Source of the DNA: a virus
UHGV virus genome: UHGV-0283311
Length of the DNA: 46,932 nucleotides
Strand: one strand, 5' to 3'
In this document: positions 1 through 46,932 of the stretch, piece by piece
Layout: every line of letters starts with the position of its first letter
How positions within the stretch are numbered: position 1 is the stretch's first letter
Program-made: the position numbers and the translations under genes
Notes under the pieces: model-generated
What the model was told of the DNA's origin: nothing
Database searches by the model: none
Seen by the model: only the letters and a program-made list of their open reading frames with translations

Positions 1-10
1 GAGACTTATC

Positions 11-145
11 TTTTTAAAAGGTCTTTAAGAGGGTCTTTTAATGAGGTTTCGCTAGGTAGGGTAGTGTCCGGTTGGGTCTGGTAAGGTCAGGTTAGGTAAA
101 GTGAGGTAAGGGTGGATGGTAGTAGCCACGTTAAAAATCTACCAA
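11..145 (+). repeat. Repeat unit copy 0: conserved 39-nt arm, (GGTNN)n pentamer tract, conserved-loop hairpin
   Basis: 11-49 is identical to 1280-1318; 50-116 is GT-rich with 5-nt periodicity; hairpin stem tggtag 117-122 pairs ctacca 139-144, loop tagccacgttaaaaat. Confidence 0.6.
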
Positions 146-201
146 GTTTCTAAAGAGTCTTCTGTTGAGGGTTCTTTACAAACAACTTAACAACAAACTA
201 A

Positions 202-807
<606 letters not shown>

Positions 808-809
808 TT

Positions 810-1250
810 ATGAATACAAAAGCATTAGCAGCAAAGTTTAGTTACGGTGACACTGTATCACACTCTGAGATGGACACCTTCTTAGGTATTGTGAAGCCAA
901 CTTATCAAGGTGACATTGTTAAGTACGAAGATGAAATGAAGGCTTATGCGCTTACACGTCTAAACCGACTTGAGAAGTTTATTGAGAAGCTTCTTAAAGA
1001 AGAGAAGATTTATCTGGTTGCTTCAATGGGTGTTGGTTATCGTGTGGTTGAACCTAAGCATCAAGCAACTATTGCAAAACGTAAAATGTCTGGTAAGATT
1101 GGTCGCGCTTTAAAGCAAGCCACTCAAGCGATTGAGAATGTGAACACTATGGCACTTAGCCATCAAGAACGCTCACGACTGATTGAACAGCAAAACCATT
1201 TAGCTGCTATGAAAGCTAACATTAACAAGCAACGTAGAAAACCTTTCTAA
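810..1250 (+). CDS. hypothetical protein
   Basis: 146-aa ORF, ATG 3 nt after upstream stop, RBS gaaggtaa; followed by terminator. Confidence 0.6.
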   Translation: MNTKALAAKFSYGDTVSHSEMDTFLGIVKPTYQGDIVKYEDEMKAYALTRLNRLEKFIEKLLKEEKIYLVASMGVGYRVVEPKHQATIAKRKMSGKIGRALKQATQAIENVNTMALSHQERSRLIEQQNHLAAMKANINKQRRKPF

Positions 1251-1261
1251 GTTGACTAGGT

Positions 1262-1288
1262 AGCCTCTTCGGAGGCTCCTTTTTAAAA
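1262..1288 (+). terminator. Rho-independent terminator
   Basis: agcctc-ttcg-gaggct hairpin followed by cctttttaaaa. Confidence 0.7.
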
Positions 1289-1673
1289 GGTCTTTAAGAG
1301 GGTCTTTTAATGAGGTTTGGTATGGTCAGGTATGGTGTGGTGTTGTAAGGTTTGGTGCGGTCAGGTTAGGCTTGGTATGGGTAGTTAATCGGAGCTACAT
1401 AAAAATCCGATTACATCACTTAAGAGTCTTCTAAGAGGGTTTTTAAGTGGTGTTTGGTAGGATAGAGTAAGGTAAGTTAAGGTAGGGTGAGGTCTGGTAT
1501 GGTAAGGTAATGTATGGGTAGTTAGTCTCAGCTACATTAAAATGAGACTCACATCACTTAAGAGTCTTTAAAAAGGGTTTTTAAGTGTTGTGAGGTGATG
1601 TAAGGTCGGGTATGGCTATATCTTGTATGGTTTGGTATGGAAGGATGGCAGTAGCCTTATAAAAAATCTGCCA
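1280..1673 (+). repeat. Tandem array of three repeat units (A 1280-1413, B 1414-1549, C 1550-1673)
   Basis: Each unit has a conserved arm (ttaagagtcttctaagagggtttttaagtg-like), 11-14 in-register GTNNG pentamers, then a hairpin with conserved loop (gctacat[a/t]aaaa or tagccttataaaaaat) and covarying stem. Confidence 0.7.
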
Positions 1674-1691
1674 AATAAGCTATAAAATCTG

Positions 1692-1726
1692 TTGACAGTT
1701 CAGGTGTTATAGCTTATTTTTATACT
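1692..1726 (+). promoter_or_regulatory. sigma70-like promoter candidate
   Basis: ttgaca 1692-1697, 17-nt spacer, tatttt 1715-1720, then tatact; about 40 nt upstream of the 1765 gene. Confidence 0.4.
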
Positions 1727-1764
1727 CAACGTCATACAAAATTTAATATAACTTTGAGGTGTTT

Positions 1765-2148
1765 ATGAAAAAGATTTTATTAGCTGCTGCAATGGTTATG
1801 GCAATGAGTTTACCAGTTAATGCAACAGAACTGCCAAATGTGAACTTATCAGGTGTCCCAGAGGATACTTGCCAGATTGTAAAAGGTGTTGCTCTAGCTA
1901 ATGGTGAACTACTTAAACCAATCTCTGAAGAGTCTTTAACAGAGATGACTGATAAGGTAACTGACTACCAGTATCGTGTTCTTGCAGAGTATTTCCTGCA
2001 ATCTGCAAACATTAAAGAGAAACACCGTGATGATATTGATGTACAGGCGATGCTCAACCACCGTATCCAGTTTAAAGAAGATTTGATGCAAAAAGCTATG
2101 TATGGTGTGGAGTATTTCTTAGAAAACAGAAGCTGCACAGGTATTTGA
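1765..2148 (+). CDS. small secreted protein (signal peptide)
   Basis: N-terminus MKKILLAAAMVMAMSLPVNA resembles a Sec signal peptide; RBS gagg 5 nt upstream of ATG 1765 (track start 1759 is GTG). Confidence 0.6.
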   Translation: MKKILLAAAMVMAMSLPVNATELPNVNLSGVPEDTCQIVKGVALANGELLKPISEESLTEMTDKVTDYQYRVLAEYFLQSANIKEKHRDDIDVQAMLNHRIQFKEDLMQKAMYGVEYFLENRSCTGI

Positions 2149-2149
2149 T

Positions 2150-2362
2150 ATGGCTCTTAAAAAGTTACATCCCAGAAGCGGTTATGGTAAGATAATTGAC
2201 GATACAGACGGCTTTACAGTCTTTACAGTCATCTGTCAAGATGATTCACAGATTGAAAAGGCTCTTGATGATTATCTTAATGATGAACGTGAAAAGGTTA
2301 GGGCTACAAACATAGATTCATTGATTGACACTTCACGCAAACGGAAGAAGAAAGATGAATGA
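2150..2362 (+). CDS. small acidic hypothetical protein (candidate anti-defence partner of downstream HTH gene)
   Basis: 70 aa, acidic patches (IIDDTDG, DDYLNDERE); stop overlaps start of the HTH gene. Confidence 0.5.
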   Translation: MALKKLHPRSGYGKIIDDTDGFTVFTVICQDDSQIEKALDDYLNDEREKVRATNIDSLIDTSRKRKKKDE

Positions 2363-2654
2363 GGTTTTTGACCCTTATGCCCCACAAGATGATTGGGAGG
2401 CTGATAGAGAGGCTGAAATGGAGAGTTATATTTGTCCAATGGATGTAGACGAAATGAGAGACTTCGTTGCACATCGTTTTAAGAGAGAGATTAAATCCAG
2501 AGGTCTTTCTCAAGAGCAAGTCGCTAAAATTTGTGGCATCTCTCAAGCTCGTGTATCCAACATAATCCACCTCACTGGGAATGTCTCTCTTGAGTATATG
2601 TTGGAAGTATGTGAAAAATTTGGTGTTAATTTTAATTTAAGGTTGGCAGACTAA
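2355..2654 (+). CDS. HTH (XRE-like) DNA-binding protein
   Basis: LSQEQVAKICGISQARVSNI helix-turn-helix signature; track start 2325 is TTG, ATG at 2355 overlaps upstream stop. Confidence 0.6.
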   Translation: MNEVFDPYAPQDDWEADREAEMESYICPMDVDEMRDFVAHRFKREIKSRGLSQEQVAKICGISQARVSNIIHLTGNVSLEYMLEVCEKFGVNFNLRLAD

Positions 2655-2655
2655 T

Positions 2656-3015
2656 ATGAAACGTGAAAACATTATCCACTCTGAAAATTTCGCATTAGGC
2701 TTTTATGGTGTACCTACTCACCTTGAAAAGTATTATGGTGTAAAAATTCTTTCCAATCTCATTATGGCTTACAAAGATGGTAAGATTAAGCATACTGAGA
2801 AGAAACGTGTCATGGGCTATATGGCTGTAGGTTCAGCAATCTCGAACATTAAGTTGGAAACAACTAGCAGTCAGATTGTAAAAGACCACTTCATCAAAGA
2901 GCTTTACCAGAATCTTGATGGTGTAGATGTTCAGGCTGTTTGGCTAGATGTTGATGGTCACAACTACACAAGTTTTGTTTTTAAAAACGACGACATCAAG
3001 TGTCTGTTCCCATAA
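2656..3015 (+). CDS. hypothetical protein
   Basis: 119-aa ORF, ATG 2 nt after upstream stop. Confidence 0.55.
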   Translation: MKRENIIHSENFALGFYGVPTHLEKYYGVKILSNLIMAYKDGKIKHTEKKRVMGYMAVGSAISNIKLETTSSQIVKDHFIKELYQNLDGVDVQAVWLDVDGHNYTSFVFKNDDIKCLFP

Positions 3016-3028
3016 TAGGTGATTAACT

Positions 3029-3544
3029 ATGATTGATATCTACTTACAAGATGCTCATGCAGATTTCCTTAAAGAGATGCTTAAAAAGTTTATGGCTTCA
3101 CAGTATGAGAATGAAGCATCTTTTAAAATAGTTACATGTGGCGACGAAGCTGGTTTTGTTGAGATTGAACATGAAGATACTGGAAAGACTGTTTGTAAGT
3201 TACCTGATAGCATGTTCTCTAACACGTTCTTAACAAAGACTAGTATAAATGTTAAGCTTGTGCCTCAGATTGAAACATACTCTGGTACAGATTACCCTAA
3301 AGGTTTTAAGTCACTGATGAAGTACTTCTTAGATGACTTTGTGGGTAATCTTCTGAGGGAGGTAAAAGAAAGTCGTACAGTGTTGACTGTAGAGAACATG
3401 GGAGGAACTATCAAGGTCACTTCTGACTGTTTTGTTATGAGCCTCTTCGACTTCGTTCCTAAGAACTTTGATGGTATTCTGGATGAAGAAGATGACTGTG
3501 TAGACTTTATATTGGTTCTTGAGCCAGTTTTTGAGGTTAAATAG
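3029..3544 (+). CDS. hypothetical protein
   Basis: 171-aa ORF with RBS aggtga. Confidence 0.55.
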   Translation: MIDIYLQDAHADFLKEMLKKFMASQYENEASFKIVTCGDEAGFVEIEHEDTGKTVCKLPDSMFSNTFLTKTSINVKLVPQIETYSGTDYPKGFKSLMKYFLDDFVGNLLREVKESRTVLTVENMGGTIKVTSDCFVMSLFDFVPKNFDGILDEEDDCVDFILVLEPVFEVK

Positions 3545-3805
3545 ATGAAAATTGAATACTGCTATGAGTCTGATGGAACACCTATACGTTGTCCACATTG
3601 TGGGTGTACAGACTTGCAAGGTGAGGTGAGTGAAATAGTCAACGGTCATATTGCTGAAGAGAGCACAAGGTGTACAGGGTGTAGTGAAATCATTGCTTTC
3701 TGGGCTTATGGTTCATACCAACCTACACCGCACTTAATCTACCATAGCAATAAAGCTGTGAAGAATGTTATCAACTGGTTCATTAAGAGAGGGTTTACAA
3801 AATGA
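3545..3805 (+). CDS. zinc-ribbon protein
   Basis: two Cys pairs (CPHCGC ... CTGC), ATG directly after upstream stop. Confidence 0.5.
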   Translation: MKIEYCYESDGTPIRCPHCGCTDLQGEVSEIVNGHIAEESTRCTGCSEIIAFWAYGSYQPTPHLIYHSNKAVKNVINWFIKRGFTK

Positions 3806-4347
3806 TTAAATTAATCTTTGCAAGTGGTGAAAATGGAGAGTTTGGTACTCCAACTGGTATGCCGTGGCCTCGACATAAACAGGACATGCAAGAGTTTAAG
3901 AGACTCACTAAAAATAACTTAGTAGTGATGGGTAATGAGACTTTCAAGACTCTGGGGAGTAAACCTTTACCAGAACGTGCAAATCTCATCTTAACAAATT
4001 CTGTACCATACTTAGGCATAGATTTTGGCAAAGATGATGTAATGTATGCTAAGGCCAACAAAGAATCCTTTGGAGCATTTTTGAAGTATCTTGATAGTTC
4101 TATTGATGAAGATGTCTTTGTAATTGGTGGTGCAGGTGTCCTTGTCAATGCTTTACCGTATGCTGGTGTGGTGTTCCATACAGTCTTCCATAAAGTTACT
4201 GAAGAGGCCACTGTGCATTTACCTTTTGAAAACTTCTTCGATAAACTGTATGATAGCCGTGTATTTGCAAAGGTGCAGTCAAGACCCTCAGATGATGGTA
4301 AAGCAACCTTTGAGATTTATGTTCCACAAGTAAAAGGACACTTTTGA
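3802..4347 (+). CDS. folA: dihydrofolate reductase
   Basis: GMPW and FKRLTKNNLVVMGNETFKTLG align with the E. coli FolA N-terminal motifs as recalled; VIGGAGV glycine motif. Confidence 0.8.
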   Translation: MIKLIFASGENGEFGTPTGMPWPRHKQDMQEFKRLTKNNLVVMGNETFKTLGSKPLPERANLILTNSVPYLGIDFGKDDVMYAKANKESFGAFLKYLDSSIDEDVFVIGGAGVLVNALPYAGVVFHTVFHKVTEEATVHLPFENFFDKLYDSRVFAKVQSRPSDDGKATFEIYVPQVKGHF

Positions 4348-4348
4348 T

Positions 4349-5248
4349 ATGTCACAAGCTGATTTGAGTTACAAAAATATCCTGAACCATGTTTTATCCG
4401 TTGGTGAACTGCGTACTACACGAACTGGGGATGTTATCTCTGCATTTGCTCCACCTCAGTTTCGTTTTGATATGCGAACTGGTTTCCCGCTCTTAACATC
4501 TAAACAGGTGTTTACACGGCAAGTCATTGGGGAAGCTTTATGGTTCCTGAATGGTGAGAATAAACTTGGTGAACTCCGTTATCGCACTTGGGGTGAAAAT
4601 GATGGAGAACGTTGGACTATCTGGTCAGATGATTTTAAACGTTGGTTAAGCTCTAACTATTCTTCTGAGCAAGACTGGTTAGAAGATGCAGGTGGGAGAA
4701 TCTACGGGGTTCAGTGGAGAAACTTTGAAGGTCATAATGGTTGTGTTGTAGACCAGTTAGAAACCTTAGTAACGAAGATGAAAGGTGATATCACAGACCG
4801 TTACATGCTTGTTAATGCTTGGAATGCAGCAGATATTGCAGCAAACTCAATGGCTTTAGCACCTTGTCATGTTCTGTTTCAGATTTATATCACCAACGAA
4901 GGTGAAGTTGACTTGCAATGGTATCAGCGTTCTGTAGACACCTTTTTAGGGCTTCCATTTAATATTGCGTCTTATGGTTTTATTCTGGAAGTTCTTTGTA
5001 AGATGACTGGATACACTCCACGATACTTGATAGGTGTCTTTGGGGATACTCAGATTTACCAGAACCATATGAAGCAGGTTTATGAACTGATGAACAATGA
5101 AGAGTTCCATGCACCTACTTTTGAGATTGGTGTGCAGCTTAACACTTTAAGTGACTTAAAACATCTTACTGCAAGTGATTTTGTTGGTGGCATTAACAAC
5201 TACCAACATGCAGGGAAGATTGAAGCACCTCTGTCAGTAGGCAAGTAA
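4349..5248 (+). CDS. thyA: thymidylate synthase
   Basis: MALAPCHVLFQIYI (catalytic Cys), YQRSVDTFLGLPFNIASY, GVQWR and GDTQIYQNHM match ThyA signature blocks; adjacent to DHFR. Confidence 0.85.
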   Translation: MSQADLSYKNILNHVLSVGELRTTRTGDVISAFAPPQFRFDMRTGFPLLTSKQVFTRQVIGEALWFLNGENKLGELRYRTWGENDGERWTIWSDDFKRWLSSNYSSEQDWLEDAGGRIYGVQWRNFEGHNGCVVDQLETLVTKMKGDITDRYMLVNAWNAADIAANSMALAPCHVLFQIYITNEGEVDLQWYQRSVDTFLGLPFNIASYGFILEVLCKMTGYTPRYLIGVFGDTQIYQNHMKQVYELMNNEEFHAPTFEIGVQLNTLSDLKHLTASDFVGGINNYQHAGKIEAPLSVGK

Positions 5249-5255
5249 AACAAAA

Positions 5256-5279
5256 AAGGCTCCTTTTTACGGGAGCCTT
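5256..5279. terminator. bidirectional terminator between convergent genes
   Basis: aaggctcc ... ggagcctt hairpin with A-run on one side and T-run on the other. Confidence 0.65.
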
Positions 5280-5284
5280 AAACT

Positions 5285-5656
5285 TTATTTTTCAGTATTC
5301 TTTGTGTTCTTTTCAGTAATAGCTTGGAGGGCTGATACTGATTGAGCCAGATTGTTCACACTGTCAGAGAATTTATCAAGAGTTTTGGTAAGTTTTGCGT
5401 TTTCACCCTTAACATTCTCTAACTGAACTTTCTGGTTCTCCATCCCTAGCTGAATCAGTCTCATGTCAGACTGTAAATCACGAATAGCTGAATAGTTACT
5501 TTTGGAATAATTATCTAGCTGCTGTAACTTTGTTGTGACAGACACTTCTTGTTTACCACTTGAAACCTGCATCGTGGTATACATCCCAATAACACTAAAA
5601 ATACCAACTACAATTGCACCAATATTATTTTTAAAAGCTTCCTCTAGCCACTTCAT
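5285..5656 (-). CDS. membrane-anchored coiled-coil protein
   Basis: N-terminal hydrophobic segment IGAIVVGIFSVIGMYTT then heptad-like helix; RBS gggggag. Confidence 0.5.
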   Translation of the reverse strand: MKWLEEAFKNNIGAIVVGIFSVIGMYTTMQVSSGKQEVSVTTKLQQLDNYSKSNYSAIRDLQSDMRLIQLGMENQKVQLENVKGENAKLTKTLDKFSDSVNNLAQSVSALQAITEKNTKNTEK

Positions 5657-5850
5657 TTATTCTCCCCCTTAAAAGCTTTTTCTAAGTTATCTACGAACTC
5701 ATCATCAATAGGTGTGTCTGTTTTACTCGCAAGGTATCTTGCAAGCCTAAAGAACACTTTCTCAATCATGTATTCACTTAGAAGGGATAAAATGAGTTTC
5801 CAGAAGAAGCTACCTAGATTTTTTAGAAGAATTGCTAGGATTGTAGGCAT
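5653..5850 (-). CDS. small hydrophobic protein
   Basis: 65 aa, hydrophobic N-terminus, RBS gaggtga; stop overlaps next start. Confidence 0.45.
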   Translation of the reverse strand: MPTILAILLKNLGSFFWKLILSLLSEYMIEKVFFRLARYLASKTDTPIDDEFVDNLEKAFKGENK

Positions 5851-5929
5851 TTAATCACCTCATCAGCCAAGATGGTGAGAATACCCATAAAGAATATTAA
5901 CACCATCTTAACAATCAGTCAACAAGGGA

Positions 5930-8317
5930 TTAAGCAGTTCTTACCCAAGCCATTAACTTGTAGAACTGGTTAGTAACACTAAATGCCGAACCAGAACCTG
6001 TGCTACCAGTGTTACCACTAACTGTGTGGCTATGAGCACCAATACCTACAGAGTGGGAATGGTCACCAGCACCGCTTGTAGTACCAGACCACGTGTGTGT
6101 ATGGTTACCAGTTGTGTTAGTGTTAGGGAACTTGTTATCTTTTCTATCAAGCCAGTCAAGAGTTCTTGTCTTGCTGTTGCTAACAGTTGTGTAACCATAC
6201 TGAGCATCACCACCATTAACTAATAACAGACCTAAGTGGTGAGCGTGGTTGCCAGCAGCACTTGTTGTACCACTTACAGAGTGAGAATGACCACCAGTAC
6301 TGTTAGTTCCCTTCGTACCATAATCAAAAGATGAAGTGGTAGCAGAGAAGCTATGGGTATGTGATGGTAAGTTCCCAACAGCTAACGTCACAGAATCTGA
6401 ACCACCAGTTGTAGCAACATCTGAACCGTTTGCTGCTGCAATTCTGATAGTTCTACCAACACCATTATTCAGGTACGTCCAAGTTAGACCAGGCAACGCT
6501 GTGTTAGGGTCAACATTACTGTTAAACCACGTTACAATGCCTACTGGATAGATTTTATTAAGGTCTGTAGAGTCACTAATTGCTGTTGCAATTTTCTGGT
6601 CAGTTTCTACTTTAGTGTATGCACCAATATCTGAAGGGGTTGGTTTAAATGCCGTTGAATACAACTGTGCCTCTCCAACATATGCTCCATCTGACCCATA
6701 AGCGTATGTGAAGACATCAAGACCTCTAGACCCATATGTAAAAGCGATACCTCTGGCATGAGCAATACCAGCAGAATGTGCTACATGGATGGCTAAATCT
6801 TTCAGACCCTGCTCAATAGCGTTGTTTCTTACAAATCCTGAATAATCTTTGTTGAATGATGATGGGTCATCCAGTCTATTAGCTGTCCTTGTCATTAAAG
6901 ATTGGTTTAATAGTTTTGTTTTCAAGAAATATCTAGCATCTAAGTTAGAGAAATCTGAAGGTTGAACTTGACCAGTAATTCTGACATTTTTATCCAACAA
7001 GAAATCATCTTGCATATAAAGCGTAGTTGCAGTTCTGTCGTTACGGATAGTAAACCTTGTTGGGTTGGATGGTTCCCCATTACCGATGTACCACCTTCTA
7101 ACACCATCAGCATTATGACCAGCAAAGTATAGCTCTCTGTCTTGTGTAGTGTTCTTTAGCTGTAATAATGAGCCATTCAGATTGATAACCTGTACAGACC
7201 TGAAAGTGTTTACATCACTTAGTTTAGCAAGATTACTCAAAGTAGCCGCTGGAATGTATCTAGAATCAATGTTAGACCAATCAGAAGGTTGAACTTGACC
7301 AGCAACCCTAAGCTGCTTGTTAACCTCAACAAAACCATTATCAAGTCTAAGATTAGAGCCATACGTATAGTTGTGGATTAATACAGCAGGTGTATTATCA
7401 CCATTACCTACATACCACTTACCAGAGCCATCACTACTTTCACCTTTAATGTATAGTGCACCATTTGCTATAGTATTTTTTAACCTTAATGCGCCGCTAT
7501 TCGTTAAAATTGATACAGCTTGGTTAAACGTATTAACACCACTAAAAGTATTATTCGCAGCTAACTGTGCAAATCTCTGATTAGCCACTGTCTGAGTAAA
7601 GTATCTAGCATCTAAGTTAGCAAAACTTGAAGGCTGAACTTGGCCAGCAATTTGAAGAGTCCTGTTGACTGTCACCAAATTCTCTAAAATAGCAATTGAA
7701 ACGTCGGACTTTACATTCTTTAATACAAGATTATGTGTACCCCTATTATCATTACCTAGATACCATCTGTTAGTACCATCTGCATCTTGACCACGAAGAT
7801 AGAGTGGAGCACCTTGAGTGATATTTTTGATAATGAGTGCTTCATTGTCAGAGAGGATAGCTTGAGTACCTCTAAAGGTGTTATTTACAGCAAGTCTTGC
7901 ATATCTTGCATCATTCTCTTCATTAGTTCTCATACCAAGCTCATTAGGACTTGGCTTATTCAGAGTATGATAAACGGTTGCCGACCTTGAAGCATCTGCA
8001 ATAGTCAGTTTAAGGCCATTTGCGTTAATTTTAAAAGTCTTTAAAACATCCCCAATATTAATCTCAGAAGAGCCTGTTGGGTTAAATACTACCTTACCAC
8101 CATAAAGTAACTTAACAATCCCTAAGTCACCTGTCATAGTGCTACCAGCAATCTGAACAAATCTCTCAAGTTTAAAAGATGCTAAGAAGTCTTGATAGGT
8201 CATTCGACGGTCTTCATCACCTAGCATTTCAGGTCTCTTTTTAACCCTGACATGAAGAAGGTCATCTGAACGGATTGTATCGATTGAGTTTAATTCACTC
8301 AACTTGTAATCTGCCAT
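5930..8317 (-). CDS. tail fiber protein with His-rich C-terminal tip
   Basis: four internal repeats each ending in an Asn/Gly-rich block ([32 protein letters not shown]); C-terminal HxH-rich [32 protein letters not shown]; position in tail module. Confidence 0.7.
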
Positions 8318-8336
8318 TATAAATTTTCCTCTTAAA

Positions 8337-8354
8337 AGGGGCTATCAAGCCCCT
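8337..8354 (-). terminator. GC-rich hairpin between the two fiber genes
   Basis: aggggct-atca-agcccct; minus-strand transcript has hairpin followed by TTTTAAG. Confidence 0.35.
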
Positions 8355-8363
8355 GTAAAGAAA

Positions 8364-9551
8364 TTAAGCTGTTCTCTGCCATACATACAGTACAAAGGAT
8401 GGCTGCTCAATGTTGAAAGCTTGTCCACCACCAACACTATTAGTGTTCCCGCTATGCGTATGCTCAGAAGAAGAAACTGTTACAGTACCATTGTGTGTAT
8501 GTGAACCAATACCAACTGTGTGGCTGTGAGCACCAATACCAACCGTATGGTTGTGGTTACCAGTTGTGTTAGTGGTAACACTGAAAGAGTGGCTGTGAGC
8601 ACCAGCGACTTCACAGACAGCATCTGCTGAGTACCATGATTGGTCATTTCTTGAAGACCAAACCATTGCAGGTCTTTCAGATAAACCACCACCTGATTCA
8701 TAGGTCAATCTGTGGTTATGAGCACCAGCAGCACTTGTTGACCCACTGCCAACATGGTTGTGGTTACCAGTCGTGTTAGTGGTCTTTGTTCCATAGTCAA
8801 AAGAGTTGGTAGTCTTAGTTCCATAATCAAAAGCTGAAATTGACACAGTTGCATTATGAGTGTGACCACCACCACTAAGAGACACGGAGTGTGAATGTTG
8901 AGGCATGTTATTAACTGACAAAGTGACAGTTGAAGCACCAAATACAGAGCCTGCTGGTCTTGTATCAGAGTCATAACCAACCAATGCTCTACCTTTTGAA
9001 ACTAACTCCCAAGTTCCTCCACAAATTAAATACGTAGAAGGGTTTGCAGAGTTCATGGAAAGATGGATAGTACCTACTGGATAAGAAGCCTGAACAGCCT
9101 TGTACAAGTTATTTACTGCTCTTGCTGTAGCATACTTATCTGCATCTTCGTTATAAAGGTTAGATGTTGTCCAGTTCTGAACATTACTCAATCCTACCTG
9201 TGCCTTAGTTGTATTATGTGGGTTGCTCTTGTCCTGAATATGCTGTTGAACAAGATTATTAACCTCTTCTGAAGACATAATCTGTAGATTTGCTCTTGCC
9301 TGAGCTACATTAGTAACGTCTGATAAGTTATTTGCAGCAACTAACTGAAGAGCATTGATAACGTTATCTAAACCAATTTGTGTTTTAGTAACACCATGAG
9401 GGTTATTTCTTAGGCTTGAGTGTGGAGCAAGTAATTGCTCAAGAGTGCATCTCTTATCCTCAATACCTTGTTTAAGATGGAAGATATCACTAAGGTCAAT
9501 TGGTAAGGCTGCTTGAGGCAAGGCACTAATTTGAATTTCACCTACTGCCAT
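8364..9551 (-). CDS. tail fiber protein (second, shares His-rich tip)
   Basis: C-terminal [25 protein letters not shown] and SFDYGTKTTN repeats paralogous to 5930..8317. Confidence 0.7.
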   Translation of the reverse strand: MAVGEIQISALPQAALPIDLSDIFHLKQGIEDKRCTLEQLLAPHSSLRNNPHGVTKTQIGLDNVINALQLVAANNLSDVTNVAQARANLQIMSSEEVNNLVQQHIQDKSNPHNTTKAQVGLSNVQNWTTSNLYNEDADKYATARAVNNLYKAVQASYPVGTIHLSMNSANPSTYLICGGTWELVSKGRALVGYDSDTRPAGSVFGASTVTLSVNNMPQHSHSVSLSGGGHTHNATVSISAFDYGTKTTNSFDYGTKTTNTTGNHNHVGSGSTSAAGAHNHRLTYESGGGLSERPAMVWSSRNDQSWYSADAVCEVAGAHSHSFSVTTNTTGNHNHTVGIGAHSHTVGIGSHTHNGTVTVSSSEHTHSGNTNSVGGGQAFNIEQPSFVLYVWQRTA

Positions 9552-9553
9552 TA

Positions 9554-17572
<8,019 letters not shown>

Positions 17573-17573
<1 letters not shown>

Positions 17574-17812
17574 TACATTTTTCCTGCTCTTCTAAGTTCG
17601 TTGTAAGCAATTTCCTCTTTATACGACCTCTGAATCTCAAGAAATTGTCTCAATGATAATAAATCAGAGAATGTCATAGCAAAGAGTTGGTCAAGTGTTT
17701 CTTTACACCCTTCCATACCATAAATAGCAAGCACAAATTTCATCTCGTCTGCTTCTTCATAGGTTGCCTCTACAGCAGCATCAGTTAGTGGTGTCTGTAG
17801 AGTGTTACCCAT
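17573..17812 (-). CDS. tail assembly chaperone, -1 frame extension ORF
   Basis: 79-aa ORF in the -1 frame relative to 17815..18213; that frame is open from 17893 through the slippery site. Confidence 0.5.
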
Positions 17813-17814
17813 GT

Positions 17815-18213
17815 TTACTGAGAAGTTAGGCTTTTGAAAATGCTTGCTTCGAAAAAACTTCCGAAGTTTGCCTCCAGCGCAAATGCTAAGTAATCAATAA
17901 ACTCACCGTAGTTTGCTTGGAAGTACGTATCAATATTAAGTGGGAAGTCGTCAATAGTTGCCCCTTGAAATAATAAGGTAGCCATCTCTTCAAGGTTAAT
18001 TTCTTCAATTCTGTCAAAACAAGCTTCAACAAGCTCTTTAAATGGAACCATTGGAGCTTCCTTCTTACCCTTGTCAGTCAGACTTGATAGCATCTGTGCA
18101 AAAGTTGGAACAACAATTTTACCCAACTTCATAGACATCTTAATACCATCTCTTGCCCCAAGCAGAACGATATTTACTTTCTTGCCATTAATTACTCTAG
18201 ATTCTGTTTTCAT
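17815..18213 (-). CDS. tail assembly chaperone (G-like)
   Basis: 132 aa between tube and tape measure genes; contains T_TTT_TTC heptamer near its 3' end. Confidence 0.6.
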   Translation of the reverse strand: MKTESRVINGKKVNIVLLGARDGIKMSMKLGKIVVPTFAQMLSSLTDKGKKEAPMVPFKELVEACFDRIEEINLEEMATLLFQGATIDDFPLNIDTYFQANYGEFIDYLAFALEANFGSFFEASIFKSLTSQ

Positions 18214-18240
18214 TGTGATTCCTTAATACTTTTAAAAGAA

Positions 18241-18276
18241 ACAAAAAAGGGGAAGACCTTTTAAAGTCTCCCCCTT
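18241..18276 (-). terminator. terminator/attenuator after tail tube gene
   Basis: minus-strand hairpin ggggagac-tttaaaa-ggtcttcccc followed by ttttttgtttctttt. Confidence 0.55.
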
Positions 18277-18286
18277 ATAGGATTTA

Positions 18287-18733
18287 TTAAACACTTGACG
18301 CTGGAATTGTAGAAGTGTAGTCTAGCTTCTCACAACCAAAAATCCAAGTTTTAGAGTTCTGGTCACGACCAAGTTCAATCTGCGGTAATTCCTGCAACCA
18401 AGCATTAATACCAGTTGCCAGAACAGAGCCTGATGGGTCGTAGATTACGAAGTTAGAAGAGATATCTTCTTCAAGTTCCATATTGTCTTGTTTAGCTTGA
18501 ATTGCAGAAAGCATCTGGTTAGAGAGAGAAGTCTGCATTAACTCAATCTCAATAGTACCTGTCTTGTCTGCATTTCTTGTCAGAGCAACTTGACCACCTG
18601 CACCAACAACTGGTGTCACAAGTGGTGATGTTCTCTGTAGACGCAAGAATGAATCTGGGGCAAAGCCTTCAATGGCAATACCATTCCAGCTACATACAAC
18701 GTCTTTAGGGGAATATTGCTGATACATAGCCAT
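18287..18733 (-). CDS. tail tube protein (putative)
   Basis: 148 aa between sheath-sized gene and chaperones. Confidence 0.5.
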   Translation of the reverse strand: MAMYQQYSPKDVVCSWNGIAIEGFAPDSFLRLQRTSPLVTPVVGAGGQVALTRNADKTGTIEIELMQTSLSNQMLSAIQAKQDNMELEEDISSNFVIYDPSGSVLATGINAWLQELPQIELGRDQNSKTWIFGCEKLDYTSTIPASSV

Positions 18734-18748
18734 TCCAATTTACCTCTA

Positions 18749-20101
18749 TTATTCGTAAGCCACTGTACCTTTCAAGTCAACATCCAAGATAGCCCCTGCT
18801 AAGATACCTGCGAAGGTAACGTCTTTCAGGATACGTGCTTTCTTGTCTGCTAAAGCAACTTGAGAGGCTTTAGGAACATTAACTGTGTAAGATGACAGGA
18901 AGTTTCTGTTGACTGCTCTTTGCAGAGAGGTTTCAATGACTTGACGAATACGAGTAATACCAGTATCATCATAAGTAATCTTACCACCCTTCTGGTTAAT
19001 TAGCAAGTCTCTCAGAGAAGTTTTCAGGTCTGATTCTAACCAGTCAACACCACGGATGATATCAATCCATTCCCCACCAGAAGTAATCCCTCTACGAACC
19101 ACTGGAACACCACCATCAAGGTCAATAAAGTTACAGTGACGTGCATCTAAAGCAGACTTCTGAATACTTGTCAGAGGTCTCTGATTAGATGGTTGTAGAG
19201 AAGCTGCTACACCAGTTAGCTGAGCATTACCCCAAGCAATCGAACCTGCGTCATATGGAGCACCATAAGCAATGTATGCCATCTCTGGATAATCTTCTGC
19301 TGCTGTGTGATGCCACAAGCAAACTGTACGAGTGTACATATTCTTAGCAAGCTGTGCTGGAACATCATTTGCACTGGCTAATTCTGTGCCTTGCAGTGCT
19401 GCTACATCTGAGTTAGCCGTAAAGAAGATTTTCTTGCGAGCCTGAATCTCAGAAGCCATTGCTAAGACAAACTGTTGAGTTCTGTCTTCTGCTGCAATGA
19501 AATACCAGTCAGTAGAATAAGCTTCGATAGCTGCCAGAGCAGTTGATGCTGTATCGGCAGTTGTACTTGCAATGTATACAGTCTGTGCTGTGGTTGTTAC
19601 TTTCACAAAGTCATTATCACCAGCTTTGGTAATAATCATTGTGGCAGAGCCATTGCTACCAGTTACATTCACAGAAACCTTATCTTTGATTGTTGGGTCA
19701 GCTTCAATCTGTGTTTTAAACTGTTGCAACACTACCTCAGCAGTGTCTGAGTCTTGTGCTGTGTACTGGTATGGTTGAGAAATTCCACCGCCAGCAGCTA
19801 CAGTAATTGAGTAGTCTGTACTTTCGGTAACGGCATCAGGAATTGATACAGTGTACTGCATAGCACGTCTACCAATATAAAGCTGAGTTACTTTAGGAGT
19901 CTGACTCCAAAGTTGTTTAGCAGCCTTATATGCAGCAGAGTTTTCATCGAAATCTTCAGCAACTTCAGTTAAGGAAGTGTAACCACGGACTCTTTCTTCA
20001 AAGTTATCTGTTGAAGCTAAGAATAGTGGCAAACCAAAACCTTCTCTTGTAGTTCCTGCGGTGTTCAATGTAATATCTACATTAACAATTGGATTCCACA
20101 T
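18749..20101 (-). CDS. tail sheath protein (putative)
   Basis: 450 aa directly upstream of tube gene, as in contractile-tail phages. Confidence 0.5.
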   Translation of the reverse strand: MWNPIVNVDITLNTAGTTREGFGLPLFLASTDNFEERVRGYTSLTEVAEDFDENSAAYKAAKQLWSQTPKVTQLYIGRRAMQYTVSIPDAVTESTDYSITVAAGGGISQPYQYTAQDSDTAEVVLQQFKTQIEADPTIKDKVSVNVTGSNGSATMIITKAGDNDFVKVTTTAQTVYIASTTADTASTALAAIEAYSTDWYFIAAEDRTQQFVLAMASEIQARKKIFFTANSDVAALQGTELASANDVPAQLAKNMYTRTVCLWHHTAAEDYPEMAYIAYGAPYDAGSIAWGNAQLTGVAASLQPSNQRPLTSIQKSALDARHCNFIDLDGGVPVVRRGITSGGEWIDIIRGVDWLESDLKTSLRDLLINQKGGKITYDDTGITRIRQVIETSLQRAVNRNFLSSYTVNVPKASQVALADKKARILKDVTFAGILAGAILDVDLKGTVAYE

Positions 20102-20701
20102 TTATTTTACCCCTTTGGAGTCTACATCTAGATGGATAGTATATTCTGGTGGCTCTTGTCCTTCTTCATAAACTAACTCACCATCAACAATGACACGCTC
20201 AATAATACTTCCACGTTCATCTTTCAGGACTGAGTTTTTTACAAGAGTTACAACAAGAGGTGCAGAATTTTCGAAATCTGTATTGAGATAAGTGTAATCA
20301 TTTGGGATTGCTCCAGTGTCCAGTACTGTAGCTCCTGTTTCTTCAAGGATTAAATCTCTGACTGAACTCATCTCTAATCGTTGTTTAAGCTCAAGCATAA
20401 TACTGTGAGCACCTTTACCATTTACCGTAATTAATACAGGAATCTGAAAAGCAATTCTGTAACAAACTACATCATCTTCAACAAACTTATCAAGAACCCA
20501 ACCATAAGGTGTTGCAGCATCTTGACAATATACGGTGATAAATGGCTGGTCAGGTTTTAAACCTTTGTCATTTGAGTTATCAGAAGGGTAAGCTCTAATT
20601 ACGTTTGGTCTATTATTTTTATCACGAGCTAATCTGTGACCAATAACATCCACTAAGGTTCTAACTAGACCTTTTTCAAGTTCTGCTGTTTCTAACTGCA
20701 T
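20102..20701 (-). CDS. hypothetical head-tail joining protein
   Basis: 199-aa ORF between capsid and sheath genes. Confidence 0.45.
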   Translation of the reverse strand: MQLETAELEKGLVRTLVDVIGHRLARDKNNRPNVIRAYPSDNSNDKGLKPDQPFITVYCQDAATPYGWVLDKFVEDDVVCYRIAFQIPVLITVNGKGAHSIMLELKQRLEMSSVRDLILEETGATVLDTGAIPNDYTYLNTDFENSAPLVVTLVKNSVLKDERGSIIERVIVDGELVYEEGQEPPEYTIHLDVDSKGVK

Positions 20702-21077
20702 TCAGTTTATCCCTTCTAATAATGATATATTCATAATGGGACGTATGGGCTAATTGCTGTGACCAATCCATAGTCATAAATACTTCATACTCATGACCAT
20801 CAATCATAACAATGTCAGACTCATTCCACTCTACATCATCTGAAGTTCTAAGCTTATATGTGGTATACAGGATTCTTGTATCAGTAAGTCTAATACCTTC
20901 CGGTAAAGCAATCTGTGTACCATTCTTTACAGAACCTTTGATATATGGCTGGATATTACCTTTACAGTTGACCTCTACAATATCTTGCGAAGCTACCCAA
21001 TCACCATCATCGTTATAATAACCGTCTTCAGAGACTTTACGCTTTACTACAAAGCTGTGTCTGTTTAAGAGTCTCAT
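20676..21077 (-). CDS. hypothetical head-tail joining protein
   Basis: 133-aa ORF, overlaps neighbour. Confidence 0.45.
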   Translation of the reverse strand: MRLLNRHSFVVKRKVSEDGYYNDDGDWVASQDIVEVNCKGNIQPYIKGSVKNGTQIALPEGIRLTDTRILYTTYKLRTSDDVEWNESDIVMIDGHEYEVFMTMDWSQQLAHTSHYEYIIIRRDKLNAVRNSRT

Positions 21078-21556
21078 TTCTTAATACCCTTCTTAGTAGA
21101 AATTTTATAAGCAAGGTTATCTCTTAAGTCACCTGTCTCAACAAGAGGTGCGTTAAAGCCTTTTTTCTTGACTGTGGAAGGTGCGTTAGGAGGGAGGATA
21201 GCAGAATTACCAAAACCCCTTTTAATTGCCTTTTGAGCATTCTTTGCAAATGCTTCTAAGGTATTTGAAGGGTCTGTGTTGAGACTGCTAAGTTGCTTAT
21301 ATAGATTCTTCTTAGTCTGCTCTAACAAGGTCTGTTTGTTTAGCATCATAGTGATTTCAAACAACCTACGATATACTTTACCAGAAGCTGAAGGAACCCC
21401 AATAACTTCTTGTAAATACATTAAAGCAGGATAAGAAAAACCAGAGCTATGTTGACCTTGTTCTTGAAAATACCCAACTTGAGCATTAGCCGTTTGCAAG
21501 TTCTTCATAGCCCCGACTAATTTTGCTCTAGCGGGGTGAATAACCCTTTTAACCAT
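21074..21556 (-). CDS. hypothetical head-tail joining protein
   Basis: 160-aa ORF, start/stop overlap. Confidence 0.45.
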   Translation of the reverse strand: MVKRVIHPARAKLVGAMKNLQTANAQVGYFQEQGQHSSGFSYPALMYLQEVIGVPSASGKVYRRLFEITMMLNKQTLLEQTKKNLYKQLSSLNTDPSNTLEAFAKNAQKAIKRGFGNSAILPPNAPSTVKKKGFNAPLVETGDLRDNLAYKISTKKGIKK

Positions 21557-22005
21557 TATTCATCTCGCTCGATAATAAATACGCCATTAACACGGTTGCA
21601 GTAATCTCTGCCTTCGTATCTGGCAGCATCACCATATTCTGTGTATTTCTTGACAGAGCAAGGATTCTGACGACGCATGTCAATATCACACTGATTAATA
21701 CCACCTGCATAGGGTAGTCCTGAAACAGAGCTTTTAACAAGGTCGTCATAAACAGCTTTCAGAGATTTGAATCTGGAAGAGTTACGTAAATAGACACCAC
21801 CAACTTTCTCATCTCCCATCTTGGCTACTTGAAAGAGTAAATATTTAAGAGCTTTGATGGCTGCTTTCTTTTCATCCTTTCCAGATTCTAGATAGAACCA
21901 CTCTAGCACAGACTGCTCAATAAGAATTTCATCATTATTGGTGTCTGTGCAGAGGATTCTTACTCTATCAAGAGGGTTATTGGCTGGGTCGCCTGTATAA
22001 CACAT
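21556..22005 (-). CDS. hypothetical protein
   Basis: 149-aa ORF immediately downstream of capsid gene. Confidence 0.45.
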   Translation of the reverse strand: MCYTGDPANNPLDRVRILCTDTNNDEILIEQSVLEWFYLESGKDEKKAAIKALKYLLFQVAKMGDEKVGGVYLRNSSRFKSLKAVYDDLVKSSVSGLPYAGGINQCDIDMRRQNPCSVKKYTEYGDAARYEGRDYCNRVNGVFIIERDE

Positions 22006-22026
22006 TCATAACCCTCCTTAAGAATA

Positions 22027-23133
22027 TTAGTCTGGTTTAGCGTCAGAACGAACGTCTACCAGCAACTGAGGACGTGTGCAGTATGGCAGCATGTAAGAGT
22101 GAGCTTCAAAGTCAATACCTTCGTCACGGTCTTTTTCGTATTCGAATACGTACAGTTCCTGACCAAGTGTATTTGCATAACCCATCTTAGGACATGGACC
22201 ATATGCCACTTCGAAGATGTTGTTTGCTTCACCCAGCATAGAAACGTTAGGGAAAGCATGACCTACACCAACAGTTGCTGCTACACTATCAATACTCACC
22301 AGAGTGTGAACCTTACCACGCTTATCTTTGAACTTGCCGTTGTACTGGACAAACTTAACACCACCGTAGTAGAAAGTGTTCATGTGAGCCTGAACGCCGT
22401 CAGTACCACCAGTTCTCAGAGAACCAGTAATCTGTTGCCAAGCCAGCGGAGTCTGCTGTGCAAGATAAGCGTCACGAATCTTAGGATGTTTAGTAAGCTT
22501 GCTGAAGAACACACGGTCAACAACTACGTGAATTTCTTCACCGTTGATTACAGTGCCAGTCTTAGCTTCATCTTCCATGTGCATACGCAGTTCTTCAATA
22601 GAAGCGTCGATGTCAGCATTAGGGTTGTCAAGGTCGAAGTAAATAGTCTTCTTCTCAACGTCGAACTGCTTGTACAGGTCAGCGTACAGAGTACCACGAG
22701 CATCAACAACTTTACCCTTCAGAGCTTGCATAAACAGGAACTCACGAGTAATATCGAACTTGGTACGAATCTTCATCAGCTTCTTGGCACGTACTACAGC
22801 TTCAGTAGCCAGTTCGTTTGCAGTGCCTGGCTGACGTACACCCTGAATCTCATCAGGAGTAATGCTTTCAACTTCTTTGAAGTACATCATTGGGAAGCTG
22901 ATTTGACGAACACGCTCAGGTGCGCTAGTCTCTGCTTTACGGCTATCACGGTCTACCGCATCAAGCAAGCTAACATCCCAATCAGTCAAGTCCATAAGGA
23001 AAGTAGTTTGGGTGATTGGTGCTGAACGGAATAGACCTAAGTTGGAAATATACCCATAAGTATTTGGGATAGACTGGACTTCACCAGTCAGGTCAGCAAG
23101 GAAAAATCTGCTTTTTTCAGAATTAGTCAACAT
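22027..23133 (-). CDS. major capsid protein (putative)
   Basis: 368 aa located after protease and decoration-like genes. Confidence 0.55.
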   Translation of the reverse strand: MLTNSEKSRFFLADLTGEVQSIPNTYGYISNLGLFRSAPITQTTFLMDLTDWDVSLLDAVDRDSRKAETSAPERVRQISFPMMYFKEVESITPDEIQGVRQPGTANELATEAVVRAKKLMKIRTKFDITREFLFMQALKGKVVDARGTLYADLYKQFDVEKKTIYFDLDNPNADIDASIEELRMHMEDEAKTGTVINGEEIHVVVDRVFFSKLTKHPKIRDAYLAQQTPLAWQQITGSLRTGGTDGVQAHMNTFYYGGVKFVQYNGKFKDKRGKVHTLVSIDSVAATVGVGHAFPNVSMLGEANNIFEVAYGPCPKMGYANTLGQELYVFEYEKDRDEGIDFEAHSYMLPYCTRPQLLVDVRSDAKPD

Positions 23134-23166
23134 TGTAAAATTCTCCAGAATGTCTTATTATTGTTA

Positions 23167-23544
23167 TTACAGGCCAGTTGGTACGAAATCAATACCTTTA
23201 GCAGCCAGAGCTGTCTTGACTGCATCAGCATCAACACCTGATTCAAGAGTAAGCAGGTCTTTTAGTTCTGCGTCACGGTAAATACCAACAACTTTCAACT
23301 GACCGTGGTAAGACAGTTGTAGGTCTGCGTAGAAGTTAACGATACATACAGAATCAGCCTGAGCTTCTTCCCCTGCTGCAACTTTAGTACCATCTGCTTT
23401 CAGGACTTCACCTACACGGTATTCTGTTGAAGCAACTGGAGTGTACTCTTTGCGAGAGTGACCTGTTGGGGTAACCTGTTCCCAAAGAATGATATCATTC
23501 AGAGGTTCTCTTTTACCTAAGTGAGTAAAACCTTCATATGCCAT
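23167..23544 (-). CDS. head decoration-like protein (putative)
   Basis: 125 aa between protease and capsid genes, the position of lambda gpD-type proteins. Confidence 0.4.
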   Translation of the reverse strand: MAYEGFTHLGKREPLNDIILWEQVTPTGHSRKEYTPVASTEYRVGEVLKADGTKVAAGEEAQADSVCIVNFYADLQLSYHGQLKVVGIYRDAELKDLLTLESGVDADAVKTALAAKGIDFVPTGL

Positions 23545-23555
23545 TATTGTGTTCC

Positions 23556-24902
23556 TTATTTGATAAGAGATTTTAGAGCATTCTGGAGAGCCAGTTTGCG
23601 TTGTTCAGCGGTGTCTTCGGAAGCATTCTTAGCTGGTTCTTTTTCTTCTTCAACCAAATCAGCTTCGCCGTCATTACCCATTTCTTCCATAGCATTAGAA
23701 TGTTCAAGAACAGCACCAGCAGTTTCTTTCAGCTTGGTAATTTCTGATTCTTTTTCTTCCATTGCAGAAGCATGGGACGCGATAGTTTCATTAAGTTTCT
23801 GGTTAGCACCTTCCATAGCATTCATAAACAGAACGCTCAGAGGGTTATCAAGACCAGCACCTAAAATAGTCGTTGCAGCTTCTTTTGCATCAAATCCAAA
23901 AGCTTCGGCAGAAGCAGAAATCTTATTAGTCAAATCTGACAAAGCAGCTTCCTGTTCTTTAGCTTTCATTTGAGCAACCTGAAGACGCAAAGCTTCTAGT
24001 TCTTGCTTTTCTTGTTCAGTCATTTCTTCACCTGAATTGTTAACGTTTAAACTTACAGGAGCCTCTTCAGAACCTTGTAAGTAATTTAAGAAATCATCTT
24101 GAGACATGATTGAGTTAATTAAACCAAGTTCAAGAGCTTCCTGAGCAGAATAAACATTCGCCTCAGTATTCTTTACAGCTTCTTCAGAGAGATTACGAGA
24201 TTCAGCTACAAAACCTGTAAAGGTTGCGTAGGTATCATTAATTCTCTTTTGAAGTCTTTCTTTGCTTTCTTCTGAGAGTGCTTGGAATGGTGAACCCATA
24301 CCTTTAAACTCACCAGCTTTGATGACGTTAATTGTTACGCCATTCTTTTCAAATGCCTTAGTTAATTCCTGATGAACCATGATTACACCAATAGAACCAA
24401 CATCTGCATCTGGTGATGCAATAATTTCTTCAGCAGAAGATGCAAGAGCGTATGCAGCGGAACAAGCGAACTCATCTACATAAGCAATAATTTTCTTTTG
24501 GCCTCTTGAAGCCATAATGTGACGTGCTAATTCAAAGCAACCTGAAGCTTCACCACCACCAGAATCGATGTGCAGAACAATAGTCTTGATTGACTCATCT
24601 GCTAAAGCTTCGTCAAAGCCTCTACGCAAACCTTCATAAGAGCTTAATCCACCTGTACACATTGCATCAATGAATGTCATACGATGGGTTAAACCACCCA
24701 TAATAGGGATAATAGCAATGTCATCTTTTACTTTTAAAAGACTTCTTGCTTCACCTTTGGGTTTATCAAAGTTTACTGCTGCTTGGACATCACCCAGCAA
24801 TCTGTTATTCACATAAGTTGCTGCTGAGTGAGCTAATGATTCAGTGGCTAGTAAAGGTTGGTTGAATAATCTATCAGCAAGTCTGAAGATATTCGAACTC
24901 AT
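23556..24902 (-). CDS. prohead protease (S49/ClpP-like) with C-terminal scaffold-like region
   Basis: TIVLHIDSGGGEASG and VDEFACSAAYALAS resemble S49 peptidase blocks; C-terminal charged helical region. Confidence 0.7.
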   Translation of the reverse strand: MSSNIFRLADRLFNQPLLATESLAHSAATYVNNRLLGDVQAAVNFDKPKGEARSLLKVKDDIAIIPIMGGLTHRMTFIDAMCTGGLSSYEGLRRGFDEALADESIKTIVLHIDSGGGEASGCFELARHIMASRGQKKIIAYVDEFACSAAYALASSAEEIIASPDADVGSIGVIMVHQELTKAFEKNGVTINVIKAGEFKGMGSPFQALSEESKERLQKRINDTYATFTGFVAESRNLSEEAVKNTEANVYSAQEALELGLINSIMSQDDFLNYLQGSEEAPVSLNVNNSGEEMTEQEKQELEALRLQVAQMKAKEQEAALSDLTNKISASAEAFGFDAKEAATTILGAGLDNPLSVLFMNAMEGANQKLNETIASHASAMEEKESEITKLKETAGAVLEHSNAMEEMGNDGEADLVEEEKEPAKNASEDTAEQRKLALQNALKSLIK

Positions 24903-24913
24903 TTTTACTCACC

Positions 24914-25246
24914 CTATTTGTTTAAATCTACAGAGACTGAAGAGATAACATAGATACCTTCTTCAGCAAAGAATTGAGGTTTGCTAAGAGCACCAGTTGC
25001 CACGCATTTATCGTTAGCATCCCACAAGCTATAGTGTGAGACCGTTGCAGAAGCTGGAACAGTAATGTTAACTGTGTCTTCTGAGGCAATCAAGCCATTA
25101 TCCGGTTCAGAAAAATAAATAACCACTGGCTGAGTAACCTTATTTGCTGTAGGGTCTGCCGTTGGGTCTACATTGTGTAAAATAATAGTCGTTGGGGTTA
25201 GCGTGGCGAGGATTTTATTCTTACCATCAATAGTTAATGTTCCCAT
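24914..25246 (-). CDS. hypothetical protein
   Basis: 110-aa ORF. Confidence 0.45.
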   Translation of the reverse strand: MGTLTIDGKNKILATLTPTTIILHNVDPTADPTANKVTQPVVIYFSEPDNGLIASEDTVNITVPASATVSHYSLWDANDKCVATGALSKPQFFAEEGIYVISSVSVDLNK

Positions 25247-25746
25247 TAATTAAACCTTACTTTTTGTTTAAGGACTGTTGAATGGTTACCAGATTCATCT
25301 ACCACATTTACAATCATATCATATACTTTACCTTTGACAAGTACTTTGTAATCATTTTGTGAAAAAATGTATTCAAGTCTGTTTGTTTCTTTATTAACTG
25401 TCATTGGAGATTGAAATGCAGTATCGAGGGTAATGAAAGCGGCTTCAATGCTATTAACATTTATACGTTTATTCTCGCAGTTATATAACTTTACACCCAA
25501 AAGGCATGAACTGTCAAATGGAATTTTAACAATTTCACTACAATTTCCTAAAATAAACGGTTTTCCACTCATTGGTGCATCAAGTAACCTGCAAATAGTG
25601 AAAACGTCAGAGGTTCCACCATCACTTACATAACCTGAAAGGCTGACCCTTGAGCCAGCCTCTACAGATAACTTGTCAGTAATGATAAGGACACCCCTAT
25701 ACGAATGCACTCGTGTAGCATTTGAAATAGAGATAACTTCAGCCAT
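25246..25746 (-). CDS. hypothetical protein
   Basis: 166-aa ORF. Confidence 0.45.
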   Translation of the reverse strand: MAEVISISNATRVHSYRGVLIITDKLSVEAGSRVSLSGYVSDGGTSDVFTICRLLDAPMSGKPFILGNCSEIVKIPFDSSCLLGVKLYNCENKRINVNSIEAAFITLDTAFQSPMTVNKETNRLEYIFSQNDYKVLVKGKVYDMIVNVVDESGNHSTVLKQKVRFN

Positions 25747-34100: not shown

Positions 34101-34177
34101 TGGAGGCGGGTGCAGGAGTCGAACCTGCCGATACCATGCTAATGAGACATGTGAGACGCCCTTTCTCTATACCCGCA
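34101..34177 (-). tRNA. tRNA(CAT): Met, fMet or Ile2
   Basis: loop CTCATTA, D-stem gaga/tctc, 1-72 mismatch; isotype unresolved. Confidence 0.6.
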
Positions 34178-34267
34178 ATTCTTAATGACCAGACCAAATA
34201 TCTTCTTTGTCCGATTAACTTTCAGATGAGTAGATTAAGTTTGCTGTAATTGGTCTTCTGTCAAAAC

Positions 34268-34345
34268 TGGCGTTCCAGAAGGGATTTGAACCCTCAGATA
34301 TCCACTTTGAAAGAGTGGTGACTTTACCGTTTTGTCTACTGGAAC
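34268..34345 (-). tRNA. tRNA-Glu(TTC)
   Basis: perfect acceptor gttccag/ctggaac, perfect anticodon stem ccact/agtgg, loop CTTTCAA. Confidence 0.8.
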
Positions 34346-34352
34346 ATTAATT

Positions 34353-34429
34353 TGGTCTCTGTTGGAGGACTTGAACCTCCGGCCTTACCGCCCCAAACGG
34401 AACGCTCTACCAAGCTGAGCTAAACAGAG
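34353..34429 (-). tRNA. tRNA-Pro(TGG)
   Basis: perfect acceptor and T-stem, D-arm gctc-agcttggta-gagc, loop TTTGGGG. Confidence 0.75.
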
Positions 34430-34547
34430 ATAAACTTTTCAAACTCTATGTAACCACTTTAACATTATTTTTTAGTGATTGTCAAGAACTTTTTTAAAAT
34501 ATTTTTCAGTATCTTAGAAAAGCTCTCATTTCGTTTCTATGTAGAAC

Positions 34548-34576
34548 ATATTAAAGGGTATTAAACACATTGTCAA
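34548..34576 (-). promoter_or_regulatory. sigma70-like promoter reading into tRNA array
   Basis: minus-strand TTGACA (plus 34571-34576), 17-nt spacer, TAATAT (plus 34548-34553). Confidence 0.5.
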
Positions 34577-34594
34577 TACCCTTTTTAAAACTTT

Positions 34595-36010
34595 TTACCA
34601 GATATAACGGTCAATCATTACTGCTTTGAGCATTACACTGATTGGGTCAAACTTCTCACCACCAAGCAGAGCTTTTAAAGTGGCTGGAGAGAACCCTGAT
34701 ACCATTGCTACACCGTTATCCTTAACAGATACTTCGCAAGTACCATTACGGTTTGCTAAGTACCAGAATACCAGTTGTGGCATCTCATATCCAGCTTTTT
34801 TGTACTTACTCTGAATTGCTTCAAAGTTTGTACGTCCGTTAGCTCCATCAACCTGATTGAACTCCATATCGGAGAAGATGATAAGCTTACTTGGCATATC
34901 TTTCTGAGTCAAGTTGTTTCTTTTACCTGTTTCAAGAATGCGGTCAAAAGCTGCTTGTAAGTTAGTTGAGCCATATTCAACGTGTCGCATCACCTGACGA
35001 TGACGGTTTCGTAAATCACCACTCAGTTCGATGAAGTGAGGGTTTGTTGAATAAACCATCAACTCATTCTTAAAGCAACCTGTATTGCGTTCTGCTACAT
35101 ACAAGGCAAGTGATACACCAATATCCAGAGCAGTAATGGAGCCAAAATTCACCCAAGACATTGAACTTGATACATCAGACATACACAAGATGTTTTCACC
35201 TTCTGCCATCCAGTTTGGTAGTGCTTTCCACTGCTCATTAGCAACATCTGCATTACCATACTTGACAGATTTAATCACATCGTATGGGTAAACAGCACCA
35301 GCGTTAATCTTAGTCTCACCTTTTGATAAGGACTCGATGTAAGCTTTGTAACGCTCTCCATCTTTACGGTTAAACAGTTTTTGGTAACGTGCAGCAGCAA
35401 GTGAAGGAATCTTACTGTAGTCAATCTTACCAAACTCATTAGCAGAGATTTTTTGCTCAACTGTATCAGATAGTGCAGACAACAGTGTGCGGTACTCTTT
35501 CTCACTCAAGTTGGCAAACTTGCAGAAACGTTTTACAAACTGCTTATGACGTGGTTTGACTCGTGGTAACCACTTAGCCGCCAAACCTGCTGTTGCAGGG
35601 TCTAGTAATGCTGCTTCTAAATGTTTGAAGGCATCTGTCTCGAAACGAGTACCTACGAAGATTTTGAAGTCATCAAAACGACCAAGTTCTGCAATCTTAT
35701 CCATAATGCGAAGAACCTGCGTAGACTCTAAAACTTTGTCTTCAATTGCTTGAAGCAAAACAGTTCTGAAGGCTTTACGCTCACCCATACCTTCTCGTAC
35801 ATCTCGCATATGCAGTAAAATACGAACTGCAACATCAACATCCTCATGCAAAGCTTTGTAGAACAGGTCTGGTAAGATTTCTACATTGCTACGGCTTGAA
35901 CCAGCAGCTTTGTAAAAGTCTACAAGAGCAGACATTGATGAAGTATGGTTTGCAGCACCATTTTCAGTTCGACCTGCATGAAGGTGCGCATGTTTAAATA
36001 ATTCGCTCAT
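34595..36010 (-). CDS. vWA-domain protein with helical N-terminal region (possible Ro60/TROVE-like)
   Basis: 471 aa; MIDAS-like DVSSS followed by GST and IIFSDMEF in the C-terminal half; N-terminal ~260 aa helical; lies next to tRNA array. Confidence 0.45.
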   Translation of the reverse strand: MSELFKHAHLHAGRTENGAANHTSSMSALVDFYKAAGSSRSNVEILPDLFYKALHEDVDVAVRILLHMRDVREGMGERKAFRTVLLQAIEDKVLESTQVLRIMDKIAELGRFDDFKIFVGTRFETDAFKHLEAALLDPATAGLAAKWLPRVKPRHKQFVKRFCKFANLSEKEYRTLLSALSDTVEQKISANEFGKIDYSKIPSLAAARYQKLFNRKDGERYKAYIESLSKGETKINAGAVYPYDVIKSVKYGNADVANEQWKALPNWMAEGENILCMSDVSSSMSWVNFGSITALDIGVSLALYVAERNTGCFKNELMVYSTNPHFIELSGDLRNRHRQVMRHVEYGSTNLQAAFDRILETGKRNNLTQKDMPSKLIIFSDMEFNQVDGANGRTNFEAIQSKYKKAGYEMPQLVFWYLANRNGTCEVSVKDNGVAMVSGFSPATLKALLGGEKFDPISVMLKAVMIDRYIW

Positions 36011-36091
36011 ATTTTACTCTCTTCTCTCATTTGTTTGTTGATGTGACAGACTTTAGAGCAACTTTGTAGAGTCTGTCAACACCTTTTAAAA

Positions 36092-36463
36092 TTATTTTTT
36101 GAGGGTTGCAACAGCAGAGAACGTTGGTTTGTTATCTGTCTGTTGTTGACCACCATTATCAGGAGTCTTCTTAGTGTCTGCTGCAAGTGCTTTCATCTCA
36201 CCTGCTGAGTGAGTAAAGATAGTTTTACCTACCTCAATCATGCTCTTGATGGTTACGTCGTCTGTGTTTAACCCGAACTCTGCAAGCTTAGCAGCGTCCC
36301 TTGTAACAATCGCCTCAAACAACTTTGCAGCAAACTCAGCAGAATTATCAATGGTCAGTTGAGCTTTTACAAGTGAGCTTTTGTTACGAGAGCCTTTTGG
36401 TCTTCCAGATGGGTTTCCAGACTGGCCTTTTTTAAACTGGCCTTTGTTTGTTCTGTTTTTCAT
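36092..36463 (-). CDS. small basic protein (possible small terminase-like)
   Basis: N-terminal KGQFKKGQSGNPSGRPKGS basic motif, 123 aa; RBS aagagg. Confidence 0.4.
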   Translation of the reverse strand: MKNRTNKGQFKKGQSGNPSGRPKGSRNKSSLVKAQLTIDNSAEFAAKLFEAIVTRDAAKLAEFGLNTDDVTIKSMIEVGKTIFTHSAGEMKALAADTKKTPDNGGQQQTDNKPTFSAVATLKK

Positions 36464-36511
36464 TGGTATGCCTCTTATAAGACCTCTTAAAAGGCTTTTA
36501 AGATAAAAGAT

Positions 36512-36531
36512 AGATATCCAGAAAGATATCT
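36512..36531. promoter_or_regulatory. palindromic operator-like site in divergent intergenic region
   Basis: agatatc-cagaaa-gatatct, 7-bp perfect inverted repeat. Confidence 0.3.
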
Positions 36532-36712
36532 GTTTAAATAGCCTTTTTAGAGGAACCTTTTAAGTTATCTTCTAAGTATTTATAAGCCTACACCTTGTCA
36601 AGTACTTTGTCAACAACTTTTTTAACTTGCAATAGTTCTTGACTTGTTGTATGGATTACTGTACCATCTTACTTAAAGCTGTAGGTCTGCCTTGTTCTAC
36701 AAAGGAGACTTA

Positions 36713-36874
36713 ATGAGAAAATCAAACAACCCGAAGAAAGGTAAAAATACCAATCACTGTAAGGAATCAAAAAGGGTAGAGTTACTCTACTATTCATCCT
36801 CTGAAATTGGTCTGTACCTGTTCTTTCAAAATTACAGAAGACAAGAGGATTATCTATGTGTAGTTCCCAATTAG
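36713..36874 (+). CDS. hypothetical small basic protein
   Basis: track start 36692 is TTG; ATG at 36713 has RBS aaggag 6 nt upstream. Confidence 0.35.
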   Translation: MRKSNNPKKGKNTNHCKESKRVELLYYSSSEIGLYLFFQNYRRQEDYLCVVPN

Positions 36875-37089
36875 AAATCGCAGATATTATAGATTTATAT
36901 AAAACTGCAAAGAGTCATGGCTATATAACCTCAATTGGAAAGAATAGTCACTACGATGCTTTGACTGGAATGTATTTCAGGGCAATGGCTCAATCTAGTG
37001 AACAACACTTAATGGTTTCTTCCAGTGAGTTTACTTCGTTTCTCTATTGCAGCAAAATCATAAATCGCAGGAGAACTGAAAAATGTTAA
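36856..37089 (+). CDS. hypothetical protein
   Basis: 77-aa ORF with RBS agagga. Confidence 0.45.
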   Translation: MCSSQLEIADIIDLYKTAKSHGYITSIGKNSHYDALTGMYFRAMAQSSEQHLMVSSSEFTSFLYCSKIINRRRTEKC

Positions 37090-37673
37090 CAGTAAGTTTT
37101 AATTATAATAGTGATGGCTCTGTATCAATTAATTCACCATATGCAAACGACCTACTTAAAGAGTTAGTTAATCAGTGTGACAGAGGTCTTCACTATGTCC
37201 CAAATTCTTTCAAGCAGAAGACTATTGCTAATAACTTGATGCGTGTGACGGTTACAACATCAAATCCAAACTATGACATTGATAGTGAGAGTCCTTACTC
37301 TTTAGTGGCTCTTGGAGAATGCAGTCAATTCAAACTTGTATGCCACGACTCAGAAACATTTCTTAAGGTATTTTCAAACCTTATTCATAATAATAAGTAT
37401 GGGTATGTTGATGGGAGTGTTAACTTCTATCCAGCGAACTATACCTGTCTGTTGATTGATAATATGAGAAGTAGCAAACAAGAGCCTACAGAGATTTCAT
37501 TTGATGTGAACTCTAGTCCAGACGCAGAAACAAGTAATAACTTTGATATGAGTTACGCACTATCACTTAGTAAGAAATCCGAGTTCATTGATTATGTCAA
37601 TGGATTTGGTTTTAAGTTTGACGAGAGCATGAATCTCAAAAAACTTAAGAACCTACTTAAGACCAAAGCTTAA
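37083..37673 (+). CDS. hypothetical protein
   Basis: 196-aa ORF with RBS aggaga; terminator follows. Confidence 0.55.
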   Translation: MLTVSFNYNSDGSVSINSPYANDLLKELVNQCDRGLHYVPNSFKQKTIANNLMRVTVTTSNPNYDIDSESPYSLVALGECSQFKLVCHDSETFLKVFSNLIHNNKYGYVDGSVNFYPANYTCLLIDNMRSSKQEPTEISFDVNSSPDAETSNNFDMSYALSLSKKSEFIDYVNGFGFKFDESMNLKKLKNLLKTKA

Positions 37674-37681
37674 GTATAAAC

Positions 37682-37705
37682 AGGGGCTAATGCCCCTTTA
37701 TCTAT
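37682..37705 (+). terminator. Rho-independent terminator
   Basis: aggggc-taat-gcccct hairpin followed by ttatctattt. Confidence 0.55.
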
Positions 37706-37720
37706 TTATAAGGATATTTA

Positions 37721-38077
37721 ATGAAGGCTAAGAGTGCAAAAGACTTTTATTGCTTCCTACAATCCTATATTAATTCCGTGGAGAAAGGTGAGAGATATAA
37801 TCTTAACGATGTTATTGCATCACCTTTAACATGGAGACTTAGCAAATGGCCTGAAGAAGATATTACACCAACTGCCGAACAACCTACCTATAAACCAGAA
37901 ATTAAACTCCCAGATTCAGATAAGTTACTATACCCAATGTTCCACATTGTTGGGCTTGGTACGTTTCTTATGGATATCCAGTATGTAATTGGTAAGGGCT
38001 ATAAAGTTGAAGGTATTGTTGTTAGTGATGTGTCTCCACAACATAAAGGCTATTTTAGATTAAACGCACGTTTATAG
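37721..38077 (+). CDS. hypothetical protein, paralogous to N-terminal domain of next gene
   Basis: shares KDFYxF, KGERYN/KAGKRYD, WPEEDI/WPEADI, YKPE/YKPD, MDIQYVI/MDLQYAI with 38089..38973. Confidence 0.55.
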   Translation: MKAKSAKDFYCFLQSYINSVEKGERYNLNDVIASPLTWRLSKWPEEDITPTAEQPTYKPEIKLPDSDKLLYPMFHIVGLGTFLMDIQYVIGKGYKVEGIVVSDVSPQHKGYFRLNARL

Positions 38078-38088
38078 GCTAAAAAGAA

Positions 38089-38973
38089 ATGATTAAAGCA
38101 AAGACTTACCCAGACTTCAAAGAATTTGTAAAAGGTTTCGTTGCAAATGTAAAGGCTGGTAAGAGATATGATTTTAGAACATATCAAGAAGCTATTTTAC
38201 CGCTAACCTATAGCTCATATTGGCCTGAAGCTGATATTGCAGAGGTTGCGAAGTTTGACTACAAACCAGACTACAAAGTTCCTTTTAGTGATGAACTCCT
38301 TTACAGTGTTGGTGCACAGATGAGGACTGCTGATTTCTTCATGGATTTACAGTATGCAATCATCAATGGTAAAGACATTGACACAGTGTATTGTGAATGG
38401 TTGGCAAGAGTTAAGCCGTTCTCAATGTTGAATGCTAAGTTGAAGGATGCTATTAAGCCACCAGCAATTACTCAGCAACCAACAGGTCAAACAGTCAATG
38501 AGGGTGGCACACTTACTCTAAGCATTCTAGCAACTAACGCCACTGGATATCAGTGGAAGAAGGATGGTGAGGATATCCCTAGTGCCAATTCTGCAACTTA
38601 CACAAAACAGTCAGTAGCACCTTCTGACGCTGGTTCATACACTTGTGTTGTATCTGGAGAGGGTGGAACAAGTGTTACCTCAGATTCAGCAACAGTGACT
38701 GTGAACGCACTTCCGGTAATCACTCAGCAACCAACCAATCAAGAAATCACTGAAGGTGATACCTTAACGCTGAATGTTGTGGCAACAGGTGCAACAGGTT
38801 ACCAGTGGAAGAAAGGTGAGGAAGACATCCTCGATGCAACTGCTGCAACTTACACCAAAGAAGGTGCAACCACTGCTGATGCAGGAAGCTACACTTGTGT
38901 AGTTACTGGTGCAGGTGGCTCTGTAACATCTAATGCAGCAACAGTTACAGTTAACCCAGCAGGGGAGGCATAA
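38089..38973 (+). CDS. protein with two tandem Ig-like domains
   Basis: two ~90-aa repeats each with TGYQWKK and AGSYTCVV motifs typical of Ig-like folds. Confidence 0.55.
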   Translation: MIKAKTYPDFKEFVKGFVANVKAGKRYDFRTYQEAILPLTYSSYWPEADIAEVAKFDYKPDYKVPFSDELLYSVGAQMRTADFFMDLQYAIINGKDIDTVYCEWLARVKPFSMLNAKLKDAIKPPAITQQPTGQTVNEGGTLTLSILATNATGYQWKKDGEDIPSANSATYTKQSVAPSDAGSYTCVVSGEGGTSVTSDSATVTVNALPVITQQPTNQEITEGDTLTLNVVATGATGYQWKKGEEDILDATAATYTKEGATTADAGSYTCVVTGAGGSVTSNAATVTVNPAGEA

Positions 38974-39437
38974 TGCAACTCTCAAGAAAAGGTTTAGAAG
39001 CTATTAAGTTCTTTGAAGGTCTTAAGTTAGAGGCTTACGAAGACTCTGCCGGAATCCCAACAATTGGGTATGGGACAATTCGTATTGGTGGGAAGCCTGT
39101 TAAGATGGGTATGAAGATTACCGCTGAACAAGCTGAACAGTATCTTCTCGCAGATGTTGAAAAGTTCGTTGCAGCAGTGAACAAAGCCATCAAGGTTCCA
39201 ACTTCCCAGAACGAGTTCGATGCACTTGTAAGTGAAACATACAACATCGGTATCACAGCTATGCAGGATTCTACATTTATCAAGCGCCACAATGCTGGTA
39301 ATAAGGTAGGTTGTGCAGAAGCTATGCAGTGGTGGAACAAGGTTACAGTCAAAGGTAAGAAGGTCACTTCAAACGGCCTGAAAAACAGACGTAGAATGGA
39401 AGCTGATATTTATCTTGACAGTGTATATCCAAAGTAA
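38973..39437 (+). CDS. endolysin, T4-type lysozyme (GH24)
   Basis: FEGLKLEAYEDSAGIPTIGYG contains the Glu, Asp and Thr catalytic spacing of phage lysozymes; RBS aggggagg. Confidence 0.85.
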   Translation: MQLSRKGLEAIKFFEGLKLEAYEDSAGIPTIGYGTIRIGGKPVKMGMKITAEQAEQYLLADVEKFVAAVNKAIKVPTSQNEFDALVSETYNIGITAMQDSTFIKRHNAGNKVGCAEAMQWWNKVTVKGKKVTSNGLKNRRRMEADIYLDSVYPK

Positions 39438-39446
39438 TATCTTCAT

Positions 39447-39472
39447 AGGCTCCTTCGGGAGCCTTTTTTATT
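39447..39472 (+). terminator. Rho-independent terminator
   Basis: aggctcc-ttcg-ggagcct followed by ttttttatttt. Confidence 0.75.
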
Positions 39473-39488
39473 TTCTAAGGAGAAAACT

Positions 39489-39887
39489 ATGAAGCTTTGG
39501 GCTAGTGACTTTGGGACTTTTAAGTACACTCGTAATGGTTCGCTTGTACGCATCATTGGAAGTAACGTTGTTACAGTTGGAGATAGGGTGCATACAAGGT
39601 TTACTGTTGAGTTGGTTGAGCTATCACCTATTGAGTCTGCTAACAATGGTTTATTCAAGTTTGAAACTTACCATGTAAATGAACATGGGCAGTTTAATAC
39701 TCTAGGTGAAAGTGGTCTCGATATTATTTCAGAGAACCCATTGACAAGAGAGCAACTTGCAGGTTACTATAAAACCATTCTTGAAAGAACTTTGGCGACA
39801 CATGAACATGAAGCCAGATATCACATTGAACGGTGTGAAGTTCTAAAAGCGAAAATCGAACAAGCAGAGAGAGGTTTTTATGAATAA
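39489..39887 (+). CDS. hypothetical protein
   Basis: 132-aa ORF with RBS aaggag. Confidence 0.55.
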   Translation: MKLWASDFGTFKYTRNGSLVRIIGSNVVTVGDRVHTRFTVELVELSPIESANNGLFKFETYHVNEHGQFNTLGESGLDIISENPLTREQLAGYYKTILERTLATHEHEARYHIERCEVLKAKIEQAERGFYE

Positions 39888-40275
39888 TAACAGTCATATT
39901 CACGTTAAAGTTGATGTCAGCCGTTACAGCGAAAATGAGGAACTAGACCTGCAAGATGCTCTTCTCTTTGAGAAGAATGGCAATCTCCATTTGCATTTTG
40001 AAGGTACAAACACATATCTCCACAGATGTCGAGATGATGCAGATGGTTGCCCTGTTTTTGCTTGGTATAATTTAGAGTTCCCTCTTTACGCAATCCACTA
40101 CCCAGATGGTGGAGAAGACTGGACAACTCAATCAATCTTTGATGAGCTTAACGGTATTCCGGTTGAGCAAGAAGAAGAAGAACCTGTTGAACTCACCTTC
40201 ACTTTTATCAAAGAAGAGAAAGTAGGTGACTTATCAGTAACTGAAGCAATTCAAGTCTCACAGGTTATTCGTTAA
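39880..40275 (+). CDS. hypothetical protein
   Basis: 131-aa ORF with RBS gagagagg, overlaps upstream stop. Confidence 0.55.
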   Translation: MNNNSHIHVKVDVSRYSENEELDLQDALLFEKNGNLHLHFEGTNTYLHRCRDDADGCPVFAWYNLEFPLYAIHYPDGGEDWTTQSIFDELNGIPVEQEEEEPVELTFTFIKEEKVGDLSVTEAIQVSQVIR

Positions 40276-40568
40276 TGAGTAAAGTGCAGGTTATTTTCCC
40301 TATTTGTGACTTCTCACTAGAGCGTGAACTTGACCTGTACGAAGAAATTACTGACGAAATCATCTGGTCTGTTGTAGAAGAGGCTATCAAGAAACTGTAT
40401 GGTGGCCTCTTAAACCCATCAAGTAAAAAGCTTAATACCAAACAAGTAGCTGATACGTACACGTCATATGATGCCTACAACAAACCTTTTGAGAACACCT
40501 GCTTTGACCTTATGGTAGGTAATAACAAAGTCAACTATTTCTTCGTCAGAGAGTTTAACGATGAGTAA
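40275..40568 (+). CDS. hypothetical protein
   Basis: 97-aa ORF, start overlaps upstream stop. Confidence 0.5.
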   Translation: MSKVQVIFPICDFSLERELDLYEEITDEIIWSVVEEAIKKLYGGLLNPSSKKLNTKQVADTYTSYDAYNKPFENTCFDLMVGNNKVNYFFVREFNDE

Positions 40569-40905
40569 GCTCCATGTCACAGTGTACAAAAACTTCTCAG
40601 ATATCAAAGAGTCTTTAACCAATAAGCTTGATATGCAACGGAAAAGACTCTTTTTAATGTACGACATCGACAACTATAACCATCCTAAAGAGTTTAACTA
40701 CAAAGATGGTACAAAGGTTGTTGAATTTGAAGATTCTGTAACGGTGTATGTCAAGCATGACTTACCAGCAAAGTATATAGGGATGTTAGAGTACTATATA
40801 TTCAAACATACAGGTATGCGTGGTGAATCTGTCAAGATATCTTCTATAGAAGTTTTTGAGAAACCTAACACACAACTTAAAAAGTATTTAATGAGGAAAC
40901 TGTAA
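40561..40905 (+). CDS. hypothetical protein
   Basis: 114-aa ORF, overlapping start/stop. Confidence 0.5.
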   Translation: MSKLHVTVYKNFSDIKESLTNKLDMQRKRLFLMYDIDNYNHPKEFNYKDGTKVVEFEDSVTVYVKHDLPAKYIGMLEYYIFKHTGMRGESVKISSIEVFEKPNTQLKKYLMRKL

Positions 40906-41495
40906 TGTCCGAAGAGCAACAGAGTATCACTCCACAAGTGACATTAGTACAACATTTTGGAAACATTGAAGGGTGTATTGCACTTTTTCAACCAAATATC
41001 AATTCTCCTGCAAAAGTCTGCAAGTTGACTATGAATGTTAACAACATCAGCGTTTGTCTTGTTGAGGAAGTCCAGTACTTCAAATTCAATGACAGAGAAG
41101 TTGATGCTGCACTATTGAAGTATCGAGCAAGCCTCGAAAAAGACATTGACCATAAAGAGCTTGTCACACTGTTTGGTGACCTACACAAGCTTCTTGAAAA
41201 GGTTATTAAGCGTACATACTACATGAACAATGGTTCAATCATCACAACTTTGATTTCTCCATGTATCTCAGAGCCAATTCTGACTGATGAAGGTGGATAC
41301 TACGTAGTGGCATCAGCAGATTCTGATTGGTGGATGAAAAATACAGCACTTAAGACGGTTATTGAGGCTATTCGTGAGCATATCCCTTCATTCAGCCCGT
41401 GGAAAGGTAAAGGTGATGACTTTATCGCACTATTGAGTGAAGAAAGTAGCAAACGCAGTGCATTAATGCCTAAGAAGTACTCTTGCCGAGTATAA
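40905..41495 (+). CDS. hypothetical protein
   Basis: 196-aa ORF, start overlaps upstream stop. Confidence 0.55.
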   Translation: MSEEQQSITPQVTLVQHFGNIEGCIALFQPNINSPAKVCKLTMNVNNISVCLVEEVQYFKFNDREVDAALLKYRASLEKDIDHKELVTLFGDLHKLLEKVIKRTYYMNNGSIITTLISPCISEPILTDEGGYYVVASADSDWWMKNTALKTVIEAIREHIPSFSPWKGKGDDFIALLSEESSKRSALMPKKYSCRV

Positions 41496-41510
41496 AATAT
41501 TGACTATAAT
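41483..41510 (+). promoter_or_regulatory. sigma70-like promoter candidate
   Basis: perfect TATAAT at 41505-41510 with TTGCCG 16 nt upstream. Confidence 0.4.
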
Positions 41511-41567
41511 GGGAGCTATCGAGAGGTAGTTCCCTTTTTAGCTTCTTAAGAAGATGCGTGGTGAAAA

Positions 41568-41786
41568 ATGAAAAAACTAACTACAGTTGAAGATTACTAC
41601 AAACTGTCCCTATTAGAACAATATCGTAGGAGTCAGAATATCAGAAAATGCTATGGTAAACACGCTGAAGGTGACTTTTACCGTTGCTACGATGCAGATT
41701 TAAAAGGTGTAACACCTAGAGGGAAAGTCCTGCAAAGACTTGTTGACCTTGAGTGGAATAAACGATTGAGAGGGATTGGAAAATGA
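41568..41786 (+). CDS. hypothetical protein
   Basis: 72-aa ORF. Confidence 0.5.
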   Translation: MKKLTTVEDYYKLSLLEQYRRSQNIRKCYGKHAEGDFYRCYDADLKGVTPRGKVLQRLVDLEWNKRLRGIGK

Positions 41787-42286
41787 TTTATGAAGAAAGA
41801 TACAAAATAGACTATCAAGATACTCGTCATCACACCTCTTTGAGAGTAACCAAACCAAATGGGGATACCGGTATCATAGCACATTTTGGTGGTGATTATT
41901 GGTATGGTACAGGTTGCTTTGAAGGCTACAGTCAAGAATACTTGAAAGCCTTCTACAGAGACTTTACAAACGACTACAACAGGGTTGTTGAAGAGAAGAA
42001 TAAGTGCATTAAGCATGAATACCATACCAGAGGTTGTCTGAATATTGTTATGATACTAGTGTTCTTCTTAGCAACATTACTAGCTGTATCAGCAATCAGC
42101 TACATAGTTCAAGACTTGACAATTACACAGATTACTGCAAAGCTACATGACATCTGGTACTTGTATACTGTTCCTTTAGCTGGTATCATCATCTCACTAA
42201 TGAGGTTCAGAGTTCATAAGAAACGACTTAAGGATTCTGAGGTTAAACTTGAAGAGGTAAGTAAAGAATGCAACCTACAATTATAG
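41783..42286 (+). CDS. hypothetical membrane protein
   Basis: 167 aa with two C-terminal hydrophobic segments (IVMILVFFLATLLAVSAISYIV, LYTVPLAGIIISL). Confidence 0.55.
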   Translation: MIYEERYKIDYQDTRHHTSLRVTKPNGDTGIIAHFGGDYWYGTGCFEGYSQEYLKAFYRDFTNDYNRVVEEKNKCIKHEYHTRGCLNIVMILVFFLATLLAVSAISYIVQDLTITQITAKLHDIWYLYTVPLAGIIISLMRFRVHKKRLKDSEVKLEEVSKECNLQL

Positions 42287-42363
42287 CTGTATGTGTTCGT
42301 TTTGCAATCGCTGAAATGATTAACAAGGCAATCTTAAAAGATGCCTATGGAGAGACTAAGTAA
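42268..42363 (+). CDS. possible 31-aa micro-ORF
   Basis: ATG 42268 to stop 42361-42363 overlapping the next start; below the ORF-track size cut-off. Confidence 0.25.
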   Translation: MQPTIIAVCVRFAIAEMINKAILKDAYGETK

Positions 42364-42563
42364 TGATTAAGACACCTGTACCAATTTTTGGATTTCCTTC
42401 TATAGAAGAGTTCAAAGTTTATCTTGACAAAAACTTCTACAACGAGCAGCCTGTTACTTTGCTGAAGAGCGACTTATCAGAACTTCTTGATATGGTTATC
42501 AAGGCAACTTCTGAGAAGGAGCCTGAACAGAAAGCTGAGAAGAAGACTGAAAAGCCTGAGTAA
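42363..42563 (+). CDS. hypothetical protein
   Basis: 66-aa ORF with acidic and lysine-rich C-terminus. Confidence 0.45.
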   Translation: MIKTPVPIFGFPSIEEFKVYLDKNFYNEQPVTLLKSDLSELLDMVIKATSEKEPEQKAEKKTEKPE

Positions 42564-42616
42564 TAACTTAGGGGTTACTTGATAGCCCCTTTATAGAAAC
42601 TTAGAAGGTAGCGAAT

Positions 42617-43045
42617 ATGCAAATCATAGCTGGTCAAGAACTTGACATCATAGATGCAAAAACACAGAAGTACATCGCAACAGTGAAGGCTATAGGGGTC
42701 AGGGATTGGAATACTGAATATCCAATTCAATGCCTTGTGCTGGAAAAGTTTAAAGCTAATGGTATACACTTTTACCACGGTAACTACATCAGCTTTAACA
42801 AAGATGGTTACTGGCGTGGTAGTGACCACCCTCAAGCAAATGAGTTTGATATGCGTCTAGTGATACCACAAAAAGGTAAATCACAAAATGTAAAAGATAT
42901 CCTTGTAGAAGCCTATGCAGAAGGTATAATAGATGTTGTGCATGATGTTGAAAAAGCTTTAAAGCTTGTTATGCCACATTTAGAATCTGGAAAGCTGACT
43001 TTAGAGATGCTTAATAGGGTTATTCGGAGAGCTTATGAAAGTTAA
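42617..43045 (+). CDS. hypothetical protein
   Basis: 142-aa ORF with RBS agaaggta. Confidence 0.55.
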   Translation: MQIIAGQELDIIDAKTQKYIATVKAIGVRDWNTEYPIQCLVLEKFKANGIHFYHGNYISFNKDGYWRGSDHPQANEFDMRLVIPQKGKSQNVKDILVEAYAEGIIDVVHDVEKALKLVMPHLESGKLTLEMLNRVIRRAYES

Positions 43046-43499
43046 AGAAACAGTTCGAAAAGCAATGCTTGACAACTCAACTAAAGACGAAATGTACAAA
43101 GAAATTTGTGATAAGTTAAATTGCTCAAGACATGCTGCTAAGGTTCTTGTACATTGTTTTATCTGGGAATGCTCAGAAGCCTATATGCAATATGTAGCGT
43201 TTGAAAGTTCTCACTTACTAGGTGATGTAGAAGCTGGTGAGAAACTAAAAGAACCTGAGATGAAAACAGTCCCTAAAGTTGGTAATGTATACCCTCTTAA
43301 AGATTTCAAGACTGGAAAGATTGTTGCAAAAGGTGTAGTAGAATCTGTTTATCACGATGGTAAATACTTACTTAAAATATTTGAGTATGATAGCCACTAC
43401 ACACACTTGTGTGGGATTACATTCTTAGTAACAGAAGAAGACCTCATTAAGAACAACGGCAACAAGTTTGCAGTTCCAGCTTACCAAGTTTTACGATAA
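43035..43499 (+). CDS. hypothetical protein
   Basis: 154-aa ORF with RBS ggaga. Confidence 0.55.
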   Translation: MKVKETVRKAMLDNSTKDEMYKEICDKLNCSRHAAKVLVHCFIWECSEAYMQYVAFESSHLLGDVEAGEKLKEPEMKTVPKVGNVYPLKDFKTGKIVAKGVVESVYHDGKYLLKIFEYDSHYTHLCGITFLVTEEDLIKNNGNKFAVPAYQVLR

Positions 43500-43512
43500 T
43501 GGTGTGATAGCT

Positions 43513-44061
43513 ATGGAAAAAGATAACTTAAAAGAAGTTGAAGGTAACTACCTAGTCCTTGATTGGAGTGATATTCGGGAAGCACTCTCCGAAGAAAATC
43601 TTGACTGGTTCGAACAAATTATCTTTGCAGTACGGCATAACAGAGAAGTTGAAAATGGTAAAGAGCCACTTGAAGGAATCTTTGTAGAAAGGTCTTATCC
43701 GTTCTATGAAGACACTTTGCAGAAAGTTAAGATGTACTTTAGACAGAAGAACCGTAAAGTAGTCACTATGGTATCTCTTGGTGGACAGAGTATGTCTGTG
43801 ATGGAAGATATCAATCCTAAGAGACCGAGTAAAGGTGTTTGTATAAAAATCACAGGTCATGAAGAGTATATCTCAGCAAGTGATTTTAGTGTATTCTGTA
43901 ATGGTTCTGCTGTCTTTAATGGGTTTCACTATGATATCCGAGTGTATCCAATCAAGGGAGATGATATCATGATGCAGGTATTTGATAACAACAACGGATT
44001 CACTCATTTTTATCAGACAACCAAGTCATCATTAAAAACAGTTCTGGAAACACTGATTTAA
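43513..44061 (+). CDS. hypothetical protein
   Basis: track start 43468 is TTG; first ATG at 43513 lies 14 nt after upstream stop. Confidence 0.5.
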   Translation: MEKDNLKEVEGNYLVLDWSDIREALSEENLDWFEQIIFAVRHNREVENGKEPLEGIFVERSYPFYEDTLQKVKMYFRQKNRKVVTMVSLGGQSMSVMEDINPKRPSKGVCIKITGHEEYISASDFSVFCNGSAVFNGFHYDIRVYPIKGDDIMMQVFDNNNGFTHFYQTTKSSLKTVLETLI

Positions 44062-44072
44062 AATATCTTAAT

Positions 44073-44098
44073 AGCCTCCTTAATTGGGGGCTTTTTAT
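44073..44098 (+). terminator. Rho-independent terminator
   Basis: agcctcc-ttaatt-gggggct followed by ttttta. Confidence 0.6.
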
Positions 44099-44194
44099 TG
44101 AGTAAAATTTACGAAATTTATATTTTTTATAAAATTTTATCGGTTGTCCCAACCTCTGGGTCACCATCATATGTGAACAAAATATCTATCCTTC

Positions 44195-45260
44195 TTAACA
44201 ACCTTTTTAATCTTACTCTCTATATAGTTATATAGTACTATATAGTATCTTAGTAACTACCTAGTGGTCTTAATAGCCCCTCTGTATAATCCTTCTAACA
44301 AGCCCTCTAACAAGCCTTCTTAACAACCTATACAATCACCTTAACCATCTCTCTATACACTCTTAGAAGCTCCTATACACCTCTTAATCTCTATGTCAGC
44401 TATGACACTCTCTATAGGTGTTCACTAGGTGCTACTAAGCCTCTATATAGACTGTTTTAACAAACTTAACAGGAATATCTTTACAGGCCTTATCTCACAA
44501 GGTCTAACACGGTACTAACAAGGTATCTTATAAGCCTGTTATTACCTGTATTTTAGAAAGACTGTATAGGTAATTATTCAGATTTTTAAAATTTTTATAA
44601 AATAGGACTATCAAGTCATTTTTTAGGGTCTTTGAAGGAACTGAAAAATATCTGTAGAAGATGTATATCTGCTTGGTAGCCCTTAACAGCTCCCTTACAA
44701 GTACTTTGCAAAATTTTAAAATATCCTTAACAATCTCTTAACAGTTACTACATCTTCTTAACATCTCTTCAAAGGTCTTAACAGATTCTTAACAGAACTA
44801 ACAAGAGCGTAACAGTTTTCTAACAAGTGCTGAATAGGCTTTACAGAATCTTAACAGATGACTAACAAGAGCTAACAAGTTAATTTTTAAGAGTTATTTT
44901 GTTAAGATAATTAACAAGTTTCTAACAAGTGTTTAATCTTTTTAACAATCTATTAACATGGTCACTACTCTTTCCTTATCGTTCCCTTTCCTTTCTTAGT
45001 GATTCTTTAAACATACCTCTTAAAAGCTCTCTATAGCCCCTTGTAAGCTCTTTTAAACCTCTTCCTAGTAATTACACCCCAACTGTACAGATACCTCTTT
45101 ATAGGGCTTTACAGGGGCTTTAAAGGCTATGTCAAAGGTTCTTACAAGGCTTTTACGTGGTTTTAACAGAGATTTAACAAGGGGCTAACAAGTTGCTAAC
45201 AAGTGCCTTAAAAGCATAACTATGTAGGGATTGTTAAGAAATTGTTAAGAAAATGTTAAG
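44195..45260. repeat. Non-coding region with about 30 copies of TAACA(A/G) in both orientations (iteron-like array)
   Basis: cttaacag, ctaacaag and tgttaag recur at 10-12-bp spacing (e.g. 44777-44830); AT-rich stretches at 44100-44160 and 44580-44610; no ORF of 60 aa or more. Confidence 0.6.
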
Positions 45261-45270
45261 GGGGCTAGCA

Positions 45271-45313
45271 TTTACGTAACTTTATAGCCCCTTTTACGTA
45301 ACTTTAAAGCCCC
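45271..45313. repeat. tandem direct repeat of 21 bp
   Basis: tttacgtaactttatagcccc then tttacgtaactttaaagcccc. Confidence 0.6.
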
Positions 45314-45720
45314 TATAACATACTTTTTAGTGACTATCAAGGGGTTGTTTAGTTATTCACAAGAATACTAATGAGATGATAAAGCTTACACCCTTATAAG
45401 ATTCTTTTAAGTCTCTGGGAAGCTCTAGGAAGGGCTTTTTAGGGTGAGTTAATGCAACCCCTTAAGTTAGGTTGATAAGGCTGTTATAGGGCGTTATAGA
45501 GCGTTTAAGGGGTTGCCCTTCCCTTTCGGGTTATGGGCTTATATTTAAGTTGATTTGATAAGAGGTTATAGAGTAGACTATAGAGTTATTGCTTTTAAGG
45601 TCTGATAAGATTCTGGAAAGGTGAGGGAAAGGGATTGTATAAGGATTCGATAGACGTAAAAAAGCCCCTTTAAATAGGGGCTGTTAGGGTATCTGGGGCT
45701 AAATAGCCCCGCTGCGTCGA

Positions 45721-45969
45721 TTAGTTATAATCTTGTTTGTTGTAGTACAGGGAGACGATTTTTTCTCCCCAATAGTGATAAGTATAACCATCCTTGAGAA
45801 CTTCTTGTTTTGTTTCCTCCCAGAACTCATCCGAAGGATTATAGTCTTTGATGGTCTGACTGATAAGACATTTCACCATTTCAAAGGCGTTATCAGTGCC
45901 TGCAATGTCAAATTTAACATCCAGAGAGGAAAAACCGAACTCGTTAACAGTAGCGCGGATAGTTGCCAT
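45721..45969 (-). CDS. hypothetical small protein
   Basis: 82-aa ORF; AGGAG RBS within the upstream conserved element. Confidence 0.5.
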   Translation of the reverse strand: MATIRATVNEFGFSSLDVKFDIAGTDNAFEMVKCLISQTIKDYNPSDEFWEETKQEVLKDGYTYHYWGEKIVSLYYNKQDYN

Positions 45970-45977
45970 TTTTGAAT

Positions 45978-46035
45978 CTCCTAGTTTAAGGGTTTTATTT
46001 AGTGGGGAGGTTATCGCCTCCCGTTGATTAGTAAT
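45978..46035 (-). promoter_or_regulatory. conserved intergenic element copy 1 (GC hairpin plus RBS)
   Basis: ctcctagtttaagggttttatttagtggggagg-ttatcg-cctcccgttgatt matches copies at 46308 and 46905. Confidence 0.5.
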
Positions 46036-46299
46036 TTACTGCATATTGGCGTATGTTGCAAGCCTTTTTTCGTTGTATTTTGTAAGAATCTCACAAGATA
46101 CAACATCATACTTTGTAACAGCGTTGCCTTTATCGAGGTCAAAAAAGCCAAACGCTTTACCATCTTTGAATCCGACAACTTCGTAAGATTCTTTGATGAT
46201 TTCACCATTGAACAAATCACTTTCGATACGGTGAAATAATGCTACATCTTCTTTGTCGGTTGCAATTTGTAAAAGTGTGGTTAATTCTACGTTTTCCAT
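46036..46299 (-). CDS. hypothetical small protein
   Basis: 87-aa ORF preceded by conserved element copy 2. Confidence 0.5.
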   Translation of the reverse strand: MENVELTTLLQIATDKEDVALFHRIESDLFNGEIIKESYEVVGFKDGKAFGFFDLDKGNAVTKYDVVSCEILTKYNEKRLATYANMQ

Positions 46300-46307
46300 C
46301 TTGATAA

Positions 46308-46365
46308 CTCCAGTTTAGGACTTTATTTAGTGGGGAAGGTCATTCCCTCCCCGTTGATTGACAAT
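46308..46365 (-). promoter_or_regulatory. conserved intergenic element copy 2
   Basis: ctccagtttaggactttatttagtggggaagg-tcatt-ccctccccgttgattgaca. Confidence 0.5.
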
Positions 46366-46896
46366 TTACAGACTTTTAAGTGTCTCGTCAATATCTTTTT
46401 CAATGTCTTTTAAAGTTTTTTCTAAGTTCTTGATATTGAAGGATAAACCTTCACCGAGAGTCTTAGAGTAACCACTAGGACGTAAATTATACAGTTTAAT
46501 TTCTTCCACTTTAAAGAGACTAACTAACTCACCGTTTACATCATAAGCCATTGAAACAGTATTTGCAGGTGCATTGTAAAACTTGTTTAGTGACTTGATA
46601 GAACGTTCATAAGCCATTTTATAACCGTTTAAAAGGTTTTTAACGTGGTTGTGAACGTTTTTACACTCATCTAGATAAATCTCTAAGAATAACGGTAATA
46701 ATTCCGCTACAGCTTGCATAAAGTGAGAGACTACAACGGTTGAGACATTACGACGATGAACGTAATAAGCCCCGTTTTCTGATTTGGTGATTGTTGCGAA
46801 ATGTACCCCATTACAACGAAATTCGTATGTATCTTTTACAGGCTTAGACATTACAGCATTTGAACGAATGAAGTTGATAGCTTGAAATTTGTTCAT
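46366..46896 (-). CDS. hypothetical protein
   Basis: 176-aa ORF preceded by conserved element copy 3. Confidence 0.5.
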   Translation of the reverse strand: MNKFQAINFIRSNAVMSKPVKDTYEFRCNGVHFATITKSENGAYYVHRRNVSTVVVSHFMQAVAELLPLFLEIYLDECKNVHNHVKNLLNGYKMAYERSIKSLNKFYNAPANTVSMAYDVNGELVSLFKVEEIKLYNLRPSGYSKTLGEGLSFNIKNLEKTLKDIEKDIDETLKSL

Positions 46897-46904
46897 TTTA
46901 GAAT

Positions 46905-46932
46905 CTCCAGTTTAGGACTTTATTTAGTGGGG
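46905..46932 (-). promoter_or_regulatory. conserved intergenic element copy 3 (truncated by window end)
   Basis: ctccagtttaggactttatttagtgggg is identical to the first 28 nt of copy 2. Confidence 0.45.

Follow-up and report, generated by a model that had tools for sequence, protein, structure and literature searches.

A very probable vrRNA gene of a type II VIPR locus, upstream of a Cas7-like vipr gene in a Felix O1-like phage

The closest described counterpart of the locus analysed here is VIPR (Viral Interference Programmable Repeat), which was reported for the model phage SUSP1 in a June 2026 preprint (10.64898/2026.04.26.720920) and a companion cryo-EM preprint (10.64898/2026.04.26.720927); the experimental support for VIPR consists of these preprints. 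As described there, the SUSP1 units are discrete ~100-nt RNAs (vrRNAs) that co-purify with the protein Vipr, as judged by sRNA-seq and pull-down, and guide it in trans to DNA (10.64898/2026.04.26.720920). Type II vrRNAs carry 9-16 tandem pentamers, in which a conserved GGY alternates with a hypervariable NN (10.64898/2026.04.26.720920), and Vipr, a minimal RAMP with an RRM core, a G-rich loop and a thumb, polymerises on the vrRNA with one protomer per pentamer; the NN dinucleotides then pair with the DNA target, leaving out every third base of it (10.64898/2026.04.26.720920, 10.64898/2026.04.26.720927). The RNA of the published biochemistry and structures is SUSP1 vrRNA1, which has 12 repeats, and a pseudoknot in the vrRNA tail was both reported and seen by cryo-EM (10.64898/2026.04.26.720920, 10.64898/2026.04.26.720927). 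The type II accessory protein, vap, is a predicted DNA-binding protein with a WH- or HTH-like character, and natural targets were found for just 20 of the 41 vrRNAs of the clade (10.64898/2026.04.26.720920).

Here we analysed a window of 46,932 nucleotides from a Felix O1-like myovirus (Ounavirinae); over the first 2.4 kb of this window, many Escherichia and Salmonella phages show 92-94% identity. We conclude, with a probability of roughly 0.94, that positions 8-147 of this window are a vrRNA gene of a type II VIPR locus in a Felixounavirus. The system is already known, having been described in the two 2026 preprints for the near-identical phage SUSP1, and the value of the present assignment for the 8-147 unit lies in correct annotation, not in discovery. 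The locus consists, in order, of an upstream vrRNA array (one unit complete and one cut by the window edge), vipr (220-807), vap1 (810-1250) and three further vrRNAs (1277-1676), with every unit built from a constant 5' hairpin, a tract of 9-18 pentamers and a constant 3' element:

1-9, + strand: end of the 3' tail of the upstream vrRNA (GAGACTTAT), truncated by the window edge
8-47, + strand: constant 5' hairpin of "type B", from the minimum-free-energy fold, carrying most of the 40-nt repeat (10-49)
45-110, + strand: guide region of 13 GGY/NN pentamers, an in-phase period-5 tract
111-147, + strand: vrRNA 3' tail, an H-type pseudoknot by paralogue covariation, identical to the SUSP1 vrRNA1 tail
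146-183, + strand: tract-less additional copy of the 5'-hairpin motif, from the fold, 37 nt 5' of the vipr start codon
220-807, + strand: vipr, a Cas7/Csm3-like RAMP, from an AF2 model, Foldseek and identity to SUSP1
810-1250, + strand: vap1, VIPR accessory protein, with 145 of 146 residues (99%) identical to the SUSP1 gene at the same position
1262-1285, + strand: hairpin after vap1 resembling an intrinsic terminator, with a UUCG loop and a U run
1277-1414, + strand: downstream vrRNA 1, with a type-B hairpin (the second 40-nt copy, 1279-1318), 13 pentamers (1314-1378) and a tail (1379-1414)
1415-1552, + strand: downstream vrRNA 2, with a type-A hairpin, 13 pentamers (1450-1515) and a tail (1516-1552)
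1553-1676, + strand: downstream vrRNA 3, with a type-A hairpin, 10 pentamers (1588-1640) and the tail variant GGAAGGATGGCAGTAGCCTTATAAAAAATCTGCCAAAT (1639-1676)
1673-1720, + strand: AT-rich hairpin closing the array, from an inverted repeat and a promoter scan

The U run of the hairpin at 1262-1285 extends into the 5' hairpin that follows it, and the closing hairpin at 1673-1720 overlaps a sigma-70-like promoter (TTGACA at 1692) of the next gene.

The original prediction placed a fourth repeat unit at the window start, marked by a 39-nt exact duplicate (11-49 and 1280-1318). Self-comparison of the window confirmed the duplicate but extended it by one base, with 10-49 identical to 1279-1318 over 40 nt and the two copies diverging right after nucleotide 40; the chance of a 40-nt exact repeat in 47 kb is negligible (~1e9 position pairs x 4^-40). 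The duplicate is the type-B 5' hairpin together with a first pentamer (GGTTT) that is coincidentally alike in both units. Four units is also the right count for the window, where a scan for xGT phasing found period-5 tracts at only four places (~30-129, 1289-1393, 1436-1530 and 1574-1648), each of them on the + strand of the 46.9 kb, with the - strand free of such tracts, and the expectation that the same modular unit occurs both in front of a coding gene and in tandem was borne out, as 8-147 belongs with the copies at 1279-1680. A fifth unit is present, cut by the left window edge and complete in relatives: in heid, ASO1B, wV8, Moogle and SUSP2, GGGTAGTTAGTCTCA.CTACATTAAAATGAGACTTAC lies directly 5' of the homologue of window position 10, and the region to the left of window position 1 holds the complete unit, then a sigma-70 promoter and then the DNA ligase gene. 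This promoter (TTGACATAGAAAATTTGGTGAGTATACT), between the DNA ligase gene and the upstream unit, would also drive the 8-147 unit; it lies outside the window and is seen in relatives only.

The unit had further been credited with its own pentamer tract and a hairpin directly upstream of the first gene. The tract was found at 45-110, whereas the hairpin proved to be two things, the pseudoknotted tail at 111-147 and the separate hairpin at 146-183, which is the commonest hairpin variant in our set (18 identical copies in relatives) and is also found in SUSP1. The 5' hairpin at 8-47 has ~17 bp, a UAAG loop and an apical GUCUU/AGGGU stem with many G.U pairs. The triplets of the tract read, in order, GGT, CGC, GGT, GGT, TGT, six times GGT, AGT and GGT, each with two variable bases, which spell the code TT TA AG AG CC TG CT AA CA TA AA GA AA and give the gapped target query nTTnTAnAGnAGnCCnTGnCTnAAnCAnTAnAAnGAnAA. 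Twelve of the 13 repeats fit a D-G-Y consensus and the 5-nt register is unbroken throughout; the atypical second repeat, CGC, begins with a base that has a frequency of ~0% at the first position in more than 500 clade pentamers, and may leave one protomer site weak. In the tail, S1 pairs 112-115 with 126-129 and S2 pairs 118-122 with 139-143, with an A-rich linker at 130-138. Since the 3' arm of S1 lies inside the loop of S2, these stems form an H-type pseudoknot with an A-rich linker.

The same design holds across the clade. In 41 distinct tracts (508 pentamers) from 16 Ounavirinae loci, the pentamer logo was G77/T16/A6/C0 - G97 - T90/C9 - N - N, that is, D-G-Y-N-N, with NN hypervariable among phages that are otherwise ~93% identical. 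Tracts were 45-91 nt long and varied almost solely in 5-nt steps, the strand composition was 43% G and 8.5% C, and 23% of the pentamers were without GG. The 3' element occurred in four paralogous variants in which both stems covary (S1: GUAG/CUAC, GUGG/CCAC, AAGG/CCUU; S2: AGUCUCA/UGAGACU, AAUCGGA/UCCGAUU, also UUCGAUU with a G.U pair, GGUAG/CUACC, GGCAG/CUGCC), and 83 of its 84 occurrences were fully paired. The 5' hairpin was nearly invariant among units and phages, with two stem versions and a tract-less copy, all of which keep the apical GUCUU/AGGGU helix. Every copy folded at -11 to -20 kcal/mol on the + strand compared with about -5 on the complement, and this strand preference of the fold speaks for a + strand RNA. 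Rfam assigned no family at the gathering score; a permissive search (E <=10) of positions 1-1800 gave noise only, and the distant loci described below yielded no family. ARAGORN likewise found no match in distant arrays with T-arm-like tails.

The protein encoded downstream of the unit provides an explanation for this strict phasing. The AF2 model of the 220-807 product (pLDDT 93, pTM 0.85) was searched against the PDB with Foldseek, and all significant matches were CRISPR RAMP proteins (Csm3, Cmr4, Cas7 of type VII and type IV, Cas6; probability 1.0, E 5e-5 to 1e-3); a Cas7-like protein polymerising along the RNA would account for the fixed repeat register. The product is identical to SUSP1 Vipr at 191 of 195 residues (98%), and all of the residues described as contacting GGY (H17, E71, M72, R138, C173, D177, W178 and R179; 10.64898/2026.04.26.720927) are kept, as is the G-loop. 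For vap1, the AF2 model, built from a 4-sequence alignment, was all-helical (pLDDT 76); Foldseek found nothing better than E = 1 in the PDB, and Pfam had no match. Pfam and PHROGs searches with the products of both 220-807 and 810-1250 returned no Pfam family and only unknown function. Homologues of the 220-807 product number in the hundreds and occur in unrelated phages and prophages. Two distant contigs from metagenomes again have a gene of ~167 aa (166-168 aa) after a vipr homologue, and the pair is flanked by (NNGGY)n tracts. Furthermore, of 80 distant vipr loci retrieved from IMG/VR with a profile of the 220-807 protein, 58 carried strict period-5 DGY tracts on the gene strand; in the distant loci 129 tracts lay on the + strand compared with 6 on the - strand, directly upstream of vipr or just after the second gene.

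The correspondence with SUSP1 extends to the whole locus. In both phages it follows the DNA ligase gene and precedes an HTH regulator and a DHFR/TS block, and the promoter, 5' hairpins, tail variants and the extra hairpin before vipr are common to the two. Like the window unit, SUSP1 vrRNA1 lies directly before vipr, and it shares the tail and downstream hairpin of window positions 111-183. Our unit parser, when applied to SUSP1, found four vrRNAs with 12, 15, 14 and 11 repeats, in agreement with the published arrangement of one upstream and three downstream units and with the 12-repeat vrRNA1. SUSP1 and the window's clade share units of 9-18 GGY/NN repeats, and their guides converge on the same E. 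coli satellite. The two phages differ in genus (Felixounavirus for the window, Suspvirus for SUSP1), in the number of units upstream of vipr, of which there are two here and in most Felixounaviruses as opposed to one in SUSP1, and in the NN codes, which are wholly different.

We scanned for targets of these guides using gapped patterns. The pattern of the 1314-1378 guide matched three metagenome contigs that represent a single ~11.3-kb E. coli element sitting in yecE. The element has genes for a serine recombinase, a baseplate protein and a tape-measure protein together with small ORFs, and 547 of the 5,426 complete E. coli genomes contain relatives of it. The guide matches the element at 24 of 26 NN bases within a 184-aa ORF, with 12 of 12 skipped bases on codon position 3, and in a second variant of the element 4 of the 5 nucleotide differences within this site fall on skipped positions. 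With a skip of 1 nt, 10-14 of the 56 distinct clade guides, SUSP1 guides included, reached at least 80% NN identity on each of three satellite variants, compared with just 0-1 of the 56 for skips of 0, 2 or 3 nt. The skip rule and the satellite target described in the preprint are thus reproduced, and the locus is armed. The satellite itself carries a promoter-driven vrRNA with a Felix-type tail and without vipr. It was reached only through the gapped-pattern scan of metagenomes; searching E. coli genomes for it by BLAST, with the arrays and with the capsid/protease region as queries, gave no match.

For the guide at 45-110, gapped patterns of 10-13 dinucleotides had no exact match in the viral, metagenome and genome collections, and the best scores on nine satellite variants, a sample from ~547 satellite-bearing E. 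coli genomes, were 16-18 of 26 NN, which is the background level. Self-targeting was likewise not observed, with no window guide reaching 80% on the 46.9-kb window and the best matches of the four guides at 65-75%, again background. A perfect 10/10 match of the 1588-1640 guide in a 54-kb viral contig (L212) was taken as chance: the skipped bases lie on codon position 1, neither a known phage nor an E. coli genome matches the contig, and ~0.2-0.6 such matches are expected by chance. A 14-base motif scan of IMG/VR mostly gave chance matches and was useful just for a few Felix-like contigs.

A mechanism can be proposed for the window by orthology, from the experiments described for the 98%-identical SUSP1 system. 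The array would be transcribed from the sigma-70 promoter just left of the window, and RNAs of ~100 nt, comprising the pentamer tract and the pseudoknotted tail, would accumulate. One Vipr protomer per pentamer would then assemble into a right-handed filament that buries GGY and presents NN, and the 13 NN dinucleotides would pair with DNA as NNxNNx..., skipping every third base. The bound DNA would be silenced at the level of transcription, with vap1 enhancing the silencing, and the natural targets of the clade would be mostly the small E. coli satellite that parasitises these phages. By the same orthology argument, the 8-147 unit would yield a discrete ~100-nt RNA bound by Vipr. The vrRNA description in the preprint, in the parts on which we draw, covers tract and tail and does not discuss a hairpin of the 8-47 type (10.64898/2026.04.26.720920). 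Tract and tail of the 8-147 unit together measure 103 nt, compared with ~100 nt for the mature vrRNA; it is thus likely that the hairpin is cut away, or that it marks where the 5' end is processed. We infer that the constant hairpin may act as a maturation or loading signal, and that it may provide homology for loss and gain of the vipr-vap cassette.

Several other readings of the unit must be weighed against a vrRNA gene. The original prediction allowed that the window begins at a genome end, with the duplicate (10-49/1279-1318) marking terminal redundancy; the duplicate could also be an assembly artefact at a contig end. One copy does lie within 10 bases of the window start, and short direct terminal repeats are indeed known in Felix O1-like phages (PMC3185647, PMC4837284). 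However, relatives continue leftward with the unit, the promoter and the DNA ligase gene, both copies are internal, ~1.27 kb apart and on either side of the same gene pair in over 90 complete relatives, and the copies diverge immediately past 40 nt. Moreover, the mapped 608-bp direct terminal repeat of UAB_Phi87 adjoins the homologue of wV8 gp055 (PMC4837284), whereas the window locus corresponds to wV8 genes 94-95, tens of kilobases from the gp055 region, and the terminase and tRNA side of the map lies ~29 kb into the window. Terminal redundancy is thereby refuted, and the same layout in independent assemblies of many phages excludes an assembly-induced duplication; we consider a genome-end origin in either form almost certainly wrong. 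An element acting at the DNA level, such as a G-quadruplex or R-loop origin, a primase or recombination hot spot or protein-binding iterons, would fit the strongly G-rich strand following a promoter and the position of the arrays around an indel, Felix O1 being without the two genes. But 23% of the pentamers are devoid of GG, whereas the middle G and the pyrimidine hardly vary among pentamers, which fits recognition by a protein and not a G-quadruplex, the hairpins need G.U pairs and fold on the + strand only, the tail covaries as RNA, and the tracts keep to the gene strand in 58 distant loci, making a DNA-level role highly improbable. Given the logo and the RAMP fold, we also dropped a CsrA/Hfq sponge, a TRAP-like track, a binder of tRNA CCA ends and a Shine-Dalgarno mimic, as well as a G-quadruplex/R-loop origin, T7-type primase sites, Chi-like sites and type III antitoxin (ToxI-like) repeats. 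CRISPR-Cas, with its contiguous spacers, adaptation genes (cas1/cas2) and multi-subunit or Class 2 effector, was rejected on the build of the units, which consist of hairpin, tract and tail and not of repeat and spacer, and on Rfam, in which no CRISPR direct-repeat family came up; the arrays have just two genes between them, and the neighbouring genes are unrelated.

A further possibility, the leader or regulatory module of the 220 gene that was originally favoured, is a cis-acting 5' leader of the 220 operon, serving as a track for a TRAP-like ring or filament protein or as an attenuator or antiterminator. The unit does sit between a promoter and the first gene, the tail and U run of the preceding unit resemble an intrinsic terminator and were so called by the annotators of ASO1B, and the extra hairpin at 146-183 adjoins the ribosome-binding site. 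The first-position preference of the pentamers (G>U>A, with C essentially absent) also recalls the triplets of TRAP, which prefers GAG>UAG>AAG at 5-nt spacing. Yet the same units also stand in tandem downstream of the two genes and in phages without both genes. NN is hypervariable and matches foreign DNA by the skip rule, for which a cis track would have no need. In SUSP1, moreover, the equivalent units are described as separate RNA species that purify together with Vipr and have their effect on DNA in trans (10.64898/2026.04.26.720920). The leader interpretation was thus not borne out and is very unlikely for the unit as a whole, while the 146-183 hairpin may still have a role in cis. Finally, 8-147 could be a real vrRNA gene that is at present idle or decaying, still transcribed and possibly loaded but with no living target, and that persists through hitch-hiking and gene conversion between units. 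This would agree with the absence of a target for the 45-110 guide in our searches, with its aberrant second repeat, with the targets reported for only about half of the clade vrRNAs (10.64898/2026.04.26.720920), and with the lower GGY fraction in the orphan units of vipr-less relatives (0.59 versus 0.76, from 69 orphan pentamers only). Against decay, however, stand the D-G-Y fit of all other repeats and the intact register, a tail and hairpin identical to functional SUSP1 parts, and the coverage of the target search, which took in nine of the ~547 satellite-bearing genomes. We regard an idle gene as unlikely, and take the 8-147 unit to be functional in kind and not junk.

Units of this kind also occur without their effector. 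In the phage collection, 231 Ounavirinae records have vrRNA-like units, compared with 118 with a close vipr, and about half of the records with units are thus vipr-less. Felix O1, VpaE1_ev78 and others are without vipr and vap1 and keep 1-2 units between the same promoter and closing hairpin, which is the layout expected from recombination between the upstream and downstream units. We had considered VpaE1_ev78 as a laboratory deletion derivative of VpaE1, but rejected this; its name, as we take it, marks a natural isolate named after its closest relative, and the phage gives no direct evidence for cassette loss. Three points that go beyond the content of the preprints, as far as we draw on it (10.64898/2026.04.26.720920, 10.64898/2026.04.26.720927), are offered tentatively, as a reading that is rather unlikely. 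The promoter-driven, in-register units of vipr-less phages may make use of the Vipr of co-infecting relatives or serve as decoys that counter VIPR, and would then be more than mere remnants. The G.U-rich hairpin with the 40-nt repeat, like its tract-less copy ahead of vipr, may serve type II arrays as a maturation or loading signal; Vipr might cut it much as Cas6 cuts CRISPR repeats, and it may also be an autoregulatory operator. Lastly, the vipr-vap cassette may be lost and regained on the homology of the hairpin copies.

VIPR represents a second, independent case of the programming of a protein by RNA, with a gapped code and an ancestral Cas7-like reader, used by phages on their own parasites. 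With the pentamer units of Felix O1-like phages recognised as its guide RNAs, intergenic stretches in well over 100 phage records (118 with vipr) that have no annotation, or only the labels 'repeat_region', 'DR_4' or 'terminator', become interpretable genes, and the targets of each phage can be read from its sequence. For phage-therapy cocktails, this means that such phages carry weapons against satellites and possibly against each other.

Beyond SUSP1, several known systems resemble parts of this locus. As in TRAP, an oligomer reads one triplet every 5 nt in unstructured RNA, with a tolerant first position and two nearly invariant ones; TRAP differs in having an unrelated fold, a closed 11-mer ring, action in cis on its own leader and spacer bases that carry no information. 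The orphan units of vipr-less phages and the vrRNA of the satellite are reminiscent of solitary CRISPR repeats and phage RNA anti-CRISPRs, in which a guide-like RNA is found in a carrier without the effector. A further parallel is the crRNA and Cas7 backbone of Class 1 CRISPR (Csm3, Cmr4, Cas7): in both, a RAMP with a thumb and a G-rich loop polymerises along a guide in a fixed register, a variable guide is capped by a constant structured handle, and tandem units are separated by constant hairpins. The register is 5 nt in VIPR compared with 6 nt in Class 1 CRISPR, and the VIPR guide is non-contiguous, with 2 of every 5 RNA bases pairing. VIPR further differs in operating without cas1/cas2, spacer acquisition or other Cas subunits, and in that a virulent phage encodes it and directs it against a satellite.

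Upstream of vipr, the first nine nucleotides of the window (1-9) lie inside the tail of one more vrRNA, which is cut by the window start. Since relatives have a complete unit, the sigma-70 promoter of that unit and the DNA ligase gene directly to the left of the position homologous to the window start, the phage most likely carries five vrRNAs, two upstream and three downstream. The AT-rich hairpin that closes the array (window 1673-1720) overlaps the -35/-10 promoter of the next gene, forming a terminator-promoter overlap.

The guide under study has an atypical second pentamer (window 50-54), with CGC in place of GGY; a C in first position is essentially missing among more than 500 pentamers of the clade. 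Between this unit and vipr lies a further element:

Window 146-183: copy of the 5' hairpin without a pentamer tract, UAAAGAGUCUUCUGUUGAGGGUUCUUUA, 37 nt upstream of the vipr start codon

This hairpin is identical in SUSP1 and is the commonest hairpin variant among relatives (18 identical copies); it may serve as an operator or a processing site. In the VIPR preprint text consulted, we found no discussion of it.

vrRNA-like units also occur in phages that have no vipr. Both vipr and vap1 are missing from Felix O1 and many relatives, which retain one or two promoter-driven units, as in the following comparison sequences:

L126 2143-2400: Felix O1
L214 2443-2700: VpaE1_ev78
L030 617-1000: vipr-less phage
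L088 619-1010: vipr-less phage

In such phages the 5-nt register is intact and the fraction of perfect GGY is lower (0.59 versus 0.76), and this type seemingly accounts for about 113 of the 231 unit-bearing records. Other versions of the module are found at distant vipr loci (L191 2430-2975, L159 2310-2965 and L129 4100-4700), one locus having AGC/NN rather than GGY/NN pentamers, some having as many as six units per array, joined by long structured linkers, and some bearing a T-arm-like hairpin (GGTTCGAGxCC) inside the tails. None of these versions was recognised by ARAGORN or Rfam.

Several observations concern other parts of the window and the databases. The window has 24 tRNA genes at about 29278-34429 on the minus strand; in the related phage Bas63 a Ro60-like protein adjoins the tRNA block, and some of its 'tRNAs' have been suggested to be possible Y RNAs (PhageMaP preprint, 10.1101/2024.10.10.617714). 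Short tandem and direct repeats with periods of 10-31 are densely clustered at window 44200-45500 (for example 45271-45314, 2 x 22 nt); they have no relation to the pentamer units and may mark a promoter or regulatory region. Lastly, GenBank GU169904.1 (147 kb, labelled Staphylococcus phage SA1) contains the present Felixounavirus VIPR locus at about 90.1-92.4 kb with 93% DNA identity and encodes a 99.5% identical Vipr; the record seems to be a chimera or to be contaminated.

As to targets, all 10 dinucleotides of guide 1588-1640, the tract of the third downstream vrRNA, are matched at 5694-5722 of a 54-kb IMG/VR contig (L212). This is probably a chance match: the skips are at codon position 1, and no known phage or E. 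coli genome matches the contig. Many Ounavirinae vrRNAs match an integrated E. coli element of about 11.3 kb, which itself carries a vrRNA:

L219 660-11950: integrated element in E. coli 1297KP (also in L216, L218 and L220-L225)
L219 about 10000-10200: the element's own vrRNA (also L218 9558-9667 and L221 11830-11914)

The element sits in yecE or in the tonB-yciI interval, encodes a serine recombinase, baseplate and tape-measure proteins and, in some versions, HNH, Dam methylase and AP2 as well, and has relatives in 547 of 5,426 E. coli genomes. In its vrRNA gene, 13 pentamers follow a promoter (TTGACG...TATAAT) and lead into a tail that is almost the same as the Felix-type one, GGGTGGATGGTAGTAGCCAC.TTAAAAATCTACC; a terminator comes last. 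The element has no vipr of its own, and its vrRNA would therefore need the protein of a helper phage. Evidently this element is the one that the VIPR preprint (10.64898/2026.04.26.720920) names as the satellite.

Follow-up and report, generated by a model that had tools for sequence, protein, structure and literature searches.

Pentamer-repeat units flanking a Cas7-like gene in a Felix O1-like phage are very probably vrRNA genes of a type II VIPR locus

We found that four intergenic units built from GGY-NN pentamers in a Felix O1-like myovirus (Felixounavirus) are very probably the vrRNA genes of a type II VIPR locus. The window, by which we mean the whole stretch of 46,932 nucleotides (46.9 kb) that was analysed, is part of such a phage, and its positions 1–2400 matched felixounavirus records, about 250 in number, with identities of up to 94%. 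The locus is laid out as vrRNA(s), the vipr gene (220–807), the vap1 gene (810–1250), and then three vrRNAs.

VIPR (Viral Interference Programmable Repeat), a CRISPR-related system of RNA-guided DNA silencing that phages encode, was first described in two 2026 preprints, not yet peer reviewed (bioRxiv 10.64898/2026.04.26.720920 and its structural companion 10.64898/2026.04.26.720927), which propose that VIPR predates CRISPR. The system consists of a small ancestral RAMP protein called Vipr, an accessory protein called Vap, and vrRNAs; a vrRNA contains 9 to 16 YNNGG repeats, with a conserved GGY and hypervariable NN, and an invariable tail that is a pseudoknot in the SUSP1 clade (10.64898/2026.04.26.720920). 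The model is Escherichia phage SUSP1, which has one vrRNA upstream and three downstream of vipr-vap1 (10.64898/2026.04.26.720920), and the SUSP1 units are expressed as ~100-nt RNAs that co-purify with Vipr (the two VIPR preprints). The structures show one Vipr protomer per pentamer in a right-handed helical filament, with the GGY flipped out and the NN presented (10.64898/2026.04.26.720927). The NN bases pair with double-stranded DNA in a gapped R-loop/triplex in which every third target base is skipped. This binding needs no PAM and can silence transcription on either strand, an effect that vap1 enhances (the two VIPR preprints). In type II VIPR, vap1 sits downstream of vipr and its product is predicted to bind DNA; expression, co-purification, and repression have been demonstrated for SUSP1 and P. 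fulva only (the two VIPR preprints).

The periodicity of the repeats was evaluated over the whole window. A register scan located GGT-periodic tracts at 30–129, 1284–1398, 1446–1535, and 1589–1643, all on the + strand, and no further GGT-periodic tract elsewhere in the 46.9 kb, and Tandem Repeats Finder gave period-5 and period-15 arrays at 53–111, 1313–1356, and 1467–1517. The identity of bases separated by five positions (lag-5) was 0.55 to 0.67 in the four tracts, compared to 0.24 ± 0.06 in 70-nt windows taken over the whole 46.9 kb, and the 12 most periodic of these 70-nt windows were all inside the repeat units. Reading each tract in a single register, we counted 12 GGY in 14 pentamers, 8 in 13, 6 in 12, and 10 in 14, whereas composition-matched shuffles had means of 1.7 to 2.5 and a maximum of 6, against 6 to 12 in the real tracts. 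Therefore, on the basis of the lag-5 identity, the ranking of periodic windows, and the shuffle comparison, the pentamer repeat is real.

An earlier note on this DNA, made from the letters alone, had described the repeat as GTNNG and quoted a string starting at 1315. The string does begin there, with the GGYNN repeat being read at a shift of one base, and the 5-nt period that the note reported held on recount. The note went too far in calling the register perfect: it is good, although interrupted by deviant pentamers such as TGTAA, GGCTT, GATAG, GTTAA, and TATCT. The three head-to-tail units that it listed are present, at 1283–1673, but it missed a fourth at 1–144, the 5′ part of which lies beyond the start of the window. 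Because of this fourth unit, the genes at 220–1250 have units on both sides.

Each unit is composed of a spacer hairpin, then 9 to 13 GGY-NN pentamers, and then a 35-nt 3′ pseudoknot, and all of these features are on the + strand. The spacing between units is 123 to 137 nt and the periodicity within them is 5 nt, and the four tails are all different. In vrRNA-0, the spacer hairpin (TTAAAAGGTCTTTAAGAGGGTCTTTTAA, 14–41) marks an array that extends upstream of the window. It is followed by a tract of 13 GGYNN pentamers (45–109, placed by the register and periodicity counts) with the NN series TT TA AG AG CC TG CT AA CA TA AA GA AA, and by a tail of type 3 (GG GTGG A TGGTAG TAG CCAC GTTAAAAAT CTACCA, 110–144).

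Beyond vap1, an intrinsic-terminator-like hairpin (1262–1277) with a T run (1262–1285 in all, + strand) precedes the downstream units. The spacer hairpin of vrRNA-A (1283–1310) has a 12-bp stem in the MFE fold; the tract has 13 pentamers, the last being GGTAT (1314–1378), and the tail is of type 1 (GG GTAG T TAATCGGA G CTAC ATAAAAA TCCGATTA, 1379–1413). An identical 24-mer occurs at 18–41 and 1287–1310, with 0 such matches expected by chance. For vrRNA-B, the spacer hairpin of 19 bp (1413–1453; whole-unit folding z = −2.8), whose 3′ strand is the origin of the pseudo-pentamers AGTGG and TGTTT, is followed by 12 pentamers (1456–1515) and a tail of type 2 (GG GTAG T TAGTCTCA G CTAC ATTAAAA TGAGACTC, 1516–1550). 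The last unit, vrRNA-C, has a spacer hairpin at 1548–1594 (whole-unit folding z = −3.8), about 9 pentamers that are the most degenerate of the four tracts (1594–1638), and a tail of type 4 (GG AAGG A TGGCAG TAG CCTT ATAAAAAAT CTGCCA, 1639–1673). A promoter-like site is present at 1692–1720, 3′ of the last unit, and no promoter-like site was found between the units.

The terminator-like hairpin and this promoter-like site were both located where the note had them, and no ORF of at least 30 aa was found within 1251–1758. The note was right that the repeat region is neither a coding repeat nor a promoter. Its count of 11 to 14 pentamers per unit does not hold for unit C, where only about 9 are genuine. 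The conserved arm of about 40 nt that it described ahead of each tract is there but is itself a hairpin, with a stem of 12 to 19 bp in the MFE folds; among relatives the stem is conserved and the loop is variable.

Similarly, the hairpin that had been placed after each tract is structured, but it is actually an H-type pseudoknot, and the coordinates given above for the four tails rest on its covariation. In the 35-nt tail, columns 3–6 pair with 17–20 (helix 1) and columns 8–15 pair with 28–35 across an A-rich loop (helix 2). The variants of helix 1 are GTAG/CTAC, GTGG/CCAC, and AAGG/CCTT, and those of helix 2 are ATCGGA/TCCGAT, AGTCTCA/TGAGACT, TGGTAG/CTACCA, and TGGCAG/CTGCCA. Among 17 distinct tails, 88.7% of the cells of the 12 pairs of the pseudoknot were paired, and 9 of the 12 pairs had changed on both sides: helix 1 was 100% paired with three of its four pairs covarying, and six of the eight pairs of helix 2 covaried. 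When the partner was slid by 1 to 3 columns as a control, pairing fell to 27 to 44%. As judged from these aligned tails, the covariation is a sign of selection on an RNA read from the + strand.

The ORF at 220–807 encodes a 195-aa RAMP (Cas7-like) protein, a predicted repeat binder, that is 97.9% identical to the product of phiSUSP1 NC_028808.2 28477–29061, differing from SUSP1 Vipr at 4 of 195 residues. It has the RAMP/Cas7 fold and is a single-RRM RAMP with a G-loop and a thumb, and it was assigned to PHROG 4652. The residues that the cryo-EM preprint names as contacts of G1, G2, Y3, or the target backbone are the same as in SUSP1 (H17, K33, E71, M72, R138, C173, D177, W178, and R179). At position 175, both the window protein and SUSP1 have V, and the structure preprint names T175 (10.64898/2026.04.26.720927). 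Vipr proteins more than 90% identical to that of SUSP1 are assigned to the ‘SUSP1 VIPR clade’ (the two VIPR preprints), and at 97.9% identity the locus in the window is therefore a member of this clade.

The ORF at 810–1250 encodes the 146-aa VIPR accessory protein Vap1, with one substitution relative to the SUSP1 gene beside vipr (1 of 146 residues). A single-sequence model of Vap1 had a pLDDT of 68, and its best Foldseek matches were winged-helix regulators, only at E > 0.2; a homology search gave only 3 clusters, with almost no homologues outside felixounaviruses. Nearby genes are limited to vipr and vap1, and neither ORF scored above the curated cut-off of any Pfam family.

The proteins bear out two suggestions of the earlier note, namely, that the tract is a periodic protein-bound RNA and that its binder would be among the small proteins encoded at 220–1250. 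In the near-identical SUSP1 system, the 5-nt period corresponds to one protomer per repeat, and the RAMP protein of ORF 220–807 is, by analogy with SUSP1, the predicted binder. The note was also correct that this is not a CRISPR array: the region has no near-identical repeats of 25 to 40 nt with unique spacers and no cas adaptation genes.

The analogy that the note drew with the RNA target of TRAP did not stand. According to this explanation, a ring oligomer would wrap 11 to 14 triplets and control transcription or translation of the neighbouring genes, which is in keeping with a 5-nt period made of a conserved triplet and a 2-nt spacer and with the small genes of unknown function that adjoin the tract. 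However, a TRAP-binding RNA has about 11 (G/U)AG triplets spaced by 2 to 3 nt and is partnered by a TRAP (MtrB) protein; here the conserved triplet is GGY and not (G/U)AG, and the neighbouring protein has the RAMP fold and not that of TRAP, with no Pfam match to TRAP or any other family above the curated cut-off for either ORF. The number of repeats ranges from 9 to 20, and a fixed ring therefore does not fit. The units are stand-alone rather than leaders of a regulated gene, and a copy on a satellite (see below) has its own promoter and terminator. Furthermore, a mere spacer role for the NN bases would not explain the specific code by which they match foreign DNA. We consider a TRAP-like regulatory RNA very improbable.

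We regard it as equally improbable that antisense transcription is ended by Rho loading on the complementary (CCNNA)n strand; the earlier note had said that this strand, if transcribed, would resemble a Rho loading site. A minus-strand transcript would be C-rich and G-poor by construction, but the pseudoknot covaries on the + strand, which is also the strand of the promoter and terminator of the satellite copy, and all of the units are oriented like the flanking genes. In addition, a strict register and a pyrimidine at position 3 are unnecessary for Rho loading, and the complementarity between NN and target is left unexplained.

It is likewise most unlikely that the units act as a DNA-level element, such as origin iterons, a packaging site, or a recombination hot spot. 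Their number differs between close relatives, and they are intergenic and near replication genes such as those for ligase and DHFR, as might be expected of such an element; however, compensatory changes keep the RNA base pairs in the tail, and in SUSP1 small RNAs made from the units co-purify with Vipr. A period of 5 bp would also, by simple reasoning, place successive sites on opposite faces of the duplex.

The reading of the units as vrRNA genes was extended by comparison with related phages. In relatives, the flanking genes are those of DNA ligase, two hypothetical genes, several small genes, and then dihydrofolate reductase. Using the neighbouring protein, we gathered 21 felixounavirus loci, which contained 88 units with 69 distinct tracts of 9 to 20 pentamers each; tract lengths in the window were 13, 13, 12, and about 9 pentamers for vrRNA-0, A, B, and C, respectively. 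Over the 69 tracts, pentamer position 1 was G in 76%, position 2 was G in 98%, and position 3 was T in 90% and C in 10%, with positions 4 and 5 free. The relatives have 1 to 3 units upstream and 0 to 3 downstream of vipr-vap1. The locus that corresponds to SUSP1 (L137) has 1 upstream and 3 downstream, in agreement with the preprint, and the window has at least 1 upstream and 3 downstream.

To look beyond felixounaviruses, IMG/VR was scanned by DNA pattern alone (six in-register GGTs), and 120 loci were retrieved. Many unrelated viral contigs had multiple degenerate GGYNN tracts in intergenic DNA, and about three quarters of the pattern matches were plain microsatellites, for example (GGTTA)n, (GGGTC)n, and (GGTCT)n, that are unrelated to VIPR. 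In a profile search based on the Vipr alignment, 29 of the 120 loci had a gene for a Vipr homologue directly adjoining the tract, and these 29 were the loci with degenerate, not microsatellite, tracts. In locus L048, the tract was followed by the same pseudoknot topology. A search of Rfam gave only tRNAs at the gathering score and, within 1–1800, only chance-level matches (E of at least 0.6). The Felix O1 genome paper gives other repeats and these tracts are absent from it, and a literature search for ‘GGTNN’ returned primer sequences only.

When the locus was compared by BLAST with complete E. coli genomes, unannotated chromosomal DNA was matched in 144 genomes through the tract and tail of unit 0. 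The matched element is about 11 kb long and is inserted in a DUF72 gene, yecE, or beside tonB, at tonB-yciI. It carries genes for a serine recombinase and for a baseplate and a tape-measure protein, together with small hypothetical genes, and it fits the description of the published satellite; related elements are present in 568 of 5,426 genomes. The satellite carries vipr-less vrRNAs with the phage tail (tail type 3, that of vrRNA-0, is also found on satellite-borne vrRNAs), and the copy on the satellite comes with a + strand promoter and terminator of its own.

The targeting code was evaluated by scoring 13 satellite variants against the 69 guides, with consecutive NN separated by 0, 1, 2, or 3 free bases, and a guide was counted when at least 80% of its NN bases matched. 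On the 13 satellite loci, 51 of the 69 felixounavirus guides reached this cut-off with a 1-nt skip and 23 reached at least 90%, compared to 2 of 69 with a 0-nt skip, 1 with a 2-nt skip, and 3 with a 3-nt skip. With the 1-nt skip retained and the order of the NN shuffled, 1 of 69 guides reached the cut-off. The variable NN bases are thus what carries the information of the tract, in that they match satellite DNA under the 1-nt-skip code, and its RNA is therefore a guide. Annotated genes contained 40 of the 51 matched targets, on either strand, and in 28 of these 40 the skipped base was codon position 3. The final pentamer before the tail, usually GGTAT, had an NN match to the targets of only 0.37, and it therefore behaves like part of the handle and not of the guide.

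If the tracts acted mainly as two-tier G-quadruplexes, or as a Shine–Dalgarno-like AGGU sponge, to stabilise transcripts or titrate ribosomes, the coded NN matches and the RAMP partner would be left unexplained, as would the covariation of the tail and the pyrimidine that is invariant at position 3. GG runs separated by 3-nt loops do occur 9 to 13 times per tract, and AGGT or GAGGT can be read in many of the pentamers, but the cryo-EM structures show the protein holding the guanines in the syn conformation (10.64898/2026.04.26.720927), and we give this explanation next to no weight.

Several other candidates were rejected, none of which accounts at once for the pyrimidine, the covarying tail, and the NN matches. 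Mutagenesis of (GGTAA)n from A to N as in DGRs was dropped because the tracts are non-coding and a reverse transcriptase is lacking, a tRNA CCA-end sponge because no U bias is seen in the base ahead of GG, and a CsrA sponge because GGA motifs are absent. Arrays of primase sites, pause sites (sigma-dependent or consensus), and telomere-like repeats were also set aside.

Returning to the units as vrRNA genes, we looked for the targets of the four window guides. A first scan on a single satellite (L141) gave no target for any of them, and the matches came with more satellite variants; in a scan for self-targets, no window guide matched the window itself above background. On the satellite targets, all four window guides scored above every one of 100 shuffles.

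The predicted target of vrRNA-A is at 10861–10899 of satellite L145, with 24 of 24 bases matched over the first 12 NN, and lies in a gene for a hypothetical 184-aa protein. Weaker matches were found at the orthologous site of the same gene in L150 (8386–8424) and L142 (9524–9562), where the differences were mostly at the skipped bases. For vrRNA-0, the predicted target is at 10494–10532 of L153 (23 of 26 NN bases) and at 10892–10930 of L146 (22 of 26), in the leader of a satellite HTH/DnaD_N-like gene, where it follows a promoter-like sequence and precedes the gene start; its score was reached by 0 of 100 shuffles, and the L146 match by 0 of 500.

The predicted target of vrRNA-B is inside the HTH/DnaD_N-like gene, at 9535–9576 of L152 and 8988–9029 of L147. 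The match is partial (20 of 22 core NN bases) and its site is rich in A; the segment score was attained by 0 of 100 shuffles. That of vrRNA-C, at the start of the satellite serine-recombinase gene (L145, 2006–2038), is also partial, with 16 of 16 bases over only 8 consecutive NN; 0 of 100 shuffles reached its segment score, and it is the weakest of the four predictions. For the three targets in coding sequence, those of vrRNA-A, B, and C, arithmetic on the coordinates places the skipped base at the wobble position. The scan covered 13 satellite loci, and therefore better or different targets may exist in the wider pangenome.

These results suggest the following model. The array would be co-transcribed, given that no promoter-like site separates the units, and its RNA would be cut at the spacer hairpins into units. 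Expression of these four units as ~100-nt RNAs, their processing, and their binding by Vipr would be as in SUSP1, from which they are carried over by analogy. During infection, the four guides may then repress a satellite that would otherwise parasitise the phage. The sites predicted to be silenced are the replication/regulator gene and its leader, the gene for the 184-aa protein, and the integrase gene, and among satellite variants the guides may be aimed at the integrase and at either of two alternative modules for replication/regulation.

The guides differ greatly between phages that are otherwise closely related. The DNA identity of vipr plus vap1 was 96.4% among 18 felixounaviruses, and 91% at the third codon positions of vipr, whereas the NN bases at an equal array slot were 30 to 35% identical between phages, which is about random. 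The tract of vrRNA-A is identical to one in a related phage (L133). Because of this low NN identity beside 96% identity of vipr plus vap1, and because 69 of the 88 tracts are distinct, the alignments indicate that guide replacement is far faster than point mutation allows. We know of no adaptation gene for VIPR. That gapped guides are written or exchanged by a dedicated mechanism seems to us doubtful, and ordinary recombination with selection is an alternative explanation of the turnover. Such a mechanism, if there is one, could take up vrRNA cassettes from satellites, where vrRNAs with the phage tail occur in the absence of vipr, or could work by pentamer-level recombination seeded by the GGY repeats.

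Since this is a known system in an experimentally characterised clade, the locus itself is nothing new. VIPR is, however, a newly described form of RNA-guided DNA recognition, in which a Cas7-like protein of about 20 kDa reads a gapped guide encoded in pentamers, and a whole VIPR locus is present here in an ordinary Felix O1-type coliphage, where elsewhere the annotation is ‘hypothetical protein’ and bare intergenic DNA. The analysis also provides an independent computational replication of three claims of the preprints, namely, the 1-nt-skip code, the wobble-skip bias, and the convergence of targets on a satellite, and the shared target is an E. coli satellite bearing tape-measure and baseplate genes. 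Of practical use would be the annotation of such loci, the forecasting of conflicts between phages and satellites, and the picking of therapeutic felixounaviruses.

Among known systems, type III toxin–antitoxin loci offer a formal likeness. The ToxI RNA is made of tandem non-coding units with pseudoknots, is found in phage-conflict loci, and is cut to unit-length RNAs, and the window units are similarly tandem non-coding pseudoknot RNAs in a phage-conflict locus. ToxI differs in that its identical 36-nt repeats inhibit an adjacent endoribonuclease toxin, whereas the window locus has no toxin gene and its units differ among themselves and do not match ToxI-type repeats. The TRAP/trp leader system of Bacillus, (G/U)AG-NN × 11, also has a single-stranded RNA with a conserved triplet, a 2-nt spacer, and one subunit per repeat. 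TRAP, however, is a β-wheel forming an 11-mer ring, and Vipr is a RAMP protein forming an open helical filament of variable length; in VIPR, moreover, the ‘spacers’ carry sequence information, and the outcome is DNA targeting and not attenuation.

The crRNA–Cas7 backbones of Class 1 CRISPR systems (Cascade, Csm, and Cmr) resemble VIPR in having one protomer per fixed step of RNA, a thumb that flips out bases at regular intervals, and a conserved, structured handle that caps the variable guide. The step in Class 1 CRISPR is 6 nt with 1 flipped, whereas in VIPR it is 5 nt with 3 hidden and 2 read, leaving a gap at every third target base. VIPR has neither a repeat-spacer array nor cas1/cas2 adaptation genes, and it is encoded by a phage and aimed at a satellite. 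The closest likeness is to SUSP1 VIPR, with which the window locus shares the GGY/NN tracts, the 3′ pseudoknot tail, the vrRNAs on both sides of vipr-vap1, the 1-nt-skip code, and the satellite family that is targeted. It differs from SUSP1 VIPR in that its host phage is a Felixounavirus and not SUSP1, and in the NN sequences of its guides, apart from tracts that are common to a few relatives.

The guide tracts of the VIPR locus were found to be effectively randomised between the phages of the 18 felixounavirus loci (L123-L140), and the vipr and vap1 genes, which encode the RAMP protein Vipr and an accessory protein, showed 96% DNA identity between the same phages. The loci also differed in how many vrRNA (guide RNA) units they had, with 1-3 upstream and 0-3 downstream of the vipr-vap1 pair. 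Some tract variants are distinguished solely by an extra or missing copy of a repeated pentamer (for example, GGTCA), a pattern that suggests slippage.

The pentamers of a tract did not match their targets equally, as evaluated with the 51 guides that had satellite hits. The target match was 0.92-0.98 for internal pentamers, 0.75 for the penultimate pentamer, and only 0.37 for the last pentamer before the tail, which in the window is located at 105-109, 1374-1378, 1511-1515 and 1634-1638 and is mostly GGTAT. Therefore, the last pentamer seems to belong to the handle rather than to the guide.

One vrRNA apiece was also present in two E. coli satellites, at 19914-20130 in locus L141 and at approximately 11650-11760 in locus L144; satellite-borne vrRNAs are mentioned in the VIPR preprint. 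The satellite vrRNA has its own sigma-70-like promoter (TTGACG-17-TATAAT) and its own intrinsic terminator, and its tail is identical to the type 3 pseudoknot tail of the phage. No vipr gene is annotated within the satellite element, and therefore the element presumably borrows the Vipr of the helper phage.

In every vrRNA unit of the window, the conserved arm that separates one vrRNA from the next folds into a spacer hairpin of 12-19 bp (14-41, 1283-1310, 1413-1453 and 1548-1594). Across relatives the stem is kept and the loop varies, with an insertion of about 20 nt in the loop of some of them. This hairpin may be a processing signal; no discussion of its role was found in the accessible text of the VIPR preprints. 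Downstream of the array, a 19-nt inverted repeat at 1673-1719 (arms AAATAAGCTATAAAATCTG and CAGGTGTTATAGCTTATTT, 89% complementarity) flanks on both sides the −35 TTGACA of a promoter-like site (1692-1720), which stands before an ORF at 1765-2148 (127 aa, PHROG 4332) with a signal-peptide-like N terminus. This inverted repeat could serve as an operator or, alternatively, form a hairpin in RNA.

Elsewhere in the window, a tRNA cluster on the minus strand (29275-34429) contains 25 genes by ARAGORN, 24 of which reached the Rfam threshold; such clusters are typical of Felix O1-like phages.

Residue 175 of Vipr (window 742-744) is V in the window protein and in L137, the contig of the model phage SUSP1; the structure preprint (bioRxiv 10.64898/2026.04.26.720927) names T175 as a member of the pyrimidine pocket. 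A vipr gene with 99.5% identity to that of the window is present at 91679-92263 of GenBank GU169904.1 ("Staphylococcus phage SA1"). Such a gene is out of place in a Staphylococcus phage and suggests a chimeric or contaminated record.

Among the IMG/VR loci fetched by DNA pattern (L003-L122), 29 unrelated viral contigs have a Vipr homologue next to degenerate GGYNN tracts. Some of the arrays (L016, L047, L053 and L064) have interspersed GGCAR pentamers, and some tracts (L034 and L098) have (GGTAA)n at their end and then a run of T. These loci may represent other VIPR types.

Follow-up and report, generated by a model that had tools for sequence, protein, structure and literature searches.

VIPR, first described in 2026, is a phage-encoded system of RNA-guided DNA silencing (10.64898/2026.04.26.720920; 10.64898/2026.04.26.720927). 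Its parts include a ~20-kDa RAMP-fold protein, Vipr, and an accessory gene, vap, and the experimentally characterized type II example is that of phage SUSP1 (10.64898/2026.04.26.720920). Small-RNA sequencing of SUSP1 revealed ~100-nt vrRNAs, one upstream of vipr-vap and three downstream, and these vrRNAs co-purify with Vipr (10.64898/2026.04.26.720920). Within the SUSP1 clade, which is defined by >90% identity to SUSP1 Vipr, the vrRNAs flanking vipr-vap contain 9-16 YNNGG repeats in which GGY is conserved and NN is hypervariable, and they carry an invariable tail of ~40 nt for which a covariation analysis and a hairpin-plus-pseudoknot model are given in Fig. S9 (10.64898/2026.04.26.720920). 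The molecular structure of the SUSP1 tail pseudoknot has been obtained by cryo-EM (Fig. S8 of 10.64898/2026.04.26.720927).

In the SUSP1 system one Vipr protomer is bound per repeat, with GGY sequestered (10.64898/2026.04.26.720927), and the NN bases pair with double-stranded DNA, skipping every third base, to give a triplex R-loop that represses transcription (10.64898/2026.04.26.720920; 10.64898/2026.04.26.720927). In the DNA-engagement intermediates the protomers adjoining the pseudoknot (subunits 8-12) are always visible, and further protomers resolve, apparently in the 3'-to-5' direction (10.64898/2026.04.26.720927). The guides of the SUSP1 clade are directed against a satellite phage of E. 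coli that has a baseplate gene similar to that of the phage itself, and satellite-encoded vrRNAs are mentioned as well (10.64898/2026.04.26.720920). Expression, co-purification with Vipr, binding of double-stranded DNA and repression are known only for SUSP1 and a P. fulva system (10.64898/2026.04.26.720920; 10.64898/2026.04.26.720927).

We found a locus of this kind at the beginning of a 46,932-nucleotide stretch of viral DNA (UHGV-0283311; the window), which belongs to a Felix O1-like myophage with ~94% identity to many Escherichia and Salmonella Felixounavirus genomes. The hairpins that end its four repeat units are almost certainly stem 2 of the 3' tail pseudoknots of four vrRNAs of a type II VIPR system of the SUSP1 clade. 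The locus runs from vrRNA(s) through vipr (220-807, plus strand) and vap1 (810-1250, plus strand) to three more vrRNAs, and the wider synteny of DNA ligase, vrRNA(s), vipr, vap1, three vrRNAs and next operon is common to the window and SUSP1. Far from this locus, at 29275-34429 on the minus strand, lies a cluster of 25 tRNA genes, probably a typical feature of Felix O1-like phages; an Rfam covariance-model search of the whole window at the gathering score returned only tRNAs (24 matches), with none in 1-1800.

The window's Vipr, a 195-residue protein of the RAMP fold that would polymerize on vrRNA, is 98% identical to SUSP1 Vipr, a value that exceeds the >90% criterion and thereby places the locus in the SUSP1 clade. 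Its AlphaFold2 model (pLDDT 93) has the RAMP fold, in agreement with the hallmarks of a Vipr (~20 kDa, one RAMP/RRM fold bearing a G-loop and a thumb), and it is the sole RAMP-fold protein at the locus. The residues of SUSP1 Vipr that contact GGY are H17, E71, M72, R138, C173, D177, W178 and R179 (10.64898/2026.04.26.720927), and in a pairwise alignment all eight are found at the same positions in the window's protein. As an independent check, we aligned 45 Vipr homologues, among which R138 and R179 are invariant and H17 nearly so. The accessory gene vap1 directly follows vipr; its product is 99% identical to its SUSP1 counterpart, matches phrog_5926 and is predicted to bind DNA (10.64898/2026.04.26.720920). 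Vipr, Vap1 and the satellite ORF that one of the guides targets (see below) all lack a Pfam family.

The four repeat units lie at 7-163 (u0), 1276-1412 (u1), 1413-1550 (u2) and 1551-1673 (u3). A unit (~137 nt) consists of a spacer hairpin of ~40 nt, then 9-14 NNGGY pentamers, which make up the guide, and then the 3' tail; the units are 60-71% identical to one another, and their variable part is itself a 5-nt repeat. The period-5 GGT pattern is matched 28 times in the window, against 0.04 expected, and every match falls within the four guide tracts. On the plus strand these tracts occupy 43-112 in u0 (14 pentamers, the first inside the spacer hairpin and the last, AAGGG, reaching into the tail), 1312-1381 in u1 (14 pentamers), 1454-1518 in u2 (11 good pentamers plus 2 degenerate ones) and 1592-1641 in u3 (9-10 pentamers, the most degenerate of the four). 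The initial annotation, which had singled out the hairpins, was silent on the nature of the units, in which the 5-nt NNGGY tract is the VIPR guide and the hairpin its 3' cap.

Besides these four tracts of 9-14 repeats, the window holds one unit cut by its edge. Positions 1-7 (plus strand; GAGACUU) are the 3' arm of a tail hairpin belonging to another vrRNA farther upstream. This arm is identical to that of the AGUCUCA/UGAGACU class, and the AUCUUUUUAAAAGG spacer that comes after it is shared with phages KPS64 and heid, both of which have two upstream units. Since 1-7 is the tail arm of another vrRNA, as in KPS64 and heid, the locus has at least two upstream guides. For comparison we assembled 53 units from 14 phages, namely the window and 13 relatives (SUSP1, SUSP2, Moogle, KPS64, wV8, heid, ASO1B, Mushroom, VSe102, CL1, SPJ41, tootiki and vB_SflM_004). 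Homologous tracts have 8-18 repeats each, and over 47 distinct tracts the entropy of the two N positions is 1.94 and 1.90 bits, versus 0.77 and 0.19 bits for the two G positions and 0.43 bits for Y.

The hairpins were described in the initial annotation as closing each repeat unit, and this is borne out in all four units, with the arms where they had been placed: GGTAG 118-122/CTACC 139-143 in u0, AATCGGA 1387-1393/TCCGATT 1406-1412 in u1, AGTCTCA 1524-1530/TGAGACT 1543-1549 in u2 and GGCAG 1647-1651/CTGCC 1668-1672 in u3, to which a sixth pair is added in u0 (T117-A144) and u3 (T1646-A1673). Their folding energies are -7.9 to -10.7 kcal/mol. Because four bases of each loop complement four bases just upstream of the hairpin, the tail is an H-type pseudoknot. 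The 5' strand of the second helix, S1, begins at the Y of the last pentamer, just 5' of the S2 hairpin, and its pairs are GUGG/CCAC in u0, GUAG/CUAC in u1 and u2, and AAGG/CCUU in u3. From 5' to 3' the tail thus comprises S1 (4 bp), a 1-2-nt linker, S2 (6-8 bp), a 1-3-nt linker, S1', a 7-10-nt A-rich loop and S2', and both helices pair in all four window units. The plus-strand coordinates are 112-144 in u0 (S1 112-115/126-129, S2 117-122/139-144), 1381-1413 in u1 (S1 1381-1384/1395-1398, S2 1386/1387-1393 with 1406-1412/1413), 1518-1549 in u2 (S1 1518-1521/1532-1535, S2 1524-1530/1543-1549) and 1641-1673 in u3 (S1 1641-1644/1655-1658, S2 1646-1651/1668-1673).

The loop had been taken to be conserved and to be the part that is recognized. 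Its A-rich portion (AUUAAAA and similar) is indeed kept, but the CUAC/CCAC/CCUU portion varies and covaries with the bases upstream, and the idea of a recognized loop gives way to a second helix, S1, which four of the loop bases form and in which three of four pairs covary. Classical H-type pseudoknots, such as those at viral frameshift sites and in the preQ1 riboswitch and telomerase RNA, have the order S1-L1-S2-L2-S1'-L3-S2', with an L1 of 1-2 nt spanning an S2 of 6-8 bp and an A-rich L3 opposite a short S1. The tail shares their strand order and geometry, and by this analogy its A-rich loop would lie in the minor groove of S1; it differs in being unrelated to frameshifting or ligand sensing and in ending a protein filament on a guide RNA.

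Evolutionary evidence for this fold comes from an ungapped alignment of 16 distinct tails drawn from the 53 units. Scoring of covariation over the units and their homologues, which had been set as a check, gave pairing far above the controls: 87.5% of cells pair in the tail structure, versus 26-42% after a shift of the 3' partners by 1-3 columns, and none of 500 shuffles matched the observed pairing or covariation score. Both-sided changes are found in 9 of 12 pairs (3 of 4 in S1 and 6 of 8 in S2), and the one-sided stem changes are G.U and hence compatible with RNA, as in the replacement of UCCGAUU by UUCGAUU opposite AAUCGGA. Compensatory changes together with such G.U-only substitutions uphold the proposal that selection acts on RNA structure. 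Unpaired substitutions are few and at outer stem positions, with one A.C mismatch each in Moogle and tootiki, and vB_SflM_004 has one degenerate tail. The tails differ mainly from one to another of four paralogous classes and little within a class, so that the independent double substitutions number about 8-10. Covariation among four paralogous copies, by sequence alone, revealed a genuine structured RNA element.

The four tail classes are nearly invariant across phages whose guide tracts differ completely, and they occupy characteristic places. The GGUAG/CUACC class adjoins vipr in 12 of the 13 phages that have an upstream unit, the GGCAG/CUGCC class is the last in the downstream array, and the AAUCGGA and AGUCUCA classes are internal. 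SUSP1 itself has AGUCUCA/UGAGACU and GGCAG/CUGCC tails, and the u0 tail is base-for-base identical to that of SUSP1 vrRNA1; the AAUCGGA/UCCGAUU class of u1 is not found in SUSP1 but is common in Felix O1-like phages. Two satellite islands encode a 13-repeat vrRNA of their own with a u0-type tail and no annotated vipr (L140, 4129-4193, and L146, 4807-4871, both on the minus strand), and that of L140 adds one further compensatory S2 pair, A-U to C-G.

The window locus is therefore like SUSP1 in layout, Vipr, Vap1, the sequence of the u0 tail, the hairpin-plus-pseudoknot fold and a YNNGG tract within the 9-16-repeat range, and it differs in the NN sequences of its guides and hence in their targets. 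The observation of four covarying hairpins is correct, and it is already explained by the VIPR preprints, which between them cover the tail covariation and the pseudoknot structure of the same clade.

Could the hairpins instead be ordinary terminators or plain 3'-end stabilizers that serve small RNAs or the vipr-vap operon and play no part in an RNA-guided complex? Like a Rho-independent terminator, each closes a small transcription unit, at the folding energies given above, and at some junctions in other phages, as well as at window positions 1-15, a five-U run follows the AGUCUCA/UGAGACU hairpin three bases past the stem. At the four window hairpins, however, the GC-rich stem, 3-8-nt loop and U-run of a terminator are absent: no T-run lies behind any of them, as had been noted from the start, the stems are AT-rich, the loops measure 12-16 nt and a second, interleaved helix is present. 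The terminator scan was negative at all four, in keeping with the earlier verdict that they are not simple terminators, and its only hit in 1-2000 was a separate GC hairpin with a U-run between vap1 and the downstream array (AGCCUC-UUCG-GAGGCU, 1262-1277, plus strand). Termination would also leave unexplained both the covariation of the second helix and the pseudoknot seen by cryo-EM on the Vipr filament, and we regard this reading as very improbable.

Still less credence attaches to the idea that the inverted repeats act as DNA, in the form of protein-binding palindromes or cruciforms such as origin iterons or operators for Vap1 or a neighboring HTH regulator. The units are tandem, AT-rich and intergenic, they lie among DNA-metabolism genes, and DNA binding by Vap1 is predicted (10.64898/2026.04.26.720920). 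A DNA site would be expected to keep its sequence, yet the arms differ completely between classes with their pairing preserved; substitutions that would give G.T are tolerated, as suits an RNA but hardly a palindrome in DNA; nothing in a DNA duplex corresponds to the pseudoknot topology; and the homologous SUSP1 units are RNAs by published small-RNA sequencing (10.64898/2026.04.26.720920). We likewise assign next to no weight to pairing as a chance by-product of diverged tandem duplication, with the structure itself unselected. There are only four tail classes, and related sequences can outscore column shuffles without any structure, but the slid-partner control retains that relatedness and the pairing nonetheless collapses. 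Moreover, about ten independent double substitutions have left Watson-Crick pairing intact in both of the interleaved helices, the satellite-encoded vrRNA contributes another compensatory pair, and the tails stay near-invariant between phages with wholly different guides. Other readings of the repeat tract were considered and dropped, namely a sponge RNA that titrates a ring-shaped RNA-binding protein (with TRAP-like GAG/UAG repeats, CsrA GGA sites or Hfq ARN repeats), G-quadruplexes of two tiers formed by (GGNNN)n, a replication origin of the R-loop type, an array of recognition sites for primase, standby sites resembling Shine-Dalgarno sequences and, on the opposite strand, an anti-Rho or rut element, because none explains the conserved GGY, the free NN and the RAMP-fold neighbor together.

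Each vrRNA, as a tail-capped guide of the VIPR type, is preceded by a spacer hairpin. Type A spacers stand before u0 (8-47, RNA fold of -10.7 kcal/mol) and u1 (1278-1315, placed by its fold and the consensus of 21 spacers), and type B spacers before u2 (1413-1453, -19.1 kcal/mol, z -6.4) and u3 (1549-1593, -18.2 kcal/mol, z -5.5), all on the plus strand. Across 21 distinct spacers from the 14 phages, the consensus hairpin has 16 pairs, of which 5 are compensatory, and three near-invariant G.U. Its 3' arm holds a conserved 'first pentamer', GAGGU/GAUGU, which does not pair with the u1 target. Since ~40 nt is what remains when a mature vrRNA of ~100 nt is subtracted from a unit of 137 nt, the spacer hairpin is a candidate processing site.

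With the strong terminator-like hairpin at 1262-1277 in front of it, the downstream array may be transcribed by read-through or from promoters of its own. A sigma-70 promoter scan detected none inside the units, and a unit promoter read by hand, TTAAAA-N17-TTTAAT, was rejected, as its -10 hexamer is missing the key A in second position. A sigma-70-like promoter of the next operon, TTGACA-17-TATTTT at 1692-1720 (plus strand), marks the end of the VIPR locus.

We tentatively raise the possibility that the tail pseudoknot and the spacer hairpin together are maturation signals of the vrRNA array, with tail classes that are position-specific. A double-strand-specific host RNase of the RNase III type, or Vipr itself, might cut in the spacer hairpin, after which the pseudoknot would block 3' exonucleases and set the end of the filament. 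Divergence of the tail classes may serve to curb recombination among the tandem units, or it may give each array position its own level of processing or expression. Maturation of the type II array, a role of the spacer hairpin and position-tied tail classes are not addressed in the available portions of either preprint (10.64898/2026.04.26.720920; 10.64898/2026.04.26.720927).

The main target of Felix O1-like guides is the satellite island, which a search with the SUSP1 gene placed in 474 of 5,426 complete E. coli genomes (~9%). The island is ~11-13 kb long, interrupts yecE (DUF72) or adjoins tonB (for example, L141 at ~1000-14380) and carries genes for a tape measure, a baseplate protein, a serine recombinase, an HNH endonuclease and sometimes Dam; the baseplate gene has 71-85% DNA identity to that of SUSP1. 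In a scan of ten island variants (L137-L146), 26 of 47 guides reached a match of at least 85% under the 1-nt-skip rule, and only 0-1 guides did so with skips of 0, 2 or 3 bases or with shuffled NN order. The 1-nt-skip rule is thus independently replicated with Felix O1-like guides.

Among the window's own guides, u1 has the clearest target. With a 1-nt skip, 24 of its 26 positions match a satellite gene, twelve consecutive dinucleotides perfectly, in antisense to the first ORF of the satellite operon (6716-6753 in L141 and 7111-7148 in L143); other skip rules gave 17-18 matches and shuffles at most 19, and the skipped base falls at codon position 3, the wobble position, as is characteristic of targets of the SUSP1 clade. 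The u3 guide matches the 5' end of satellite serine-recombinase genes at 16 of 18 NN positions, again with the skip on the wobble position, a match that is suggestive but borderline, being no better than the best of 30 shuffles. For u0 and u2 no target was found in the ten satellite variants, in IMG/VR (exact 1-nt-skip patterns) or in GTDB representative genomes; the 9-dinucleotide core of u0 had 9 matches in unrelated taxa among the GTDB representatives, where ~17 are estimated by chance, and so gave no signal. The window itself contains no match to any of its four guides.

By analogy with SUSP1, from which vrRNA maturation, 3'-end definition and Vipr binding in the window phage would be carried over, the units would be transcribed from the plus strand, and a Vipr protomer would bind each NNGGY repeat, sequestering GGY and presenting the NN dinucleotides. 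The NN bases would then pair with double-stranded target DNA, every third base being skipped, and this pairing would silence genes of the competing satellite phage. The tail would be the constant part of each guide, a 3' cap that protects or defines the 3' end and fixes the end of the filament, and the stems may vary from one tandem unit to the next because the constraint is on the fold alone.

This arrangement resembles the crRNAs of class 1 CRISPR systems, in which a variable guide likewise ends in a constant structured cap, the repeat-derived handle (such as the Cas6-bound 3' stem-loop of types I-E and I-F), and a helical RAMP-fold filament coats the guide, with bases flipped out at a fixed period. 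In VIPR, however, three bases are sequestered in every 5-nt period, in contrast to one base flipped per 6 nt in CRISPR, and the cap is a pseudoknot and not a simple hairpin. The VIPR target is read discontinuously (NN, skip 1), and the guide lies inside the repeat tract instead of between repeats. The window has no CRISPR array, cas1/cas2 or Cas6; its units are not near-identical repeats with unique spacers, and no Rfam CRISPR family is matched.

Pentamer tracts extend well beyond this clade. Distant vipr homologues with 32-43% identity are found in Pseudomonas, Mycobacterium, Gordonia and Listonella phages, and in Medea1 a 12-repeat tract with a different tail follows the vipr-vap pair (L135, 3572-3631). 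A scan of IMG/VR for six GGTNN repeats matched at least 120 contigs, many of them from unrelated phages with degenerate, intergenic NNGGT arrays (for example, L024, L026, L034, L038, L098 and L106); because such arrays recur in unrelated phages, the pentamer tract is a widespread phage element. The flanks of the IMG/VR arrays (L003-L122) are of other kinds, for example a T-run right after the array or a repeated AACUAACUG leader, and these arrays probably belong to other VIPR types.

Within the phage collection, vipr is present in 130 records, ~118 of them >90% identical, and the VIPR-carrying Felix O1-like phages have E. coli, Salmonella, Shigella and Citrobacter as hosts. At the DNA level, 255 phage records match the 3-kb region, versus only 130 with vipr, and a sizeable share of Felix O1-like phages may therefore be without a VIPR system. 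Only recently described, VIPR recognizes DNA by RNA guidance, with a RAMP filament that reads the guide discontinuously, and the preprints propose that it is older than CRISPR (10.64898/2026.04.26.720920; 10.64898/2026.04.26.720927). With its constant tail and fast-changing guides, it is standard equipment of many Felix O1-like phages.

Follow-up and report, generated by a model that had tools for sequence, protein, structure and literature searches.

Adjacent tail fibre genes whose products end in tips of the T4 gp37 type have been described in Felix O1-like phages. The Felix O1-like coliphage VpaE1 has two adjacent fibre genes, gp74 and gp75, the C-termini of which are both similar to the T4 gp37 adhesin, and in these fibres the N-terminus is conserved and the C-terminus is variable (PMC4690856). 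A cryo-EM study of phage Bas63 (Escherichia phage JohannRWettstein) revealed a collar, an HxH needle and a head in both fibres, the density of which was too weak for side chains, and it identified gp25 as the attachment platform of the long fibre (PMC12609058). The arrangement is already known for the genus Felixounavirus, the gp37-like ends since 2015 (PMC4690856) and the plan of the tip since 2025 (PMC12609058). The receptor class of the genus is lipopolysaccharide (LPS). In T4 itself, the gp37 needle domain D11, which follows the collar domain D10, contains seven HxH motifs (at positions 883, 915, 929, 966, 980, 989 and 998) and seven iron ions (PMC6957217; PMC12609058), and contact with the receptor is made by the head. 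The two proteins encoded at the locus described here are very probably the baseplate fibres of a Felix O1-like myovirus, each with a T4 gp37-type HxH tip and with exchangeable head cassettes.

Genomic Context of the Two Fibre Genes

The window, i.e., the whole stretch of DNA that was analysed (46,932 nucleotides, UHGV virus genome UHGV-0283311), is assigned to Felixounavirus on the basis of its sequence; the DNA identity to genomes of this genus was 93-94%. An earlier note on this DNA had proposed two adjacent tail fibre genes, and both were found as open reading frames with exactly the proposed boundaries. They are listed together with the gene for the putative attachment platform.

8364..9551, minus strand: STF (short tail fibre) gene, 395 aa (open reading frame; Bas63 gp26 orthology; phrog_2097)
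5930..8317, minus strand: LTF (long tail fibre) gene, 795 aa (open reading frame; Bas63 gp27 orthology; phrog_4277)
9554..9856, minus strand: Bas63 gp25 orthologue, a 100-aa protein (99% identical to Bas63 gp25)

By synteny and identity, STF is classified as the orthologue of Bas63 gp26 and LTF as the orthologue of Bas63 gp27, and the full-length identities were 74.6% and 66.2%, respectively. The counterparts of Bas63 gp23, gp24 and gp25 in the window were 97-99.6% identical, and the gene order gp23-gp29, TS, DHFR was common to the window and Bas63. As in Bas63, the fibre genes have the baseplate wedge genes on one side and the thymidylate synthase gene on the other. In the PHROGs analysis STF was assigned to the tail fibre family phrog_2097 (E = 1.6e-136), and LTF matched phrog_4277 over its full length. 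The name "short fibre" is a label by length only, and the STF tip is classed as gp37-type, not as T4 gp12-type; gp12 chains were absent among the PDB matches to STF and LTF (E up to 1).

Domain Organization of STF and LTF

The domains of STF are, from the N-terminus to the C-terminus, as follows.

9117..9551, minus strand: STF aa 1-145, putative N-terminal baseplate-binding domain and short helical shaft (conservation; role taken from the cryo-EM of Bas63, PMC12609058)
8898..9116, minus strand: STF aa 146-218, outgoing part of the collar domain, T4 gp10/gp37 D10-type (Pfam Gp10_C; T4 gp10 chains)
8712..8897, minus strand: STF aa 219-280, outgoing needle strand with HxH at 219, 230, 264 and 278 (motif scan and T4 alignment)
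8772-8831, minus strand: tandem FDYGTKTTN duplication within the outgoing needle strand of STF (motif scan)
8598..8711, minus strand: STF aa 281-318, head domain, predicted receptor-contacting tip, hypervariable cassette (conservation; heads of orthologues)
8454..8597, minus strand: STF aa 319-366, returning needle strand with HxH at 319, 333, 342, 351 and 364 (motif scan and T4 alignment)
8367..8453, minus strand: STF aa 367-395, C-terminal segment re-entering the collar (alignment to LTF and to the T4 gp37 C-terminus)

Among 72 orthologues, the N-terminal region was the best-conserved part of STF, with 63-88% identity per 10-aa block, and the sequence NPHxxTKxQxGLxNV is present twice, at aa 50 and aa 110. 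The collar matched Pfam Gp10_C (PF21939) with an E-value of 1.6e-18 and 68.4 bits (cut-off 27), and it was also matched by the T4 gp10 chains 2fkk and 5hx2. The lowest conservation was observed for the head (aa 281-318/320), with 22-30% identity per block, and the conservation of the C-terminal segment was 65-82%. Apart from the FDYGTKTTN duplication, His-box units are also repeated within STF (DNA repeat families D1, D3 and D5).

The domains of LTF were delimited in the same order.

7913..8317, minus strand: LTF aa 1-135, putative N-terminal baseplate-binding domain (conservation; role taken from Bas63, PMC12609058)
6923..7912, minus strand: LTF aa 136-465, three beta-helix shaft repeats of about 112 aa each (Pfam gp37_trimer; DNA repeat family D2)
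6362..6562, minus strand: LTF aa 586-652, outgoing part of the collar domain (alignment to the STF and T4 collars)
6239..6361, minus strand: LTF aa 653-693, outgoing needle strand with HxH at 653, 677 and 691 and one FDYGTK (motif scan and T4 alignment)
6104..6238, minus strand: LTF aa 694-738, head domain, predicted receptor-contacting tip (between the HxH blocks; replaced in orthologues)
6020..6103, minus strand: LTF aa 739-766, returning needle strand with HxH at 739, 753 and 762 (motif scan and T4 alignment)
5933..6019, minus strand: LTF aa 767-795, C-terminal segment re-entering the collar (93-100% identity in all orthologues)

The N-terminal domain was 94-100% identical among 117 orthologues. 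The shaft matched Pfam gp37_trimer (PF20744) in three stretches (E = 6.3e-59), and each of its repeats ends in GQVQPSxFxNLDARY (motifs at aa 225, 340 and 449); it was variable among relatives, with a mean identity of 0.70. The collar was 97-100% identical in all orthologues, regardless of the type of head. Its match to Pfam Gp10_C was weak (22.9 bits, under the cut-off of 27), and LTF could be aligned with STF and T4 along the whole collar, from the YP(V/I)G motif onwards. The HxH motif at aa 691 reads HAHH. In the record of phage KhF2, a "cos site" is annotated inside the LTF gene, which is a 10-nt pattern match.

HxH Motifs and Homology to the T4 gp37 Tip

Blocks rich in HxH and the motif FDYGTK had been noticed in both C-termini, and both were readily verified. 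STF contains nine HxH motifs, including GNHNH (twice), GAHSHTVG and GSHTHNG, and LTF contains six, including GNHTH and GAHSHTVS. The context G-x-H-x-H was present in 13 of these 15 motifs. When each protein was shuffled 5000 times, the mean count was 1.42 for STF (maximum 8) and 0.52 for LTF (maximum 4). FDYGTK is present once in LTF ([11 protein letters not shown], aa 664) and twice in tandem in STF, i.e., as FDYGTKTTNS and FDYGTKTTNT (aa 241-260). The two copies in STF are identical at 24 of 30 nt, and the internal duplication that the earlier note had reported for this gene is located there.

The T4 gp37 tip (2XGF) matched aa 146-367 of STF with an E-value of 1.1e-26 and aa 646-775 of LTF with an E-value of 8.3e-18 (phmmer). 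A profile built from 43 STF homologues, which reach down to about 40% identity, matched 2XGF with an E-value of 2.1e-25. HxH motifs were found in STF at all seven aligned T4 positions, and two further motifs are present (230 and 364); in LTF they were found at six of the seven positions. The outgoing motifs of STF were aligned to H883/885, H915/917 and H929/931 of T4 gp37, and the returning motifs to H966, H980, H989 and H998, with one extra motif. The spacing of the motifs adjacent to the head was equal in STF, LTF and T4, namely 14 on the way out and 14, 9 (and 9) on the way back. In addition, a 56-nt stretch in the returning strand of LTF was 92.9% identical to T4 gene 37. The suggestion that the HxH motifs are metal motifs of the T4 type agrees with these results, as they are homologous to the iron-coordinating motifs of 2XGF and align one-to-one with the seven motifs of T4. 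Of two further Pfam families, Phage_fiber (PF03335) yielded 14.4 bits with LTF, under the cut-off of 20, and no match with STF, and Collar (PF07484) matched neither STF nor LTF (E up to 0.1), Gp10_C and gp37_trimer being matched instead.

Five histidines, H230, H232, H321, H351 and H353, were invariant in the 43 STF homologues, and five others (H219, H221, H278, H280 and H319) were at least 90% conserved. Likewise, ten histidines in five motifs were invariant across 41 LTF and prophage-fibre sequences. The presence of nine HxH motifs was the commonest state of STF, seen in 52 of 73 sequences (72 orthologues and the window's own). In the same 73 sequences the lengths of the outgoing and the returning stem covaried with r = 0.99 (r = 0.93 for the 13 distinct length pairs), with an offset of 11-16 residues in all but one sequence. 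The length of the head was not correlated with the length of either stem. The covariation of the stems lends indirect support to the predicted course of the chain out to the head and back, which the monomer models described below were too poor to show.

AlphaFold2 was applied to the full STF with 43 homologues (pLDDT 62, pTM 0.25, head 40-43) and to the LTF tip, aa 576-795, with 41 homologues (pLDDT 43), in both cases as a monomer model only. A Foldseek search of the PDB with the poor STF monomer model had a best E-value of 0.15 and did not recover 2XGF; among its matches, only the C-terminal domain of T4 gp10 (prob 0.63) was relevant. Poor monomer models are to be expected because the native form would be an interwoven trimer, and models of this kind are uninformative and unusable for judging a metal site. 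The Foldseek result is likewise regarded as uninformative and not as negative evidence.

This point bears on the possibility, named in the earlier note, that the histidine-rich stretch is a low-complexity flexible linker without a defined fold or metal site. A composition biased towards G, S, T, H and N would fit such a linker, as would the low confidence of the monomer models in this region, but low monomer confidence is just what is expected of an obligate interwoven trimer. Furthermore, the linker is contradicted by the significant, position-specific homology to a crystallised domain, by histidines that are invariant among homologues at about 40% identity, by the T4-like spacing, and by the covariation of the outgoing and returning strand lengths, so that its probability is practically nil.

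Another alternative is a non-structural role of the HxH motifs, either in catalysis, with a metal centre for the modification of LPS, or via contacts of the histidines with phosphates of the receptor. Many hydrolases have His-metal sites, and LPS is bound by phages of this genus, but no enzyme family was matched in Pfam or PHROGs, and the conservation of the motifs contrasts with the variability of the receptor-specific head. In addition, the homologous histidines of T4 gp37 are buried on the axis, and changes of H929 or H931 led to the loss of plaques, the iron being termed critical for folding and structure by the authors (PMC6957217). A non-structural role is, thus, extremely unlikely, and a structural role of T4-type metal motifs is preferred.

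Comparison of the STF and LTF Tips

The C-termini of STF and LTF could be aligned over about 255 columns with 35% identity (E = 6e-23), and they have several identical short motifs in common ([15 protein letters not shown]). This similarity could mean that one tip was placed on two shafts when the genome recently underwent an internal duplication or gene conversion, and that the same receptor is bound at two reaches. However, the identity of 35% is not above that of either fibre to T4 gp37, which is 37% for STF and 39.5% for LTF. The heads have only 7 identities in about 45 aligned columns, and the best DNA stretch common to both genes is 80 nt long with 73% identity. The nearest relatives of the two tips also differ, i.e., XTG1 for STF (99.3%) and ECML-1 for LTF (94.5%). 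One recently copied tip on two shafts is, therefore, very unlikely. Instead, STF and LTF share only the scaffold, i.e., the collar and the needle stem, and not the tip proper, and their heads are essentially unrelated. The two tips are old paralogues of one widespread family, which are no closer to each other than to T4 gp37. The shared tip postulated in the earlier note is, thus, retained as far as the common scaffold is concerned, but not as a module shared within this genome. As their head loops differ completely, STF and LTF are probably specific for different features on the surface of the host, the surface target of the genus being LPS.

Exchange of Head Cassettes between Phages

In some LTF orthologues with a 99-100% identical collar the head was swapped for three other types, which had 11-17% identity and one of which was T4-like. 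The diversity was also high for STF, the orthologues of which carry more than 25 unrelated head sequences atop conserved collars; one example is P0014, with a 100% identical collar and an 11% identical head. Heads of the T4 type were found on the scaffold of LTF (P0193) and on that of STF (P0016). The exchange could be delimited by comparison with gp37 of the T4-like Shigella phage SHBML-50-1 (KX130864).

6031..6336, minus strand: LTF aa 661-763, needle-plus-head cassette common to SHBML-50-1 gp37 (306 nt, 88.2% identity)

The match stops abruptly at FDYGTK on one side and at GIGAHSH on the other, and at the protein level the identity was 88% over 109 aa. With T4 itself, DNA matches in this region were confined to the two stems flanking the head. 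Modular diversification of receptor binding, which had been suggested on the assumption of one tip on two shafts, is indeed seen at this locus; that arrangement was not found, and the modularity that the comparisons demonstrate is an exchange of head cassettes between phages on a constant collar.

The coding stretches for G-x-H-x-H and FDYGTK that flank the head probably serve as recombination joints. This idea is based on the breakpoints seen here and on the "His boxes", which Tetart et al. reportedly described as recombination joints in 1998; a literature search for "His boxes" found no paper using this term.

Chaperones and Downstream Genes

The folding of T4 gp37 requires the chaperones gp38 and gp57A (PMC6957217), which are a feature of the T4 system and not of the fold. 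Homologues of gp38 or gp57A with an E-value better than 0.095 were found neither in the window nor in the complete Bas63 genome (tblastn and phmmer, single-sequence queries). Two conserved small open reading frames are located directly after the LTF gene, at 5653-5850 (65 aa) and 5285-5656 (123 aa). Both belong to PHROGs families of unknown function; Pfam yielded no match for the 65-aa protein and sub-threshold matches of the coiled-coil type for the 123-aa protein. It is doubtful that the gp37-type needle folds here without the T4 chaperones. In this case, the dependence on chaperones may map outside the cassette and the Felixounavirus collar may make the tip self-folding, or the 65-aa and 123-aa proteins may act in the assembly of the fibre as a factor of a new kind.

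Discussion

Each of the two fibres is predicted to be a homotrimer, with the N-terminus docked on the baseplate and the C-terminus forming a gp37-type receptor-binding tip. The tip would consist of a collar, a thin needle, in which the chains run out and back and thereby place six strands around the axis, and a small head at the turn. The HxH motifs would face the axis, and the three chains would provide six histidines per metal ion, which is iron in T4; the alignment to T4 predicts nine ions in the short fibre and six in the long fibre. The histidines would be structural staples and not readers of the receptor. Specificity would reside in the head loops, which are wholly different between STF and LTF, and related phages exchange the head as a cassette, alone or together with parts of the stem.

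As a discovery this has little weight, the finding being real but ordinary. Its practical value is the map, i.e., the exact coordinates of the scaffold and the head in both fibres. The collar stays constant while heads are exchanged, and even T4-like phages take part in this exchange; the joints at FDYGTK and GIGAHSH are natural cut points for host range engineering in Felix O1-type phages, which find use in diagnostics and biocontrol of Salmonella and E. coli.

With the tip of T4 gp37 both fibres share the YP(V/I)G start of the collar, FDYGTK, the register and spacing of the G-x-H-x-H motifs, and a variable head between the strands. In contrast, the number of HxH motifs is seven in T4, nine in STF and six in LTF, and the head sequences are unrelated to that of T4. 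Furthermore, the T4 tip is part of a long fibre of four proteins, whereas here it is part of much shorter single-protein fibres. SHBML-50-1 differs from LTF everywhere outside the cassette, i.e., in the collar, the C-terminal end, the shaft and the phage family, and it has a T4-type gp38 directly downstream of gp37. An HxH needle with 37-41% identity and ten invariant histidines is also present in side tail fibres of lambdoid prophages of E. coli and Shigella. Their N-terminal parts differ from those of STF and LTF and they match Pfam Collar (PF07484) and Phage_fiber (PF03335); Collar does not match STF and LTF, which match the related Gp10_C instead.

Within the Felix O1-like phages, VpaE1 differs in the heads, and the DNA matches break at the head, resulting in two pieces with a coverage of 69-73%. 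The similarity to Bas63 includes the baseplate-binding domain, the shaft, the collar, the HxH needle and the head as elements of the fibre, but both heads of Bas63 are unlike those described here. The STF of Bas63 has seven HxH motifs and lacks the two head-proximal outgoing motifs, in contrast to the nine motifs of the STF in the window. The LTF proteins of both phages have six HxH motifs and one extra adjacent histidine, which results in HxHH here and in HHxH in Bas63.

Short and long tail fibre genes

The DNA identity of the window to Felixounavirus genomes, e.g., NRG857CP1 and Shigella phage Z31, was 93-94%. The gene order was an exact match to that of Escherichia phage JohannRWettstein (Bas63, MZ501086), i.e., baseplate wedge 2 (489 aa), baseplate wedge 1 (285 aa), a 100-aa protein, a 395-aa fibre and a 795-aa fibre, followed by two small ORFs and then by convergent thymidylate synthase and dihydrofolate reductase genes. 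The fibre genes, which are separated by a gap of 46 nt, and the small ORFs are:

8364..9551, minus strand, short tail fibre (STF) gene, ORF of 395 aa
5930..8317, minus strand, long tail fibre (LTF) gene, ORF of 795 aa
5653-5850, minus strand, small ORF of 65 aa directly downstream of the LTF gene, 100% identical to Bas63 gp28
5285-5656, minus strand, small ORF of 123 aa, second of the two directly downstream of the LTF gene, 97.6% identical to Bas63 gp29

The baseplate proteins were 97-99.6% identical to those of Bas63, and the fibres, with 74.6% (STF) and 66.2% (LTF), were well below this level. Because gene order and identities match Bas63, the 395-aa fibre is taken to be the gp26-like STF and the 795-aa fibre the gp27-like LTF, following the naming of the Bas63 cryo-EM study (PMC12609058).

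Both C-termini carry a tip of the T4 gp37 type

The earlier note had claimed two adjacent fibre genes with HxH-rich C-termini and an internal duplication in the STF gene, and both claims were verified. Nine HxH motifs were found in the STF and six in the LTF, nearly all in a G-x-H-x-H context; these counts were never reached in 5000 shuffles (means 1.4 and 0.5, respectively). The FDYGTK motif is single in the LTF, and in the STF it forms a tandem pair (aa 241-260, window 8772-8831), the copies of which are identical at 24 of 30 nt and represent the internal duplication.

Also the proposal that the HxH blocks are metal-binding motifs of the T4 type was supported at the level of homology. The crystal structure of the T4 gp37 receptor-binding tip (2XGF) matched STF aa 146-367 (E=1.1e-26), LTF aa 646-775 (E=8.3e-18) and a profile of 43 STF homologues (E=2.1e-25). 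The needle domain D11 of T4 gp37 contains exactly seven HxH motifs (at 883, 915, 929, 966, 980, 989 and 998). In a six-sequence alignment the STF had HxH at all seven positions, plus two extra motifs (230, 364), and the LTF at six of the seven. The spacing of the head-adjacent motifs was the same in all three proteins, namely 14 on the outgoing and 14, 9 (and 9) on the returning side. The first HxH is preceded by a collar of the type seen in T4 gp10 and in gp37 D10; Pfam Gp10_C matched there in the STF (E=1.6e-18) and weakly in the LTF. In T4, seven iron ions sit in D11 (aa 882-1009), a domain inserted into the collar, and changes of H929 or H931 abolish plaque formation (PMC6957217).

The motifs could alternatively have been a low-complexity linker. 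Five histidines (H230, H232, H321, H351, H353) were invariant in the 43 STF homologues, which extend down to about 40% identity, and five further ones (H219, H221, H278, H280, H319) were at least 90% conserved in the same set; among LTF orthologues and the fibres of lambdoid prophages, ten histidines did not vary. This conservation down to about 40% identity and in prophage fibres rules out the linker reading, and the histidines are under selection. Most STF sequences (52 of 73) have nine motifs and not seven. For Bas63, our own count was seven in the STF and six plus one extra histidine in the LTF, in agreement with PMC12609058.

The two C-termini aligned at 35% identity (E=6e-23), which is not above their identities to T4 gp37 (37% for the STF, 39.5% for the LTF), and the best shared DNA stretch was 80 nt at 73% identity. 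The possibility that one tip had been copied onto two shafts was therefore rejected, and the tips are old paralogues.

Topology of the needle

The STF outgoing and returning stem lengths were highly correlated (r=0.99 for 73 sequences, i.e., 72 orthologues and the window's own; r=0.93 over the 13 distinct length pairs), with an offset of 11-16 residues in all sequences but one, and head length was uncorrelated with either. A chain that runs out to the head and back requires that both stems vary in length together. The covariation thus supports an out-and-back needle, as support rather than proof because the sequences are kin.

Structure prediction had been suggested as a check in the earlier note. 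AlphaFold2 monomer models were of low confidence (STF: pLDDT 62, pTM 0.25; LTF tip: pLDDT 43), and Foldseek with the STF monomer model gave no significant match. As the expected fold is an interwoven trimer, monomer models say nothing for or against a His-lined site. Cryo-EM of Bas63 revealed collar, HxH needle and head in both fibres, in density without resolved side chains (PMC12609058), so that metal binding in the genus is as yet an inference.

The head is exchanged between phages

The head, which lies where the outgoing HxH block has ended and the returning one has not yet begun (STF aa 281-318, LTF aa 694-738), has a T4 counterpart that contacts LPS and OmpC (PMC6957217). The STF and LTF heads had 7 identities in about 45 columns. 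Of the tip shared by two different shafts that had been proposed, the scaffold is thus common to both fibres, and the head is not.

Eight of 117 LTF orthologues had a collar of 99-100% and a C-terminal end of 93-97% identity together with another head; these belonged to three other types (11-17% identity), one of them T4-like. More than 25 unrelated heads were found among STF orthologues, in which conservation was minimal at aa 281-320; in one (P0014) the head was 11% and the collar 100% identical, and another (P0016) had a T4-like head. The suggested modular receptor-binding diversification is therefore real between phages, as head exchange on a constant collar, but not as one tip on two shafts.

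At the DNA level, window 6031-6336 (LTF aa 661-763) matched gene 37 of SHBML-50-1, a T4-like phage of Shigella, with 88.2% identity, and the match ended sharply at FDYGTK and GIGAHSH. For T4 itself the DNA match was limited to the two stems flanking the LTF head. Conserved His-box coding stretches reportedly act as recombination joints (an old idea ascribed to Tetart et al. 1998), and the cassette breakpoints fit this idea.

A Felixounavirus long-fibre tip (87.9% DNA identity) was also found at 85970-86558 of GU169904.1, a record labelled as a 147-kb Staphylococcus phage (SA1); mixing or contamination in the assembly seems a likelier source than real exchange.

Shafts, downstream ORFs and intergenic hairpins

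In the LTF shaft (aa 136-465), a repeat of about 112 aa that closes with GQVQPSxFxNLDARY occurs three times (Pfam gp37_trimer, E=6e-59). The second repeat (aa 284-347, window 7277-7468) weakly matched T7 tail fibre gp17, in the C-terminal part of that protein (PDB 4A0T/4A0U, E=0.003). Among relatives the repeats were unexpectedly variable (mean identity 0.70), as also remarked for Bas63 (PMC12609058). The N-termini of both fibres were highly conserved; in Bas63, the N-terminus of the STF attaches to wedge 2 and that of the LTF to the gp25 platform (PMC12609058). The STF family profile (positions 68-118 of 397) matched a recent PDB entry (9zd7 chain AE, 'short tail fiber gp92', E=1.4e-14), approximately in the N-terminal shaft with its NPHxxTKxQxGLxNV repeats.

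The 65-aa and 123-aa ORFs, which are conserved, both have a hydrophobic N-terminal segment, the latter also a coiled-coil-like C-terminus, and they matched only PHROG families without known function (phrog_402, phrog_4038). The place that they occupy after a fibre gene is the usual site of fibre chaperone genes, or of the holin gene in T4. Folding of T4 gp37 requires gp38 and gp57A (PMC6957217). Although both fibres bear gp37-type tips, homologues of these chaperones were detected neither in the window nor in the complete Bas63 genome (tblastn, phmmer; best E 0.095-0.5), in single-sequence searches that could therefore miss remote homologues.

Between the STF and LTF genes lies a hairpin (GGGGC-ttgata-GCCCC, then TTTT; 8334-8354, minus strand); next comes AAGAGGAAA, which resembles a Shine-Dalgarno sequence and precedes the start codon of the LTF. 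The hairpin might act as a weak terminator or an attenuator and so set the ratio of STF to LTF expression; owing to its short T run, it was not called in a terminator scan. In phage KhF2 a terminator is annotated in the STF-LTF gap on the opposite strand. At 5256-5279, AAGGCTCC...GGAGCCTT forms a perfect hairpin with T runs on both strands; it resembles a bidirectional terminator and separates the last fibre-operon gene from the convergent thymidylate synthase gene. Elsewhere in the window, 25 tRNA genes, tRNA-His(GUG) among them, are clustered at 29275-34429 (minus strand), as is typical of Felixounavirus.

Proposed mechanism and comparison with known fibres

The data presented here demonstrate homology, motif register and cassette exchange; for the trimeric state, the binding and identity of the metal, and the receptor, we infer the following. 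Each fibre would be a trimer anchored to the baseplate, and the HxH motifs of the three chains would bind a column of metal ions, nine predicted in the STF and six in the LTF. This column would stiffen the thin needle and hold it in register, and the receptor would be read by the head loops. LPS is the receptor for the genus; Bas63 requires an intact core, and the Felix O1-like coliphage VpaE1 makes use of the truncated core of E. coli B (PMC4690856). As their heads are unrelated, the STF and the LTF most likely recognise different features of the surface.

Tips of the gp37 type on both fibres are already known. Homology of both C-termini to the T4 adhesin was reported for VpaE1 in 2015 (PMC4690856), and the Bas63 study of 2025 described the plan of collar, needle and head and counted the di-histidine motifs (PMC12609058). 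The small additions made here are the nine-motif STF as the common state, the covariation of the stem lengths, and the breakpoints, now defined, of a cassette that is also present in a T4-like phage.

What the first reader, a model, noticed from the sequence alone, without database searches (positions are those of the whole stretch)
17815..17893. Programmed -1 frameshift site joining the two chaperone ORFs before the tape measure gene
The upstream ORF contains the canonical slippery heptamer T_TTT_TTC (plus strand gaaaaaa 17851-17857), and the -1 frame is open from 17893 through this site into 17573..17812. This is the conserved G/GT arrangement of tailed phages.
Basis: partly seen in the sequence, partly recalled or inferred. 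Interest (0 to 1): 0.45.

Follow-up and report, generated by a model that had tools for sequence, protein, structure and literature searches.

The report
Known phage tail-chaperone frameshift site
This is the ordinary -1 ribosomal frameshift site, already annotated in sister phages, that lets Felix O1-type phages make a short and a long form of their tail assembly chaperone from one message.

Summary
The window is a Felixounavirus, 99.3% identical to phage XTG1. On the minus strand the genes run sheath, tube, chaperone ORF1 (18213-17815, Pfam Phage_TAC_15), ORF2 (17812-17573), tape measure. T_TTT_TTC (17857-17851) lies in X_XXY_YYZ phase in ORF1. The -1 frame is open from 17893 to the stop at 17575-17573, so a 213-aa fusion is possible.

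Comparative evidence supports a programmed -1 frameshift:
- An in-phase T_TTT_TTY is kept at the homologous SFF/CFF/TFF codons in 12 of 12 lineages examined, including rV5, phiTE and marine myophages. Synonymous sites elsewhere are near saturation.
- In some relatives the -1 frame opens only 3 nt upstream of the heptamer.
- Third-position variation drops from the heptamer onward.
- Kolesnikviruses have no start codon for the downstream part, and one Felixounavirus carries ATA instead of ATG.
- None of 89 homologous protein clusters is a fused ORF.

No 3' RNA structure was found. An SD-like GGAGG lies 13 nt upstream but is not universal.

The frameshift is already annotated in phages Mushroom and Michonne and stated in the Moogle and Mijalis genome papers. 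It is real and ordinary. I found no experimental test of it.

The parts
17815..18213 (-). Tail assembly chaperone ORF1 (G-like), 132 aa, 14.8 kDa; zero-frame product
   Evidence: Pfam PF21822 Phage_TAC_15 E=6.2e-19, 69.2 bits against a cutoff of 22; phrog_1613/3840 'tail assembly chaperone'; AF2 model pLDDT 78 matches the Moogle tape measure chaperone and other phage TACs in BFVD
17851..17857 (-). Slippery heptamer T_TTT_TTC (codons 119-121, AGT TTT TTC) in X_XXY_YYZ phase
   Evidence: invariant in 33 unique Ounavirinae sequences; T_TTT_TTY in 12 of 12 lineages; U_UU.U_UU.C is among the efficient -1 motifs measured in E. coli (PMC4066793)
17815..17893 (-). Overlap window in which the zero frame and the -1 frame are both open (79 nt)
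   Evidence: in relatives the 5' limit of this window shrinks to 3-9 nt upstream of the heptamer
17573..17851 (-). -1-frame extension (T-like part), 92 codons plus stop, read after C17851 is re-read; it replaces the last 11 residues of ORF1
   Evidence: phrog_4963 E=2.8e-55; coding signature in this frame, entropy at codon positions 1/2/3 = 0.47/0.35/0.78
17573..17812 (-). ORF2 as a gene caller sees it (79 aa from ATG 17812); most likely not an independent gene
   Evidence: no SD (best anti-SD duplex 0 kcal/mol against a median of -6.2 for 34 long ORFs); the ATG is ATA in locus L009, and Kolesnikviruses have no start codon for 55-57 codons
17871..17875 (-). SD-like GGAGG 13 nt 5' of the heptamer; a possible dnaX-type 5' stimulator (inferred)
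   Evidence: -9.3 kcal/mol duplex with the anti-SD; present in Felixounavirus, Mooglevirus, phiSUSP1-like phages, Arno162 and rV5, with similar elements in L037-L039; absent in phiEa21-4, P778, phiTE and L040
15345..17573 (-). Tape measure protein gene, 742 aa; its ATG shares one base with the GT stop (TAATG)
   Evidence: Pfam TMP_3 64 bits against a cutoff of 41; phrog_4036
18287..18733 (-). Tail tube (virion structural) protein gene upstream of the chaperone
   Evidence: phrog_280; Pfam KPP10_Orf10; annotated as structural protein in relatives
18749..20101 (-). Tail sheath gene
   Evidence: phrog_205 'tail sheath' E=1.2e-123

Best explanation

Most ribosomes translate ORF1 to its stop at 17817-17815 and release the 132-aa chaperone. 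A minority slip at codons 120-121. With tRNA-Phe on UUU in the P site and tRNA-Phe on UUC in the A site, both move back one base to UUU UUU. Translation then continues in the -1 frame (CGA AGC AAG ...) to the stop at 17575-17573. The product is a 213-aa protein with the same N-terminal 121 residues and a new 92-residue C-terminal part.

By analogy with lambda G/GT and P2 E/E+E', the shared part would coat the tape measure protein and the extension would recruit the tube protein. The slip rate would fix the ratio of the two forms.

Shown here: the sequence anatomy, its deep conservation, dual-coding constraint starting at the heptamer, and the lack of independent start signals for the downstream part. 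Inferred: the fusion protein itself, its amount, and the roles of the two parts. No 3' RNA structure appears to be needed. The GGAGG 13 nt upstream may help, but that is not established.
For: Anatomy.

Family and context. Identity as a Felixounavirus.

Conservation of the in-phase heptamer:
- T_TTT_TTC is present in all 36 Ounavirinae loci examined and invariant across the 33 unique sequences scored.
- T_TTT_TTY lies at the homologous codons in Yersinia P778, Alteromonas PT11-V22, rV5, phiTE and four IMG/VR contigs with only 25-35% protein identity.
- Upstream, only 43-53% of codons for identical amino acids are the same between these lineages, so synonymous sites are near saturation.

Location of the shift: the -1 frame opens 3 nt before the heptamer in P778 and L038/L039, and 9 nt before it in L028-L030.

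Dual coding: third-position entropy is 0.77 upstream against 0.34 from the heptamer on, Mann-Whitney p=2e-5. In blastn against Erwinia phages, the only DNA still alignable is window 17868-17828, at 92.7% identity.

The downstream part is coding in the -1 frame. It has no SD here. It has no ATG/GTG/TTG for 55-57 codons in Kolesnikviruses, and L009 has ATA instead of the ATG.

None of 89 homologous protein clusters is a fused ORF; all are 124-136 aa.

The motif works on E. coli ribosomes: U_UU.U_UU.C is in the efficient class and shifts at more than 0.1% without stimulators (PMC4066793).

Independent curators annotated the same slip in Michonne ('ribosomal slippage (47149)', which falls inside the TTTTTTC) and in Mushroom. 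Published statements exist for Moogle and Mijalis.
Against: I found no direct evidence for the fusion protein in any Felix O1-like phage.

The heptamer encodes the conserved residues S/C/T-F-F of the chaperone. Part of its conservation is therefore amino-acid constraint, and the lineages are not fully independent.

In this window ORF2 has an ATG 2 nt after the ORF1 stop, so some termination-reinitiation cannot be excluded.

No 3' stimulatory structure is present (fold z-scores +0.7 and +0.85; zero consensus pairs). The candidate 5' SD-like element is absent from several lineages.
Confidence: 0.85

Rival explanations
1. ORF2 is a separate 79-aa protein. It is made by termination-reinitiation: ribosomes finishing ORF1 at TAA 17817-17815 restart at ATG 17812. 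On this reading the heptamer is only the codons of a conserved S-F-F motif.
For: The stop and the ATG are 2 nt apart. Most GenBank records annotate two separate genes. The S/C/T-F-F residues are conserved as protein.
Against: The ATG has no SD. It is ATA in L009. Kolesnikviruses have no ATG/GTG/TTG in that frame for 55-57 codons, yet they keep the whole domain. The position of the first ATG moves between genera. The -1-frame peptide between the heptamer and the ORF1 stop (FFRSKHFQKP...) is conserved, and synonymous variation in ORF1 collapses exactly there. The third base of the codon before F-F is T in 12 of 12 lineages.
Confidence: 0.08
2. The same long protein arises from transcriptional slippage. 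RNA polymerase would add one U in the T6 run, giving an mRNA in which the two parts are in frame.
For: A one-base insertion in the run gives exactly the same protein (S-F-F-R...). Distant relatives have T7 runs. The review PMC5009743 describes transcriptional slippage as an alternative route in some systems.
Against: The run is only 6 T here and 6-7 in all relatives. From general knowledge, efficient slippage by bacterial RNA polymerase needs about 8-9 or more identical bases. Selection has not lengthened the run in any lineage. The motif fits the tandem-slippage rule, and U_UU.U_UU.C shifts ribosomes in E. coli.
Confidence: 0.04
3. The -1 shift happens elsewhere in the overlap, for example by single-tRNA slippage on the tetramer T_TTC at 17839-17836 (codons ATT TTC).
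For: U_UU.C is the second most shift-prone tetramer in E. coli when a stimulator is present (PMC4066793). It lies inside the open overlap.
Against: Tetramers alone are barely shifty, and no stimulatory structure is present. The tetramer is not kept in rV5, phiTE, PT11-V22 or L037-L040, whereas the heptamer is. It is the only other candidate, since the heptamer is the sole in-phase XXXYYYZ in the overlap.
Confidence: 0.03

Closest known systems
Tape measure chaperone frameshift annotated in Felix O1-like phages: Salmonella phage Mushroom (KP143762), Citrobacter phages Michonne (NC_028247), Moogle and Mijalis
   Same: It is the same gene, the same TTTTTTC heptamer and the same -1 junction. Mushroom is 97.3% identical in DNA over this region, and its joined CDS covers the homologous 641 nt. 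Michonne's 'ribosomal slippage (47149)' falls inside the heptamer. The frameshift is stated in PMC4319497 and PMC5543628.
   Different: There is no difference in substance. Records closest to the window that were checked (finno, UAB_Phi87), and the product names listed for XTG1 and Felix O1, show two separate genes rather than a join.
Phage P2 gpE / gpE+E' (-1 frameshift at TTTTTTG, myovirus)
   Same: It is a contractile-tail phage with a small chaperone gene before the tape measure gene. It has a T6 slippery run, -1 direction and no downstream RNA structure (PMC3091744, citing Christie 2002 and Xu 2004).
   Different: No sequence similarity to P2 was detected. The protein family here is Pfam Phage_TAC_15. 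The last base of the motif is C or T rather than G. The products are larger (132/213 aa against 91/142 aa).
Phage lambda gpG / gpGT (G_GGA_AAG)
   Same: It has two products with a common N-terminus from overlapping ORFs placed before the tape measure gene, joined by a low-level -1 shift. The roles assumed here are taken from this system (PMC5009743).
   Different: Lambda is a siphovirus. The heptamer is different and there is no detectable sequence homology. The functions of the two parts are not tested for this family.
E. coli dnaX -1 frameshift (A_AAA_AAG with a 5' SD-like element and a 3' hairpin)
   Same: An SD-like GGAGG lies 13 nt upstream of the heptamer. That is within the 6-17 nt range searched for such stimulators in PMC4066793.
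   Different: There is no 3' hairpin. The SD-like element is not conserved in all lineages. The outcome is an extended product, not a truncated one.

Membership tests
G/GT-type tail assembly chaperone frameshift (Xu, Hendrix & Duda 2004) | Two ORFs lying between the major tail/tube gene and the tape measure gene, on the same strand | tested here: met
   Order is sheath 20101-18749, tube 18733-18287, ORF1 18213-17815, ORF2 17812-17573, TMP 17573-15345
G/GT-type tail assembly chaperone frameshift (Xu, Hendrix & Duda 2004) | The upstream ORF is a tail assembly chaperone | tested here: met
   Pfam PF21822 Phage_TAC_15, 69.2 bits against a cutoff of 22. PHROG TAC families. The predicted fold matches phage TACs in BFVD. 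There is no solved-structure relative by sequence or fold.
G/GT-type tail assembly chaperone frameshift (Xu, Hendrix & Duda 2004) | The downstream ORF is in a shifted frame that is open across the 3' end of the upstream ORF | tested here: met
   The -1 frame is open 17893-17573 and the +1 frame is closed. The same holds in all relatives.
G/GT-type tail assembly chaperone frameshift (Xu, Hendrix & Duda 2004) | An in-phase slippery sequence in the overlap, conserved among relatives | tested here: met
   T_TTT_TTC at 17857-17851. T_TTT_TTY in 12 of 12 lineages. Invariant codons in 33 unique sequences.
G/GT-type tail assembly chaperone frameshift (Xu, Hendrix & Duda 2004) | The downstream part lacks its own translation start signals | tested here: met
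   There is no SD before ATG 17812. The ATG is replaced by ATA in L009, and Kolesnikviruses have no start codon for 55-57 codons. Caveat: this window does have an ATG 2 nt after the stop.
G/GT-type tail assembly chaperone frameshift (Xu, Hendrix & Duda 2004) | A fusion protein made at a low, fixed ratio to the short form; both needed for tail assembly and absent from virions | not testable with these tools
   This needs protein analysis and genetics. No published experiment for Felix O1-like phages was found.
G/GT-type tail assembly chaperone frameshift (Xu, Hendrix & Duda 2004) | The shared part binds the tape measure protein and the extension binds the tube/major tail protein | not testable with these tools
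   Inferred from lambda only (PMC5009743).
-1 frameshift signals with a 3' stimulatory RNA structure (IS3, coronavirus, dnaX hairpin type) | A stable hairpin or pseudoknot a few nucleotides 3' of the heptamer | tested here: not met
   The MFE of the 81-nt and 51-nt downstream stretches is no better than shuffles (z +0.71 and +0.85). RNAalifold on 7 divergent relatives gives 0 pairs.
dnaX-type 5' SD-stimulated -1 frameshift | An SD-like sequence about 10-14 nt 5' of the slippery site, conserved | tested here: inconclusive
   GGAGG lies 13 nt upstream, with a -9.3 kcal/mol duplex, here and in several genera. It is absent in phiEa21-4, P778, phiTE and L040. It could also be a by-product of the Leu-Glu-Ala codons.

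The most novel reading that the evidence does not exclude
T_TTT_TTY at the N-F/Y-x-(S/C/T)-F-F motif may be a single ancient recoding site. It would have been inherited across the whole Phage_TAC_15 chaperone family (Ounavirinae, Vequintavirinae, Myoalterovirus and uncultured marine myophages). It would work without any 3' RNA structure. In many lineages it would be tuned instead by an SD-like element 10-13 nt upstream, and possibly by the phage's own tRNA-Phe(GAA), which is encoded at 30200-30275 in this window. Most database records for these groups, including RefSeq rV5 and Felix O1, do not annotate the fusion.
Probability: 0.3. Interest if true: 0.3.

Novelty: already known. Interest (0 to 1): 0.1.

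Why it matters
The main value is for annotation. Records near the window (finno, UAB_Phi87), and by their listed product names XTG1 and Felix O1, show two separate genes. The phiEa21-4 record leaves the downstream part unannotated, and the rV5 RefSeq record annotates it as a separate overlapping ORF. All of these should carry a joined 'ribosomal slippage' CDS. The comparison also shows that one specific heptamer is kept from Felix O1-like to rV5-like and marine myophages. That makes it a clean, structure-free test case for how a bare U6Y motif sets a protein ratio. It does not open a new question.

Tried and rejected
**3' stimulatory structure.** Single-sequence folds of 51 and 81 nt downstream of the heptamer and a consensus fold of seven divergent relatives found nothing.

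**Terminator-like hairpin at 17877-17861.** The pattern scan flagged it just 5' of the T run. It has 6 pairs, two of them G-T, and the region's hit count (2) is below the shuffle expectation (2.7). I treated it as chance.

**Naturally fused G-T ORF.** All 89 protein clusters found in the 5.8-billion-protein search were 124-136 aa. This argues that the stop is maintained, but it gives no positive proof of the fusion.

**Solved structures.** There was no sequence hit (best E=0.62). There was no significant Foldseek hit in the PDB for the AF2 model of ORF1 (best E=1.1). Only the BFVD search was informative.

**Experimental evidence in the literature.** Searches found genome-announcement statements only.

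**+1 frameshift.** I considered and rejected it because the +1 frame is closed within 6 codons.

Full report
**What the window is.** The 4.8-kb stretch around the finding is 99.3% identical to Enterobacteria phage XTG1 and 95-99% identical to about 180 other Felix O1-like phages. On the minus strand the genes run as follows:
- tail sheath, 20101-18749 (phrog_205)
- tube/virion structural protein, 18733-18287 (phrog_280)
- ORF1, 18213-17815, 132 aa (Pfam Phage_TAC_15, 69.2 bits against a cutoff of 22; phrog_1613/3840 'tail assembly chaperone')
- ORF2, 17812-17573, 79 aa (phrog_4963 'tail assembly chaperone')
- tape measure protein, 17573-15345 (Pfam TMP_3; phrog_4036)

**Checking the observation.**
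- The minus-strand TTTTTTC is at 17857-17851. Its first T is the third base of codon 119, so the zero frame reads AGT TTT TTC, which is T_TTT_TTC in X_XXY_YYZ phase.
- The -1 frame has its last upstream stop at 17896-17894. It then stays open through the heptamer and the ATG at 17812 to the stop at 17575-17573.
- The +1 frame is closed.
- A shift at the heptamer replaces the last 11 residues of ORF1 with 92 new ones. This gives 213 aa and 24.2 kDa, against 132 aa and 14.8 kDa for ORF1.

On chance alone the case is only moderate. In-phase XXXYYYZ motifs occur at 0.2-0.3% per codon in this window's long ORFs, so the probability of one in the 24-codon overlap is 5-7%. However, it is the only one of 43 such motifs whose -1 frame runs far beyond the zero-frame stop.

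**Comparative evidence.** This is what settles the interpretation.

1. Conservation of the heptamer.
   - All 36 Ounavirinae loci examined carry T_TTT_TTC in phase (Felixounavirus, Mooglevirus, phiSUSP1-like, Kolesnikvirus, Pectobacterium phage Arno162). It is invariant across the 33 unique sequences scored.
   - Relatives with only 25-35% protein identity carry T_TTT_TTY at the homologous S/C/T-F-F codons. Each has a -1 extension of 57-89 aa ending at the tape measure gene. These are Alteromonas PT11-V22, rV5, phiTE and four IMG/VR contigs. Yersinia phage P778 (47% identity) shows the same arrangement.
   - At identical amino acids upstream, only 43-53% of codons agree between these lineages. 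Synonymous sites are therefore close to saturated, and the invariant T before TTT TTY is not explained by shared ancestry alone.

2. Location of the shift. In P778 and L038/L039 the -1 frame opens 3 nt before the heptamer, and in L028-L030 it opens 9 nt before it. The shift therefore cannot lie further 5'.

3. Dual coding.
   - Third-position entropy in ORF1 falls from 0.77 upstream to 0.34 from the heptamer on (p=2e-5). AGT, TTT and TTC are each a single codon in all 33 unique sequences.
   - In blastn against Erwinia phages, the only stretch still alignable is window 17868-17828, at 92.7% identity.

4. The downstream part is coding in the -1 frame but is not an independent gene.
   - Entropy at codon positions 1/2/3 is 0.47/0.35/0.78.
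   - The ATG at 17812 has no Shine-Dalgarno sequence. Its best anti-SD duplex is 0 kcal/mol, against a median of -6.2 for 34 long ORFs.
   - One Felixounavirus contig (L009) has ATA at that position. Kolesnikviruses have no ATG/GTG/TTG for 55-57 codons after the heptamer, yet they keep the whole domain.

5. No fused ORF exists. All 89 homologous protein clusters are 124-136 aa, so the zero-frame stop is maintained everywhere. This is expected if both products are needed.

**Mechanism.** The likely event is tandem slippage of two tRNA-Phe from UUU-UUC to UUU-UUU.
- U_UU.U_UU.C belongs to the class of motifs that shift most efficiently on E. coli ribosomes (H_HH.U_UU.Y). It shifts at more than 0.1% without any stimulator and is used by IS elements (PMC4066793).
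- I found no 3' stimulator. The downstream 51 and 81 nt fold no better than shuffles (z +0.85 and +0.71). A consensus fold over seven divergent relatives has no pairs. This matches P2 E/E+E', which shifts on TTTTTTG without a downstream structure (PMC3091744).
- A GGAGG lies 13 nt 5' of the heptamer at 17875-17871, with a -9.3 kcal/mol duplex to the anti-SD. It recurs in several genera and in rV5, but it is missing in phiEa21-4, P778, phiTE and L040. It may enhance the shift as in dnaX, or it may be a by-product of the Leu-Glu-Ala codons.
- The roles of the two parts are inferred from lambda G/GT (PMC5009743) and are not tested for this family. On that model the shared part binds the tape measure protein and the extension recruits the tube protein.

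**Rivals.**
- Termination-reinitiation at ATG 17812 is possible in this particular genome. It cannot explain the relatives that lack a start codon, or the dual-coding signal upstream of the ORF1 stop.
- Transcriptional slippage on T6 would give the same protein. The run is short (6-7 T in every lineage) and only RNA-seq can exclude it.
- A shift at the T_TTC tetramer at 17839-17836 is a minor alternative. That tetramer is not conserved in distant relatives.

**Comparison with what is known.** This exact site is already annotated as a joined CDS in two sister phages:
- Salmonella phage Mushroom, which is 97.3% identical in DNA here.
- Citrobacter phage Michonne, whose 'ribosomal slippage (47149)' falls inside the same heptamer.

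The frameshift is stated in the Moogle and Mijalis genome papers. BFVD holds the 212-aa Moogle fusion as a protein entry, and it is the top structural match of my ORF1 model. Records closest to the window that I checked (finno, UAB_Phi87) annotate two separate genes, as do XTG1 and Felix O1 by their listed product names. I found no experimental test in any Felix O1-like phage.

**Verdict.** The feature is real, ordinary and already known at the annotation level. What this analysis adds is modest. The same T_TTT_TTY site is shared across the whole Phage_TAC_15 chaperone family, including rV5-like and marine myophages, where it is mostly unannotated. It also appears to work without a 3' RNA structure.

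Noticed in passing
window 18247-18276 (- strand): A strong intrinsic-terminator-like hairpin (13 pairs, 6 G-C, then TTTTGTTTCT) lies between the tube gene and the chaperone gene. It would lower transcription into the chaperone and tape-measure genes relative to sheath and tube. Terminators are annotated in this region in Michonne, and are listed among the features of XTG1.
   Followed up: partly
window 29275-34429 (- strand): There is an array of 25 tRNA genes. It includes tRNA-Phe(GAA) at 30200-30275, the tRNA that would slip on the heptamer. It also includes tRNA-Arg(ACG) at 31450-31525, which by standard wobble rules would read CGA, the first codon of the new frame. Whether the phage tRNA-Phe affects the shift rate is unknown.
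   Followed up: no
window 17571-17575 (- strand): The stop of the -1-frame extension and the ATG of the tape measure gene overlap as TAATG. Only ribosomes that have frameshifted terminate right on the tape-measure start, while zero-frame ribosomes stop 240 nt upstream. The two coordinates also coincide in Michonne and P778, but not in rV5, where a terminator lies in between.
   Followed up: partly
L009 around 1900-1905 (IMGVR_UViG_3300045988_004167): This Felixounavirus contig has ATA where the window has the ORF2 'start' ATG, and is otherwise identical around it. It is a natural variant arguing that this ATG is not needed.
   Followed up: yes
L037 1848-1866; L039 1854-1869; L040 1833-1851: Distant marine or uncultured relatives carry tandem candidate slippery sites. 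T_TTT_TTT is followed three codons later by G_GGA_AAG (the lambda G/GT heptamer) or G_GGA_AAC, and by A_AAG_GGT, all in phase within the overlap.
   Followed up: no
L045 (rV5, NC_011041) 1224-1592; L003 (phiEa21-4) 1570-1805; and rows for SUT_S920 and C600M2: Database annotation of this locus is inconsistent. RefSeq rV5 lists the -1 ORF as a separate overlapping 'hypothetical protein'. The phiEa21-4 record leaves it unannotated. Some Felixounavirus records call the chaperone a 'head closure protein'.
   Followed up: partly
H43 (MG065664.1), H129/H134/H139: Several records named 'Campylobacter phage' (A132, C14, C7, A116) hit this region. A132 is 97.5% identical in DNA to the E. coli/Salmonella Felix O1-like locus. 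C14, C7 and A116 give the same 28.1% protein match as rV5-like phages. The host labels look doubtful.
   Followed up: no
window 17861-17877 (- strand): A weak hairpin (CTGGAG/CTTCGG, 6 pairs with two G-T) sits immediately 5' of the T run and contains the GGAGG. The scan scored it as terminator-like, but it is not above chance.
   Followed up: partly

What the first reader, a model, noticed from the sequence alone, without database searches (positions are those of the whole stretch)
34595..36010. vWA-domain protein with helical N-terminal region next to tRNA-like RNAs: possible Ro60-type RNP module
The 471-aa protein has a complete MIDAS-like motif set (DVSSS, then GST, then IIFSDMEF) in its C-terminal half after a ~260-aa helical region, the two-part layout of Ro60/Rsr proteins. 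Bacterial Ro60 orthologs are typically encoded beside tRNA-like Y RNAs, and this gene sits directly upstream of an array containing non-canonical tRNA-like elements. The assignment rests on architecture, not a search result.
Basis: partly seen in the sequence, partly recalled or inferred. Interest (0 to 1): 0.7.

Follow-up and report, generated by a model that had tools for sequence, protein, structure and literature searches.

The report
Phage Ro60-like protein with Y-like RNAs
This Felix O1-type phage gene encodes a very diverged copy of the ring-shaped RNA-binding protein Ro60, and the tRNA cluster just downstream holds four small RNA genes that look like its partners; the protein idea is already published for a 97%-identical orthologue, but the partner RNAs have not been pinned down before.

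Summary
The 471-aa ORF (34595-36010, minus strand) is real, and so are its MIDAS motifs. The window is a Felixounavirus. The protein is 97% identical to Bas63 gp130, which a 2024 preprint called Ro60-like and showed to counter the Ppl defence.

- 33500-33561 is the core of a YrlA-like permuted tRNA-like RNA (unit D).
- 32773-32854 is an odd tRNA, not Y-like.

I found four units (A-D, 33483-34263, minus strand). They share a closing helix plus a CAGCAA motif. The same RNA design lies within 500 nt of homologous genes, on the same strand, in 58 of 85 diverse phage loci: 100 hits versus about 6 expected. A covariance model built without Felix-type sequences finds unit D (E 1.5e-5), and covariation is strong.

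RNA binding is untested, and gp130 alone rescues T7 from Ppl. Verdict: a divergent variant of the known Ro60-Y RNA kind, of moderate interest.

The parts
34595..36010 (-). Gene for a 471-aa diverged Ro60-like protein. The helical N-terminal domain (about residues 1-265) is Pfam DUF2828. The vWA/MIDAS C-terminal domain (274-455) is Pfam DUF7788. It is the orthologue of Bas63 gp130.
36050..36079 (-). Sigma-70-like promoter consensus match (TTGACA-18-TAAAGT) just upstream of the gene's ATG.
   Evidence: Consensus scan only; function not shown.
34456..34584 (-). Gene/array boundary: a 12-bp hairpin right after the stop codon and two promoter-like sites (34576-34548 and 34485-34456) ahead of tRNA-Pro.
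   Evidence: Consensus scan and sequence reading.
34186..34263 (-). Y-like unit A (78 nt), between tRNA-Glu and tRNA-Met. Outer helix UGAC/GUCA, internal loop AGA/G, inner helix AGACCAA/UUGGUCU, then UUA-CAGCAA.
   Evidence: Folds and coordinates; motif scans.
34032..34097 (-). Y-like unit B (66 nt), between tRNA-Met and tRNA-Asn. It has the same closing design. The outer helix is UUGC/GCAA here and UUAC/GUAA in relatives, a compensatory change.
33628..33710 (-). Y-like unit C (83 nt), with the same closing design (outer helix GAGC/GCUC).
33483..33620 (-). Y-like unit D (138 nt), a YrlA-like RNA. From 5' to 3' it has the closing helix and CAGCAA, a variable-arm-like hairpin, a T arm (GAAGG-UUCGAUU-CCUUC), a 7-bp capped 'acceptor' hairpin, a D arm and the closing strand.
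   Evidence: Fold. Structural pattern search. Covariance model R1, built from 7 non-Felix seeds, hits 33485-33616(-) at 41.6 bits, E 1.5e-5. Covariation.
29275..34429 (-). tRNA array (25 ARAGORN tRNAs) in which units A-D are embedded. Units A and B lie 3-4 nt after one tRNA and 8 nt before the next.
32776..32854 (-). It has a 7-bp acceptor stem with G3.U70, A73 and an encoded CCA, a UCU anticodon loop, almost no D arm and a 20-nt variable insert. It lacks the closing helix and the CAGCAA motif, so it is probably not part of the Ro60-like module.
   Evidence: Rfam tRNA 31.7 bits with alignment. Not called by ARAGORN. Annotated tRNA-Arg in NC_041979 and Bas63.

Best explanation
The gene encodes a strongly diverged member of the Ro60 structural class: a ring of helical repeats closed by a vWA domain with an intact metal-binding (MIDAS) site. 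It belongs to the phage-wide DUF2828/DUF7788 family (PHROG 850) and is the orthologue of Bas63 gp130.

I infer that its RNA partners are four small RNAs (units A-D) encoded inside the adjacent tRNA array. I also infer that they are released from the array transcript by the tRNA-processing enzymes that cut the flanking tRNAs. Each unit has a terminal helix followed by a single-stranded (U)UA-CAGCAA motif. This sits in the same position as the Ro60-binding helix and CGAA-type motif of known Y RNAs. One unit (D) also carries a YrlA-type tRNA-like module.

By analogy with Ro60-Y RNA particles, the protein would bind the helix/CAGCAA end, and the variable body of each RNA would recruit or block host RNA-handling factors (PNPase is the precedent). 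The particle would serve phage RNA metabolism and counter-defence.

Shown here: the fold, the MIDAS conservation, the RNA family and its covariation, and the gene-RNA linkage. From the literature: anti-Ppl activity of the orthologue. Inferred: the protein-RNA binding, the processing route and the downstream effector.
For: Fold:
- AF2 model pLDDT 89, pTM 0.88.
- The Foldseek top 12 are all Ro60/TROVE, E 8e-9 to 3e-7.

Sequence:
- hhalign of the family against 23 TROVE-family proteins gives 90% probability, E 1.6e-6. The aligned part covers the last ring helix (VYPYDV ~ IHPF) plus the vWA domain.
- 12 of 49 relatives hit Pfam vWA_Ro60.
- The MIDAS residues are invariant.

RNA:
- Units A-D share outer helix / AGA-G loop / AGACC-GGUCU helix / CAGCAA.
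- 16 permuted tRNA-like elements in loci with homologous genes are all on the gene strand. 16/16 have C[AC]GCA upstream. 15/16 also have a perfect 7-bp closing helix, against a 1% chance expectation.
- Units within 500 nt of the gene: 100 on the gene strand, 5 on the other strand, 6.4 in shuffles; 58 of 85 loci have at least one.
- Model R1, built without Felix-type seeds, finds unit D (E 1.5e-5). All 86 hits at E<=0.1 are on the gene strand.
- Covariation: 94.9% of cells paired versus 59.7%, score 0.847 versus 0.212, with 0 of 500 shuffles reaching the observed value.
- Rfam YrlA hits the tRNA-like cores beside homologues in Lolly9, L020, L024, L039 and L040 at 35-42 bits.

Literature:
- Bas63 gp130 is Ro60-like and counters Ppl.
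- A bona fide phage Ro60 binds neighbouring Y-like RNAs and host PNPase.
- The Listeria phage CKA15 protein CKA15_055, which by size and position corresponds to the List-36 homologue, lies within 2 kb downstream of three very highly transcribed unannotated regions. My scan finds three units just upstream of the List-36 homologue.
Against: - There is no TROVE sequence signature. Pfam gives no hit, the N-terminal profile comparison gives 0.3% probability, and sequence searches of PDB find nothing.
- Rfam YrlA does not hit unit D even at E<=10, and relatives stay below its gathering score of 69 bits.
- The canonical GNCGAA(N)G / CGAA Ro-binding motif is absent.
- Fold energies of the units are not unusual; z-scores are -1.1 to -1.5.
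- gp130 expressed alone, from a plasmid or from the T7 genome, restores T7 growth on Ppl. That phenotype therefore does not need the phage-encoded RNAs.
- 27 of 85 loci have no unit within 500 nt by my pattern.
- No binding, expression or processing data exist for this phage.
Confidence: 0.6

Rival explanations
1. RNA-independent anti-defence protein. The Ro60-like scaffold is used only for protein-protein contacts, for example the MIDAS face binding and inhibiting Ppl. The neighbouring small RNAs are unrelated to it.
For: gp130 alone rescues T7, which encodes none of these RNAs, on a Ppl host. vWA/MIDAS domains are classic protein-interaction modules, and the vWA-only structural neighbours are midasin, integrins and Ku80. 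The N-terminal domain has no detectable TROVE sequence similarity.
Against: Same-strand linkage of the RNA family to the gene is tight in 58 of 85 very different phages, 100 units against about 6 expected. This holds in loci without annotated tRNAs, such as Aeromonas LAh_6, and directly downstream of the gene in Lolly9, which has only one annotated tRNA 1.2 kb upstream. The full Ro60 ring, not only the vWA domain, is conserved. A host RNA could substitute in the T7 experiment.
Confidence: 0.2
2. The CAGCAA units are independent elements of the phage 'RNA island', for example processing punctuation of tRNA transcripts, decoys for tRNA-targeting nucleases, or regulatory sRNAs. They lie near the gene only because both reside next to tRNA arrays.
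For: In this window the units sit between tRNAs, 3-8 nt from their ends. Most homologous loci also carry tRNA arrays. The tRNA-like core of unit D could serve as a decoy.
Against: Enrichment is centred on the gene itself, within +/-500 nt, rather than spread over the flanks. Units occur beside the gene where no tRNAs are annotated nearby. Known Ro60 genes are likewise flanked by their Y RNAs on the same strand.
Confidence: 0.15
3. A virion-associated or assembly factor, either a MoxR-type vWA co-chaperone or an injected protein, with no RNA role.
For: The Listeria phage protein CKA15_055 was detected in purified virions, with 20 peptides and 57% coverage. vWA co-chaperones occur in phages.
Against: No MoxR ATPase gene is adjacent. 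Bas63 gp130 behaves as a defence counter and was not reported among the essential structural genes. The best structural matches are Ro60, not MoxR-partner vWA proteins. Presence in virions is compatible with an injected RNA-binding counter-defence protein.
Confidence: 0.05

Closest known systems
Ro60/Rsr with Y RNAs (Xenopus or human Ro60; D. radiodurans Rsr-Yrn1-PNPase 'RYPER'; Salmonella Rsr-YrlA/YrlB)
   Same: A ring of helical repeats closed by a vWA/MIDAS domain. Partner-type small RNAs are encoded next to the gene on the same strand. One RNA has a T arm / capped acceptor / D arm module inside a closing stem, and the other units are shorter.
   Different: Pfam places it in DUF2828+DUF7788, not TROVE+vWA_Ro60. 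The protein is about 60-70 residues shorter. There is no N-terminal sequence similarity. The RNA motif is CAGCAA after the 5' strand instead of GNCGAA(N)G. The RNAs are embedded in a tRNA array.
Bas63 (Escherichia phage JohannRWettstein) gp130
   Same: 97% identical (458/471) and in the same position directly upstream of tRNA-Pro. It is published as structurally Ro60-like and as a counter of the Ppl defence.
   Different: Nothing of substance; this is the orthologue. The preprint only speculated that 'some tRNA genes are possibly Y RNAs' and did not identify units A-D.
Thermus phage phiLo phiRo60 with Yrl1/Yrl2 (PDB 9kop, 9l5y)
   Different: phiRo60 is called a TROVE domain-containing protein in its PDB entry, and its Yrls carry the CGAA motif. 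Sequence identity to the window protein in the structural alignments is only about 15%.
Mycobacteriophage cluster E 'Ro-like RNA binding protein' (e.g. Lolly9 gp54) with YrlA-like RNA
   Same: Same protein family, 33% identical over the full length. Three tandem units with GUGGAC..ACAGCAA...GUCCAGU lie directly downstream, and the middle one hits Rfam YrlA at 37.7 bits.
   Different: The units form a compact tandem block after the gene and are not interleaved with tRNAs. The conserved helix is GGAC/GUCC rather than AGACC/GGUCU.
Rfam RF02553 YrlA
   Same: The order of elements is the same: closing stem, T arm, capped acceptor hairpin, D arm.
   Different: No hit on unit D at E<=10. Relatives reach 35-42 bits against a gathering score of 69, and mostly only over model positions 24-84.

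Membership tests
Ro60 / TROVE family (Pfam PF05731 + PF25045) | TROVE domain recognisable by sequence profile | tested here: not met
   No PF05731 hit at E<=1 for the protein or at E<=10 for any of 49 relatives. hhalign of residues 1-245 against TROVE 1-330 gives 0.3% probability. No PDB sequence hit.
Ro60 / TROVE family (Pfam PF05731 + PF25045) | Ro60-type vWA domain | tested here: met
   hhalign of A1 against 23 TROVE-family proteins gives 90% probability, E 1.6e-6, over residues 235-451. 12 of 49 relatives hit PF25045 vWA_Ro60, best 1.7e-4. The window protein itself scores on the sister model DUF7788.
Ro60 / TROVE family (Pfam PF05731 + PF25045) | Overall fold: helical-repeat ring closed by the vWA domain | tested here: met
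Ro60 / TROVE family (Pfam PF05731 + PF25045) | Complete MIDAS motif (DxSxS, T, D) | tested here: met
   D279, S281, S283, T349 and D381 are invariant in 49 sequences.
Ro60 / TROVE family (Pfam PF05731 + PF25045) | Binds Y RNA and misfolded RNA | not testable with these tools
   Only genomic linkage to a Y-like RNA family was shown.
DUF2828/DUF7788 phage family (PHROG 850) | Hits to both Pfam models and to the PHROG profile over the full length | tested here: met
   PF25043 1.7e-43, PF11443 5.3e-29; phrog_850 2.2e-183 over 1-471.
YrlA-type bacterial Y RNA (Rfam RF02553), applied to unit D | Score at or above the Rfam gathering threshold (69 bits) | tested here: not met
   No hit at E<=10 on 33440-33660.
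YrlA-type bacterial Y RNA (Rfam RF02553), applied to unit D | Closing stem enclosing a T arm, a capped acceptor-like hairpin and a D arm | tested here: met
   MFE fold and pattern search. Covariation in all four helices across 31 family members.
YrlA-type bacterial Y RNA (Rfam RF02553), applied to unit D | GNCGAA(N)G motif near the 5' end (presumed Ro60 contact) | tested here: not met
   The units carry AGAAGACC...CAGCAA instead. Motif definition from PMC4201824.
YrlA-type bacterial Y RNA (Rfam RF02553), applied to unit D | Encoded within a few kb of the Ro60-type gene on the same strand | tested here: met
   Unit D lies 975 nt and unit A 332 nt downstream of the stop codon, on the same strand. 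The same arrangement is seen in 58 of 85 loci.
Ppl counter-defence protein (Bas63 gp130) | Orthology to the tested protein | tested here: met
   97% identity and the same synteny. The activity itself is taken from PMC11482910 and was not tested here.
Known anti-phage defence system components (PADLOC) | Profile hit | tested here: not met
   No PADLOC family at E<=0.01.

The most novel reading that the evidence does not exclude
DUF2828-type Ro60-like proteins and the helix-CAGCAA RNAs may form a widespread phage ribonucleoprotein system that has not yet been defined. It would span phages of Proteobacteria, Firmicutes and Actinobacteria. Arrays of one to more than five small RNAs, some tRNA-like and some 50-60-nt hairpins, would be produced from tRNA-type transcripts and loaded onto a Ro60-like ring. 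The particle would remodel host RNA decay or repair and defeat defence systems such as Ppl. It would be a viral counterpart of Ro60-Y RNA particles with its own recognition code.
Probability: 0.4. Interest if true: 0.75.

Novelty: new variant of a known kind. Interest (0 to 1): 0.55.

Why it matters
Ro60-Y RNA particles are well studied in animals and in a few bacteria, but their role in phages is barely explored. This protein family is present in at least 710 sequenced phages, and one orthologue has a defence-countering phenotype of unknown mechanism. Concrete candidate RNA partners turn a vague suggestion, 'some tRNAs may be Y RNAs', into direct experiments. The candidates are four defined genes here and a searchable motif and covariance model elsewhere. 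The experiments are binding assays, deletions and CLIP. The result also shows that parts of phage tRNA arrays that annotation pipelines leave blank, or fill with spurious small ORFs, encode a conserved structured RNA family.

Tried and rejected
- Direct sequence routes to Ro60 all failed. These were Pfam TROVE, NCBIfam, phmmer and profile searches of PDB sequences, and N-terminal hhalign. I therefore do not file the protein as a TROVE-family member by sequence.
- Rfam has no family for units A-C, and YrlA does not reach unit D.
- My first motif, G[AG]C-N5-6-CAGCAA, was too narrow. It found few non-Felix loci and was replaced by a general helix + C[AC]GCA pattern.
- MAFFT misaligned the two D-arm types of the tRNA-like RNAs. 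I therefore built the covariance model from seven consistently aligned non-Felix seeds only.
- Thermodynamic z-scores of the units are unremarkable, so I do not use them as evidence.
- I considered 32776-32854 as a Y RNA and rejected it: it is a tRNA-type cloverleaf with a degenerate D arm and no closing helix or CAGCAA.
- PADLOC gave nothing.
- The supplement of Chen et al. 2014 listing 22 phages with YrlA is not held, and the 2020 Annual Review is not held. I therefore cannot exclude that some mycobacteriophage units were catalogued there.
Full report
WHAT THE WINDOW IS. The region 34400-36600 is 99.5% identical to Escherichia phage fjerdesal and matches 253 phage records, almost all of them Felix O1-type phages of Escherichia, Salmonella, Shigella and Citrobacter. 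In those records the gene is annotated 'vWFA protein', 'RNA-binding protein' or 'hypothetical protein'. The window is therefore part of a Felixounavirus genome.

THE OBSERVATION.
- The 471-aa ORF at 34595-36010 (minus strand) exists as described.
- DVSSS (279-283), GST (347-349) and IIFSDMEF (377-384) are present.
- The five MIDAS residues D279, S281, S283, T349 and D381 are invariant in 49 homologues down to 41% identity.
- The AlphaFold model built on that alignment is confident (pLDDT 89.0, pTM 0.88). It is helical to residue 263 and alpha/beta from 274 onwards.
- Twenty-five tRNA genes follow on the same strand between 34429 and 29275.

WHAT THE PROTEIN IS, BY SEQUENCE.
- Pfam assigns DUF2828 (N-terminal domain) and DUF7788 (C-terminal domain). 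There is no TROVE hit at E<=1.
- PHROGs places it in phrog_850 'RNA-binding protein' with E 2e-183.
- NCBIfam, PADLOC and sequence searches of PDB give nothing.
- The family is large and phage-wide. The protein search found 2204 hits among the 8000 candidates scored.
- 710 phage records carry a homologue, from Escherichia, Mycobacterium, Salmonella, Vibrio, Listeria, Staphylococcus, Campylobacter, Enterococcus, Bacillus, Aeromonas and other hosts. The mycobacteriophage members are annotated 'Ro-like RNA binding protein'.
- Canonical Ro60/Rsr proteins have the Pfam pair TROVE + vWA_Ro60.
- I assembled a TROVE-family alignment from PDB-verified human and Xenopus Ro60 and D. radiodurans Rsr plus 20 bacterial relatives.
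- Profile-profile comparison with the phage family gives 90% probability (E 1.6e-6), but only over residues 235-451. That segment is the last ring helix (VYPYDV against IHPF) plus the vWA domain.
- The N-terminal 245 residues show no similarity to TROVE (0.3% probability).
- None of 49 relatives hits TROVE at E<=10, while 12 hit vWA_Ro60.

WHAT THE PROTEIN IS, BY STRUCTURE.
- Foldseek against PDB returns only Ro60/TROVE structures in its top 12 (E 8e-9 to 3e-7, alignments of 508-560 columns, TM up to 0.66). vWA-only proteins follow, five orders of magnitude weaker.
The protein therefore has the complete Ro60 architecture. Only its vWA half retains a Ro60-specific sequence signal.

PRIOR KNOWLEDGE.
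- The protein is 97% identical (458/471) to Bas63 gp130, which occupies the same position directly upstream of tRNA-Pro.
[quoted passage not shown] It also reports that deleting gene 130 sensitises Bas63 to the Ppl defence.
- In that preprint, gp130 alone, from a plasmid or inserted into T7, restores T7 growth on Ppl.
- A Listeria phage study (PMC12282133) reports an HHpred match to Rsr for CKA15_055. By its size (56.8 kDa) and its position downstream of the tRNA genes, this protein corresponds to the List-36 homologue; that equivalence is my inference.
- The study detects CKA15_055 in purified virions. It also finds three extremely highly transcribed unannotated regions within 2 kb upstream, which it proposes may be Y RNAs.
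- True TROVE-type Ro60 with Y-like RNAs is established in phages. phiLo phiRo60 binds Yrl1 and Yrl2 and host PNPase. YrlA-like RNAs were reported in 22 phages. Jumbo phages carry TROVE proteins next to RNA-repair genes.

THE PARTNER RNAs (NEW HERE). Reading the minus strand of the array, I saw four spacer elements with the same ends. They are:
- A: 34263-34186
- B: 34097-34032
- C: 33710-33628
- D: 33620-33483

Each folds with the following features:
- a 4-bp outer helix of variable sequence (UGAC/GUCA, UUGC/GCAA, GAGC/GCUC, UUAC/GUAA);
- an asymmetric internal loop (5' AGA, 3' G);
- a conserved inner helix (AGACC-NN / NN-GGUCU; AGGCC in unit B);
- then (A/U)U(U/A)-CAGCAA.

Units A and B fill the gaps between tRNAs almost exactly, 3-4 nt after one tRNA and 8 nt before the next. 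Processing of the flanking tRNAs would therefore release them; this is an inference.

Unit D additionally contains a variable-arm-like hairpin, a T arm, a 7-bp capped acceptor-like hairpin and a D arm. This is the element order of Rfam YrlA. Rfam itself does not hit unit D at E<=10 and has no family for units A-C.

COMPARATIVE TEST OF THE RNAs.
- In mycobacteriophage Lolly9 (protein 33% identical), the 380-nt gap right after the gene holds three tandem units, GUGGAC(N)..ACAGCAA ... GUCCAGU. The middle one hits Rfam YrlA at 37.7 bits.
- A structural pattern for T arm + capped hairpin + D arm used neither the closing helix nor CAGCAA. In 93 loci carrying a homologous gene, it found such elements in 16 distinct places, all on the gene strand. 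They include Bacillus phage Tsamsa, Enterococcus phage VRE9_1, Citrobacter phage Moogle and many metagenomic phages.
- All 16 have C[AC]GCA upstream. Fifteen have, 1-4 nt before it, a 7-mer that pairs perfectly with a segment after the D arm. The chance expectation from shuffled flanks is 1%. The helices differ in sequence.
- A general pattern (7-bp helix, 1-4 nt, C[AC]GCA[AGT], partner strand followed by G) was run over 85 non-Felix loci (1.1 Mb). It gives 261 hits on the gene strand, 94 on the other strand and about 82 in shuffles.
- Within 500 nt of the gene the counts are 100, 5 and 6.4, and 58 of 85 loci have at least one unit.
- The consensus is A-G-R-W-U-N-N-(U)-U-A-CAGCAA ... Y-C-Y-G. 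Units fall into a short class (<=70 nt, 53 of 95), a tRNA-like class (90-140 nt, 21) and longer ones (19).
- A covariance model built from seven non-Felix seeds finds the window's unit D at 41.6 bits, E 1.5e-5 in 1.16 Mb. It also finds Moogle, Tsamsa and VRE9_1, and all 86 hits at E<=0.1 lie on the gene strand.
- On the 31 best hits, 94.9% of cells pair (59.7% in shuffles) and 235 cells carry double changes (69 in shuffles). The covariation score is 0.847 against 0.212, with 0 of 500 shuffles as high, and slid controls give 0.11-0.15.
- Two caveats apply to that count. The alignment is fitted to the model, and seven rows are the seeds.
- Rfam YrlA hits the tRNA-like cores in four metagenomic loci at 35-42 bits, below its 69-bit threshold and mostly over model positions 24-84 only. 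The tRNA-like module is thus YrlA-like, but the presumed protein-binding end is different.

THE OTHER CANDIDATE. 32776-32854 aligns to the tRNA model (31.7 bits). It has a normal acceptor stem, anticodon arm (UCU) and T arm. Only 4 nt stand in place of the D arm, and a 20-nt insert sits in the variable region. Relatives annotate it as tRNA-Arg. It has no closing helix and no CAGCAA, so I do not count it as a Y-like RNA.

HOW IT MOST LIKELY WORKS.
- Shown: the Ro60-type fold with an intact MIDAS site; a conserved, covarying RNA family; and its tight same-strand linkage to the gene across distant phages.
- From the literature: Ro60 binds the terminal helix of Y RNAs on its outer surface and threads RNA 3' ends through its hole, and Y RNAs tether PNPase. 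phiRo60 with its Yrl RNAs binds host PNPase and attenuates it. The orthologue gp130 counters Ppl.
- Inferred: the protein binds the helix/CAGCAA end of units A-D. The units are cut out of the array transcript by tRNA-processing enzymes. The variable bodies, including the tRNA-like module of D, engage host RNA-handling factors.
- Context: homologous genes sit next to RtcB and RNA ligases in Listeria phage List-36 and near Rnl2 in Aeromonas phage LAh_6. This echoes the Salmonella rsr-yrlBA-rtcBA operon and points to RNA damage and repair conflicts.
- Against a strict RNP requirement: gp130 alone suffices in T7.
- My estimates: Ro60-type fold about 0.9, partnership with units A-D about 0.6, the downstream mechanism open.

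VERDICT. The added value here is threefold:
- the negative result for a TROVE sequence signature;
- the correction of the RNA candidates;
- the definition of a conserved helix-CAGCAA RNA family as the likely partner.
This is a divergent variant of the known Ro60-Y RNA kind, of moderate interest.

Noticed in passing
window 32856-33087, minus strand: After a strong promoter-like site (TTGACA-17-TATAGT, 33087-33059) comes 'AAAUAAAU GCA AAC GAC AAU GUU UUU CUG GCA GUA GCU UGA UAG', encoding ANDNVFLAVA**. This closely resembles a tmRNA resume codon and tag (E. coli tag: ANDENYALAA, from memory). Rfam tmRNA aligns the segment with high posterior probability, but the total is only 15.4 bits (gathering score 47). 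The tag is conserved in Moogle with synonymous changes (GAC>GAT, TGA>TAA). The tRNA-like gene immediately downstream (32776-32854) has G3.U70 and A73, the alanine identity set used by tmRNA. This may be a phage mini or split tmRNA-like element.
   Followed up: partly
L091:10451 and L040:8605-9054: Other phage loci carrying the Ro60-like gene also hold tmRNA-type elements. L040 has a full tmRNA (75.4 bits). L091 has a tag-like ORF, ANDFTPARMAA, behind 'AAUAAUUUAAAU'.
   Followed up: no
L005 (Aeromonas phage LAh_6) 4987-5957: At least seven 50-60-nt helix-CAGCAA units stand in tandem directly upstream of the Ro60-like gene, with no tRNA annotated in the locus. Two of them overlap the annotated 5' end of the CDS (5875), while the protein match starts at 6001. 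The annotated start is therefore probably too far upstream.
   Followed up: partly
L007 (Listeria phage List-36) 5620-5884: Three units lie just upstream of the homologous gene. A transcriptomic study of a P100-like Listeria phage reports three extremely highly transcribed unannotated regions within 2 kb upstream of the corresponding gene, and finds the protein in purified virions. I did not check the coordinates against that phage.
   Followed up: partly
L003 (Citrobacter phage Moogle, NC_027293): The tRNA features of this RefSeq record are annotated on the strand opposite to the one on which Rfam finds them.
   Followed up: no
window 36092-36463, minus strand: A 123-aa DUF5681-type protein (phrog_4114, function unknown; N-terminus KGQSGNPSGRPKGSRNK) sits immediately upstream of the Ro60-like gene in Felix-type phages and in Moogle. 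An ORF of similar size holds the same position in Yersinia phage P778. It may be a conserved companion gene.
   Followed up: no
window 29449-30246 and 30635-31192, minus strand: Two protein genes of unknown function (phrog_2114 and phrog_2143) are embedded inside the tRNA array. The first has weak similarity to tape-measure and 'GTP-binding domain' PHROGs.
   Followed up: no
window 33389-33646, 33768-33932 and 33946-34185, plus strand; Bas63 bas63_0137, 0138 and 0142: Mechanical ORFs, and small 'hypothetical protein' CDSs annotated in relatives, lie antisense to the tRNA and Y-like RNA region. They are probably not genes.
   Followed up: no
L039:12696-12922: A group I intron (Rfam 71.5 bits, above threshold) lies in a metagenomic phage locus that carries the Ro60-like gene.
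   Followed up: no
L009 (Vibrio phage TCU-VP04-AIR2) 356-570 and 2600-2847: Two much longer units (215-248 nt) with the same GAGACA/AAGACA..ACAGCAA...UGUCUG ends lie in the tRNA region, 3-5 kb upstream of the gene. Their interiors are unexplored.
   Followed up: no

Follow-up and report, generated by a model that had tools for sequence, protein, structure and literature searches.

The gap between two convergent gene blocks

Within the window, by which we mean the whole stretch of 46,932 nucleotides of viral DNA that was analysed, two convergent blocks of genes are separated by a non-coding gap (44062–45720) in which the ORF list holds no credible ORF. The genes on the plus strand stop at 44061 and those on the minus strand stop at 45721, and each block is closed by a terminator-like hairpin with a run of T, located at 44073–44092 on the plus strand and at 45663–45682 on the minus strand; phage KhF2 has an annotated terminator at the site matching the former. 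A small ORF at 44098–44235, annotated in one relative, was judged spurious because its start region is poorly conserved, and an Rfam scan of 43900–45900 at a relaxed threshold returned two chance-level matches only.

Comparison of the region with phage records gave 267 matches, 204 of which extend over at least 80% of its length at ~85–93% identity. The matching records belong to Felixounavirus and Mooglevirus, and short matches are present in Erwinia Kolesnikvirus phages. On sequence grounds, the window is assigned to Felixounavirus, that is to the Felix O1-like myoviruses of the Ounavirinae. Phages of this type are widely used for Salmonella typing, in biocontrol and as engineering chassis. 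The gap is homologous in more than 200 Felixounavirus records, all without gene annotation, and depositors have placed in the homologous gaps terminators and small 'repeat_region' features, and nothing else. In Felix O1 the counterpart is the gap between ORF23 and ORF24 (NC_005282, 12306–13927), where the pentamer TAACA occurs 28 times on the plus strand and 6 times on the minus strand, with the same series of spacings as in the window. Elsewhere in the window, 25 tRNA genes with small ORFs between them are clustered on the minus strand at 29275–34429, upstream of the terminase, portal and structural block.

The direct terminal repeat and its boundaries

It is already known that Felix O1-like phages carry direct terminal repeats (DTRs) of ~0.6 kb, and the DTR sequence of UAB_Phi87 has been published. 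In particular, a DTR of 608 bp was mapped on the virion DNA of this phage by Bal31 digestion and run-off sequencing (PMC4837284), and the sequence given in Fig S1 of that paper aligns end to end with 44673–45257 at 84% identity, a comparison that used 590 nt of the stated 608, taken from the published supplementary sequence. The GenBank record of UAB_Phi87 (87,603 bp version) starts elsewhere than at the DTR. In Escherichia phage vB_EcoM_I14.1 (PP892526), whose direct terminal repeats were derived with PhageTerm (PMC11737134), bases 1–581 equal the last 581 with 100% identity and map to 44675–45265. Several records and an IMG/VR contig start or stop inside the gap at the same two points, and Erwinia phage M7 has an exact DTR of 444 bp at the homologous place. 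A 613-bp DTR has also been reported for Ro111lw (PMC6454146), and short terminal repeats were inferred for Felix O1 by Whichard et al. (PMC3185647); by homology and position, the DTRs of UAB_Phi87, Ro111lw and Felix O1 are all the same element as the one described here. The published descriptions of these DTRs are limited to length and sequence.

By homology to its relatives, the stretch at 44673–45265 (~585–593 bp), of which the window holds one copy, is thus the predicted equivalent of a short exact DTR that occurs at both ends of the virion DNA. Depending on the reference phage, its left boundary falls at 44673–44675 and its right boundary at 45257–45265, with differences of 2–8 nt, and the putative physical ends of the phage genome are in this way placed to about ±8 bp from sequence alone. 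The gap accordingly comprises 611 bp of right-end unique DNA, then the DTR of ~590 bp, and then ~455 bp of left-end unique DNA, and it can be described, by the same homology, as the concatemer-junction or genome-terminus region of a Felix O1-like myovirus. As a side observation, the taxonomy line of PP892526 says Tequintavirus (T5-like), while its sequence is that of a Felixounavirus and matches the window at ~90% identity over the terminus; the labels of the six phages in that announcement were probably confused.

Both boundaries of the DTR carry conserved sequences. The left-boundary box, TGTATATCTGCTT|GGTAGCCCTTAACAG, lies on the plus strand at 44662–44689, with the predicted cut at or beside the bar. 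Its conservation within the genus is 1.0, it is identical or nearly identical in Citrobacter phage Moogle, in the Suspvirus mistaenkt, in a metagenomic relative and in Felix O1, and it is recognisable in the Erwinia phages phiEa104 and M7. The right-boundary box, on the minus strand at 45229–45269, is made of three inverted copies of CTTAACA 11 bp apart, followed by GGGGGC|TAGC, and reads ATTGTTAAGAAATTGTTAAGAAAATGTTAAGGGGGC|TAGC across the boundary itself; it is kept in Moogle, mistaenkt, Felix O1 and phiEa104. Together, the left and right ends of the DTR make up an imperfect inverted repeat, whose arms lie at 44716–44753 and 45222–45259 (38 nt, 82% complementary), a second pair of arms lying at 44680–44711 and 45231–45262. 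As a consequence, both 5' termini read inward (GGTAGCCCTTAACA and GCCCCCTTAACA) start with a G-rich or TAGCCC stretch that is followed by TTAACA, and in M7 both termini read TTAG, then about 21 nt, then GTTAAC. The symmetry of the cut sites is approximate, since the boundary positions differ by 2–8 nt between the reference phages. Directly outside the right boundary there is a 22-bp tandem duplication on the plus strand (45271–45314; two copies of TTTACGTAACTTTAAAGCCCCT in exact phase), which is also found in Moogle and mistaenkt.

The phased repeat array and its conservation

The feature that sets this region apart is a dense array of short repeats. The original prediction had put the number of TAACA(A/G) copies at about 30 by manual counting, and a systematic count gave 25 copies of TAACA[AG] on the plus strand and 4 on the minus strand within 44195–45260. 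In the whole gap, TAACA is present 29 times on the plus strand and 7 times on the minus strand, where the remainder of the window would predict 2.9 on each (Poisson P ~2e-19); no other 5-mer is as strongly enriched. In Markov simulations that follow the dinucleotide composition of the region itself, both strands together carried 5.6 copies on average and 14 at most, compared with the 36 observed. The motif has two variants, CTTAACAR and CTAACAAG, which are defined by the extended forms CTAACAAG, found in 10 exact copies against 0.09 expected, on the one hand and TCTTAACA / CTTAACAG on the other. Overall, a conserved core of 6–8 bp is repeated in ~36 copies over ~1.5 kb. No comparable TAACA cluster was found elsewhere in the 46.9-kb window; a mild cluster at 5850–6250 was rejected, as it is no denser than chance would give and falls within coding sequence.

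The repeats had also been described as often 10–12 bp apart, in helical phase. Indeed, 11 of the 28 successive spacings on the plus strand are exactly 11 bp, while random placement gives a mean of 0.42 such spacings and a maximum of 4. Pairwise distances between copies cluster at 11, 20–22, 31, 42, 51–53 and 60–62 bp, and the periodicity of the array is maximal at 10–10.5 bp. TRF reports short 11-bp tandem arrays in the region; the spacers between copies vary and the cores stay the same. Since counts, simulations and spacings agree, both the number of copies and their phasing had been read correctly, the frequency of the motif being far above chance and its spacing phased. The use of both orientations, likewise part of the prediction, is real but strongly asymmetric, as nearly all copies point one way; the exception is represented by the three inverted copies, 11 bp apart, at 45232–45258.

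The main array occupies 44684–44958 on the plus strand and contains 16 TAACA cores, in the form of CTTAACAR or CTAACAAG, with successive spacings of 44, 11, 20, 20, 11, 9, 11, 11, 31, 11, 10, 39, 11, 20 and 11 bp; between 44728 and 44954, 12 of 14 spacings are in phase, compared with a random mean of 3.2. Further along, four TAACAR copies follow each other at exactly 11-bp spacing on the plus strand (45164–45201). The DTR holds 20 TAACA cores on the plus strand and 4 on the minus strand, and another eight copies lie outside it, on the plus strand of the highly conserved right-end unique segment (44196–44520), up to 480 bp to the left of the DTR. Given that the repeats of UAB_Phi87 and PP892526 map to 44673–45265, the array occupies the DTR and extends leftwards into the adjoining unique DNA. 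Motif copies begin 7–9 nt from both DTR boundaries, the limits of the array match these boundaries, and the orientation of the motif flips at the right one. The limits first given for the array, 44195 and 45260, hold approximately, in that the array exceeds both only slightly, and 45260 falls on the right DTR boundary. What the first description lacked was the terminal-repeat context, which places the array in and around the DTR, at the predicted physical end of the virion DNA. In three relatives (L015, L025 and L028), an insertion of 27 bp (ATAGGATTCGATAGATTCCTATCTCAT, partly palindromic) is found within an CTAACAAG copy just right of the DTR (window ~45339); in the window the same copy is mutated to CTATCAAG, which creates an IHF consensus by chance.

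Other sequence elements accompany the array. A second motif, CYCTATA, has six of its eight window copies in the gap, four of them on the plus strand of the left flank (44218–44450; at 44218, 44351, 44410 and 44441), one inside the DTR (45029) and one in the right flank (45311). In the opposite orientation, where it reads TATAGRG on the plus strand, the motif has five of its seven window copies at 45099–45585, a span that covers the right flank and the rightward portion of the DTR. CYCTATA is also enriched in Moogle, mistaenkt and L037, and in the Erwinia phages a different second motif, CTTAGAAG, is enriched in its place. The AT-rich stretches that had been noticed beside the repeats are present as well, as blocks at 44100–44160 and 44575–44610. 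The latter belongs to an AT-rich block (44575–44635) that lies ~40–100 bp outside the left DTR boundary and has a within-genus conservation of 0.99–1.0; the block at 44100–44160 is poorly conserved (0.57–0.63).

In an alignment of 25 distinct Felixounavirus sequences, the TAACA cores in the DTR are 97.8% conserved, compared with 88.3% for the other DTR positions (Mann-Whitney P ~1e-5, a value that is only indicative as the aligned sequences are related), and most single TAACA copies are kept in 23–25 of the 25. Within the genus, conservation is 0.93–1.0 over 44135–44680, the right-end unique segment. Outside the genus, the motif and its 11/20-bp spacing recur at the same position in Mooglevirus, Suspvirus and Erwinia Kolesnikvirus, even where the surroundings have diverged. 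The motif, the 11/20-bp series and the three inverted boundary copies are kept in Moogle (~76% identity), in mistaenkt and in the metagenomic relative, although identity of the neighbouring protein is as low as 43% in the last of these. The spacing series of the main array recurs in Moogle, mistaenkt and Felix O1, and partly in phiEa104. In phiEa104 and M7, BLAST similarity is limited to ~75–125 bp, yet TAACA is present 21 times on the plus strand and 10 times on the minus strand, with a run of spacings of 22, 11, 20, 20, 20, 9, 11 and 11 bp, and the highest-ranking 7-mer is TCTTAAC, with 14 copies where 0.26 are expected. Thus, four genera keep the motif, the spacing and the orientation pattern, with flanking proteins down to 43–60% identity, and this cross-genus comparison is stronger evidence for selection on the motif than the within-genus P-value.

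The neighbouring gene offers a further comparison. The 82-aa protein encoded on the minus strand at 45721–45969 has 57–64% amino-acid identity in phages such as wV8 and CL1, whose terminus has 86–89% DNA identity; by this measure the non-coding terminus is apparently more tightly constrained than the adjoining 82-aa gene.

Possible functions of the array

The original prediction left two options, an iteron origin or a dense binding array. The second of them agrees with all the findings, namely the enrichment, the 10.5-bp phasing, the motif-specific conservation and the retention in four genera. The first is not supported, in view of the size of the repeat unit and of the failure to find an initiator gene or conserved DnaA and IHF sites. 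An origin would use the repeats as iteron-like initiator sites and the AT-rich blocks as unwinding elements, and in its favour are the large number of phased direct repeats, which adjoin two AT-rich blocks (one of these does not vary within the genus), the short octamer iterons known from phage P4 ori/crr, and a perfect DnaA box (45353–45361) that adjoins an IHF consensus (45335–45347). Phased direct repeats beside AT-rich DNA are indeed what the region shares with the iteron origins of pSC101, P1 oriR and lambda ori and with the octamers of P4 ori/crr. Iterons, as in pSC101, P1 oriR and lambda ori, are however usually 17–22 bp long, number 3–7, are located next to or within the initiator gene and go along with conserved DnaA and IHF sites, and the region departs from them in all these respects. 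Its unit of 6–8 bp at 11-bp spacing is too short, and its ~36 copies too many, for classical iterons, and searches of the flanking ORFs against PHROGs and Pfam recognised no initiator, Rep or helicase-loader family. The gap has one DnaA and one IHF match, both of which are missing or altered in most relatives and in every other genus examined, the 'IHF' site is a mutated CTAACAAG copy, and sites resembling DnaA boxes are not enriched in the window (53 against 67 expected). Cumulative GC skew, which had been proposed as a check, only mirrors the direction of transcription. An origin would also leave the limits of the array and the orientation flip at the DTR boundaries unexplained, and we therefore regard it as improbable.

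Since the array sits in and around the DTR that forms the genome ends, a role in packaging is most likely rather than one in replication. We give an even chance to the reading that the array represents phased binding sites of the terminase complex, which would define both DTR boundaries and thereby serve packaging and end definition. That it is a binding array at all is supported by the ~10-fold enrichment, the ~10.5-bp phasing and the cores that are kept while the spacers differ. Of the features of terminase recognition sites, the region shows a location at or beside the predicted mature DNA end and multiple short repeats in helical phase. The limits of the array and its switch of orientation coincide with both cut positions, which points to the terminase complex. 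According to this model, the repeats would be helically phased sites at which a phage protein binds as an oligomer, and this protein would most probably be the part of the terminase complex that recognises DNA. Wrapping of the DNA along one face of the array would mark the concatemer junction for packaging, and the inverted, inward-facing TAGCCC-TTAACA modules next to both boundaries would direct a pair of cuts, or of staggered nicks in opposite strands, to sites separated by ~590 bp. Synthesis across the repeat would then restore it at either end of every genome that is packaged. Two cuts or nicks with resynthesis of the repeat correspond to the general scheme long proposed for T7-type ends. 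The eight copies up to 480 bp outside the DTR indicate that the array is not strictly a boundary device.

As for the proteins that might be involved, the window encodes a large terminase of the T4 type (TerL; 27229–28845, Terminase_6N/6C), and no small terminase was recognised in searches of the ORFs against PHROGs and Pfam. A 66-aa ORF upstream of TerL was considered as the binder and rejected, as it encodes an acidic helical protein without a DNA-binding signature. Two genes from the array, a 154-aa protein (43035–43499) models as a helix-turn-helix (HTH) followed by a Tudor/SH3-like C-terminal domain, and its N-terminal HTH, similar to LuxR or sigma region 4, is nearly invariant. This protein was not detected by tblastn in the Erwinia phages that share the motif array, and is therefore only a weak candidate binder. 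In a bolder version of the packaging model, which we consider improbable, the array and the inverted modules would be the complete cis machinery with which a T4-type TerL without a recognisable TerS measures and regenerates an exact repeat of ~590 bp by means of a polymerising adaptor and opposed nicks. The HTH and Tudor-like protein would be one candidate for the sequence-specific adaptor. If true, this would provide a tractable model of short exact DTR formation outside the T7 group.

The array could instead serve another phage or host binder with a role at the genome ends other than packaging, such as end protection, a pause or anchoring during ejection, nucleoprotein organisation of the concatemer or titration of a regulator. 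A pause or anchoring signal for ejection has been proposed for the first-step-transfer region of T5. We rate this explanation as rather unlikely, although phasing, conservation and location at the ends would all fit it. TTAACA is one mismatch away from the sigma-70 -35 hexamer, but full promoter-like sites are not in excess (11 sites in a sigma-70 promoter scan against 7.6±2.7 in shuffles), so that this likeness does not make promoters. Similarly, the conserved LuxR or sigma region 4-like HTH and Tudor-like protein at 43035–43499 might be such a binder, but it escapes detection in Erwinia phages with the same array. Two-step DNA transfer is, moreover, not known from the Felix O1-like group, and the symmetric modules at both cut sites would go unexplained. 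Alternatively, the motif might be functionless and have arisen neutrally, as an 11-bp unit slipped or was duplicated in terminal DNA prone to recombination. In favour of this, terminal repeats undergo recombination in each cycle, and TRF finds short 11-bp tandem arrays. The spacers nevertheless differ while the cores are fixed and significantly more conserved, and four genera share the motif, the series of spacings and the pattern of orientation; this core-versus-spacer conservation and the cross-genus retention make neutral slippage highly improbable.

The packaging reading can be set against systems of known kind. Short-repeat arrays at the ends of T7, SRL and SRR, were reportedly described by Dunn and Studier in 1983. 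In T7, the first ~340 bp contain 11 copies of CCTAAAG, three within the 160-bp terminal repeat and the other eight shortly after it, and two further copies lie in unique DNA ahead of the right repeat; the spacing is often 13 bp, and the positions span 17–332 and 39671–39837. SRL and SRR resemble the present array in having a motif of 6–8 bp in ~15–35 copies, mostly in one orientation and regularly spaced, placed both within a short exact DTR and in the unique DNA next to it at the concatemer junction. They differ in the motif, as CCTAAAG is unrelated to CTTAACA/CTAACAAG, in the spacing (~13 bp versus 11 bp, one helical turn, here), in the length of the repeat (160 bp versus ~590 bp here) and in having no inverted copies at the far boundary. 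T7 also has an identified small terminase, gp18, and an RNA polymerase of its own that is involved in junction processing, whereas the phage described here, a myovirus, has a TerL of the T4 type, and no TerS was recognised in it. To our knowledge, the function of the analogous arrays in T7 is not firmly established. A second group of comparable sites includes P1 pac, where seven TGATCA/G hexamers flank the cut, the pacL and pacR boxes of SPP1 and the R-sites of lambda cosB. At these sites the small terminase subunit binds short repeats and bends or wraps the DNA. Clusters of short repeats in helical phase that flank the cleavage position are common to them and to the present region. They are, however, ~100–250 bp long, have 3–7 repeats and lead to cos ends or a headful series, unlike the ~36 copies over ~1.5 kb, two predicted cut sites and exact 590-bp DTR here, where binding is likewise predicted.

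The element is best seen as one of a known kind, that of short-repeat arrays at phage terminal repeats and of terminase recognition sites, and not a new principle. In a literature search of incomplete coverage, no description was found of the TAACAR array and its phasing, of the inverted modules at the boundaries or of the conservation of these features throughout Ounavirinae, and no intergenic essentiality result for Bas63 was found either. In practical terms, the boundary sequences provide a signature for the ends of any Ounavirinae assembly, namely TGTATATCTGCTT|GGTAGCCC on the left and, on the right, three inverted CTTAACA copies with GGGGGC|TAGC. The array itself is a defined and conserved DNA ligand that can be used as bait for the recognition protein.

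Beyond the terminus, the small minus-strand genes at the end of the genome are each preceded by an intergenic element of ~55 nt (45994–46045, 46322–46375 and 46905–46932, the third copy being cut by the end of the window). The element consists of TTTATTTAGTGGGGA..., a GC hairpin (GGGGAGGG/CCTTCCCC), and then CTAAATAAAG with a Shine-Dalgarno sequence. Its predicted RNA fold has an energy of -19.7 kcal/mol (z = -2.0), and the hairpin may serve the early genes in processing or attenuation or be associated with their promoters.

Follow-up and report, generated by a model that had tools for sequence, protein, structure and literature searches.

Background

Promoter-early stem-loop (PeSL) cassettes of T4-type phages combine a sigma-70 promoter, an AT-rich upstream region with an upstream stop codon, a polyG/polyC stem-loop containing G-T pairs, and a Shine-Dalgarno (SD) sequence with a start codon (PMC2839356). 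Known from RB49/phi1, PST/T4 and nt-1/KVP40 (Arbiol et al. 2010, PMC2839356; Comeau et al. 2014, PMC4122927), they are repeated in plastic regions ahead of orphan genes, and transcriptional insulation has been proposed as the role of their stem-loop (PMC2839356). Activity as promoter and as terminator has been demonstrated for such cassettes, and so have mini-circles excised at them (Arbiol et al. 2010). The PeSL authors explicitly left open the occurrence of such cassettes beyond T4-type phages, and a search for literature linking PeSLs to Felix O1 found none. Felix O1 encodes neither an RNA polymerase of its own nor a known specificity factor, the organisation and timing of transcription in its group, Salmonella/E. 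coli phages in wide use, were described as "not known", and the repeats discussed here entered its genome paper merely as direct repeats (PMC3185647).

The window, that is, the whole stretch of 46,932 nt of phage DNA that was analysed, belongs to a Felixounavirus (a Felix O1-like myovirus) matching KhF2 at 95.7%, with 258 related records for the 2.9-kb region searched. A sequence-only reading of its end had reported a conserved element of about 58 bp in front of three consecutive small genes and had taken it for a repeated gene-start cassette, a view that the present analysis supports. Each copy is probably the downstream part of an early-gene expression cassette of about 100 bp with a host sigma-70 promoter and a leader hairpin, and by analogy the cassette corresponds in kind to the PeSL cassette of T4-type phages, here in an unrelated myovirus subfamily. 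As this kind of cassette has already been described in T4-like phages, the finding is useful rather than surprising.

A repeated element ahead of small early genes

The repeat is real, with two full copies and a third cut by the window end; all three lie on the minus strand, and each fills the gap from the stop codon of one minus-strand ORF to the ATG of the next. Copy A (46365..46300) reads TAA-ATTGTCAATC-AAC-GGGGAGGG-AATGA-CCTTCCCC-ACTAAATAAAGT-CCTAAACTGGAG-TTATCAAG-ATG, and copy B (46035..45970) reads TAA-ATTACTAATC-AAC-GGGAGG-CGATAA-CCTCCC-CACTAAATAAAAC-CCTTAAACTAGGAG-ATTCAAAA-ATG. The truncated copy C (46932..46897), CCCCACTAAATAAAGTCCTAAACTGGAGATTCTAAA-ATG with the ATG at 46896..46894, retains the 3' arm of the hairpin, the AU-rich spacer, the ribosome-binding site (RBS) module and the final spacer.

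Chance falls far short of explaining this repetition. The 15-mer TTTATTTAGTGGGGA has two exact occurrences, both here and none elsewhere in the window; at up to three mismatches it has five matches against a shuffle mean of 2.0, a count never attained by any shuffle. The 12-mer CCACTAAATAAA has three exact occurrences, all inside 940 bp. When the 46.9-kb window was searched for more copies, as had been proposed, a covariance model of the hairpin region run with filters off returned only the two full ones (E = 1.2e-8 and 0.029). The 51 meaningful matches to this model without exception fall in the array of small early genes and on the strand that encodes them, with none elsewhere in the window. 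An Rfam scan of positions 44000-46932 yielded nothing relevant, the only hit being a chance-level Phe-leader match elsewhere in the region (E = 0.9).

Copies C, A and B precede minus-strand genes encoding proteins of 176 aa (46896..46366), 87 aa (46299..46036) and 82 aa (45969..45721), respectively, all of which belong to phage-only families of unknown function (Pfam and PHROGs). The early gene array ends at a canonical rho-independent terminator on the same strand, AGCCCCTATTTAAAGGGGCT followed by TTTTTT (45663..45682), which is t23 of Felix O1 (PMC3185647 Table 2). Five ORFs of the Felix O1 early array (13, 16, 20, 21 and 22) reach their expression peak 5 min after infection (PMC3185647 Table 3).

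A predicted sigma-70 promoter upstream of the repeat

The 58-bp element is only the downstream half of the larger unit of about 100 bp. Upstream of copy A, on the minus strand, a -35 hexamer TTGACG (46386..46391) lies within the last codons (I-D-E) of the 176-aa gene, with the A-tract GAAAAAG just upstream; the hexamer is invariant among orthologous copies of three genera despite differing spacer sequence. A 17-nt spacer leads from it to the -10 TAAATT (46363..46368), whose TAA (46368..46366) also serves the 176-aa gene as stop codon. In copy B, the A-tract GAAAAAAG is followed by TTGCAA (46056..46061, minus strand) within the last codons of the 87-aa gene, a 17-nt spacer and TAAATT (46033..46038), whose TAA (46038..46036) again is the stop codon; this -35 is conserved in Suspvirus and Mooglevirus orthologues. 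Relatives of copy C carry TTGCAA-17-TAAATT upstream (for example, the L003 gene at 13500). By the position rule for sigma-70 promoters, transcription of copy A is predicted to start at 46355, the A of AACGGGG and the eighth nucleotide past the -10, with the C one base upstream as an alternative; the predicted start of copy B is 46025. The conservation common to all copies begins at this predicted start site.

The -10 TAAATT lies exactly 7 nt upstream of the conserved AAC-GGGG, and the -35 exactly 17 nt further upstream. Constancy of this register was examined in nine sequences from three genera, anchored on the leader alone (51 unique matches). TAnnnT is in register in 47 of the 51 (TAAATT 26, TAAAGT 12, TAATAT 5, others), and the same 47 have TTGACA, TTGCAA, TTGACG, TTGACT, TAGACA or TTGATT 17 nt further upstream; the remaining four are false anchors, so the register is kept in 47/47 genuine copies, which are related through descent and gene conversion and hence are no independent observations. 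In VpaE1_ev035, all seven hairpin-type cassettes show a -35-like hexamer, exactly 17 nt, a -10 and then 7 nt before AACGG. For this window, the probability of such a hexamer pair at one fixed register is 0.0014. An A-tract is found at -41..-45 in the cassettes, and the upstream gene ends on a stop codon that is part of the -10 (the TAA in TAAATT) or of the -35 (the TGA in TTGACA, the TAG in TAGACA) or is found just upstream. At least four promoter sequences, little alike beyond the hexamers, are fused to the same leader.

TAAATT and TTGCAA match just four of six consensus positions each. A generic promoter scan picks up the copy A promoter, yet it reports 12 sites in the region against 8.9 in shuffled sequence and is non-discriminating in such AT-rich DNA; the promoter argument therefore rests on the fixed register across copies. 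The architecture of promoter, leader and RBS and its conservation are apparent at the sequence level. A search for mapped transcript 5' ends or transcriptome data for Felix O1-like phages found none in the searchable literature, so promoter activity, the exact start site and a hairpin at +4 are offered here as predictions.

A phage-specific promoter had been among the options offered for the element, but the 58 bp correspond to a predicted 5'UTR, and the sigma-70-type promoter (TTGACG/TTGCAA, 17 nt, TAAATT) lies just outside the coordinates then considered. A T3/T7-like arrangement, in which the motif CCTCCCCACTAAATAAAG would be read by a phage-encoded or modified polymerase, is very improbable. 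Promoters of the T7/T3/SP6 type are conserved stretches of about 20 bp that take in the start site and are read by a polymerase of the phage itself. The motif is indeed conserved ahead of many genes, and CCCCACTAAAT loosely resembles the T3 promoter core, CCCTCACTAAAG. However, Felix O1 has neither a polymerase nor a known specificity factor to offer (PMC3185647), and early genes that are on within 5 min are consistent with use of the host enzyme. Moreover, Suspvirus and Mooglevirus copies have the ACTAAATAAAG part swapped for CAACAAT with the sigma-70 hexamers still in register. A T4 MotA-box middle promoter, considered for the copies that contain GCTTGCAA, was rejected: a MotA box is spaced about 12 nt from the -10, and the distance here is 18 nt.

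In the favoured sigma-70 mechanism, host RNA polymerase would bind the A-tract, -35 (TTGACG/TTGCAA), 17-bp spacer and -10 (TAAATT) right after infection. The promoter would overlap the end of the preceding gene, its -10 supplying the TAA stop codon of that gene, and transcription would start 7-8 nt past the -10, at (C)AACGGGG.

The leader hairpin and ribosome-binding module

From the predicted start, the leader spans 56 nt and consists of a hairpin from about +4, an AU-rich spacer, GGAG or AGGAG, 8 nt and the ATG. The copy A hairpin, GGGGAGGG-AATGA-CCTTCCCC (46332..46352, minus strand), has 8 bp including one G-U and a 5-nt loop, begins at about +4 and scores 55.4 bits in the model. It is followed by the unstructured AU-rich spacer ACTAAATAAAGT (46320..46331), which contains TAA in two frames, and by the RBS module CCTAAACTGGAG with the 8-nt spacer TTATCAAG (46300..46319) before the ATG at 46299..46297; the whole leader has a minimum free energy (MFE) of -19.7 kcal/mol (z = -2.86). 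In copy B, the hairpin GGGAGG-CGATAA-CCTCCC (46022..46005, minus strand; 21 bits) precedes the AU-rich spacer CACTAAATAAAAC, the RBS module CCTTAAACTAGGAG and an 8-nt spacer (45970..46004) ahead of the ATG at 45969..45967, with an MFE of -13.6 kcal/mol (z = -3.19). The ribosome-binding site noted earlier is thus present throughout: copy B has AGGAG, copies A and C have GGAG, and the distance to the ATG is always 8 nt. An RBS module of the copy A type precedes nearly every early-array gene in the nine sequences.

Every genuine leader folds as a hairpin from +4, or from +5 in a few AGAC- or AACT-initiated leaders. Stems range from 4 to 9 bp and include GGGGAGGG/CCTTCCCC, GGGAGG/CCTCCC, GGGGC/GCCCC, GGGC/GCCC and GGGA/TCCC; the loops differ as well, varying freely in sequence and length between copies. 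The leader folds have z = -1.7 to -3.6, and the hairpins free energies of -5 to -16 kcal/mol. Compensatory changes, which had been claimed for the stem, can be upheld insofar as the copy B stem is shorter with bases lost from both arms, but formal covariation is no better than in shuffles. In the covariance model, 93.8% of cells pair over 33 distinct copies, shuffled controls equal this value and there is one double change only; covariation is not demonstrable because the arms are G-runs and C-runs. Because the stems differ in length, MAFFT with RNAalifold on 27 unique leaders did not align the hairpin and reported the tiny RBS stem alone.

The hairpin is not a canonical terminator, as the sequence-only reading had argued from the missing U-run: the minus strand continues with ACTAAATA and the plus strand with GTTGATTG, and a terminator scan calls neither. 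Several GenBank records label these hairpins as terminators, on the wrong strand. The reading in the KhF1, KhF2 and KhF3 records, that they are plus-strand rho-independent terminators, is barely credible. Equivalent hairpins carry the plus-strand annotation "Rho-independent terminator" in the KhF2 record, and the plus-strand tail after the stem, GTTGATTG, has 4 T in 8, but this tail falls short of the usual U-tract criterion. Plus-strand terminators would stop transcripts antisense to the early genes, and the convergent plus-strand operon already has a proper terminator at 44073-44092, 1.6 kb off. Such a reading also leaves the strict minus-strand register with promoter, RBS and ATG unexplained.

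Possible roles of the hairpin

We infer that the hairpin acts as a 5'-end stabiliser and insulator or as an attenuator of read-through. The first role is preferred: a 5'-terminal hairpin would shield early mRNA from 5'-end-dependent RNase E decay and would keep the RBS region unpaired whatever the upstream sequence, with an unstructured AU-rich stretch and then a strong SD (GGAG/AGGAG) 8 nt before the ATG following it. It may in addition lessen read-through that arrives from cassettes further upstream, or guard the 3' ends of the message segments that precede it. With no gene directly upstream, the array's first cassette nevertheless keeps its hairpin, which fits a role at the 5' end. Some orthologous cassettes (L005 8499, L006 2650) have promoter and RBS without a hairpin, suggesting that the hairpin would be dispensable for expression.

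A hairpin that mainly attenuates or terminates transcription from upstream cassettes, thereby insulating each small gene, would leave the promoter reading unchanged; we consider it rather unlikely. The precedent comes from RB49/phi1, in which the PeSL211/210 stem-loop, placed between a promoter and lacZ, reduced expression to about the same extent as rrnB T1 did (PMC2839356), and a recent preprint describes units of overlapping terminator and promoter as common among bacteria (10.64898/2026.08.19.745784). Furthermore, a second cassette type in the same phages has a hairpin, GGGGCTTA-N13-TAAGCCCC, over the promoter spacer and -10, and thus would have it transcribed only by read-through; with its flanks, this hairpin folds with z = -4.3. 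The window-type hairpin, however, lacks a U-tract behind its stem on the gene strand and is not called by the terminator scan. It lies downstream of the predicted start, where an efficient terminator would abort the cassette's own transcripts too. Its fixed distance of 3-4 nt from the predicted start in all copies would be needless for a pure read-through terminator, and the first cassette of the array, about 450 nt past a canonical terminator, still has it.

A processing site, at which a ribonuclease of host or phage would cut the polycistronic early RNA beside the hairpin, and a translational operator, at which a phage protein would sit on the leader or RBS and shut off early translation, had also been suggested, and no positive support emerged for either; we judge this pair of options distinctly improbable. 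RNase E substrates typically present an AU-rich single-stranded stretch adjoining a stable hairpin, a context that ACUAAAUAAAGU resembles, and processing would place 5'-monophosphate ends in ACUAAAUAAAG. The window stems of 6-8 bp are far too short for RNase III, and a site for this enzyme was rejected, as it needs about two helical turns of duplex and the stems here have 4-9 bp. The operator option draws on the RBS module CCUAAACUGGAG, conserved far beyond the needs of a bare SD, whose alleles UCC[UAAACU]GGA and CCU[UAAACU]AGG both keep a 3-bp stem around the same hexaloop; the two linked indels, 6 nt apart, could nevertheless co-travel by gene conversion. In T4, the RegB nuclease acts on early mRNAs at GGAG sites. 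Post-transcriptional control of T4 early mRNAs, through mRNA decay and inhibited translation initiation, is described in a review (PMC3014915). Nonetheless, the freely varying sequence and length of the loop speak against specific binding of a protein to the hairpin, the analysis turned up no nuclease or repressor as a candidate, and Rfam gave no match. A lambda nut/boxB-like protein-binding hairpin was likewise rejected, the loops being too variable.

Variation between phages and implications

Gene content and order in the early array differ between phages in units of a cassette plus its gene. FO1a lacks exactly the 87-aa gene and has in its place a single hybrid cassette made of the copy A promoter and the copy B leader. 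By virtue of their repeated homology, the cassettes are probably also the sites where related phages acquire, lose and exchange small early genes. A farther-reaching proposal makes them working parts of an integron-like gene-shuffling system in a second, unrelated myovirus lineage, where units would leave as mini-circles and be traded, perhaps even across the divide between Felix O1-like and RB49-like coliphages; the near-identical CTGGAGA(A/T)TCAAAAATG of both families would be a trace of this exchange, and the G-run/C-run stem-loop, instead of being a generic structure, would be recognised by a factor dedicated to recombination or RNA control. This proposal is speculative and quite unlikely. 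In a blastn-short comparison with 50 kb of PeSL-rich RB49 sequence, only a region of 15-19 nt around GGAGAATCAAAAATG matched. A database blastn of the cassette returned 247 records, compared with 258 for the whole 2.9-kb Felixounavirus region; among the records inspected, all those listed with a taxonomy are Ounavirinae.

Read as host-type early promoters with a common leader, the repeats would place about 13-17 early transcription starts on each genome, a concrete map that can be tested. The cassette reading would explain why small host-takeover genes vary between isolates in cassette-sized units, and it extends beyond T4-type phages the PeSL idea that promoter/stem-loop cassettes are linkers for modular gene shuffling. 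For use in E. coli and Salmonella, the cassette offers promoter, leader and RBS in one compact unit that is apparently both strong and portable, and its copies mark what may be safe insertion points for engineering therapeutic Felix O1-like phages.

Comparison with known systems

The RB49 PeSLs, read directly, have the same layout as the cassettes described here. Both share a sigma-70-type -35/N17/-10 with an AT-rich stretch upstream (predicted as TTGACG-17-TAAATT in copy A and TTGCAA-17-TAAATT in copy B), the stop codon of the upstream gene at or in the cassette, a stable G-run/C-run stem-loop with G-T pairs, and a 3' end formed by a conserved SD with the start codon. Both occur as dozens of near-identical copies clustered ahead of small orphan early genes, and in both, indels between related phages are bounded by cassettes. 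The second Felix O1-like cassette type, with its hairpin over spacer and -10, matches many RB49 PeSLs exactly in layout.

The two differ in phage lineage (Ounavirinae here, Straboviridae for PeSLs), and their sequence homology is limited to a translation-initiation region of about 15-19 nt, CTGGAGA(A/T)TCAAAAATG. In the window copies, the stem-loop begins 10 nt past the -10 and occupies +4 to +24 relative to the predicted start, and hence would belong to the cassette's own mRNA; this position is absent from the five described PeSL classes and from the RB49 cassettes examined.

Promoter-coupled bacterial terminators are similar in that one short intergenic stretch ends the upstream unit and starts the next, with stem-loop and promoter overlapping (Fletcher et al. 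2026 preprint, 10.64898/2026.08.19.745784). Those terminators are canonical, their mapped 3' ends preceding the start by about 10 bp, and their DNA also aids the promoter (10.64898/2026.08.19.745784), whereas the cassette has no T-tract and its window-type hairpin comes after the predicted start. Intrinsic terminators share with it a GC-rich stem of 6-8 bp, a short loop and an intergenic location, but the cassette hairpin has no U-run on either strand, in contrast to the genuine T-run terminator at 45682..45663.

In E. coli, RNA is stabilised by a stem-loop when at most 2-4 nucleotides remain unpaired at the 5' end (PMC2948425, citing Bouvet & Belasco 1992 and Emory et al. 1992). For the ompA 5'UTR and engineered RNA I stabilisers, stem sequence matters little and an accessible, efficient ribosome-binding region follows the stem-loop (PMC2948425), a likeness to the present leaders. 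The cassette hairpin would stand 3-4 unpaired nt from the predicted 5' end, and its variable stem and loop sequences are compatible with a sequence-independent effect. It differs from the ompA type in lying also in the 3'UTR of read-through transcripts, where it may have a second role. In the T7 gene 10 leader, too, a 5' stem-loop occurs together with an AU-rich enhancer and a strong SD.

Phage identity and the small-gene array

The final 2.9 kb of the window matched 258 phage records in a database search, the closest being Felixounavirus (KhF2, 95.7%; AYO145A, about 90%); VpaE1_ev035 is 100% identical over a 111-nt probe around one copy of the repeated element. The three minus-strand genes at this end (176, 87 and 82 aa) are the last members of an extended small-early-gene array, closed by a canonical terminator (45682..45663) that is t23 of Felix O1 (PMC3185647). 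Their products belong to phage-only families without known function; RT-PCR placed several array genes of Felix O1 at 5 min after infection (PMC3185647). The window also contains 25 clustered tRNA genes (29275-34429, minus strand), typical of Felix O1-like phages.

Gene-start cassettes and their predicted promoters

The repeated element proposed by the sequence-only reading is real, its repetition is beyond chance, and its interpretation as a gene-start cassette is right. A further search of the whole window, with filters off and a covariance model built on the hairpin region, returned only the two full copies (A and B) of the three on the minus strand. Copy A, preceding the 87-aa gene, reads TAA-ATTGTCAATC-AAC-[GGGGAGGG-AATGA-CCTTCCCC]-ACTAAATAAAGT-CCTAAACTGGAG-TTATCAAG-ATG, and copy B, preceding the 82-aa gene, reads TAA-ATTACTAATC-AAC-[GGGAGG-CGATAA-CCTCCC]-CACTAAATAAAAC-CCTTAAACTAGGAG-ATTCAAAA-ATG, with the hairpins in brackets; copy C, before the 176-aa gene, is truncated inside the 3' arm of its hairpin by the window end. 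The Shine-Dalgarno (SD) spacing is 8 nt, as the earlier claim of a ribosome-binding site (RBS) about 8 nt before the ATG had it.

Comparison of the same array in AYO145A, VpaE1_ev035, FO1a, phiSUSP1, Sf15, Mordin, finno and KhF2 extends the element upstream of the interval first recognized. Long intergenic gaps hold an explicit promoter directly before the leader ATC-AACGGGG (for example, TTGACA-17-TAAATT-ACACATC or TTGACT-17-TAGTAT-TTGCATC). In 66-nt gaps, as in the two full copies of the window, the same -10 is kept, its TAA doubling as the upstream gene's stop codon, and the -35 lies within the upstream coding sequence, 17 nt further upstream of the -10 (TTGACG at 46391..46386 in copy A; TTGCAA at 46061..46056 in copy B). 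When hits were anchored on the leader alone, leaving upstream sequence unconstrained, 47 of 51 unique hits had TAnnnT exactly 7 nt before AAC and, exactly 17 nt before it, TTGACA, TTGCAA, TTGACG, TTGACT, TAGACA or TTGATT; the remaining four are false anchors. By chance, one fixed register in the window would hold such a pair of hexamers with a probability of 0.0014. Positions -41..-45 form an A-tract, also where they are coding sequence. At least four promoter sequences, alike in little but their hexamers, are fused to one leader, and sequence conserved across all copies sets in where the start site is predicted. Copy A's -35, TTGACG, is invariant in its Suspvirus and Mooglevirus orthologues despite a different spacer sequence. 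The fixed register, A-tract, shared leader and invariant -35 are thus strong grounds for predicting that the cassette promoters are of the host sigma-70 type. The phage-specific promoter suggested earlier is wrong: the predicted promoter is host-type and lies partly outside the region then reported.

Read by eye, the stretch from the -10 to the RBS at 46320-46368 (minus strand) contains stop codons in all three frames, one each in TAAATT (TAA) and the AATGA loop (TGA) and two, both TAA, in ACTAAATAAAG. Any open reading frame placed upstream by recombination would thus terminate ahead of the next start.

The 57-bp and 39-bp direct repeats described in Felix O1 are these cassettes; that paper did not term them promoters and stated the transcriptional organization to be unknown (PMC3185647). 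A UAB_Phi87 paper gives 42 BPROM promoters without detail, and our literature search found no start-site mapping for Felix O1-like phages. The Mordin record annotates a 14-bp repeat preceding the RBS. The KhF2 record (KT184314) labels hairpins of the cassettes rho-independent terminators and assigns them to the plus strand, opposite to the genes (8331-8351, 9490-9510, 11048-11068, 11913-11933 and 14562-14582), which is probably a mis-annotation.

Leader structure

If transcription starts 7-8 nt after the -10, the 5'UTR is 56 nt in both full copies. The hairpin begins at +4 in all genuine leaders (+5 in a few AGAC- or AACT-initiated leaders), whichever stem is present: GGGGAGGG/CCTTCCCC, GGGAGG/CCTCCC, GGGGC/GCCCC, GGGC/GCCC, GGGA/TCCC or GGGGAG/CTCCCC. 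Loops differ in sequence and length, and leader folds score z = -1.7 to -3.6 against shuffles. Formal stem covariation was not demonstrable, as 93.8% of cells pair but shuffled partners, with G-runs and C-runs forming the arms, do so equally well; the structural claim therefore rests on a stable hairpin recurring at a constant position rather than on covariation.

After the hairpin come unpaired AU-rich sequence and an RBS module of striking conservation, CCTAAACTGGAG or CCTTAAACTAGGAG. Its alleles, UCC[UAAACU]GGA-G (46308-46319) and CCU[UAAACU]AGG-AG (45978-45991), recur at all related loci; the T and A insertions are always linked, and in each allele a 3-bp stem closes an identical hexaloop. 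The linkage may reflect either a weak SD-holding structure or simple co-conversion.

A second cassette type and the role of the hairpin

Past the end of the window, cassettes of the window's type alternate with those of a second type (VpaE1_ev035 8835-8924, 9219-9303 and 11078-11163, with equivalents in the other Felix O1-like phages compared). This second type comprises TTTACA-17-TAnnnT and, lying across the spacer and -10, a hairpin of 8-9 bp, GGGGCTTA-N13-TAAGCCCC; next come AGATAAAGAGCTTTACC and the RBS module shared with the window's type. A hairpin variant, GGGGTTATC/GATAGCCCC, contains a G-U pair. The hairpin and its flanks form a ~60-nt imperfect palindrome (z = -4.3). A further hairpin in the window, GGGGCT-ATTT-AGCCCC followed by AGATACC (45695-45710, minus strand), is found between the last gene, which it directly follows, and the terminator proper; its likeness to the 3' half of the second type (…AGCCCCAGATA…) suggests a possible relic of such a cassette.

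In E. coli, a stem-loop with at most 2-4 unpaired 5' nucleotides stabilizes RNA (PMC2948425, citing Bouvet & Belasco 1992 and Emory et al. 1992), and the 3-4 nt predicted before the cassette hairpin agree with this rule. We infer a 5'-end role, which fits because the distance of the hairpin from the start is fixed, stem and loop sequences are variable, and the first cassette of the array, without a gene directly upstream, keeps its hairpin. That the main job of the hairpin is instead to attenuate read-through is unlikely: it lies within the cassette's own transcript and, as claimed earlier, no U-run follows it on the plus or minus strand, although attenuation was shown for one RB49 stem-loop (PMC2839356) and draws some support from the second cassette type, whose hairpin overlaps the spacer and -10 and so enters a transcript only through read-through. 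Since some orthologous cassettes lack the hairpin altogether, it modulates rather than enables expression.

Other repeats in the window

YTAACARR octamers (CTAACAAG, TTAACAGA and similar) cluster at 44295-45203 (plus strand; 19 of the 44 in the window), almost all on one strand, within a gene-free 1.6-kb non-coding gap (44093-45662) between two convergent terminators. The cluster is an iteron-like array and may be a replication origin or a set of regulator binding sites; the finno record has repeat_region features there. A ~90-nt repeat (…TAAGAGGGTCTTTTAATGAGGTTT… then GGT-rich runs) occurs in four copies at 7-1640 (plus strand), spaced by 1269, 137 and 138 nt.

Comparison with PeSLs of T4-type phages

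The promoter-early stem-loop (PeSL) of T4-type phages is a repeated intergenic motif that opens, within AT-rich sequence, at the upstream stop codon; it carries a sigma-70 promoter, has its polyG/polyC stem-loop at any of five positions with respect to that promoter, and finishes with an SD and start codon (PMC2839356). PeSLs cluster in plastic regions, ahead of orphan genes, and bring about the shuffling of modules (Arbiol et al., PMC2839356); Comeau et al. carried the concept to other T4-like phages (PMC4122927), and our literature search found no paper linking it to Felix O1-like phages.

The shuffling signature of PeSLs is present in this array, whose gene content differs among phages by whole cassette-plus-gene units. 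FO1a lacks exactly one of the window genes, that of 87 aa, and has in its place a single hybrid cassette (FO1a 9035-9102, against window 46395..45967) that joins the promoter of copy A, overlapping the end of the 176-aa gene, to the leader of copy B, the footprint of recombination between adjacent cassettes.

The RB49 cassettes, read directly, resemble the second cassette type, whereas the window's type differs from PeSLs in placing the stem-loop after the predicted start. RB49 and Felix O1-like cassettes share no sequence homology except in the translation-initiation region, CTGGAGA(A/T)TCAAAAATG, nearly identical in both groups (RB49 record 118245-118263 and 121672-121688); both groups may have converged on a start region optimal for E. 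coli, or phage families may have exchanged it. The element is a PeSL-like early-gene cassette that belongs to a new phage lineage, and its stem-loop is a positional variant.
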